A stretch of 64,000 bases of DNA from Enoplolaimus lenunculus (Eukaryota). The DNA lies in NCBI GenBank assembly GCA_030248215.1, contig JASANG010000621.1, positions 124,001 through 188,000 on the forward strand, read 5' to 3'. This document shows, in pieces, positions 1 to 64,000 of this stretch (position 1 is the first letter of the stretch; each line of letters begins with the position of its first letter). Position numbers and translations under genes: made by a program. The notes beneath the pieces are model-generated. The model saw only the letters and a list, made by a program, of their open reading frames with translations. It was not told the origin of the DNA and did no database searches.

Positions 1-11815: not shown

Positions 11816-13691
11816 TACTGTACCAGTATGCATTGTTTTGGTATTTAGAAGAATAGAATCGCTAGTTAGACAATTTGCTGTTTCTGTAGCTAGAGGTCGA
11901 CACGGTTTATCCAACTGGTAATCTCAGTCTGGGGTGAAATGGATTTAAATACTTAAAATGGTGTTCAGTTCGCTAATAACAGTACGTAAATCTTTGAACT
12001 GTGTTTTTAGCGTTGTCAAAGTTTCTCCTAATTTCGCTGGACTATTAAATTTCGAGAACTTTTATGAAGAAAGCTGCAAAACAAATTGTTCAGTGTACTG
12101 TTATTTTTGTATATACAATTGAAGTTTTACAATCAGATGTATACGTATATTGTAGTGGCCGAAATTCGGGCTAGAATTCCGAAATCTTTAACTTTATTTT
12201 TAAATTCGATTCACTACAAGAGGTTTGCTCTAATTTTCACCCATGAAGAATCCGCTATAATGGGAAGCACCTCGCTGGACGCTGCAGCACATAGGGGTTA
12301 ATGTTATCTGCGATTTCAAACTCATGACGTCGTACGACGGCACACGGTCTTCTGAAGTTCCTTTACTGCGTTAAAGGGAGCCCGAATTTCAGCAACACCC
12401 TGGAAATAAATTTTGTGCACCCCTAAAAATATTTAAGTAGTGAGTCTTGTGTAAATTATACAAAATTTACGCGTCGTGCCCCGGTTTAATATTTGTTTCC
12501 CCCTGAAATATAACGGACTGCCTACCAGCTTGTTCACAATCTGCTTATTTGAATAGTATTTAAGTATATATTAGCATACGAAAATTTTTTGTGCCGCCAC
12601 ATTGTTTCAATGATGCGTATTTTTATATACCAGAGTATGTTTATTCTTATCAGGTTCCTTTGTTTTTATATTACGATATTATTCAGTTAAACCGCGTTAA
12701 AGTTACTCCCTGTCAAATGATAAAAAAATTTTAGTCGCATATGGTGGTGGTTAATTTTTTCACAATACTAAATTTGCATAGTTGCGCAGTTTAACTAAAT
12801 AATTTCTGTATACTACTTATTGCTCGTTGATGATGACAAATTATATAGCACCGGTTGTGCAAAGCTTGCATCGGAATCGGAACTACAAATTTTGTGAATA
12901 TACGGATAATTTGTAATCAAATATAATATCGATTTAGGGTATCTGTTGGCTGGCAACAATTTTCAAAACGTTGAATGAACAAATTGGCAATGTTGTTGGT
13001 TAGCTACACTACACTCACTTATTATTTTCAAAATAAGTATTTTTTGTGTTTAGATGTTGACCTCGAAAGAAATTTTTTATGTAACGTATCACAACAAGCA
13101 GTATTAAAATTTCTAAATTCCGGTTCCCAACTAGTTTTAAATGGTAATTCTAATCAAAATTCCGGTTTCACCTGGATACCAGATAAATTGCTTTAGTTTA
13201 TAAGCCTTAGTAAAGGTAAGGTTTTCATTACAGCCTTTACTAAAAAGATTACAAAATTCAGTAATTTTCACTTTCCGTTTCCGGTATTTTTACTGTTTGT
13301 TTATACATCATTAAAATTTTAATTGTTATCAGTATAAGTATTTTGTGCTATTTTTTGTACGCTTTTTGTACGTTTGAATAAAGATATTTAATGCAGTACT
13401 GATATTTTTATTTGGTCGTTTATTTCTTGTGAAGTTGGTATACTGTGATTTCTGCTTTGTATTGTATATATCGTGTGTTTTCTCATTCAGTTTTCTTCAT
13501 TTCAAATTTCGGAAAATGCCGTGATGTTTAATTGGTAAATGTAACGCTGGCCAAAGCTTTAGATCTCTGACTTATTCAATTAGCAATAATTTTTCGGGTA
13601 AAATTAGAATTTTTGTAGCAATAATGTGCAACATAATTAGAGAAAGTACTACTGCTTGCAACAGAGAGAGGTTGTAGTGGATAGCCGTCCG

Positions 13692-13892
13692 GGCCAATGT
13701 AAAGAACAAGGGCGGAACAGTATAATAAGCATATTCGTAAGCCTAAGCCTAAGCGTAAGAATGAGCATATTACTAAGCCTAAGCCTAAGCCTTAGCCTAA
13801 GCCTAAGCCAAACAAAAAATTAGTCAATAGCTTAAGCTTACTCTTTTCTAGTCCAACAGAAAAGCGTTCCGCCCCTGATCTTTACATGGGTC
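13692..13892 (+). mobile_element. MITE (Merlin-like: GG-starting TIR, 8-bp TSD) carrying (GCCTAA)n telomeric repeats
   Basis: About 27-bp TIR ggccaatgtaaagaacaagggcggaac / gttccgcccctgatctttacatgggtc; TSD gccgtccg / gccgttcg; internal GCCTAA arrays 13739-13810. Confidence 0.85.
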
Positions 13893-16800
13893 GCCGTTCG
13901 TAACGGCCGAATTTTTTGACAGCACTGAAATAATACGCTGTTGAGATTTTCGAAAGTTGTAAGAGTCACATACGCTAGCATTATAATTCTTAATTTTAGT
14001 CCTTAATTCTCAAATGTGTAAAGGGTCTATATCGTCAAATCTTGTAACTTTTGAAACCAGGATTTGGCAAGCTTCGAATTTTAGCTTACTTTTAGTGCCA
14101 AATTCATTCTAATTCAGAGTCAAATTTTAAAGTAACAGTTGGTGTCGTTTGACGGCTTCAAAAGCATTAATTAGTGGTAGGTGTTGTACAAATTTGAGAA
14201 TTGAGAATATGGCTCTTTGTTGATATGCCCAACAGTGGATAATCGCTATTTAACAAGAGTGTGCAACTGGGCACATTCTGTGTAGAAAAGAATTTACCCG
14301 GCACGCGTTGCGTTTTTGCCCTACCCCCTTTGTTTAGAGGGGGGTACAACCGATGCGAACCATGACACTTTATGTATGCGGCGTCAAACATGCTCCCATT
14401 ATAGTTTTATTTAGGGGCATTCATGTGATAGTGACCCCCTCTCTAAACATGGGGGTCGGCCAAGCATCCGGTGGTACATTTTGTACCATGCGGAACCTCA
14501 AGAGTTGTACGCTTTTGTATCATGCACTCTTGATATGCCTAACAATGCTTAATTCCATTTTAGTACTTTAAGCAAACTATTTAATGCTCTATTTTTATAT
14601 TAAATATTTTTGTTTGTATTTTTGTGTTTGTCTTAATTATTTCTACGTCGTTTATTGTTTACATTTGCGCATGGAACTGTTCTGACTCTTGTACACTTTC
14701 CTCCACATTTAATGTGAAGGACTAGGCAAATGCACAAGTTCATTTTTGGTTTTCGGGAGGATGAGACATACTCGCTTTGTGAAATCTTTAGTTGGAATGC
14801 TTTAATCCTGTGTACCTCTACAGTTCGCCGTTTATGCTGTCATTTGAGTGTAGCGCAGGGTGTAACCGGATATCTTTTCCCAGTAAAATATTCGTTAAAG
14901 AAATACCGAAAATTCCGTTATTTCTATGCCTAAACGAATTCTAAATTACATAGAAATCGCGCAGTTTTTCATTACAGATATGCTGCAATTGTTCGATATG
15001 AAATATAACTTGCAATATCTTTAAAAAATTTGGTTCATCCGTAATTTTTGTCTAAATCTTAAAAAACCCGATGAATATATACATAAACTTTAGGCCATCG
15101 CTTATACATAAAATTTAGTATGGTTCATGTTTAAGTCTTCACTCAACGGTTTGGGGTCTGTTTACCATTTGGATTTGTACATACGAAAGTTCGGGTTTTA
15201 ACAGTATTGTTATTAAACTTACATTTTTGTATAAACTTATACTCCAAAGTAAATTGTTAACATCGTTGTTGAATTATGGGCTCGTAATGTTGTTTAACTG
15301 CAGGGCTATCGGACCGGAAATTTAGCTTGTAAAACGGATAGAGAGTAAGACGAATTCTAGCCTATTTAATAAATTTAGAGCAATAAGTTTCGAATGTTGT
15401 GCTTCCGCGAACAGTGTGCTCAAAATTTGTTTAGTTGTATAGCCAGGATGTAAACAGATGGTAAGAACTAAGATGTCACAGATGCTGATGTTTCAAAATT
15501 GACGGATGCGGATATTTGGACTTCGCAAATTTTTCAAATTATCGTATCCGTGGGTTTCACTTTTTCTTCTTGAATTCGCCCCGTTTTAATGCACAGGCAA
15601 GCTGAGTGCGACATTTTATAAAGAAAATTACTAGTGGGTGCAATCCGTTGTGGTACTAAGCAAACCTTAACACAATGTTTCGTGGTAAATTTTCGAAGGT
15701 TCAACACAAACACTCGCTTCCATGGTACGAGGAAGAACAGCGGTAGTGGGATACTTGATGCCTGGGCCCATGTCCCATATACTAGAAGCCGGTATAGGGC
15801 TAACATTTTTAAAACTTGCTTATTGTAACTTGGGTTGACGGTTTTATTATTATCCCTATCCTTTTATTCCCCATGTGTAGAACATTTGGCCAGCAATGTC
15901 GCGGGTTATTTCTGGTTCTAAAATCCAGCAATTTAAAATTATATTTTTAAGCATGCGAAACCTCAGCGGATACATTTAAGTATTCACACGCTATCGGTTT
16001 CGGCTTAAAACCTTAGAATCACAATATGTCCCTTATAGTGCATTTTTGATTTGCTATGTCATTAATAGAAAAATGCACAATACTATCGATTTTCAAGCAT
16101 TTTTTGTGTCTACAAATAATGTCACAATAACAGCTACTAGTCACGTGCAAGAGGTGGTGTCTTGCAGCGGTGGATACAGGATTTCATTTCGGGAGCATAT
16201 AATCGCATTTAAAAAATCTTAAAGCAAGCCGGCGAGCGCTATTTTTTGGACTCTCAAATCCAGCAAGTTTAAGCATGTAAAAGTGCCTATTTTCTTGTCT
16301 TCAAAATTTTCGAAGTGGAATAACCTGTCATTGTACTCGCCCCTGGTGTCTTATGAAGCATTTAAATGGTCGATAATGACATGTGAAAATAGAGTAAAAT
16401 GATGCTATTTGTCGGCAAATTTGTATAGATTTAGCTAATGGAAAACATGGACGCTATGTTTTTGTGTGTTCGTCTGGCCATTATGTATATGTGGTATGTG
16501 TTTAGTTGATATTTCATGTTATGCCATGTGCCAAACGCAGATTTGTAGGTTTTTTGGCACGTGTAGGGGCCGTACTGGGAAAGAAAATGTGTTTTGCCTC
16601 GGCTTTATCAGTATACCGAAATGAAATAAGGCTTACGTGTTTCCGGATAAATTTTTATATACTCTCTTTCTTACAACCAGAAAGGGCTTGTATTGAAACC
16701 AGAGATGGCAGGAGGTCCTCGTGCGGCAGCCGTGGGACGGGTGGATTTAACTAGCCAAGACAACCCGCATTCGGAAACCCATCAGATGTAATTTTCGGTT

Positions 16801-18119
16801 TTGAAGTTTGGACACAGAGAGCTGAAAATATTTTCCACAGATTGACTACGGAATCGCAGTGTAGATCTGTTGACAAGATCTGTTGGCAGAGGATGTTGTC
16901 GTCGTTTCAAACACTCCCTTCTCCCTCACAAAATTTTTTGTGCAAAAATAGTATGGCCCCTACCTTACAATTGTCTTCTTCCGAACATTAGCGCATATAT
17001 GGGAAGCAGTAAAAATTGCGTTTCATTACTTGCCAGCTTACTCCCATCAGAAATTTTTGGGTCCGCCGCTGCTAAAAGGCTAGACCTGGTATGCCGTGGT
17101 GGGAATCCCAATTCACGAAGCACTGGTACACGCTTGTGACTGAGAAATTGTTCCCTTAATATTTCACGTTACTGGTTGAGTGTATATACTCGGTTATTAA
17201 ATTTTCTGCTAATAGCAACTGGCTCCTAACGATGATGAAAAAGGCACTAGCACACTTTGTCGGGTTAACTTGAATGGTGTTAATTTCTCTGGTAGAGCCA
17301 GTCTGGCCCTGTATAAAAGGTCTTAGTTTTATTATAATATCCAAAATATTTGCATAAATGTCATATCGATCAAAATCATCTGTCACTTTTGCATAGATTA
17401 TTTCGATTGTTCTATGTTTCTCAACCGTGACATAGCCAAATTTTCATTTCGAGAAAGTTGTAAATTTCTTCCAGCAAGCATAGCTATAACGAAAATTCTT
17501 AGAATATGTGCTAGATTCCAGAAGTCCATTCTACAGCCTGTAAAAAGTGCTTTTCTTGTCTACAAATTTCAAGAAGTCGTTATCGCTCTATTGTCCAACT
17601 TTGAGTACGCCAATGTTGCTGAGTTGTAATTGTTTTTGTTTACCTGCCCGACTAACGTCTCTGTTTAAAATTAGCCTGAGTAAGGGAGTAAATTGGCATT
17701 CGCGTTTTCGAAAATGTAAGTTTGCACCAAGCAGTCAAATATTCCATAGTTGATCGTCTCTTTCCTACGCGCTCTCATACTTTTCTCGCGGTGTCGAAAT
17801 TTTCCACGCAGTTGGAATTTTCTCACGCTGTCGAAGATTTCCAATATACCATCGAATTTTTCTAACGCGGAAATTTTGTCACGCTGTTGCGATTTTCTCA
17901 CGCTGTCCGTATATTGGACCAGTAGTATGGCGATTCGCAAATTCTTCAGTTTCCCACAGTGTTGAAAGCTGCATTCACAATGAACCGCAGTTCTGAGTGT
18001 TTGGCCGGGTACGAAAAGCAAGTATTTTGTTATTGAGGAATTAACTGCCATCGGGCCCAAATCCGTACAGTAGCGTGGAACACGTATCATATAGTCGAGT
18101 TATTTGGATGGCTTCTTTT

Positions 18120-18550
18120 TGTTGTCGTTTTTGTTATGGTATTTCTGTTATTATTTTGTTGTTGGTGGTGGCTTTAGTTGTTTGCGTGTTGTTGGTGGTG
18201 TTGTTATTAATGCTGCTGCTGTTGTTGTTGTGGTTGTTGTTGTCGCTGTTGTTGTTGATGATGATGATGTTTTCTTGTTATTGCCGTTATCGTTGTTATT
18301 ATTATGATTGTTCTGATTACGCCTATAACACGCTGTCGTTGTTATAATTAATATTTCTGTTGCTATCATTTCATTTCGGATGTCACATCACGCACTATTC
18401 TGAAATACTTCTGCTGTTATTTTCTTGTTCTAAAATTTGATTGTTTTGTTGGTGTTGTTGTTATAACTGTTATTATTTTTTTGTTATCCTTGTTGTTCTT
18501 GTTCATTTTTTCTTGTTGCTGTCATTATCGCTATTATAAGTGTCAATATT
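18120..18550. repeat. Degenerate (TTG/TGT/ATT)n low-complexity tract downstream of the bestrophin stop
   Basis: Runs of gttgttgtt, tgctgc, gatgat; overlapping ORFs are poly-L/V/T artefacts. Confidence 0.8.
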
Positions 18551-18578
18551 GTCAATATTGTAATTCAACGGTCATATT

Positions 18579-18928
18579 TCACACACTATTCTGCAAATAT
18601 GTCGGCGTTAGCCGGGGCGGAATCGGTTGTGACTGTATCCGATCTGTAATTACACCTGTTGGGCGCATATTGTAAACATTACGACCCAAATTAGAACAAA
18701 AATCAATTAGTTTTTCACGGGTTGACATATTTTCTTTGGCGATGTTTGCTTCGCGTAGATTGAGCAACGACTCTGTTGCCGGATCCATTTCGTCGTGTCG
18801 GATTTCGTCTTCGTCCACGTGACAAACCGGACGGTGTTCGGAAACGGTTGCAGATGCTTTGGTATGCATCAGGGGTGCAGTTAGCTCGACATGTGGGAGG
18901 ACGTGAGGGAGCTGACCGTGGAGGGTAT
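18579..18928 (-). CDS. best: Bestrophin long last exon 5b
   Basis: tttcag acceptor, phase 1: [27 protein letters not shown]...YLQNSV*. Confidence 0.8.
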
Positions 18929-21900
18929 CTGAAATGTTTGAGGTACCCGTTAAAAGTTTAGACCCTGTTACTAAAAGTAAGCGAGTGGCGGAAGCGCATG
19001 GGCCGAATTGCTTAGCAAGCATGGAACATGAGGGAGTTGATTGTCGAACGTATCTGAATATATTTAAGGCAACAGTTTGAGTTTTAACCCCGCTACTAGG
19101 AGCTGATCTCGCAGAGGTAAATAGTTTTGTTAATTCTGTGTATTAAAATTGCAAAGAAACCCAATTAAACGTGAGAAAGTTGGCTTTGAGATAGACTCTG
19201 TAATATTTGAGGAATTCAGTTAAATTTCAAACATATTAAGTAGGCTTTGTTCTACCGTAGAGGGAATCTGGAATTTGAGGCAACCTTTGAATATTAAATA
19301 AGCAACTAGGATCTGTTCTGGGGCTGAGGTAAAGAAAATGACTTTTGTACACCCAAAACTTGTGGTGGTAACACGTGTCCCTTTGCCCCTCCCCCAAGTT
19401 CCGTCACCTCAATATGCAGAAAACGTTTACCGACAAGCAGATAAGATGTTTCAGTATGGCGATCAAGGAGGTAGTTAAGCTCAAAGTCTTCATCGTCTTC
19501 TCCAAATGGATTCATGAGATCTTCACCAACCTTTAAACAAATCAATCTATTTATAAAATCCATTTCACACCACCCCATACGGAAGCCTATTCGTGGAGTT
19601 TTAAGAGTTCAACCCCTACGTGATTTTCGTTGTTTTTCCGACATTTTTCAATTGGTAATGCCAAAAATCCTGTGCAAATATTTCATAGAACATATATTCC
19701 TCTCCAAAATCGTTGCTACGCTCGTGTTTAAATAGCACATGATACATTTTCTTAATTTCTAAAATGGCATGTCTTATATCTCTAGATTCGGCCTCAGAAA
19801 CAAGAAGTGTCAAAAATTTTGCAATTGTTCATCTTTGACACACAATGTGTGTTTTCTCACGCTACCAGTGAACTCCTGTCCCCGTTTTTCCTTTATTTAA
19901 AACACGACGCTGGGATGAGAAAGATAAAAAATTCTTACCGCAGATTCACCGGGTACTGGAGATTCTGACGGTTTTTACTATCATTAATATTTACACCAGA
20001 AAAAACACATAATACCTTCAACCATCCCACGTAGAATAAAAATTGTAGAATAGTGAAAATAGGAATGTAAACATTGACTTGACCATTCTCAATGCACGCA
20101 GTACGTAACTCTTCTTTCTTTTCGGAATAACATGTAATTGGTCGTATCGGGTATTGACGTGCGATTAAACACATTGCAAAATATCCGTACGTTGCAATTG
20201 TTGCTACCTGTGTGTACACTAATGGTATGCTAACCTGAAATATACATATTTTATCAGGTTTTCTCAAATTTTACTACCTTTCAAAACAAGCATTCTTTAG
20301 AACTTTATCTCCATTCCCAAAACCTAAAATATATACAGCAACTTTTTTCTAAATTCTTCTAAATTTCAGGACAGAGTTTTTGAGACTTTTGTCCGCATTT
20401 ATACACGTATGCAGCATATGACAACAGTTGTCGACAGGTTGTATGCACTGCCGAATCAGCGATTGCTCAACGTCGAAATTCAACGCAGTATTTTACTTTT
20501 GATTAGCCCTCTTTGTAACTAGAGTTTGAGATTCATAGCTGCTGCGGTTAGCTTGTGTGAAACCCTACTACCGAATGATCATGTTGCGAATACCATTTTT
20601 CGAAAATACTCGAAATAATACAACATATATCTACATCCTAAAATTTTTGTGAGATTTCAGAACAACATTTTTAGGGCTTAAGAGTAATACCCACTGGTTG
20701 ATAGCGGTTCATGTTTTTTCTTTCAAGTTTGTCCTTACAAAATGAAACCTGGTTGGGTGGAAGTTTTGGTACACAAAAGCGGATATCATTTAATGTAAGA
20801 CTTGAAGATACAGTCGCATGCGGTAATTAATTCAGTATACCGAATGCTTAAGCTTATTAGATTTTGTAGGCATATATTTGTAGCGAAGGTACGTATATAA
20901 TTACTCTTATTATCAGCTATTTTAATCACAAATTACTTCAAAACTTAAAATAAATTTTGAACTAAAATTTTCATCAACTTCATTTCAGTAAACATAAAAT
21001 CGTTGTCAGTCGCAGTTGGATTAACCGTGTTGATCAGACCTTTTTGATAAATTTAACCGTGACCTTGTTTTACTCCGGCGGATCAAAATTTTCGTAGTGA
21101 GGCTGGGGCAACTATGGTCCTTTTCTATATACGGTGTGACCGTAACCAAAAAGTGTTCCACCGGGCGGTATCAAAAATACAACCTGTATGAAAATCCTGC
21201 AAGCTAACTTTTGAGCTACTCCGTCCCTTCCAGATTTTCAATACCCATTTGGGTTATACCCGCCCTCGTTTCGGGCACGTAGCCAAAAGCGGAGCCATTG
21301 GAAAGGGCTCCGCCCCCCTGTGTAAAAATTTCACCCCCTTAGAAAATTTTCAGTATTGCTTGTAAGCCAGCGAAAACCCTTGTATGCCCCTCCTGAAAAG
21401 TTTTAGCCCCTTAGCAAGGTGAGCTGGTCCAACTCCAGTAATGATGCCATCGTAACTATTTCATAAATGCAGAGTTGAAAGAAATCAGAGGAACCACATG
21501 CCATGTTCGCTATTCTTAGTTATCGGTAGATGTTACGTTTTCAACCAACTTCTGTATTAATTTTATCATGTACCCACTCATGTCTGACCCGGCTTCGACG
21601 CACTCCTGCAATGGTGTATTTTTACCCGCTAGTAAATTAAGGATTCAAAGACATCATGGAATCATATGCTATGTTCACCGCCACCCCACACTCCTGTAAC
21701 TATTTTTATCTTGCTGTACTCCCAACTGGTATATGTGTTTTGTCGAACCCGCCCTGTTTCGCCACACTCATGTAATGATAATCTTCTTCACGCACTCGCG
21801 AATGAAGTATTGAAGGAAATTAGCGATACCACATATGTCCTCCCCCTACCTGTTTCTTCTACGCAAATGTTTTGTAGGAGTACCACAAGTCACGGCCACC

Positions 21901-24900
21901 ACCGCCGCACTCTTATAATTATCTGACGTTTTATCCAACCCGCCTTTCCCGTCTCACTCCTGTAACGTATTCTTCTTGCCCAATCGGAAACGAAGTTTAA
22001 GGAAATTAGTTTGTCACTCACTCGTACGTATATATGTGTGTGTTTTGCAGGGGCGTAGCCAGGGGGGAGCAAGGGGATCATAGGCCCCCACGAAAGCGTC
22101 CCCCAAACCCCCAGTTGGATGGACCGACTCTTGGGGTGCTCCATTTTGGCAAACTAAAAATTTTTTTTCGCTGACCACGAAGTTATAGAGTTGTAAAACA
22201 TTTTATTGGGGCCCCATTGGATCTATTTGAGGGGGCGACTATCTTAACGACGGCCCTGTGAATGAGTTGATTTGGTTTGACTCCGTCTGATTTAAACCAC
22301 AACAGAGATTCTATCGAATGTCACCTTTCTCTCGAAGTAAATACATGAGACGTTTCGAAGAAGAAAGAACCACATTCAAATAAACTTAAACTTCATCGTA
22401 CAAACATCAGCCCATGTTACTTTTAGTGGTACCCCGCTGGCGGGTTTCTCACAAGACCGCAGTAGAGTAGGTTTAAGTGTTAAGAATATTTTTGTGCTTG
22501 TGCTTAGCTTAAGCTTGTCTTAGCCTTTTAGAATTCCGTTTCAAAACGAGTTCCGATTCCAATTCCGATTGCGCAGTCATTTGGAATCGGAATGTTGCAA
22601 TTTTAATTTAACCATACTTTGGTTGCATAAAAATTCTCTTGACCTCAACATCTAAACAAACAAAACCATGTATCGTTTTATTTTGAAAATAATAATTTGT
22701 TGTGGTTTAACATTACAAACCCAAGAAGAATGCCAATATGTTGATGCGACGTCTTTGAAAATTGTTGCCAGCTTACAGATTCCCTAAAGTAATATATTTA
22801 TTACTACAAATTGTATGCGTTGTCACACAATTTGTAGTTTTGATACCGATTCCGGTATAATCCGCTTCCGTTTAGCACCCTGCTGCACATGCTAATTGAT
22901 GAAAATTGCTTAACACACTATATATTTATTGTATTTGTTTGGCCCCTCCGAAACAAAATCCCGGCTACGCCCATGGTATTTTGTTCGTCCCGTCCTCGTC
23001 GGTCCCACTCTGGTAAATGATATTCTCTAACGCCTTGTGCCTATGTTTTGTCTGGCCCACCACCCTCCCTCAATGCCCACTATTGTTTTAAATGAGACAG
23101 CGTTGTCTTACCCACTCGTAAATAAAGAGTTGAAGGAAATAATGTCGGAAATTGTCTAGTTCGAGCAATAGTGCATGCAGCTCATTGACATGAGTGAGTC
23201 GTTTTGACTCGTAGCATTGAATGAATATTGATTGCATCCAAACGATTGGAACAAACCATTTTTGATGCGGATCAAATTGTACATCGACGCTTGTTAACAA
23301 CGCATACTCGTCAGCGGTCATAAGGCCTGCCTGTAAGATGGTTTAGTAACTTAATGTCTGTGTTTTTCTCGTTTTTCTCTTTCTTACTTAGTTTTTCTTT
23401 TTATCTCTCATTCTTTTTCTCTGTTCTCGTTTTCTTACCTTTTTCGTTTCTCTATTTCATACCGTTTTCGTTTTCTCTTATTCTTTCCTCTTACTGTTCT
23501 TTGTAGTTTTCTTCTCTTTTTTACATTTGTCTTTCTTCTCTCTTTCTTTATTTTTTCTATGTTTTTCTTTTTGAAAGCTTTATATACGTTTTAGAATAAC
23601 ATGCTCGATTTTTGCACGAAATTTTCATTTTTCTAATTTTTACACATGGAACAAAAACGAAATCTAGGGACACCGCCAAGAACGTAGCTCGCAGCAGAGA
23701 GATAGGAGTCGAACTCCTCTTGTTTGAGATTTTTGTAGCGGGGTTCTCAACTAATTTTTTTACTTTAATTGAAATCTAATTTCAGCAATCCATTTCATAA
23801 ATGCACGTCTACGGTAAAACTGTAGCAAACTGACCAAATTGAAAACTATTTCACAACTGTGAATTAAATTTAAAAGCCAACAGACGGGTGTTGAAATTTA
23901 CTCAAAAGATCAAATTTTATTTGCAATTTAATGGAGAAAATATCGGTTTTCGATTTGTCTTTATTAAGGAAAGGTATTTTATTCTGAAATTACATATGAA
24001 CATCAGTCACTCTTTTGCAAGTAAGGCTTCAAATTAAAATTGTAAAATCACAGAACATAAATAACTGTTGTGACAAAATTAACAATATCGTGCTGATTCG
24101 AAATTCTACAAGCCAGGTTTGAACCTACCAAACCAAATTTCGACACAACGTATTGATAAATTATCTATAAAGGCAAACTAAAATCTCTTCCAATAATATG
24201 TGCTCATGTTCAACTTTACCAGCCTCATTCAAATATGACACATTACCTCCGAACCTGTTTCAAAATATAAGCAGAAAACCTCGTTTCTAAAGATTTAGCG
24301 CAAAAGTATAACATTATAATCACTGGCTAATGCAAAGGTAAAACCCAGACAAGTGGCCCCAACAGAAATTGAAACCGAAATTTTGTACGTGATATTTAGT
24401 ATTAAAATTGCTTTTGGCTTATCCCTCGTTGCGGTCGCAAGTTTTTTTCACTATTATATATCGCCCTCCTTCTTCAAGCAGCTTACAGCAAACAGTCTGA
24501 AACAAATTAGCAATTTTAGAAGTCAAATATAAATTCCGATACGAATTTTTACTTAGAACGGTGATTCTGGACCTAAAATTTTACCAATGGTTCCTTCTGT
24601 TTAGTTGTTTTGAAGGATTCCAAGCTGATTACAGGCAGGCCTTATGACCTTTGGCGAAGTAAGTATGCCGCGTCGATTTGTAGTGCACTCCTTATTTTTT
24701 TCACTCCTTATTTTTTTACTTTTTTCATGTTTCATTTTTTCTCTTTATGTATATATAGTTTTTTGCTGTTTAGTAATTATATATTTGTGTGCTATTGATA
24801 ACCAACGAGCAACAGGATATGTGTTTCTGGTAAAAAGTTAAGTGTCGTTTCTGGTTTTGAAATCACTATACATATTTACTTTTCAACCAATGGTTGATGC

Positions 24901-27900
24901 ACAGAACTACATGTTCATATTTGACATAAATTATATTCCAAACGGAAGTTTTTTGAGTATATATTCAAAAAGGTCTGATGTTTTCCGACCGATAAATCCT
25001 TCGTTTACTGACAACTGTATCTATTTTAATATAGCTTGATCGCTCACAGTACGTAATTTGTGCATTGTTTAAACTTACTGTTTCTACATTCTAGCCAAAC
25101 TTTGCCGAATATTATGTTTTCAAATGCTCCGTATAAGTCGGGCGACCGCCGCAAGCGGCGGACCAGAAAATTTCGATAAACAAGTTTTTCAAAATCATCA
25201 AATTGGCATGTAAGTTTTAAGTAGTCCTTAATTAACATCCTGTCAGATTTATGTTAATTTCCACGCTGTAGTTGTTCTGTCTGTCCTGAACAACAATTGC
25301 CGGTTGAAACGTCCGGTTCAGTTTCCCAGTGAAGCAAATTGGTGTTCAGGACACAGCGCAACTTGCTACGCAGTATATTTTGCTACGAGTAAACGAAGAA
25401 CATGGTGCGAGAGCAGTTATTTATGAATTCGCATCTTGCTGCTTGCTTAGACCTCAGCAACGGCAGAGCAAAATACGCGGCGTAACAGTTTGTCCTACGA
25501 CATATAAACTACTTCGTAAGCATCAACACACAAAATAAATTGTCTTAAAACTTCAAGACTCTTACGTTCTTAGATTTTCAAGGCATAAATCTCTTGTATT
25601 TCAGACATTAATAGCCTTAAACACCTCAAAAATTCGTTTCTTAAATGGTTAAAACAAATGTCTGTATATTCAAGAAATTACTATTGCCAATTTATAAGAC
25701 ATAAATTTCTTCCTTTCAAGAAATAGTTGTCTTTTATTAAAGAATTAATTTTCCGATTTTATGTATGTAAAAAAGTTGCTCCGTTTACATTCTTAAAAGG
25801 ATATATAAACAATCCAATTTCAAAGATATTTCGGGCTGAGCTCAACCTTCCCGAACCTTAAAGCTTACGTCTATGGACGTATCTTAGGTTATAACATTAG
25901 GGTATTGGGTTGAACTTTACTTCCCACATTTGGAGTCAGTTTCCATGGCATATCTCTGTTTAATTTCAGACATATTTGTCTTGTATTTCAGAAATATTTT
26001 TAATCGTTTATAAAACAAAGCTTAAATTAAAGACATTTAAGTGTCAAAAGTTTTAGACGAAATATAAGTGTTGAATTCAAGACATATATGTCTGGAGTCT
26101 GTATCAAGACATTATTGTCTTAAATTTCAGACAATATTTCTTGAATACAAGACAATTTATTTTGTGTGTACTGTTTGTGTTTGTGGAATACTTATATGCA
26201 CTCGAAAAAATAATTTGTTTACCACAGACGGATCCAAAACGGGGCTGCCCTGGCCTATGCCCTGACCAACAGGTATGAATCCAATATTTTATATGAAGGT
26301 TTAGCACTAAAATGGCTTTTGGCTTCTCCTGGCTTCGCTTTACTGTTTTCCTCTATTATATCGCTCGGGTCCCCGGGATATCCTGGATCCGTCACTGTAG
26401 CTTACCCAATCATAAATGAAAAGTTGGAGGAACGACAGGCGAAATTTGTCGAGTTCAAGGAACATCGCCCGCATAACACTTGAATGAGTGACGCGTTTTT
26501 GTTCGAAACAACGCAAAAACACAGATTGAATCCAACAAATTGGCACAACCCAACCGCCGTGCGGGTCAAATTTTACTTCCATCGTACGATATATCGCATA
26601 CTCCTCTGGTGTCATAAGGCCTGCCTGCAACGTGTTTTTCTTGTCATTTTGTCTTCGTACATTTTTTATTTATGTGATTGTTTACCTGTTTGTTTGTTTG
26701 TATATATGTTTGTTTGTATATTTGTTTGTTTGGTTGGTTGTCTTTTTGGTTTTTGTTTCAGGTTTGCTTTTGTACTTCGTGGCATATTTTATTTGATATA
26801 ATATCTTTTTCCTGTTTGAACCAGAGGTGAAAAATATAGTATATATATATAAACAATGCCTCAGCCGAAAGTGGATTTTCTGCCAAGACCCAACATCAAA
26901 TAAGGGGCACACCTTTGCTTGCACCCGGCTATATTTATATTTTTAATAGTACAAATACGGCAAATTCGGTAATACTGGACCCTTCTTTAGTCAGAAATGA
27001 AGTGTTACCGGAGTGCCGCTATTTCCTAAAAATTTTGAACTAAAAGTGTGTTTTATTTGTGTCTGAACTTCTATTTCAGCAAAATCGTGTATTCATAAAT
27101 AGTGAACTCTTCACTTATTAAATTTCCATTTGGACTGTTGTTGTTTCGTAACCAGGATAAATAAGGTATTGTTTTACACTTGTGTTAAATTCATTGAAAT
27201 GTTGCAAATTTAGCAAAGTACTGTATTGACCCGAATAAGAGGGTTGGGGGGCTGATATTTATTTGGCCTCTCCAGAGGGTACCCTTTTGTTATTCGGTTA
27301 CGGACTGTTATTTATTTTTAAGTCACGCTCCGCCGCCTTTCGTTACTGATATATATCCGGTACTGCAACTATCCGTAGATTAAACGCATATTTGTCTCGT
27401 TTCAATAGTTTGAGCGATAATAAAAGGTTATACTTAGGAATGTAAAGTTTCTAACTCAAAGTATTTGGTTCTAGAGTCATTTATGTGCTACAATTAGGGT
27501 TAATGGACATTTGTGGACTCTAATTAGGGTTTAGGGACTCTATCCGCTTACGGACTCTTATTAGGGATACGGACTCCATTGATTCGGACCCAAAATGGGG
27601 ACCCCCTCTTATTACCCCTCTTATTCAGGTCAATACAGTACACTTCTTGGCTCGTGTATACACTTTCCCTCACATTTTAGATTAATGCTTAGGCTTACAT
27701 CTAGGCAAAGACTGCGGCTTCAAGGCATAAGTACTTAAACCTTTTACTCAATTTAACACGAACAAATCCCAAGTGTACGCCTAAGCGTGTGGGAAAAATA
27801 TAGAGCCTACTTCTTTTTGCAGTTTGCAATCCAAATTGAAACCCCATGAACAACGCAGAAAATTCAAAACTTCTAAAAGTTTTATGAAAATATTCTCAAA

Positions 27901-29150
27901 GAACAGCCGATACTCCAACGTAAAAAAGGATCCATGCGGAAATTTGTACAAACAGTATCTCCATACGTATTTACTTTTCGAAATTTAAAATAAAAATAGG
28001 CAGTTTATATTTTTTTATTTCAGCTTAATAATCATTTCAATACATTACTGATGCAAAACTTTTGAATATAAAATTTTCAACTTGGTTGATAATTCAGCGC
28101 AGTTGAAAAGTTGAAAAATTTTTGTTTTAAAATTTGGCGCAGGGGAGCTACAATGACATCCATACTGAACATAATTGAGGAAACGGTACAACAATCGCAG
28201 TGTCAATAATGAAAAATCACCATTATTTAAGTACATCTAATACGCATACACACACTGTATAACTGTGTAGTTTTTCAATCGATAGAATTGATAGGTTTAA
28301 ATGAATATACGTATAGCAATTACCTGTAATACATGTCACCACATCGCACAATATTTTTGCAAAAATAAACGAACCTGATTTCAGTAGTATATATTATAGT
28401 AAAAACATTTTGTTCTAAAATATTCACTAAATAAAACGGTTGTAATTTATATCCGTTTCAAACATGGCAAATCCTAATTTGAAAAACTTTATATGTAAGT
28501 AGATATACGCAGTTTAAGGTTTCTAGTCGCTCCCGCAAATACAGAGCGTGTTGCAAATCTTGCGCTTTACAAACTGATAGCCACTATCACTACTACACGC
28601 AGCTGAGAATACGACTATAGATATCAAGCGAAATAGAAAATATTCATGTCAAAAACATGTCAAAAAGGTTTAAAAACAAAAAAATGCGACCACTTACCGT
28701 GACCAAATGTTCTTCAGTTGGAAATCGTTTGAGAACGCGTTGAGATAATGTACGCCACGCAAGGACACATGTGCACAACGAATACCGGGCAATAGTTCTT
28801 CGAATGGTCCTTGCATCTTCTTGACGGCCGCGAATATACGAACTAACACAAAGCATTAAACCATCTGGAAACGCAATATATTGAAATTGTTCCCACCATC
28901 GTTTGACGACCATTCCAACGTAAAATCCGAGCAGAAACGGAAGAGGAATTTGTTTTGTATACTCGTTGAATAGCATTGATATTTTTGAAAAATCTTCCCG
29001 TTGTTTAGTGGTCATTAATAGTTGATACCAGATATTTATACCATAATAAACCAATAGAAATATCAGAAGATCTTTGTAAATAGTTTTCCATAGGCTGCCT
29101 TTCCAGCGAAGCAGAAGCGCTGAAAAGCGATCAGAGTACGATATAGTCAT
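18579..29150 (-). CDS. best: Bestrophin family Ca2+-activated anion channel, multi-exon with alternative exons
   Basis: Exon 1 29150-28698 ([36 protein letters not shown]). Exon 2a 26624-26406 or 2b 23330-23112. Exon 3 20234-20016 ([26 protein letters not shown]). Exon 4 19530-19431 ([13 protein letters not shown]a2+ clasp). Last exon 19053-18971 or 18928-18579. All junctions are GT-AG with compatible phases. Confidence 0.95.
18971..19053 (-). CDS. best: Bestrophin alternative short last exon 5a (or pseudo-exon)
   Basis: attcag acceptor, phase 1: [27 protein letters not shown]; paralogous to the start of 5b. Confidence 0.55.
19431..19530 (-). CDS. best: Bestrophin exon 4 (acidic Ca2+-clasp)
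   Basis: [25 protein letters not shown]; donor gtaaac, phase 1. Confidence 0.9.
20016..20234 (-). CDS. best: Bestrophin exon 3
   Basis: tttcag|[10 protein letters not shown]...VGWLK|gtatt. Confidence 0.92.
21570..23110 (-). repeat. Array of decayed copies of the exon-2 3' end/donor junction
   Basis: Recurrent motifs atgtgttttgt..cccgccc..cactcctgtaa..tcttc..gaaggaaatt. Minus-strand remnants read FLQYFIREC|gtgaag (about 21790-21822) and [12 protein letters not shown]|gcaag (about 21975-22015). The array is interrupted by the 22048-22975 MITE. Confidence 0.65.
22048..22975. mobile_element. hAT-type MITE (probably with nested fragments)
   Basis: TIR caggggcgtagcc / ggctacgcccatg; TSD gtgttttg / gtattttg (7/8). 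Confidence 0.8.
23112..23330 (-). CDS. best: Bestrophin alternative exon 2b (73 aa)
   Basis: ttacag|AGLMTADEY...FLQLFIYEW|gtaaga; 219 nt, phase 0-0; 42/73 aa identical to 2a by manual count. Confidence 0.9.
24629..24682 (-). promoter_or_regulatory. Intronic inverted element complementary to the 3' splice sites of bestrophin exons 2a and 2b (putative splicing-regulatory RNA stem arm)
   Basis: 24629-24649 is the exact reverse complement of 23316-23336 (21 nt). 24632-24648 is the exact reverse complement of 26611-26627 (17 nt; 20 bp with one G-U pair). Confidence 0.7.
25527..26168 (+). mobile_element. About 640-bp non-autonomous DNA transposon with CACAC-starting TIRs
   Basis: TIR cacacaaaataaattgtctt / aagacaatttattttgtgtg; inverted copy at about 34638-35250 and a diverged copy at about 55640-56101. 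Confidence 0.8.
26223..26397. mobile_element. Small hAT-like MITE inserted at the exon 2a donor
   Basis: Ends cacagacggatcc / ggatccgtcactg; imperfect 8-bp TSD ttgtttac / tagcttac (6/8) overlapping the donor. Confidence 0.55.
26406..26624 (-). CDS. best: Bestrophin alternative exon 2a (73 aa)
   Basis: ttgcag|AGLMTPEEY...FLQLFIYDW|gtaagc; 219 nt, phase 0-0. Confidence 0.9.
27221..27638 (+). mobile_element. Tc1/mariner-type MITE (TA target)
   Basis: TA|ctgtattgacccgaataagagggg ... cccctcttattcaggtcaatacag|TA; further copies at 41079, 43788 and 59492. Confidence 0.85.
28698..29150 (-). CDS. best: Bestrophin exon 1 (151 codons)
   Basis: ATG at 29150; donor gtaagt after EEHLVT; contains the RWKGS, neck helix (IPLPFLLGF) and RFP motifs. 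Confidence 0.93.
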
Positions 29151-32100
29151 GCTCACAGCAGCTAAACCAGCGAAGGCGCAGGCGACCACAAATGCACCAA
29201 GAAAATTAAGCGATAAATTAGAATTGCGAACACAATCAGACAATAGAATTACATTAACCTGTCCAGCTTCAGTTAAATAACGAATGAAATTACGGCAAGC
29301 ACTTGGGATGAAATCGGATTGGTCAGTTTCAACGCTGGACAAAGCTTTATTATCCAATATTACTTGACGATATTGCGGTAACGCTGCCGTGATAAAATGT
29401 TGTGTTTTAGCGAATGGAATATAGCAAATAATCGCAACGAAATGGCAATTGGCCCGTGACACAAAAATATCGACATTCACAGATATAAAGTGAACGAATG
29501 AAAAACAAGTCAATTGCAAAAAGTAATTTCACACTTGACGTAAAATGTTAAGAGAGTTTTCTCGTTTCTAGCATTTATTGTACATTTCAGATTGAAGTTT
29601 GTGGTTACAGATTACAGGATACCTCACGAGCAACTAATTTGTCGTAAAATCGCGACGGTTTACTGTATAAATTTACTTTAAAATTTAATATTTTTAAATT
29701 CAATCAACTGTTTTATCTGAAACTATATATAAGGTGGTCACAAATTTGAGCCAAAGCTGCTCACAAATTTGAGCCAAAGTTACCAATATGTAAAGATCTT
29801 TTCTCCACAATGAATCTTAAGATGGAACATTTTTTCAACATACTTGAAAAATTTGCCTTATAACTCATAAAATTGCATTTAAAATATAGGTATGTTGAAA
29901 AAACGTCTGCCGAATGTTTGTATTTTACTCAAAATGATATTTTGCAACCATCCAAAAAGTTGGACAGTGATTTATTACTACAAATCTTTTGATTTTGAAA
30001 GAAAAATGAAAATTTTAATGCCCAGATTTCATTTTGTATTTAATATAGTAAACGCTCTCTTCCCGAAATTTTAAATGTGAAATATATGGGCGTAAAAGCG
30101 TTTTGGTATTTCATTATAGAGGTTCCATGCACTCTATGATTTGTCTGATGAGGCTGAAATTAACCATTAAACACATGAGCCGTCCGGTACAAAGCAGAAA
30201 TCAGAAGTTCGATTTCTCTCGGTTTGAGGTTTTTTATTTATAAGGCTAAAACAATTTTAATCAGCAGATTGATTTATAATCTAAAAACTTTATTCTTCGC
30301 CGATGTTTTTGGTTCACTGCTTGGTGTGATTGAGTTTAAAACGGTGCCGAATATAAGTATAAATGCGGTAAATTGCATAGAAATCAACATAATAATCTCT
30401 GAAGTGCTGTTAATTGTTTGAATCTTGTTGTAACAAAAGTAAAGCGAAACGCGCTAAAAAGATAAATTTTGCAAAATTATGGAAAATTATACTACCGAAA
30501 TTTCCGGAGCCTCCGGCAAAAATTCTACCGGAGCCACAACCAGAGCTGGAGGTTGATTTTCTGCCGCGGGATCCGGAGGCAGACCTCTGAATGTACCCTG
30601 CTAATTATGTAGCACAAACGTGCAAATGCGTATACGCTGGTACATGATATTTTGTGCATATATTCTGTATATATAGAGTGATGTTGAGTTGCGACACATG
30701 AAAATTACGCTACGGTTTTTACACTTTTAAGTCAACAGCTGAAATTTGTTGCAAAACACATTAATGTATGAAAAGATTACTATTCTATTAAACTTAGTGT
30801 ATTAGTACAACACTTTCTTTTTTGGTGTTTTTGTCACTTAAAATACCACCGAAAAACTGTTGTTTCATTTCGCTAGAGCACACATTGTTTAATATTTCTT
30901 TGCCAAAATTATCGTCGCCGAGTAACGCCATTTCAAGACAGACTCTTAAACCGTGGTTGAAAAAACATTTTGTATGTTTTATAATCAAATGGCGTCCATA
31001 GAACTGTCTCACTGTAAAACACAATCTTGCAACCAATTGATAAGAGCATCACATTCCTCATTCGGCACCCTTTCGGTTTTAATAAACAACACAGACCGTT
31101 GAGTAAATACCACTGTACTCACAGAACCCAAACTTGTTGATAAACAATCATATTTTAACCAGCATCTGACAAAATTTTCCTTTTCATTTTTTCATAAGTA
31201 GCATGTTTTAGCATCCTGTTTAATCTAACAACATTTTGAACTTGACCTGAAATCTCTACTTAAAAATTTCGCATTCAAATTCTAAGCACCCAGTGAATTT
31301 AAAAAATTCGCGTCATCTATTGCCGCCATAATATAGCTAATTAATGGATTACAAGTACAGCATATAAAAGTTAAGTTCACAGGAATATGAAACGCCAGAA
31401 CTACACGGGACAAATAATCAATATTTTACTTTTTACGTGCATAATGCATACGAAAATCAAAAACCGAGCGAAAAACCTAAAAAACTTATTCGATCAAGTG
31501 TTAAAGTAGAACATATTGTAAAATTTATACCCCTAACATTTAGCGTCTTGTATATGGAGACGGCCATCACACGCCGTTTCGAGAAGGCATATAGCGAATT
31601 ATTAGTGCAAAACAGTAAGAGTTAGATTATATTATATCTAGCGCTCCCTTGACATACACCTGAACCATAAGATAGAGCATCCTTGTTTGTACGGGTTGAA
31701 AAAAGTGCTTAATACATAAAAAGACGTCCGCAGTTTTAAACATTATGTTTTCAAAGCTTGTCTTCAAATATTAAATATAACAAGTGTTAAAAATACATTT
31801 TGTGCTGGAAAACATTACAATTTTTAAATTTTTGTTCGCCTCGCGCTACTCTCACGTTCCTGTCTTTCTGTATATGCCGTGTGTATACCTTTACAAATTC
31901 GACCCACAACATTCAAGGACCCCCGGTTCGTTCGAATATTGCACCATACACACATACAGATAATTTTACAGTTTACCGAGATGGTTTCTGTGATGTTTGT
32001 ATTTATTTTGTAAATATATATGCATATACATACTTTATTGTATACATGTTTGTATGTATAATATTTTTGGGCAAATGAGGTACTTACAGAAAACGATGAC

Positions 32101-33034
32101 AGATAGCAAAACAACTGCAAATAAATAGCTTTCATATCAAAGACTTGCTTCAATTATACAAGACAATCGCTCTCCGTTTGTTCTAGTTTGCCATATTGCA
32201 AGCACCCTCTGCCTCTCACCCACCTACTCTTTCGACTCTGTAAGTCTGCGTTCCAATGACAATAATAAATGAAAAAATTTGGTAATGAGAAGTGTCTTTA
32301 TGCAAAAGTTTGAGAACATTTTTAGGTTTGCAATAGGACAAATAGTCACAAGTGTTCAAAAAACGGGCAAAAATAGGGGCAAGCAGGTGAGCAAGAGAGA
32401 GAAAACGTACCTGTACTACGGTTCCGCCCCCTTTGTTTTGTGGGGAATGATAAAATTGGGGGTTATATTTTTGTCTACAATTAGGGACAACGCTCAAGTA
32501 TTCTATGTGCACTAGGGGTATCAATTTTATATGACAGCTTGACACTTGAAAAGTGACATTAGCATGTTGTAAAGATGTCATGTGTCAGTATTATAGGGCA
32601 GATTTATACGTTGATGACCAGAAACCGCGTGATATATTATAGTGAAACAAGCTGACGAGCAAAGCGACTGATAAGTTAGACGAAACTTACGTACTAAATT
32701 TAAGAGCAAAATTTTGGTTCTTATCCCTGTTTTAAGGGCAAGGTCTGGGGGGGGCGTTGAGGGCCGTGCTCCCCCAAATTTGGCTGATGCCCCCCAAATT
32801 GACTCGGTGTAAAAGTAAACAATCTTGAGTTGCGATTGTAGGAGCGCCCCAAAATTATTCAGTGCCCCCAAACATAATTTTCTGCATATGTCCCTGCCTG
32901 GATGCCCTATTGGATCCACCACTTGGAATTGGCAGTTGAGGCCTGCCTACAGTTAGATGTATAAAATTGTTCTATACTTGCAAACAGGTTCGGAAAAACC
33001 TTTATAAAATTATGTTTATTTTGACAAATAACAT

Positions 33035-33169
33035 GGCCCATGTATACCTACGCCTAAGCGTATGGATGAGTCTATTCCTAAGCCTAAGCAATACAATTAG
33101 TCTAAAGCTTAAACTGAGTCTACTATAGCCCCTCCGGAAAGCGATCCGGCCCTGTTCTATACATGGGCC
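33035..33169 (+). mobile_element. Internally deleted telomeric-repeat MITE copy
   Basis: ggcccatgtata...tatacatgggcc; TSD aataacat / aataactt; internal gcctaa units. Confidence 0.8.
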
Positions 33170-34637
33170 AATAACTTGCCTGCCGAAAACAATAAGAAAT
33201 TGGTTTTCTCACGCCTCTTATCCCGACCGAGTTTCACTTAAAAGTTTGACTTGCGCTGATTTACTTGATGCTATAAATACCTGTTCGATTGGATATACCA
33301 GACGTATTTGCTGCTGGTTTTCATTGTACCCGTCATCGAGCTAAATTGAACGCAGTCTTAAATTCTGTTGCTTCAACTGAAACTAAGGCATATTTCAACT
33401 CACGATCTTTTTGGTGCTGAATCCTACTTCGATGATTTTAAAATGATTGCTTTATGCTTATATCTTGATTTTGTGGTTTTTGCTTATCCAGTATTTCCAG
33501 CTGTGTAACGCGTTAGTTTTGGACAACTGAACAACGATACTACAAATCCTGTTTGCAGTTTTTTGTTAAATCAAAAAGACCACCAGATTATGGCCAACTA
33601 GCTGGCAGACGCTGTTTTTTAGATATCTTACACCCTTTCACTGTGTAGCCTACGCTAATCTGTGTTATGTGAATATATATATACATATATATATTTAGTA
33701 ACGTAATCAAGTGATTCTCAGTATTATTTTGAAACCAGATTTAAAATCTAAATAACGTCTTTGCATTTGTTAAGAGCGACTAGACGTTTTTCTTTTCGAT
33801 TCAATTTTTTCAGATGAACCAGCCCTGCCGGCAAGCAAGGCGCGGAAAATTTGAAAGAAATCTCATTCCTGCTGTATATAATTATAGGTTTCATGTCGTA
33901 TTCTCAATAGTAGCGTGTACACAAAATACTGCTATTAGTTTTTACTGCGATTTAACTATGGTTAAACTTTAGCTTAACGTAGCTTTTCACCAAAAAATAC
34001 TGAATCCATCAACAACGCGTTAATAACCTCCGATCCACATTTCAAGGTTTGCAGCTATCATTATGTGGTTTTGCGTTTAGAAGTTTAAAAAATTTAAATC
34101 AATTAATAAATTACAAAAAAGCGCATTGATAAAAATCAATTGATAAACGAACTTAAAACAATGTTTTTGCGACTTAAATTACAATTTCACGACAGAAAGC
34201 TCTCGGGAGCGCCTCATTTATCTGGCTTCAGGCCGTCGACTAACCCGGTGGCTGCGCTGCAAATAGCATCGTTTCCAATATATATTTGTGTTTTGCCCAT
34301 CAGTGTTAAAAATTGGCAATTAATATACACAAACTGATTATACAAGCAACAAAATGTTGAAGATCTTGAAGAAGTTTTCATAATCCCAATATTTGCATCC
34401 GGCTGAAATTGTTGTGCAATTAAAAGCCAGAGTTCAGCAACATTGATATGGATAAAGTACAAGCTTATTGACTATAAGGCTAAAAATCAGTACCGGACCC
34501 TAAGAAGGGTACAAACGGTTGTGGATGGATGTGTGTTTACTCCACTTTAAGATTTGATTTTGGCTATCGCAATAAAATCGGTGAAGTTATGCGCAGTTAG
34601 ACTGTAACGCAGCATTTCTTAATTTTTGGTTAAATTA

Positions 34638-35250
34638 CACACAAAAAATTGTTTGTATTCAAGAAATATTGCCTGAAATTTAAGACAATTTGTCTTGATA
34701 CAGACTCCAGTCACATATGTCTTGAATCCATGACTTTTATATGTTAAATTTCAGAAATCTTCAGTTAAATGTCTTAAATTTAAGACTTTGTTTTATGAAC
34801 GATTAGGAAACATATTTGTGAAATATAAGACATACATTTCTGAAATAAAACACGGAGATATGCTATGGAAACGACTCCAAAATTGGGTTCTAAAGCTCAA
34901 CCCAACACCCTAATTTTACAACCTAAGAATGCGTCCAAGACGTAAACTTAAGTTGGTGGTAGCCTGAGCTCAACCCGAATTATCTTTGAAATTCGATTAT
35001 TTAAATACCCTTTTAAGAATATAAACAGAACAACTTTTTTACATAGATAAAGATCAAAAAATTAATTCTTGAATGAAAGACAACTATTAAAAAAATTTAT
35101 GTCTTAGAAATTGGCAATAGGAGTTTCTGGAATATAAGACATTTATGTTTTAACCATTTAAGAAATGAATTTCTGAGATGTTTAAGACTATTAATGTGTG
35201 AAATACAAGATATTTATGTCTTGAAAATTTATGAAAGTAGGAGTCGTGAG
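34638..35250 (-). mobile_element. Inverted copy of the 25527-26168 element
   Basis: Collinear reverse-complement similarity (e.g. gatacagactccag / ctggagtctgtatc; gagctcaacc / ggctgagctc region). Confidence 0.8.
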
Positions 35251-36116
35251 ATTAAACATGCAGTAAATTTTGCCACTATAAAGATTAAAGCACCGAACGT
35301 TTGCTAAACCATTTACAAAAATGCTATTTGCACATTCAAATTAAAATCTTACAATAAAACATCGCAATGTTTACCAAAATTCGCATATACGCATCCAGAA
35401 TATACTATATTTGTCCGTAAAAACCCACTTGACACAACGGTTCACGTAACGTTTTATCCTTGTCAAACCTGTAAGTGGTACCAGGAAGGGAGGGGGGAGA
35501 CTCCGAAAATTTAATGGGGTTTCACAATAAAAACCGAACAAACTCGCATATTCTCTGGAACTTGTAAGCTGTGCTTTCCGATTGACGTCAGACAATCTTA
35601 TACCTATAACGTTTGTATTTATTTTTAATTATTCTTTTTGCATTCATTGTTTGTTTTCAATATGTTGTTTTACTTATTTTTCGCATTTTATTATTTAGTT
35701 ATTTCCTATATCTGTTGTGTTGTATATATTGTATATAAAGTTATATACGGCCCATATATATACACATATATATGTAAATATATATATATACATATATGTA
35801 CATATATAATGTATGTATTTTTGTTTCATTTGTTTTTCGAATCTTAAGTTGATACAGTTGTTAAGAAGACTTGAAGGTGTATTTTGTGCGCAGGTGCTAG
35901 CGGACAGAAAATAATAAATATATTTTCACTGGCGGCGCAGCCAAAATTTTTACCCTGTATCTTCTGCAAGGAAGCAAAGCGATCCCTATGGTGCAGCTGT
36001 TCTCGAACCGAATTATGACCTTTTAGTTCGTACACGATAAGGTATTAAAACAAAAGTTTTTGAAGTGGAGACTGAGGGACCAGCCCAAGGTCTATTTGGC
36101 TACCAGTCATTATCAC

Positions 36117-39100
36117 TCATAATATTGTAGTCAACAGCTGCCCAAAATTTTTGAATTGAAACTGAAATAGTTTCAGCGAACCATTTAAAAACTCGCGTTT
36201 AACCCCGCCAAACATAGGGGTATACCTGCGACACCAGTACAGTTCTACACACCTTGATAAAACTGCCTTCAAAATTAAATGAAGCATAATTTTTGAGTTG
36301 TAGATTTCACGTAATTTCATCCGCTTAAATTCTGCTGGATACATTGAATTATGCAGTAAAATAAGTTCAGTATGTCGTATTTTGCCTAAATTTTTCAAAT
36401 TTGTACTATTTTTCTGCAATGTTGCTAAATCAACTAGCGACACGTATGTTAAATTGTTTCTGTCAAATTGACCCCATGTTAGTTCGCCTTGCATAACGGC
36501 GTATTTAATTCGGCCTCGGGCAAGTAAATGCTTCATAAGTGGCTGGATTATGTCGAACAAAATTTCTGTCCATAGAAGGGGGTAGACGCTGAAATGATAA
36601 AAAATCATCTTTTACTAATATATTAAGACAGTGAGCTTGTTTTGGTACCTTCTGCTTTAAATTGCAAAATTCAGCTTCCCCAATACCCTTGCAACTTCCA
36701 ATTATCCCGTGTGAAAGGATATTATTGCATTTTGAAATTTTACTGATATTATATATCCAGGTTGTCACAGTTTTGAATACTTTAAAACAATAATTTGGAG
36801 CAAAGCCGCAAAATTTATTGCAACTCGCGATTACTTATTTTACAGCTATTTATAGCGACAAGACATGTTGTGAACTTCAGATGAACAATTTAATTTGCAT
36901 CGCGAAATTTTAGGCACCATGGTACTTACCTATTTCTGTATCGGATCCGCCCCTTGCCCATGTTTTGGAAATTTCAGTTTAAAAATTTAATTCCTGCTCG
37001 CTAATATATGCTACATTTTTCAGTAAGATTTAGTACTTTGGTATGTACTTTAGCCTTCAAACACAATTATAACTTAAACATAATCCTTTTCATAACACCG
37101 ACAACATTTCTTACCTTTTTCCAGTTTTATCGGCATAATGCATTGCTAGAGATTCGTTAAACTGAACCAATTTTCGATCCGCTTTCAGTTTCCATAATCG
37201 AAATAAAACCAGATTAGCTATCGAAGGCCCAAAAACGCCAATTCCTAAAGGGGCGTCGTCAGTGAGCCACGAGTACCCTACCAGGTCGTACCCTGTCGTA
37301 AGCAAATTGAAATATTTTGCCAAGGGGTCGACCCCAATCGTATCCGCGTCTATCCACATCCCCCCGTATTTTAACAGAATAGCGCATCGGATGTAATCTG
37401 CTCTGTGTGTAGATGATAGATAATAAAATTGTCGGGGTAGCACCGAGTGAAGTTCTGCTGTTGCCCAAGTTTCATTAATAACCGCAACAAATAGCTGAAA
37501 TTTGTGAGATGGGAGGCTTACCCAGGCTTACGGATAGAATTAGGCTTATGTTACTGAGTAGGTCCGTATAATTACATGAACCCTGTGTTCTGCTAACAAT
37601 ATTCTTTATTCGCCAAAAACATTAAGACATTTGAGTTTTAACGCCTATGTTCAATAGGCATTGCTTCAGATCTAGCGCACTCAAAAGTTCTGCGCAAAAC
37701 TTATCCTCATGTTGATGCTTAGGCTTACACTTAAAAATATGCTTATGCTACTGTTACGACCCTAGACTTGGCAGCAGGTTTAAGCTAGGCTTTGACATAG
37801 GCACAGATTACGATTTGGGCTTAAGCTTAAGAGTACACACTTACTTAATGTTTAGGAGCATGTTCGTTGCGCCAATTCTAAAAACAGGTCGTTAAACAAT
37901 TTGTTCAACATACATTTCGGCTGTTGTAACATCGTACGCTTTCAATTGCTAATGTAATATACGCAGGCATAGGTTGGTAATCCCAAAAAATCCATATTAT
38001 TGGTTTACCCGCAATTGTATATAACCGTTTTGATGAATCAAACGTTGCACTATTTAGCGATCTGAAAAATCGTTTGTATTAAAAGACAGACACGAAAAGT
38101 TTACTCAAGTTGCCGACCAAAATATTAATATTAAATTTTAACGCAAAAAACAAAATGTTATTTTAAACGCTTTCGAATTTCAAACAGCATCTTGCAAAAT
38201 GAATAATTGAAGCGAAAAGATCTTTAAAATGAATCTTTCAGAAAAAACCTTCAGTTAACAAATTTCAGCATTTTAAACGCTATTTTGGCATCTAAGTGAA
38301 GAAGTAAACGCACTATATTAAAACGCTAAAAACGTTTTGTATTTTTGACACAATGTCGTTTTTTGATCACGGAAAACGGATATTAGTTATGTCTATTGTT
38401 AAAAATGATGGACCTTAAAAGTAAAGATAACAAATAAAAATCGAAAATCGAGGCGAAATCAACGCTTACACGTACTCACAATTGATGCATTCATCATCAT
38501 TTTTATTACACGAGAGCCTTTCTGAACTATTCGAATTTGTGTTGAGCACTTCTTGGTCAATCAGACTAGCATTTGCCAGTAACGATTCATCGTAACGCTC
38601 CAGTCGCCCGTAGGCAACTATTCTTGTCAAAAATTTTTGGTCAACTTTGCTGGATTGTTGAAAATTTGAACAAATTAAGTAAATAATGATAACCGACGTG
38701 CAAGTTAGTGCTACTAGGACATACGCAACGCGAGACAGATGTTTTCGAGTGAAAAGCTAGAAAAAATACAATTTTACCAAATAGTCCGTTTGCAAGGGAA
38801 AGGATAGACCGATATATCTTGTTCAGAAATATTAGGAGAATCCAGAAAAACCTATTATATATTAACAATGAATAAACCTCAAATGATAGATGTCAAAAAA
38901 TTTCTTTTACATCAGCTTATACCGCACCCAGCGTCAAATGCTGGCTACGTAACAGACCAGATAATTACATAAATTTTGACTTAAACGCAAACTATAGTGT
39001 TTGCATATTGTAGGCTCCTGAAATTGAAATCCCGCTACGGCCATGTTCGAAATCTGGATGAATTATAACGAACGACTGTTGGTAAAATCTTGAGATTGAA

Positions 39101-39234
39101 GACTGTTTAATCTTTATTAAAGTTTTCATATTTTAGAATTAAACGTTTTGCTATATATCTTTCTACCTCGTTAAAAGTAATTAGTTCCAACACAAGCTGA
39201 ACATTAACTATATTTTATTCGCATAACTTACCAT
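36117..39234 (-). CDS. Type II membrane DxD glycosyltransferase (GT32 / Gly_transf_sug / Caps_synth-like), about 429 aa
   Basis: Exons 39234-39232 (ATG only), 38756-38470 (TM helix VAYVLVALTCTSVIIIYLIC), 38061-37914 (KPIIWIFWDYQPMPAYITLAIESVRCYN), 37494-37115 (RADYIRCAILLKYGGMWIDAD), 36588-36117. Phases are compatible; total 1290 nt. Confidence 0.85.
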
Positions 39235-41078
39235 TAGTGGAGGTAAAGCTTCAGATGAAATCTTAAAAAATCACGCCTAGTGAGAGAGAACTTCATAGCA
39301 GTCCTGAACATCACACGACATATTATCTTGCACGACTCGCGATACATCCATGTTCTAAAGCCTGGTAAAAGTGTACAGTAGTTAAAAGTTCCTCCCAGAC
39401 TAGGCTACTTATCTGATTAGTGTCTAAAGTTTAAAAAGCGAAAGTTTTTGACAGGTGGGTCTCAAGCAAAACGAACTGGACACAAATCATATACAACATG
39501 TTCCGCTAACATCGTAGAATATTTTAGTCAAAATCATGGAAGCATATCACCCAGAGAACTTTAATTTACCTTCTAGACTTGGCAGTGTAAAAATTTGTTA
39601 TAGTGAACGCGCCGGTGTTTTACTGCAGAAACATTGCACAACAAAATGCTGCAATTTTTGCAAATTTTATGTTAGCAAATGTTAACATTATTAAAATGGA
39701 TGTTTAAAGTTAAAATTTTATAAAAAAACAATCATACGCAGTAAAAACATAATATAAATGCTGCGCTAGTGTATTAACAATGGCATTGGCCGTCGATGTT
39801 ACTTTTGAAGGTTATCCCGTTTTCTTAAGGAATAGCCGCAAAATAAGGTCACTTTACACTCTAAGGTTAATTTCTTAAACATCTCAGCGGTGATGTTAGA
39901 TACGCCTATACTTAGGAAAACGTTAGGCTAATGTATCGGATGTAGACGTAGCTGACTGTATTGACTGACAATACACGCCAACCAAGTGGAAATATAACGC
40001 ACTGAAATGCCTCGCACCGGTTAAGCTTCAATTTCAAAGCTCATGTCACGGGCGCTGGCATGGAAACTCCAAAAGATCTCTGCATACCATAGAATTTTGT
40101 AGAATATGTGCAAAGCCCAGGATCTCGTAAAATTTCAAAAATTTGAATTTGTACAACTCTAAAATGCGATTTTCGATCACTCTTCAGACTTCTTAGGCCT
40201 ACACGTTTTGATGCTTTGATTGTTTAATTGCTTAAAATTTCTGTCTTTGAATTTAATTGATTCTCAACACTTGTGCATCGCCTTCATTCTGTTTGAATAT
40301 TATACGGTCTGTAGAAAGGTTGTTTTTTTAAACCCCAGCAATTGAACCTTTCCGTCTCCCCTGACTGAGGTTTAGATTTTGGTTTTAAATTTATACCTTC
40401 CGCTGACTTACCCTGAAGAGAGTATAAAACCTGGAAGAGCAGCGTTCGGTGCTTAGATTATAGAGTAGCCAGTTTTTTATTTGAAGTAAGCCAATGTTCG
40501 ATACAATCTAGTTGTAAAGCTTGAAATGTCTAAAGATTAACATACACGTTCTGCCAACTAAATTCAAAAGTTTTAAGCAGAAAGGCATACACCTGATTCC
40601 AATGCCTAAATATATTTATGTAAACCTGCGCTTATCACAGAGTGTTTACTTGATGTCTTTAATATTGTCATAACACATAATGGACGTATACAATTTATTA
40701 ACAATTACATATATATGGTTTAACAGCAATTCGTCGCTCGACAGCTTGTCGCCTGACACCTAGGAATCGACATTGACTCCACAATTTGTCAGCCGTCATT
40801 GTGCTTAGGTTTAGACTTGCGGCTTTACGATTACGGTTAAGATTATGCTTAGATTTTTCACATGCTTTAGGACACTGTTGGGTAATAAATTGTCAGGTGA
40901 CAATAAGTCATAGATTCGTTACATATATGGTATCCATTTTAAAAATATGGAGTCAGTAACGAAAAGGTATTTGCTGCTTCACCTTCATTTCGTTTTACCA
41001 AAGTTCCAAAATATTGTATATCAATACCTAAAACGAAGCAAAAACCTCGTTTACCATCCAATTTTCTTGCAAAAATTG

Positions 41079-41408
41079 CTGTAGTGACCCGAATAAAGGG
41101 GGACTGATATTTATTTGACCTCTCGAGAGGGTAACCTCCCTGTAATTCGGTTACGGACTGTTATTTATTTTCAACCCCCATCCGCCACCCTTCGTTACTG
41201 ATATATATCCGTTATTGCAACAATCCATTGAATTAAACGTTTATTTGTCTTGTGTAGCTTTAGCGATAATGCAATGTTATACTTAGGAATGTACTTTCAA
41301 AACTTAAATACGCTTTAAAGTTTCTAACTCAACTTTATTAGGTCCTGGAGTCACTCAAAATGGGGACCACCCTCTCTTATTTCCCCCTTCTTATACGGGT
41401 CACTACAG
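41079..41408 (+). mobile_element. Tc1/mariner-type MITE copy
   Basis: ctgtagtgacccgaataaagggggg ... cttatacgggtcactacag|TA; internal similarity to the 27221 copy. Confidence 0.8.
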
Positions 41409-41492
41409 TACGGTACTGCTCAGGTACCGTGTTCACTGAATTGAACGACAAAAATAAGAACTTTGAAAATTATACCACCTCCAAAGCCCTAT

Positions 41493-41737
41493 TCACTTGT
41501 GCCAGTTTTGCTGCGAGAACTTGCAGCTGCAACTTGCACTTGCATGTTTTGTCCAAAATCCCGTTCGAAAAACTTGCAGCTGTATTAAAAATCAAAGCTA
41601 GAAGTTTCGTTCACATGTTTAAATAATCATACAAATTAAATGAATTTATTGCATCCGCTTTCTCATTGGCTGATGAAAAAATGAAAGTTCTGTGTGCAAT
41701 TTGCAGCTGCAAGTTCTCGTAGCAAAAACTTGCACAT
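41493..41737. repeat. Inverted repeat / MITE-like palindrome
   Basis: tttgctgcgagaacttgcagctgcaacttgcac versus gtgcaatttgcagctgcaagttctcgtagcaaaa. Confidence 0.6.
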
Positions 41738-42047
41738 GATTTTTTGACTTCGTTGAGATTTTACCCTGGCAAAATAAATTCTTGCTAAGTACTTTTTCGA
41801 TCGCAACCACCTGAAAAATACTCATTCCACAAAAAGCAACACTGGTGCTTATTGCAAGCGTAAACGTGCCCGTAGCCAACTAAACATGCTATAATGGCAA
41901 AAAAACTTCGGGATGGCATGCCGAAATTTTACCTTACGTACGAATGGGTCGAAAACTTTATAGAAAGGAGGCTATAGAAGAAACCATATTATTTTCTCTT
42001 TCTGGCTACGCACGCGCCTGTTTAATACAACCCGTAAGAAGTTTATT

Positions 42048-42344
42048 TCAAATATATTTTTTCACTTCCGCCTCGTATTTTCGATCACGTTTTTGTTGCA
42101 ACAAACTTGCACCGACTGCAATCCCGCATATTCCGCACGCAAAAACAAATACTGAAATCGGAGCAATTGTTGAAAATCGAAATTTTGGAAACAAATTATC
42201 GAGCCAAGGAGGATCCAACGGACTGGCAAACGGCAGTATTAGGATCCATGTAGCTAAATAAGTGGTTGTAATGCATAGTACAGTCACAAGAAGGCGTTTG
42301 AATATGCGTTTTACATAGGATAATAAACGATGTACATTGATCAT
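42048..42344 (-). CDS. Small two-TM protein, DPM2-like (dolichol-phosphate mannose synthase regulatory subunit), 98 aa
   Basis: YLATWILILPF..D..W...LFP.....IAPISVFVF..GI.GI.V...LL..KR resembles DPM2 (YYTAWVILLPFID..IHKYFLP..AIP...VGLFI...LKTKR). An acceptor ctaacag lies 22 nt upstream of the ATG. Confidence 0.55.
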   Translation of the reverse strand: MINVHRLLSYVKRIFKRLLVTVLCITTTYLATWILILPFASPLDPPWLDNLFPKFRFSTIAPISVFVFACGICGIAVGASLLQQKRDRKYEAEVKKYI

Positions 42345-43787
42345 TATTAATATTGTTGTGGTACACCTGTTAGAAAGAATCGTTTTTAAATACAAAGCCC
42401 TTTTTGAGTTTTAAACAAAAACGTTCATACTGATGCTTAATAGCGTTTAGCAAATGCTATAAAACTTTTATTCAACAGCGTTTTACCACGCAAGCCATAC
42501 ATTTTACAGTTTCACTTACAAAAAAACGTTCAAAATCGGTGCTACTTGAAACACAAAATGTGTCTTAAAAGAACGTTATATGTTTGATCCTCTTGCTCGA
42601 TAAAGAGTATTAATTGGTTTTGAGCCAACAGTGATTGTGACCTCTTCGTGACTGCAGAAATGAATTTTACCGTATTATAAAGCCAGTGCTAGCGTAATCA
42701 GCATTTTAATTTTTTTTCGAGTTGAAAACGACCCGCTTGCAGATTTGGATCATATTGTCGTCTAACGTTTCAAACCTCGTTAAGTTAGTCGTTTTTTTTA
42801 TTTAATTTTGAAGTTTTTACAAACGTAACTATTCTTATATAAAACATATTACCGAATATCATAGAGCAGAGATAATAAAAACGTGCTGTATATATCCAGT
42901 ACAGTTAAAAATCCATGTGACAACCAGAGTGTATAACAAACACAGTATATAGACAGTCGTACTTGGTGAGGTGACTACTGTGGGCTGCTAAACCTATTTA
43001 ACTGGTTAAATATAAAAAATAACCAAACAATAATGTATTGTAAATGAAACCCAGCGGTTAAAGCTAAATATGGAGGTAGAAGAATACGCAGGTAAATCAT
43101 GTCTGTAAAAGGTTTTAGAATAGCAACTATTAAAATTTAGATAAAAAAGACGCCTGGTAACATTTAAGCCAAAATATATGGATGTCTCATTTGGCTATGG
43201 ATACACTTATGGCATCAATGTTGTATTTATGGTTGCAGTCAGCGGCGTATACAAGCGGGTGGATATGAGGATATGCACTCTAATCCAAACTGCTGGAGAT
43301 CAAAAGAAGTAGCATTTTAAAAAGGCTTTCAAATCCTGCTAGGTCTTAAAAACTTTTATCAGTCGCCAGGCTATACCGAAAGGCATTCGTAAGATTATAA
43401 TTCCGTCAATATAGGCGGAGGCCGCCTTTAAACCTCGTAGGTATTTCTGTTACTTAAAATTAAGGGAAAACATATCTTATGGTGTTGCTTATCTAAATTG
43501 CAGAGCGGTATATTAGGAAGCTAATCTGGACACGTCCAGAACGATTGAGCAGGTACCAGCGTGTTCCTGAATATCCGTTCCCGTTTCCAATGAAAATCGC
43601 TGTCCGTTTCCGTTTTCGTTATTATGACTTGTGGCTCCTGTTACCTCGTCTTCGACTTATTTTCTTTTTTTCATTCACATTTAGTGTCCCGTTCGCTTCC
43701 AGTTGCCTTTGCAACTTCAGGGCGCAACGCCTCACTTCCTCGAATGTCTCTCCAAAATGTCCATAGACTGATACGCTAAACCTTTTA

Positions 43788-44105
43788 CTGTAGCGACCCG
43801 AATAAGAGGGGGGACTGATATTTATCTGGTCTCTACAGAGGGTACCCCCTTGTTATTCTTACGGACTGTTATTTATTTTTAAACCGCCCTCCGCCGCCTT
43901 TTGTTGGATTGATATATACGGTATTGCAACTATCCGTTGAATTAAACGTTTGTCGTGTCAATAGCTTGAGCAATAACGCAAGGTTATACTTACTTGGGAA
44001 TGTACTTTCAAAACTTAAGCACGCTTTAAAGTTTCGAACTCAACTTTATTTGGTCCTGGATTCATTTATGCGCTGCAATTACGGATAATTGACATGTATG
44101 GATTC
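43788..44105 (+). mobile_element. Tc1/mariner-type MITE copy (3' truncated)
   Basis: TA|ctgtagcgacccgaataagagggg plus shared internal sequence. Confidence 0.75.
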
Positions 44106-44165
44106 TTTCGAGAATGATTTAGGATAGATTCCATATCTAAGTTTTGCCGTTTGCCCTAAATTTTG

Positions 44166-44327
44166 GGCCATCTGTAGAACAGGGCAGGAATAGTAGTATA
44201 AGCGTATTCTTAAGCCTAAGCCTAAGCCTATGGATGAGCCTATTTCTAAGCCTAAACCTACGCAAAAAATTGTTCTAAAGCTTAAACTGACTCTATTATA
44301 GCCCCTCGGATGTTCTAAACATAGGCC
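44166..44327 (+). mobile_element. Telomeric-repeat MITE copy
   Basis: ggccatctgtagaacagggcagg ... tgttctaaacataggcc; TSD aaattttg / aaatgttg; internal taagcctaagcctaagcct. Confidence 0.8.
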
Positions 44328-45978
44328 AAATGTTGTAAAGGTAATTTCTGTACAATTTAACTACAATTTGCGATCTGCCCTGATTTAGCGAACCCCAAAC
44401 TGTGTCGTACTCCTGGAACCATATTAGTCATCGTTTGTACCGATGGAGTTACCATATAGTCTGCAATCCTAGGTGCGTTTGCCAGTGTGGCTCCACATAA
44501 CACATTTCGTTATGATGACTTCGACTAGCTTAGCCATTACGCAGTTACAAGTACAAACATCAACAATATACAACATTATTCAACAATACCCACCACGGGC
44601 CCAGATAAGATTTATCTTAGGTATTTCGAGAAGTTTAGCAACGTCTGAACCTAACTTAAGTGCTAAGAAACACTAGGTGGAGCCAGAATCTCCGTTATTA
44701 AGGTGAGGTTTTGGTTTGGTTTTAGATTTTATTTTTAATTTGAAACATATAACAATGGCACAGCCACCTGCAGATTCAGGGCCGATGTTACTATAAAGGC
44801 CGTCCCAATTTCCCGGCAAGCAAATATACCCAGAGTGCACACTTATGCGCTCCTGTTTACAAATGCACATGCAGATATATTTACGTAGGATATATGAAAA
44901 TATGTCCCATCTGTCCCAAGTGTCATATCTGTCCCAATTATATTTTTTGAATGTACTCCTGGTACATTGCTGTCCCGACAAAATGGGACGGGTACTCTTG
45001 GTACATTTCTGTCCCGGGAAAATGGGACGGCCTTGAAAGTAACTTTGGCCAGAGTCAGCACAAGTGTGCGAATTACATAAGTAACAATGGCAGTCAGCTG
45101 TTCCAAGGGTGCGGCCGTGATAGAACTTTATTAGAAGCATGAAAAACTTTTATTTACTCAACTGCGGCCTAATTTTACTCACGATGTTTTAGTATGCATC
45201 CCTTTTTTGATTTTAAAATGATTGTATGTTTTTGTTTGACCTAATATCCCAGCGAACGAAACACGGGTACGTTTTCCTTAAAAATCGTTCTTTTCAGTCG
45301 ATACAATTTTTCCGCAGAATGTAGCTTACCAAAATGTGCGATATGTAGTTTTAGGGGTGTCCGGTACTCCAATGAGACGAGACTGCAATACAGCAAGCTC
45401 AGTGTTAAACTAATTCGGTTGTTTGCTTTCAGTTTTAGACCTGCTCTTAAAGTTGAGGTTTATTTTACAGTTGCGCCACGAACTAAACTTTGGCCAGATT
45501 GCTTAACTCAAACGCCTTTCCAATGGCGGCAGTAAATATCCCAATATTCACTCTTTTACAGTTAATATGAAACGCATAATTTATTTTCAAAATATACAAC
45601 GCATAATAAAATTAACAATAAGTGTCGTATCTTTGATTACTAATAATTACCATCTAGCCTCTTTCTCCAACACAGAGCAATTTTAAAATTGCATAACAAA
45701 TTCGCAGTTTTAGCGACTACTTTTAAACATTGTTAAATTTGAATAAATTACAAATATTGTTTTGTTACTTTGGAAAAGGATACCAAGTCGGCGAAGCAGA
45801 AAAACTGAAACAGAAACGAACTAAAATATAATTTGAACATACTATGTCAAAAACCCAACATTATAGAACAGAAAAATGGTGAGATACTTAAAAAAATTCA
45901 GCTAAGTTGTTTGAAGTACCCCAGTGTTCAATCGTAGCCTAATTCCAACAAGGACTAAACTAATCCTATCATCATACT

Positions 45979-51631
<5,653 letters not shown>

Positions 51632-54600
51632 TGTTACTCTGAAATAGACAATTTATACACATACAGTGACTTTTTAAATTTTCATCATTTAAAGCTCAAT
51701 GGTGCAACGATTACTGGAACAGGCATGTTGGTTATTCAGCTGGAGTTCGAAGTAAACATTATTAACCGGTCACGTAACAGTAGCGGAGCATTAAGTAGTG
51801 TTAGAACTTATACCCTAACATTCTCAAATTTGCATAATATTGAGCAAACCCGAAACAAAAACATCAAGCTGAAAAAGCTTACCACAAAAATTTAAGGGAA
51901 ACTTTAGAGAACATCAACTATTAAATGCGAACACATTTTATCCTTTGTAAAAAATATGTAAATAAAAAATGTTACATTTTACATTCAAAACTATAAACTT
52001 TTATATATATCTGAAACAATAGCATACAAATGTCCTGCATTGCCCGAGTCAACACGTAATACACATAGCAGAGTAGCTATACAGTAACACAGTACACAAC
52101 GTTGTACATTAGTAAACAACGCATATAATATCTGAGTTAGTAAGAGGGTTGACCCGAATCGCCAAAGATCGATTGTTCGAATTCAGCCGTGGTCAATTGT
52201 TTCAACTACTTCGCACTAACATAACACTTGCATACTTTGCCCTTAAGACCGAGCAACCTTACAACAAAGTATTACAAGCCAATGCTACTATTTATTAGAG
52301 AAGAAAACTACAAAGCATATCATTTAAATCTAATATATAAAGATCAATAATTAAATCGTAATGTATTGCGCATGAAACAATTATCAATATATTTCAAACG
52401 CAAAGCTTTTCCAATTTTCTACTTTATGTGTAACAAAGTTAAACCTTTGTAAACTAGCTAAGTAAATTACCGATGTTTGTACTTTGCATACAACTATAAA
52501 CCTATATAAATATTGTTTACAAGAAAGTAATTGATGGGATTTCCTGCTCCATATATTATTCCCTAAAGATTGTTGAGCTGAGTAGAAACTTGGTCGTACC
52601 TCAACCCAGCACCCAATGAGTTTACAAAATATTCGCCGGCGTCTTATCTATACGCGGATCCTTCCTCATAAGCTCCCATGTAACCCTACACCCGGCTTTT
52701 ATTTCTGCGCTAGACTATTGGAAATGCCGGAGTAGACAGTGATGGGGGATCCAACCTGCGAGCGAACCGAACGAGAAGCCAGACGCATTTTAAAACTTCG
52801 GCGGTTTTTGTTTCAACCGGTTACGGTTGGGGCTGCTTTAGGAGTGGGTGACCACCAAAGGAATGATGGGGGTTTCTGCTTCAGCCCTGACTAGTGGCCC
52901 CCGAAATAGTGTTCAACGTTCGCCTGTAGATATTTATGGTATTTCTGCACATTCCTTTTACCATGCACAGCAGTGGAAAACCCGTATATTTTGAGATTTG
53001 TATTTGTAAACACTGAATTGTGGAGATAACGGGTAAACGTTTTTCTTTTCTAACCAATTTACTCTTATGCTCTCGCATGGAATAATAGACACCGAAGACA
53101 TAAGATGAATGTATTAAAAATCGATTGTGAACTCTAGATATCTATAGAAACGTCCTTGATTCCAACGGAATTCCGATTCTGGCTAAATTTCAGATAAAAT
53201 TTGGGTTCTGATTCAATTCCGACCTTCTGCAATTCCGATGCTGGAATTCTGATTTTTAGGTTATCACTTTTTAAAGGTGATTGATCTTAGATTTTGTTGT
53301 TGTTTTCGCTAGTTTGCACTTATCTGATATTTTTCTTCAATAAGTTTTAAGTTGTTTCTTTAAGAGCATCTAGCAGAGCAAACTATTCAGCAAATTATCA
53401 AAATGTTACTGTAATTGAAAGCTTTAAGCTTCACCTCTAGACGAATAACAAAATCTAAACAGTAAATTCTATTTTTATAGCGGCAAGTAGTGATGTTTAG
53501 CCCCCCCAAATTTTCAAATATACCTAGATATTCGGTTCAACAGTCTCCTTATACTGCAGCGGCAAATATTCATGTGATTTTGAGAGCTATGTATATACTG
53601 AATTGTAAACAAAATTCCAAGATATTAAATATCGCCCATCATAGAATTAGTGAATTTTTAAAAATTTGTACCCTGTTTTTATGGTTTCATAAGACTTCGT
53701 ATTTAAAGTTGCGAAAAGCTAAAAATGCCGCGGGCTGCTCTGAAAATTGTCAGACCTCCTTAACATTCTAAGGTTTTTACATCTATTAACAATACAAACA
53801 GGCATACTGCAACAAAAGTCAAGAGTCATACCATTTATTTTTTAACAGAATTCCTTAACTTAAATTTCGATTCGATTCCCGCTCCGACAGAAAATTTAGC
53901 TCCTATTCCAATTCCGCTTCCGGCATAATATATATACTTCTGATTGGAACCGTAGAATCTTCATATTAACCGTTAACGATTTAACTATCTTTTCGTTACA
54001 CGTGGTTTTTAAGCAGCACAGCATACACGCACTCTATTTGATAAAAAATTCGAAAAAATATATCACACCTTAACGATAAACAAAGTTTCGAATTTCGAAC
54101 AGTTTGTATCGTTTTCAGTCTGGTTAATCTGAAGTGCGAATTGTTTTTCCATATAGTATTTTACTATGTAAAAACAATTAAATTTAGGCTTTTCAGATCA
54201 TACTTGAGTCAGGTAATCTTTTTAGCGTAGAATCTAAAAGAGTTTTACCACTAATATCCGTTGGTTGCAATCGAAACGTCAAGGTACACTGCAAAAAATG
54301 GTGAGCCAAATTGACTCTCTTCGAAATAGGCTTTACGGGACTACACAAACTGAGTCAAATTCGACTCCGCCATCAGAGTCAATTTAGGAACCAAAATACG
54401 AGCTCCGCTTCTTGTAATACTTGTCGCATTCACTCGCAGCATGGGATTTGTTGTTTTCGTTATAAGGTTAGGTATTTAAGTCGGCGACCTGTTTAAAGTA
54501 TATATACTTAAGCGTAACTGAAGTTTAAAGATTTTAGAAACTCAGCCATTAGCAATTTTACAATGCGTTCAATGCACGATTGCTCAATTTCTCGCCGCGA

Positions 54601-55639
54601 AAGTATGCAATAGACCTATAATGTGCATGTAATTTAGAAAGAAAATTTTTTTGAGCATTTAATAGCAAAGTTAAAATAAATTAACATTTGGCAAAGTTTG
54701 CAGATTTTCAATCTGAAGAGTTAACTGCAATTACAGCGGTGTTGTGGGGTTTTAATAAAAATTATACGAGCCATATGGTGTTTTAATTACTTGGGTTTGA
54801 CATTTTCTTGTTTTTCCTAAACTATCAAGTGCAATTTCATTCGAGCGATATTAACCTCCACTATAGTGTACCTGCAACGATCTTTGATAAATATAAATGA
54901 TATATACAACTTCAGACGCGCGTGAAATGCTACTCGCGGGCGGATAGATATGTTTAGCAAAGATATTCCCAGCACGTTTGTTTAGCTGCGCGGATAAGGC
55001 GCTCATCGGATCAGAAAATCTTTTCCCGGATCCTACTGTGTTCTATGTATATATATGAGGCATAAGTATGAATGACACGTCATTTGAACGGCCCATAGTT
55101 ATAGCGTACCTGCACATTGCGAGGCAAGAAGACTGGTAGACTTAGATGCTGGACTGCTTAGGATTATGTTTAAGCTTAGGCTTTACACTTTGGCTTTTAA
55201 TGGGCAGTGCCCCGAAATCTTTAACATGGACCACTTGAACAATGTAGACTTTGTTTAAATTCGTAACATTCCAATATTTCAAATTAAAGCATCAAAGTTC
55301 AGCAGCAAGCCGAACATTTTACGGAGGGTCAAAATATTTGTTGTTCAGGCGTGAGTGAAGTCTCACTACTTCATGGCACAAAAGTAAATTGTCTGATTTT
55401 CAAGGATCATCGTGCAGACACATATCGAGATTCTATTTCTGAATTTTTCAGAAATATATTGGACTGAAATTTTTCAGACCTTACGGTTTGAGCCATTGTA
55501 GAGTTTAGGGCAGTAGCAGTTATTCCCAAGCCTACGCGAAACAATTTAGTCTAAAGCTTAAGCATAACACCCGCAGAAAACGGTCCGGTCCTCATCTATA
55601 AACGGGCAGTTTGAAATTTAAAAGTTTATTTCATAAACA

Positions 55640-56101
55640 ACTAGATCAATATTTCTAAAATTTAAGCCAAATATTTCTGTTATATTGCAAAAAATGTCTG
55701 ACATATATATAAACACAAATATGTCTTATGAGTCGTACAGATTTTGCAAACATATAGTTCTTAGAAACAAACATTTTGCAGGAAAGCCAGACTTCAAATT
55801 TGGGAGCTAAAGCTCAACCAAAGATCCTTTGCAACCTAAGATGTACGTCTAGACGTCATCTTTATGAAAGGAGTATCGGTCAGCTTTAGACCAAAATATC
55901 GTTTAAATTTAAATTACATATTTAGATGCACTGTTATGAATAGAAACGGAGAAACTCGTTTACACCAGAACATAAATTCGTTAACATTAAAGATAACTAT
56001 TTGGCGAAAGAAAGAAATTTGTGCCTTTAATTGACGATAGTCATTGTCTTGAACATTGAAGAAAGTAAGAGTCTTGAAACTTCAAGACAATTTTTTGTGC
56101 G
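55640..56101 (-). mobile_element. Diverged copy of the 25527-26168 element
   Basis: Shares aagctcaacc..caacctaaga..cgtc.agacgt and the terminal aagacaattttttgtgcg|ta with the 34638 copy. Confidence 0.6.
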
Positions 56102-56264
56102 TAGAAAGCCGTGTACCATTTGTCTCTGTAAATGGGCCAACCTCTGGTTTTTAAAATGTGCTCGACTGATTTTGAGTTTAAATGACACTAGAGTCTTGAT
56201 TTTATGACCCCGCCACATAAATACTTTTATTTTCAGTAAAATACGTTACTAACACAATTTCATA

Positions 56265-58007
56265 ATGAAATACTGCTTGTTACTTTTTGTGGGAATTGCT
56301 GGAAGTTTTGGCATTGTGACAGGTAATTGTTTATTTTGGAATTGCAGTATTGGAGTAGCTGAGGGCATTTATAGTGAAAGCAGAGTACTAAATCAAAAAG
56401 AAGATTTTATAGAGAATATGCAGTTGTGAAACACATTTTGCAGATATCAAAAGATTTGCATGAACGCAACCTTTGAGGGATACTTTTGTGAAATATTGTC
56501 AAAACTGTTGGTTTAGACATTTTTTAAGACATCTGAACAATTAACTCCTCGAAAATGCCTCAAAACTCAAAACCACACGCTCAGAACGACCGATTTCTAT
56601 AAAACTGTAGAAGGTTTTCGTTCCCAAATTGCCGAAACCTCCGGCAAAAAATTTACCGAAGCCGATGGCTGATTTTCTGTAGAAGCCGGAGGTAAACTTC
56701 TGCTTATGTACCCTACTAAATTACTGTAGCAAAAATTTGCTTTATTTCTACATCCTCCAATAGATTCCGTTTGCTTTTCAGTTGCTATTCTGGTGATCAA
56801 TAACGTTGTCTGAAGACGAAGACGTTTCATGTTTACAGCGCGACAAATAAAAATTTGTTGAGAACACGCTGTAATAGACAATTTTTGGCCATTTTTTATA
56901 TTTTGTTGTACAAAGAGAAAAATGATTTAATTTCTTTTGTTTTGAAATCAAAATTTTATGTTATCACACGACGGATTATCGGACACTGAGACCGATTTTT
57001 ACAAGAAACCAATATTGGATTTATGCTCTGCTTGCTTGCGTAATTAGAAGTCTTCAAGTTTTAATTTGTAAATATTTTTTCAGGACTGGATCAAACATGT
57101 CCAGCTGGGCGACGACCATATTCAACCAGTGCCGGAACATGCGGTCATTTCTACAATAAATGCCCGGACTCGTACGAGTGTATGGACTCTGGCATTTGTT
57201 GTGGGCCACAAGGATCTGCAAGTAAAAATTAAATGTATAATTTAAATAATTTAAACATTGGCGTTTTTGAAGGTGTTGTATTGTGCACATGTAATGAAGG
57301 AGTTACAATTTTCGTTCAGAGAAAGATACTATTACTTTTTGAAACAGTTTACTGCGTTGCAAGGAAACACGTCAAAACCTTTTGGTGCAAAATTTGCAAC
57401 GTATGATTTAACCCTTTCTTCTAAAGAATATCTCCATTTCGTCGAATATATAGATTACTGTCGCAGAGGCTGTTCCATCTTGCTAAGACTAAAGATATCG
57501 TATTGTATATCCTTGTAATAATTCTTAAGCATTGCGCATTGTGCATTATAACGCGTGCACAGTTTGCTCTGAGTTACTGATAGACTATTCGGTAATGGTT
57601 CATTATGTATATTTCAGATGCAATCACAACGCCAGAGTACAGCCGCTATAGCACTCCACGTCCTGGAAACGTTAACAATGATTTAGATTCATGGGAAAAC
57701 GAATTCGGAGATCATGAAGATGATTATGACAATAATTGGAACAATAATAATAACAACGATAATAACAATGATAATTGGAACAATAATAATAACAACGATA
57801 ATAACAATGATAATTGGAACAATAATAACAATAACAACAATAATAGGAATAATAATAATAATAACAACAATAATGTTCCTTGTGAAGATACATCATCAAA
57901 TTGTTTTTGGCGACAGACATTCGGACGCTGCAATAGTGATAATGCGAAACGAAAATGCAAGAAAACATGTGGACACTGTCCAACAGATAATAATAATAAT
58001 AATAATC

Positions 58008-58038
<31 letters not shown>

Positions 58039-59214
58039 TTATGATAATACAGATAATTGGAATAATAATAACAATAACAATAACAACAACAATAATAACA
58101 ATAATAATTGGAATATTAATAACAATAATAACGGTAAGATAACGTTATATGAAGGGCAGCAACTTTGCGGGATTCATATAAAAACCATATATTATAGCAA
58201 TGTCAGGCTTGGTTTTTTGACTATCGAAATGAGCTTTTCTATCTAACGTAACTTAGCCGTTTAAAATTTTCCACAGCTTTACAAGCACTTCGTCTAAAAC
58301 GTGAGTTTGCAGACTTTTATTGTGGCGTTCAAAAGTTACAAATCTGTTATATACAATTCAGAATGTGCAAATAGGCGTTCGATAGGAACATTAAAGTGTA
58401 TACTTCTTCCACAATTATAATGGGTCATTCACGTAATACTGTCTACGCTACTGTAAAAAATTGTCCGCGCATACCTGGTTTTAAGGGCGAGACAAAACGA
58501 CAATCTCCTTAAGCTATAAGGACGTCACAGAAGGTGTAATTAGCTAGTGGGATTTGGCAGCAGGTCCTTCGAAGGGAAAAAGGACAATGTAGGTACAGTC
58601 TGGACACAGTCTCTGACGATACGAGTTCCTTCGAACAGACCCTGTATAATTGCAAAGCAAAGTTCCTTTCGACAAACTTTGTGTTATGAAATAAGCCGAG
58701 TCCCTCCTGACCGACTCTGGACAAAACAGTTGTCCTTAAAATAACGTATTGACAATTTAGCATGGGTATGGACGGCAACGTGACCACGCATAGAACGTTT
58801 TGAAAGAGTGCGAGTTGTCAACAGGGTCTACACAGGATATGAGTGATATTTGGGCGTGTAATTTGGAAACAATAAAACTACAAACTTAGGGGCTCGTACG
58901 TGGGGACAATTTTTTACAGTAGCGTAGACAGTAAGCGTGGATAACCCATAATTGCGTACACCATGTAAAATTGTTCTCAGAAATGGATTTTATGTAAACT
59001 TCAGAACCGTGCGAAGACAAATCGTGGAAATGCTTTTGGCGTCCAAGTGTCGGTCGATGCAACAGCGCAAATGCTATTCGATACTGCAAAAAGACGTGTG
59101 GCCATTGTCCTGGACAACGGCAAAACGATAACAATAACAACAACAACAACGATGGCCTTGGAGGATTCGGACCAGGCGGACCAGAAGGAAATTTTATCAA
59201 ACCTGAAGGCAGAG
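56265..59214 (+). CDS. Secreted ShKT-domain protein with poly-Asn linkers (3' end uncertain)
   Basis: Exon 56265-56322 encodes signal peptide MKYCLLLFVGIAGSFGIVT. Exon 57618-58133 has poly-N plus CEDTSSNCFWRQTFGRCNSDNAKRKCKKTCGHC. Exon 59005-59214 has CEDKSWKCFWRPSVGRCNSANAIRYCKKTCGHC. All junctions are phase 1. Read-through stop at 59226-59228 if the donor at 59215 is unused. Confidence 0.85.
57725..58132 (+). repeat. Coding (AAT/AAC)n microsatellite, including a 39-nt tandem unit (DNWNNNNNNDNNN)
   Basis: aattggaacaataataataacaacgataataacaatgat repeated; poly-Asn in frame. Confidence 0.9.
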
Positions 59215-59280
59215 GTAGGTTATTTTGAAGTGTAAGCTCTGGTTCACAAAAATGTATCCTTCTTGAACCCTGAAAAACTG

Positions 59281-59478
59281 GGCCAATGTATAGATCCAGA
59301 CCTTAAGACTAAAGAGTAGTATAAGCATATTCTTGTCTAAGCATATGAATAAATTAGTAAGCCTAAGCCTAAGCGTAACAATAAGTCTATACCTGAACCT
59401 AAACAAAAATTGGCCTAAGCTTAAGTTTACTTTATTACAGTCCCGCGAAAAATGGTTAGGCATTGACCTATACATGGA
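59281..59478 (+). mobile_element. Telomeric-repeat MITE copy in/after the ShKT gene
   Basis: ggccaatgtatagatc ... acctatacatgg; internal taagcctaagcctaagc; no clear TSD. Confidence 0.7.
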
Positions 59479-59491
59479 AATAAGCGCAATA

Positions 59492-59711
59492 TTGTAGTGA
59501 CCAGAATAAGAGGAGGACTGATATTTATTTGGCCTCTTCAGAGGGTACTCCACCTGTCATTCGGTTACGGACTGTTATTTATTTTTAACCCGGCCTTCGT
59601 TACTGATTATATATATTCGGTATTGCAAGCATTCGTTAAATTAAACGTTTGTTTTGTATCAAAACCTTGAGCGGTAATGCAGGGTTATACTTAAGAATGT
59701 ACTTTCAAAAC
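59492..59711 (+). mobile_element. Tc1/mariner-type MITE copy (truncated)
   Basis: TA|ttgtagtgaccagaataagaggagg and internal similarity to the 27221/41079 copies. Confidence 0.7.
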
Positions 59712-60074
59712 TAATCATGCAGTTCCTAAGCCTAAGCCTAAGCCTCAGCCTGAGCAAAAATATGTAATCTAGAATCTAAACCTATTCTTTTAGACCCACC
59801 GGAAACCTGGACACCCCTTAAAGTAACATGGGTAAGCAAAAAATGTAATCTAGAAACTAAACCTACTTCTTTATAGACCGACCGGAAACCTGGACGCCCC
59901 TTCTAAAAGTAACATGGCCTTAACTATAAAGCCCTGGAAAAGAAGCGTAAGCCTAAAGCCTACGAGTAAACCTAAACATAAGCCTAAGTGCAAGCGGGAA
60001 TCTGCCAACGTCCACGTCCCCAGTATAACAGTCTCTTAGTGTGAAGGCCTTTGTAATCAATATGAACTTAGGAG

Positions 60075-60286
60075 TGGTATTCTCAAATGTGTGCAGCGCC
60101 TAACACCAATAGTAGTAGGTTTTCAAGCAAACTGAAGCAGCTACAAGTGTCAAACTCGGCTGACTTGTAGGACCAATGAAATGCAAAAAATTTGCCAAAT
60201 TTTGAACGTCTTCATTGGCTTGTTCGAAATTTTCAGTACATATTTCCAACTGTTGATAGATGCTACACACAACTGAGAATACGGGC
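60075..60286. mobile_element. Second copy of the 6774-6993 MITE
   Basis: gtattctcaaatgtgtgcagcgcctaacacca ... gatagatgctacacacaactgagaatacgggc. Confidence 0.65.
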
Positions 60287-63200
60287 ACAAATGCCTGACT
60301 GCGCTACTGTTGCCCACAGAAACTCTATTTAGGATGTGTTCGGCCATGCCTGCGTCAATTTATGGACGCTGTCAAATCGTTCAATCCAGGGAAAATTTGT
60401 CACGCTTTTCGTCAAGTAGAATGGTGTGTGAATGAATGTCCGAAAGGATGGCTTGCGATGAAAGTGCTCGGACCACAGATTAAAGCGCTTGAAGGCAAAG
60501 TAGCAGCGTTTTGTTAAAATATTGCTTAAACTTGGTCATTACAGTGTAATAAAATATAAAAAGTGAATTGTGCAAAAGAAAACAAAAAACAAACACGTGC
60601 AAATTGAATGTGCAAATCCGGTTCCAAACAGCTTTCAAATTCTTGCAGCTGCAAATAATTCACCGGAAGACATGGCATTCAATTTAAATTCAGAAGTGTG
60701 ACCGCTGTTGCCAGTTGATTGAATTAGTTGCACCTGCATCCAACCAGAAACCATGTTGTAAAGCGCGTTGAAATAATTCAGGCTTTTTGAATTTATTAAA
60801 CGACGTCGAATTAATTCCAATATCAAACTTCTCTGATCTTTTTCAGTCCACGGCTATGGCCAATGTTACGTTTAAAGTCCATCCCATGTCCCGGGACCAG
60901 CAATGTACCAGTCGTACACTCAGCAAATATAATTGGGACAGTGATGACAGTTGGGATATATATTTTGATATGCATGTAAAAAGTTGATGATTTATAGTTT
61001 CAAGACCCAAATCACAACTTAGTTTTAGTTATCTCTCGGTGTCACGTTAACAGCTCTAATTCAGTGACGCGGCCGGTGGAATATTTACTACCCCACCCAA
61101 TACCAGAAATAATACCGAAATATAACACAATTACGACAAACATGTATACGTTGTCCTAATTTCGGTAGCGTGATCCGAAATTCCCTGTGAAAACCGTGCC
61201 TAAATTTTGGTTAAATTCCCCCACTGGCTTACAATATTCCAAAAATTCTACACTGTCAAACTAACCCCGTTAGAATGGCTATCTTCTGTTTAGCAATACT
61301 GAAACTAACCCTGACTAGACTTCCCCCCAAACTATTAGATTTCCCATTTTCAAATAATCCCACAAAGCCCCAGTATTAGATACTGTGCAGTGCAATCCTG
61401 CGCTATGCTCAACCCCAGAACAAAACAATCCCTCTTGGTTTGCTTCCTGTCAACACGCAATGTAAACCTTTGAAACTACTCCAAAAATAATCGCCGAAAT
61501 TTCCACAAAATCAACTATAACACTGACTCCGGTCCTGGCTAAACTTTCTAAGTGTTTCTACATAATTTGCGTACCGTGACCGAATCCATGTGTGTGGGAA
61601 TTCCGCCTCGGCTGTACAAAACAGGCCGAAACACCAAGAAACAAAAACAATATTTAACAACAACAATAACCACTCAGCAATCTATGACGTGGTACTGACA
61701 TAGCATAGCAATGTCCTTTCGCACCCTGAGCCACACAATAATATAATCTGTTATTTACAAATACCACACATAGTCCATATAAGTTGTACATTGCGGCACG
61801 GCCGCCACAACCTTGATTTTATGCCTTTTACGCATCTAAGCAACGGGTGAGTCTAACTTAAGTTCTAAGAGAGACTAGATGGAGCCAGGAACTCCGTTAA
61901 GGTGTGGTTTAAGGCCGATTTGAATTCGAATTCCGATTCAAATCTAGATTGGCTTCGGTTCCGATTTCGCTTGCAAGCATAATCAGAAATCGAACTGTAA
62001 TGTTTCATCGTTTCTTAATCAGAAATAGAATTGTAATTTCTCATCGTTTATAAACAACTGTAGTTGAGATTTTGAATTTGGTGTGTATAAAAAATTAAAA
62101 TACGTTTTAAATATGTGACGTGAAAATATCTGGAATTTTAAACTACTAATCTCTAAAATTCAAAACATTCCATTGTGGAAACGTTAGTAAAGACTGTAAA
62201 AGATTATTCAAAACTTAGGAATAGAGTCTTGAAATTTAAAGACAATTTTTGCGCACAGGATTATAGGTTTCAGTAATCTGTTGCCGCTACATACACTGCA
62301 CTATCGTACGTACATATATGTAACAATTGATTAAGCCCTAGAAAGCCTTTTATACAAAAAATTACGGTTCAGTAAAAAACTATGCATCTTAGTGATAATC
62401 CTGAAACGAAATTAGCGCTATATGTTTCAGCAGGCCATAATATCCAGCACTCAGTGCGTAGCCGTTAGGGAGATGGGCAGACAGTTCTCAGCCACTCCTG
62501 AAAAATTTCTGGTTCCTCTAGAAATATTTCAACTTTGTTTGTATATCATGGGAAACCACTGTATGCTGGTGATCAAATTTTAACACTCTTATCAAGCTGA
62601 GCTGGCTTACATTCTTCCTGAATGAAAGGTTTTAAAAGAAACGTCTACACGTGAAACATATAAGCCCTGGCTCTGGTTAAACTTTACAAGTAAGAATTTT
62701 ATTGCGAGGCACCAACCTGCCTTATATTTTTAAGGGGTGGGTACCAAAATATATTTGTGTATATATCGTTGAAATGCAAAAACATTAATTTGATGTTTGC
62801 GTTTATTATTTTTTCTGTGGATGACAAAATTTTTATTTTTATGCCCGTGTTCAAGTAGAGTCGTGTATTTGAATCAGGGAGAAGAGCTAGCCTATCCCAA
62901 CAAAGTCACAGATATGACTGTTTGTGTTTGTTTAGGCTTGGCTTGGGTTTAGTCTTTGCATATATTTACGCTGAGATTTGGGTTATGTTTAAATCGGGCC
63001 AAGCTCTGAGGTGTCCGCCTAGGTTTGGCTTAGATTCACGTATTGCAATCATCGATATTTTGTTGTTTGCAGTGCCGTGATCATACCCCTGCCACCATTG
63101 TCAAGGCCGAGCAGTTTGAGGCCCGGTGCAAAACCAATCTATCATGTGATTTCAAAAAATTTTGCGCCAGGATGTGCCATGAATTGCCAGGAGCCCTTTT

Positions 63201-64000
63201 CACAAAAAAAGTTCGGGCACTTTAGTGGTGACAAATTAAGAGTCTTGCAAGTGAAGTGAGCAAGAAGCCGAACGCAAATTTAATATTAGTTTCCAGAGTA
63301 AAACTTTGGTTCGGTTGGATTCTGTGACGGATCCGATGCCCATTGCCTAGAAGTGCCGTTAGCTCTGCAAAACCTCTCAAGAATAAAAAATCTATTAATT
63401 TCGTTGATACAGTTAGTACGACTGCTATTTGTGTTTCGTGAAGAAATTTCGCTTGCAAAGCGACCCAGAAACCAGGGCCATTTTCTGTAGTCAAACTTCT
63501 CAAAAGTTTATTTTTGGTTCCAGTTGAACTTTTAAATTTATTTTACGTTCAAACGCCATGATCTTTCCTGGCCCGGCCCTCTCACCAAGGGTGTTGTCGG
63601 AGGACGAAATGTCCGGCTCTGATGTTGAGCCTTCGACTCAATTCAGGTTATGTATTCTTTTATTCATCTTATTTAACTTCTTGCTCGCTTCACCTGTGAA
63701 TTTGTCGCAAATATATATTGCGCATTCCGTATATGTGAGACCTATATTTTTGGATAAGCTGCTGAGCGCCTACCTGATTGATAAATTACACGGAGGTTCC
63801 GTCTCTCAGACGAGTTTTTGGTTTGAGATACCCTAGCCACGGCCTTCGGAACCTGTTCTATACATGGCCCGCTGATGTGTATCTTCATAAACTCTGTTAC
63901 GTTAATTTTTTCCCGATGAGTGTGTACGCATTTTCAAAATACCTGAATCACATTTTTGCCGTGGATAAAACCAGTTTTGTACGCCGCCACATTTGAACCG

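Follow-up and report, generated by a model that had tools for sequence, protein, structure and literature searches.

A bestrophin (chloride-channel) gene on the minus strand of the 64-kb stretch of Enoplolaimus lenunculus DNA analyzed here (the window) carries two duplicate exons, 2a and 2b, and the intron between them contains an element (24629-24683) that is complementary to the start of either exon. Judged from their sequences, the element and the two exons probably constitute a splicing switch of the type described for human ATE1, and since neither the gene nor the phylum is related to ATE1, the likeness would be convergent. In the likely model, the element would pair with the start of 2a or of 2b but not both at once, hiding that acceptor and leaving the other exon for splicing. 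The parts of the gene are as follows, all on the minus strand:

28698..29150, minus strand, coding part of exon 1 (151 aa, GT donor at its end; Pfam PF01062 model positions 15-158)
26622..26821, minus strand, stretch rich in A that precedes the 2a acceptor (the last 30 nt ahead of its AG contain 3 U)
26406..26624, minus strand, exon 2a, the upstream duplicate (219 nt, phase 0-0)
23328..23616, minus strand, stretch rich in A that precedes the 2b acceptor
23112..23330, minus strand, exon 2b, the downstream duplicate (219 nt, phase 0-0)
20016..20234, minus strand, exon 3, the common downstream exon (Pfam model positions 230-289)

All four exon pieces score above the gathering cut-off (24.2 bits) of the Bestrophin HMM PF01062, with 170.9 bits for exon 1, 38.2 for 2a, 40.6 for 2b and 62.9 for exon 3, and they fall at consecutive or shared positions of the model, 160-229 being covered by both 2a and 2b. 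The duplicates, both with AG/GT ends, are identical at 42/73 amino acids and 146/219 nucleotides, and are separated by an intron of 3,075 nt, in agreement with a first, sequence-only reading that described two phase 0-0 exons about 58% identical in protein and about 3 kb apart. The two exons keep 25/35 and 28/35 of the conserved columns, and 11/38 and 10/38 of the variable ones, and exon 2b is slightly nearer to orthologs than 2a. At the aperture-equivalent positions 205, 208 and 212, exon 2a has S, R and L, and exon 2b has N, H and L. Gating of vertebrate bestrophins is set by aperture positions (PMC9253114), and by sequence comparison the swapped exon bears the residues of the cytosolic aperture, where the predicted isoforms would differ. 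At 21460-22010 the 3' end of the exon recurs in degenerate copies, and several high-copy elements lie in the introns of the gene.

Neither double inclusion nor skipping of the duplicates produces a frame shift or a stop; all four exon joins are in frame and stop-free, so that frameshifting or NMD cannot exclude any exon combination, and NMD-enforced exclusion was rejected because no join adds a stop or a frameshift. Steric or distant-branch-point exclusion is ruled against by the length of the intron and by the lack of an AG-free zone before 2b, where AGs occur at -21, -29, -39 and further upstream. Both acceptors appear to be weak, being A-rich rather than U-rich. The sequence-only reading argued that neither a frameshift nor steric hindrance could enforce exclusivity; its implication that nothing else could do so is too strong, since in C. 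elegans unc-32 the exclusive exons 7a/7b, also of 3n length and with a 725-nt intron, are controlled by proteins, according to a survey of exclusive exon clusters (PMC4165533). The parts of the proposed switch, again on the minus strand, are:

26611..26631, minus strand, arm A, the acceptor and first 14 nt of 2a (20 bp with the element, including one G-U, plus a terminal G-U)
24686..24717, minus strand, tandem pair of 16-nt copies with weak complementarity to the 3' part of 2b, of uncertain membership in the switch
24664..24807, minus strand, stretch rich in A at the element's 5' side
24650..24683, minus strand, extension of the element in bulged blocks (pairs with codons 6-17 of 2b and partly with 2a)
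24629..24649, minus strand, core of the central element (single copy; fully complementary to arm B and nearly so to arm A)
23316..23336, minus strand, arm B, spanning the 2b acceptor and the exon's first 15 nt (pairs perfectly with the element over 21 bp)

The core is the exact reverse complement of arm B over 21 nt (BLAST E 4e-6 within the window), and with 2a it forms 17 Watson-Crick pairs that extend to 20 bp through one G-U, and to 21 with the terminal G-U. The same element bases are used by both stems, each of which covers the acceptor AG. These stems, and the additional blocks at 24662-24668 and 24670-24677, were located and pair as the initial reading had claimed. From the 2a acceptor to the element there are 1,976 nt, and from the element to the 2b acceptor 1,293 nt. 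Coding sequence is the partner of 15 of the 21 core bases and of the entire extension. The extension pairs with codons 6-17 of 2b at -22.7 kcal/mol, which falls near the 1st percentile when 1000 random targets are compared; the tandem copies reach -20.8 with the 3' part of 2b (about the 1st percentile of 400) and have no such fit with 2a. The 2b branch region resembles 24768-24790 in sense orientation over 23 nt, a likeness that was discarded (E 8.5), and a single sub-threshold snoRNA match in an Rfam search of 17000-31000 was disregarded.

Among the 18 perfect stems of at least 12 bp in the 11.3-kb pre-mRNA, the top two are those of the element with 2a and with 2b. A perfect 21-bp stem was not seen in any of 200 block-shuffles of the pre-mRNA, while a 17-bp stem appeared in 18 of them, and the 2a stem is therefore not significant by length alone. 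The 17-nt motif common to the exons occurs three times in the window at up to 3 mismatches, against 0.05 times on average over 100 shuffles. Stem energies had been put forward as a check on the pairing, and after opening costs the predicted net energy of the core is -23.7 kcal/mol with 2b and -20.2 with 2a. The extended duplexes reach -62.7 (2b) and -54.2 (2a), the latter dropping to -47.3 once exon 1 has been joined. In two-part folds the acceptor AG of either exon is paired with the element at P of about 1.0, and in three-way folds the MFE with the 2b stem is -865.0, against -858.8 kcal/mol with the 2a stem forced, a gap of about 6 kcal/mol that lies within the error of folding across 1.3-2 kb, which is unreliable. 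In the forced-2a fold the AG of 2b sits in a weak local hairpin and is not free. As a model, masking and its geometry fit every computation run.

The contigs available for comparison came from three DNA runs on two samples of one organism in a single study. One contig of 2,677 nt covers 2b and the element, and is identical in runs X1 and X2, which makes a misassembly of this pair unlikely, though both runs are from one sample, possibly the source of the window; in the second sample, the core and 2b are uncovered. Exon 2a is on a separate contig past a high-copy repeat, so that it is the window that links it to the element. No paralog or further copy of 2b or of the element was found in the contig sets at 80% likeness, and the depth of the element is that of a single copy outside any repeat family.

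The best sign of selection is internal to the gene and lies in the synonymous sites. Over codons 18-73 the two exons share 12/30 synonymous sites, close to the 13.1 expected at saturation, whereas over the paired codons 1-17 they share 7/8 against 2.8 expected (simulation P 0.003, Fisher 0.021), in a test of eight sites with the codon-17 boundary chosen after the stem was seen, and a codon table drawn from seven pieces of the window that include some read-through. Of the stretches that are identical in the two exons, the longest two (17 and 9 nt) coincide with the blocks that pair with the element in both. It had been claimed that the paired start is identical even at synonymous sites; the three synonymous sites of the 17-nt run are weak alone (P 0.016 at that position, 0.11 for such a run anywhere in the exon), and the case rests on codons 1-17 taken together. 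Identity is broken at codons 5-7 and ends at the AG, and at the exon 3' ends synonymous identity is 3/7. Gene conversion or an exonic enhancer would be expected to give an equal signal in codons 1-17.

The stem might matter for 2b only, or tune the isoform ratio, with RNA-binding proteins enforcing exclusivity, as they do in C. elegans unc-32 or egl-15, and the pairing with 2a being incidental. This is unlikely, but several observations favor it: the element is nearer to 2b in its 21 perfect pairs, in the energy of the extended duplex and in a distal block that suits 2b only; C. elegans has protein-run exclusive pairs in which the exons are of 3n length and the introns long (PMC4165533); and a 5-nt motif occurs 10 times within 1.7 kb downstream of 2b. 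Since the element is closer to 2b at the discriminating positions, its pairing with 2a could simply follow from the duplication. A stem acting on 2b alone would, however, leave unexplained why 2a has the same synonymous bases in the paired blocks amid a saturated remainder. The core difference between 2a and the element is G-U compatible, and the nematode splicing-factor motifs searched for are not enriched.

Somewhat less probable again is that the element is a roleless relic, an inverted and partly deleted copy of the 2b start, with the identity of the exon 5' ends owed to gene conversion or to constraint on an exon-start enhancer. Its blocks are collinear with 2b and copy-like, the locus has a history of duplication (the copies of the exon 3' end and the high-copy intronic elements), and a 14-nt identical run arises somewhere in the exon in 11% of simulations. 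On the other hand, the element is single copy rather than a repeat-family member, and its core is perfect and centered on the acceptor while the adjoining extension blocks are broken by about six changes, which is not predicted by a uniform neutral copy. The identity of the exons, interrupted at codons 5-7 and halting at the AG, is unlike a single conversion tract, and has no comparable counterpart at the 3' ends.

A larger role for the element, in which the 55-nt strand is a three-partner switch with a core that masks either acceptor and a middle block that pairs with the shared exon-1 donor, is doubtful. The middle block forms 13 bp with this donor (-16.2 kcal/mol), the best value when compared with 26 other sites in the window with the same donor hexamer. 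Such a strand, having arisen as an inverted exon copy, would couple donor and acceptor choice in one RNA module, freeze codons in both exons and exchange the aperture of a nematode chloride channel.

Editing-complementary sequences that direct ADAR typically form bulged intron-exon duplexes of 30-50 bp, as in GluA2-like cases, and the intronic complement and coding exon seen here have that classical layout. It is nevertheless very improbable that the duplex steers ADAR to the first codons of either exon or to the A of the acceptor, whether or not splicing is affected, because useful recoding sites are few among the paired codons, the splice junction lies at the center of the stem, and the analogous ATE1 stems were tested and found to be unedited (PMC7797038). 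An antisense micro-exon (plus strand, 24635-24658; 24 nt in frame between a canonical AG and a consensus donor) has both splice signals in the sequence but is hardly credible, as the AG is inherited from the copied acceptor, the donor-like word is accounted for by a 4-nt slippage duplication, and tblastn found no plus-strand bestrophin exons within the window.

The proposed switch has both parallels to and differences from other systems. Masking had originally been presented as a departure from known cases, a view that does not hold, since in human ATE1 a central strand (R3) between exons 7a and 7b hinders either 3' splice site, with masking proven by compensatory mutants and double inclusion resulting when the central strand is mutated (Kalinina et al. 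2021, PMC7797038). Both genes have tandem homologous exons of equal 3n length, and in each a single strand of the intron between these exons is complementary to the two 3' splice-site regions; the two bestrophin pairings share bases and have comparable predicted stability. In ATE1 the arms R1 and R4 are described as intronic, just upstream of the exons in polypyrimidine tracts (PMC7797038), whereas the bestrophin arms are mostly coding, the acceptors are A-rich, and the arm would outlast the first splice. The ATE1 switch is conserved and experimentally tested, while that of the bestrophin gene is predicted from its sequence. No significant counterpart of R2/R5, the second long-range module that biases the isoform ratio, was found among the perfect stems of the pre-mRNA: a perfect 15-bp pair (24965-24979 with 21033-21047) lies at matching positions, but 71 of 200 shuffles also have one.

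Dscam1, 14-3-3, Mhc, MRP1 and the bidirectional srp/RIC-3 are docking-site/selector systems (PMC6071210), which likewise have competing long-range pre-mRNA stems with one common strand in a duplicated-exon cluster, and an origin by arm duplication is plausible for the bestrophin gene as well. There the docking strand flanks the cluster, the selectors lie in introns, and an exon is activated by the pairing (PMC6071210), whereas the bestrophin strand is internal and would cover the acceptor of the exon that is omitted. Dscam-type docking was rejected, as the shared strand is between the exons and no comparable stem reaches a flanking intron (18 perfect and 16 G-U stems), and so were Dscam-type selectors, because the pairing covers the AG and first codons and leaves no free splice site. 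In Drosophila Atrophin an acceptor is suppressed by a stem covering it (PMC2724269), but this is a single stem acting on alternative acceptors of one intron, without competition between duplicated exons. The exclusive clusters of C. elegans resemble the present case in their homologous duplicates, including 3n pairs, and in long introns without a steric or NMD explanation; the mechanisms given in the available part of the survey are proteins, short introns and NMD, with no case of RNA pairing, and the term 'best-' has no match in its main text (PMC4165533).

Exon 1 is 58-63% identical to nematode F32G8.4-like bestrophins (P0002-P0008), which have the same extended loop in exon 2 and are predicted proteins with a single copy of the segment. 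In a closer relative (P0026), the exon 1/2 junction is read through as one ORF. A metagenome scan gave 38 loci, all distant bestrophins, of which none had the core or two matches to the segment, and four had one weak match to 2b (21-24%). A doubled segment was sought in 28 protein representatives, where the one with two stretches (P0027) has a short repeat over the exon 2/3 border with other limits, and in 105 longer protein candidates, where none was found (weak evidence); eight near-length protein matches have no pair. In a tree of the 73 columns, 2a and 2b group with P0029 (86/85, not starred; long branch), which is too weak for dating the duplication.

In the proposed switch, the weakness of both acceptors suggests that exon choice waits for transcription of the element. 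If the element catches 2a first, exon 1 would join 2b and 2a would be lost with the intron. Where 2a has been committed beforehand, or is displaced by 2b with its longer extension, 2b would be masked and 2a would join exon 3. Splicing of exon 1 to 2a would strip the intronic part of arm A, and the resulting growth in the advantage of the 2b stem means that double inclusion would be blocked. A 20-bp stem does not melt unaided, so switching would need strand displacement or a helicase, and the 2a/2b ratio would depend on how folding kinetics play out against a slight thermodynamic preference for the 2b stem. The element probably began as a 2b-like exon copied in inverted orientation, which has decayed except where pairing was kept.

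The mechanism class is not new, given the ATE1 precedent; what differs, going by the sequence, is that the arms are mostly coding, that the gene encodes a channel, and that the swapped exon carries aperture residues. The assertion that no such case had been described in a nematode or a bestrophin is borne out by the literature searched, in which no exclusive pair driven by RNA structure was found in either; a closer precedent could exist in work on Dscam exon 17 or on convergent evolution in MRP. The system is clean to test, having one 21-nt core and three arms, and synonymous compensatory mutations are feasible. If the reading is true, it would be an independent origin of the ATE1-type mask of one of two acceptors and, by the literature searched, the first exclusive pair driven by RNA structure described in a nematode or a bestrophin, and it would back the idea that competing stems recur from exon duplication. 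Coding sequence would then be constrained by splicing structure, and the gene would supply two channel subunits differing at gating-relevant positions of the aperture.

The bestrophin gene lies on the minus strand, and its exon 2 occurs in two versions, 2a upstream and 2b downstream in the transcript.

Features of the bestrophin gene and its neighborhood
29150-28698, minus strand, bestrophin exon 1, coding part (matches Pfam PF01062)
26624-26406, minus strand, bestrophin exon 2a (matches Pfam PF01062, model positions 160-229)
23330-23112, minus strand, bestrophin exon 2b (matches Pfam PF01062, model positions 160-229)
20234-20016, minus strand, bestrophin exon 3 (matches Pfam PF01062)
below 19530, minus strand, more bestrophin exons
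5059-10002, plus strand, 3' end of a PDZ-containing gene (presumably MAST-kinase-like)
36120-38760, minus strand, DXD glycosyltransferase
45980-48200, minus strand, SRP54
57596-59230, plus strand, Asn-rich protein with Cys motifs that we take to be ShK-repeat-like (no Pfam match)

Among named proteins, exon 1 scores best against nematode F32G8.4-like bestrophins (58-63%; seven of the top eight, of 25 matches), so the gene is likely to come from a nematode. Exons 2a and 2b are each 219 nt long and of phase 0-0, with 42/73 amino acids and 146/219 nucleotides identical. Both look functional, since they are open, free of indels, and keep the conserved columns of 11 orthologs (25/35 in 2a, 28/35 in 2b) over the variable ones (11/38 and 10/38). 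Synonymous identity over codons 18-73 (12/30) is at the saturation expectation of 13.1, and by this measure the duplication is old. Exon 3 (20016-20234) encodes roughly 14 extra residues, two of them cysteines, in the extracellular loop; the seven aligned relatives lack this insertion.

The intron between 2a and 2b contains an element (core 24629-24649, extension 24650-24683) that is complementary to the acceptor and first codons of either exon; a distal block (24686-24717), which may or may not belong to it, is weakly complementary to the 3' part of 2b. As the sequence-only reading had claimed, the core matches the start of 2b exactly in reverse complement (the final 6 bases of the intron and the first 15 of the exon, E 4e-6), and a stem search bore out its 20-bp pairing with 2a, which includes one G-U. 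These two stems are the strongest of 18 perfect stems of at least 12 bp in 18400-29700, and with G-U allowed they rank second and third of 16, the first being formed by the ends of a high-copy element. The whole window holds six exact inverted repeats of at least 15 nt with arms at most 3.5 kb apart: two are the element stems, and one is the end pair of a high-copy element. A perfect 21-mer stem arose in 0/200 shuffles, and a 17-mer stem in 18/200. One contig from sequencing runs X1 and X2 (a single sample, perhaps the window's own source) covers 2b and the element at single-copy depth and without any difference from the window; exon 2a is on a separate contig, past a repeat. The feature is real and non-random. 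Around the perfect 21-nt core the element is a mosaic, with adjoining blocks that are collinear with 2b and carry about six breaking changes; against 2b, both the extension and the distal block rank near the 1st percentile of random targets.

High-copy repeats occupy 22050-22980, 25526-26169, 27218-27641 and 24392-24465 of the introns. Those at 25526-26169 and 27218-27641 have clear terminal inverted repeats and are MITE-like; the former lengthens the distance from 2a to the element by about 640 nt, and a relative of it lies near 34650-35250. The intron after 2b (21460-22030, 22980-23145) carries a degenerate tandem array that is broken by a repeat element. In it, several eroded repeats of the exon's 3' end (67-84% similar across 25-69 nt) recur about every 170-190 nt, and one 5-nt motif has ten copies.

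Excerpts of the account of human ATE1 describe a segment, R3, between exons 7a and 7b that is complementary to R1 and R4, overlapping both splice sites; either 3' splice site is hindered but never both, and when R3 is mutated or blocked both exons are included, an effect rescued in a triple mutant (PMC7797038). Judged against those excerpts, the bestrophin case has every sequence-level feature of ATE1, and the exon pair likely belongs to the same class, differing in that its arms are mostly coding, its acceptors are A-rich and it lacks a significant second module. The masking mechanism proposed in the sequence-only reading agrees with these features, but it is not new, being already described for ATE1. 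A perfect 15-bp pair (24965-24979 with 21033-21047) has an R2/R5-like placement and would loop out 2b; a similar pair occurs in 71/200 shuffles. A Dscam-type docking system, as excerpted from PMC6071210, was rejected because in this gene the strand common to both stems sits between the exons and the acceptor itself is covered by the stem. Titles and abstract openings, mainly of openly available literature, gave no precedent in a bestrophin or nematode; supplementary lists of predicted exclusive exons or stems could include this case or a similar one.

We consider a convergent ATE1-type switch, in which the element would mask one acceptor at a time, the probable reading. Predicted core duplexes reach -37.2 (2a) and -40.4 kcal/mol (2b), or -20.2 and -23.7 net of opening costs, and extended duplexes -54.2 and -62.7 kcal/mol. 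In two-part folds, of 2a with the element and of the element with 2b, the acceptor AG is paired by identical bases of the element each time (P ~1). In a 3.6-kb fold with all three arms the 2b stem is preferred (-865.0) and the 2a AG is unpaired; a fold constrained to the 2a stem is 6.2 kcal/mol less stable and places the 2b AG inside a weak local hairpin. Splicing of exon 1 to 2a is predicted to weaken the extended duplex with 2a to -47.3, so the element would move to 2b and block double inclusion. The element's middle block (24657-24671) can also pair with the exon-1 donor and intron flank (28686-28698; 13 bp, 3 G-U, -16.2 kcal/mol), the best partner against 26 other same-hexamer and 112 same-pentamer sites, a pairing found post hoc.

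A one-way or bias element, with exclusivity under protein control, is unlikely. Proteins may nonetheless control such a choice: according to excerpts of PMC4165533, the C. elegans unc-32 7a/7b exons, whose lengths are multiples of three and which are separated by an intron of 725 nt, are controlled by UNC-75 and RBFOX. Near the bestrophin exons, no enrichment was found for the motifs that we presume such splicing factors to bind. The argument that neither frameshift nor steric hindrance could enforce exclusivity held: each of the four joins keeps the frame and creates no stop, the intron separating 2a from 2b spans 3,075 nt, and no AG-free zone before 2b was found within it, so NMD, steric and distant-branch-point models are ruled out.

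Selection is suggested for the paired codons 1-17, where synonymous identity is 7/8 against 2.8 expected (P 0.003 by simulation, Fisher 0.021), a test of eight sites with an approximate codon table and a boundary picked after the stem was seen; for codons 1-10 it is 6/7 versus 13/31 (P 0.045). Gene conversion or an enhancer are alternative causes. The longest identical runs between the exons (17 and 9 nt) are precisely the two blocks that the element pairs in both (joint P given the proteins 0.005; a 14-nt identical run anywhere, P 0.11). Each of the three arms has an A-rich tract in front of it; the minus strand has seven segments of this kind (0.7% of windows, at a threshold set after the fact), three of them these. 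Over the 30 nt upstream of the AG, 2a has 3 U and 2b has 8, compared with 10-16 for six further acceptors (two from bestrophin and four from SRP54, two of the latter read at a neighboring AG). A neutral relic has a rather small chance of being correct. An editing guide is improbable, and an antisense micro-exon can be practically dismissed: on the plus strand, 24635-24658 could be taken for an in-frame micro-exon of 24 nt bounded by a canonical AG and donor, a resemblance that probably arose from the inverted copy together with a 4-nt slippage.

Among related proteins, the ORF P0026 of a closer relative (8.8-kb contig) reads through the exon 1/2 junction and the ORF P0029 has the limits of a single exon 2, a hint that the two-exon arrangement may be lineage-restricted, the tree being weak beyond that. 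In the Heligmosomoides gene model P0027, a stretch of about 25 residues is repeated over the exon 2/3 border, which may reflect a chimeric model or a further local duplication. The exon was aligned, by way of the protein P0001, to BEST1 of chicken (4rdq_A, in which the numbering is shifted by one). Aperture positions 205, 208 and 212, as excerpted from PMC9253114, correspond to exon residues 49, 52 and 56, which are S/R/L in 2a, N/H/L in 2b and N/R/D in the ortholog consensus. Residue 56 is Leu in both exons and Asp in at least 10 of 11 orthologs. We infer that the 2a and 2b isoforms differ functionally.
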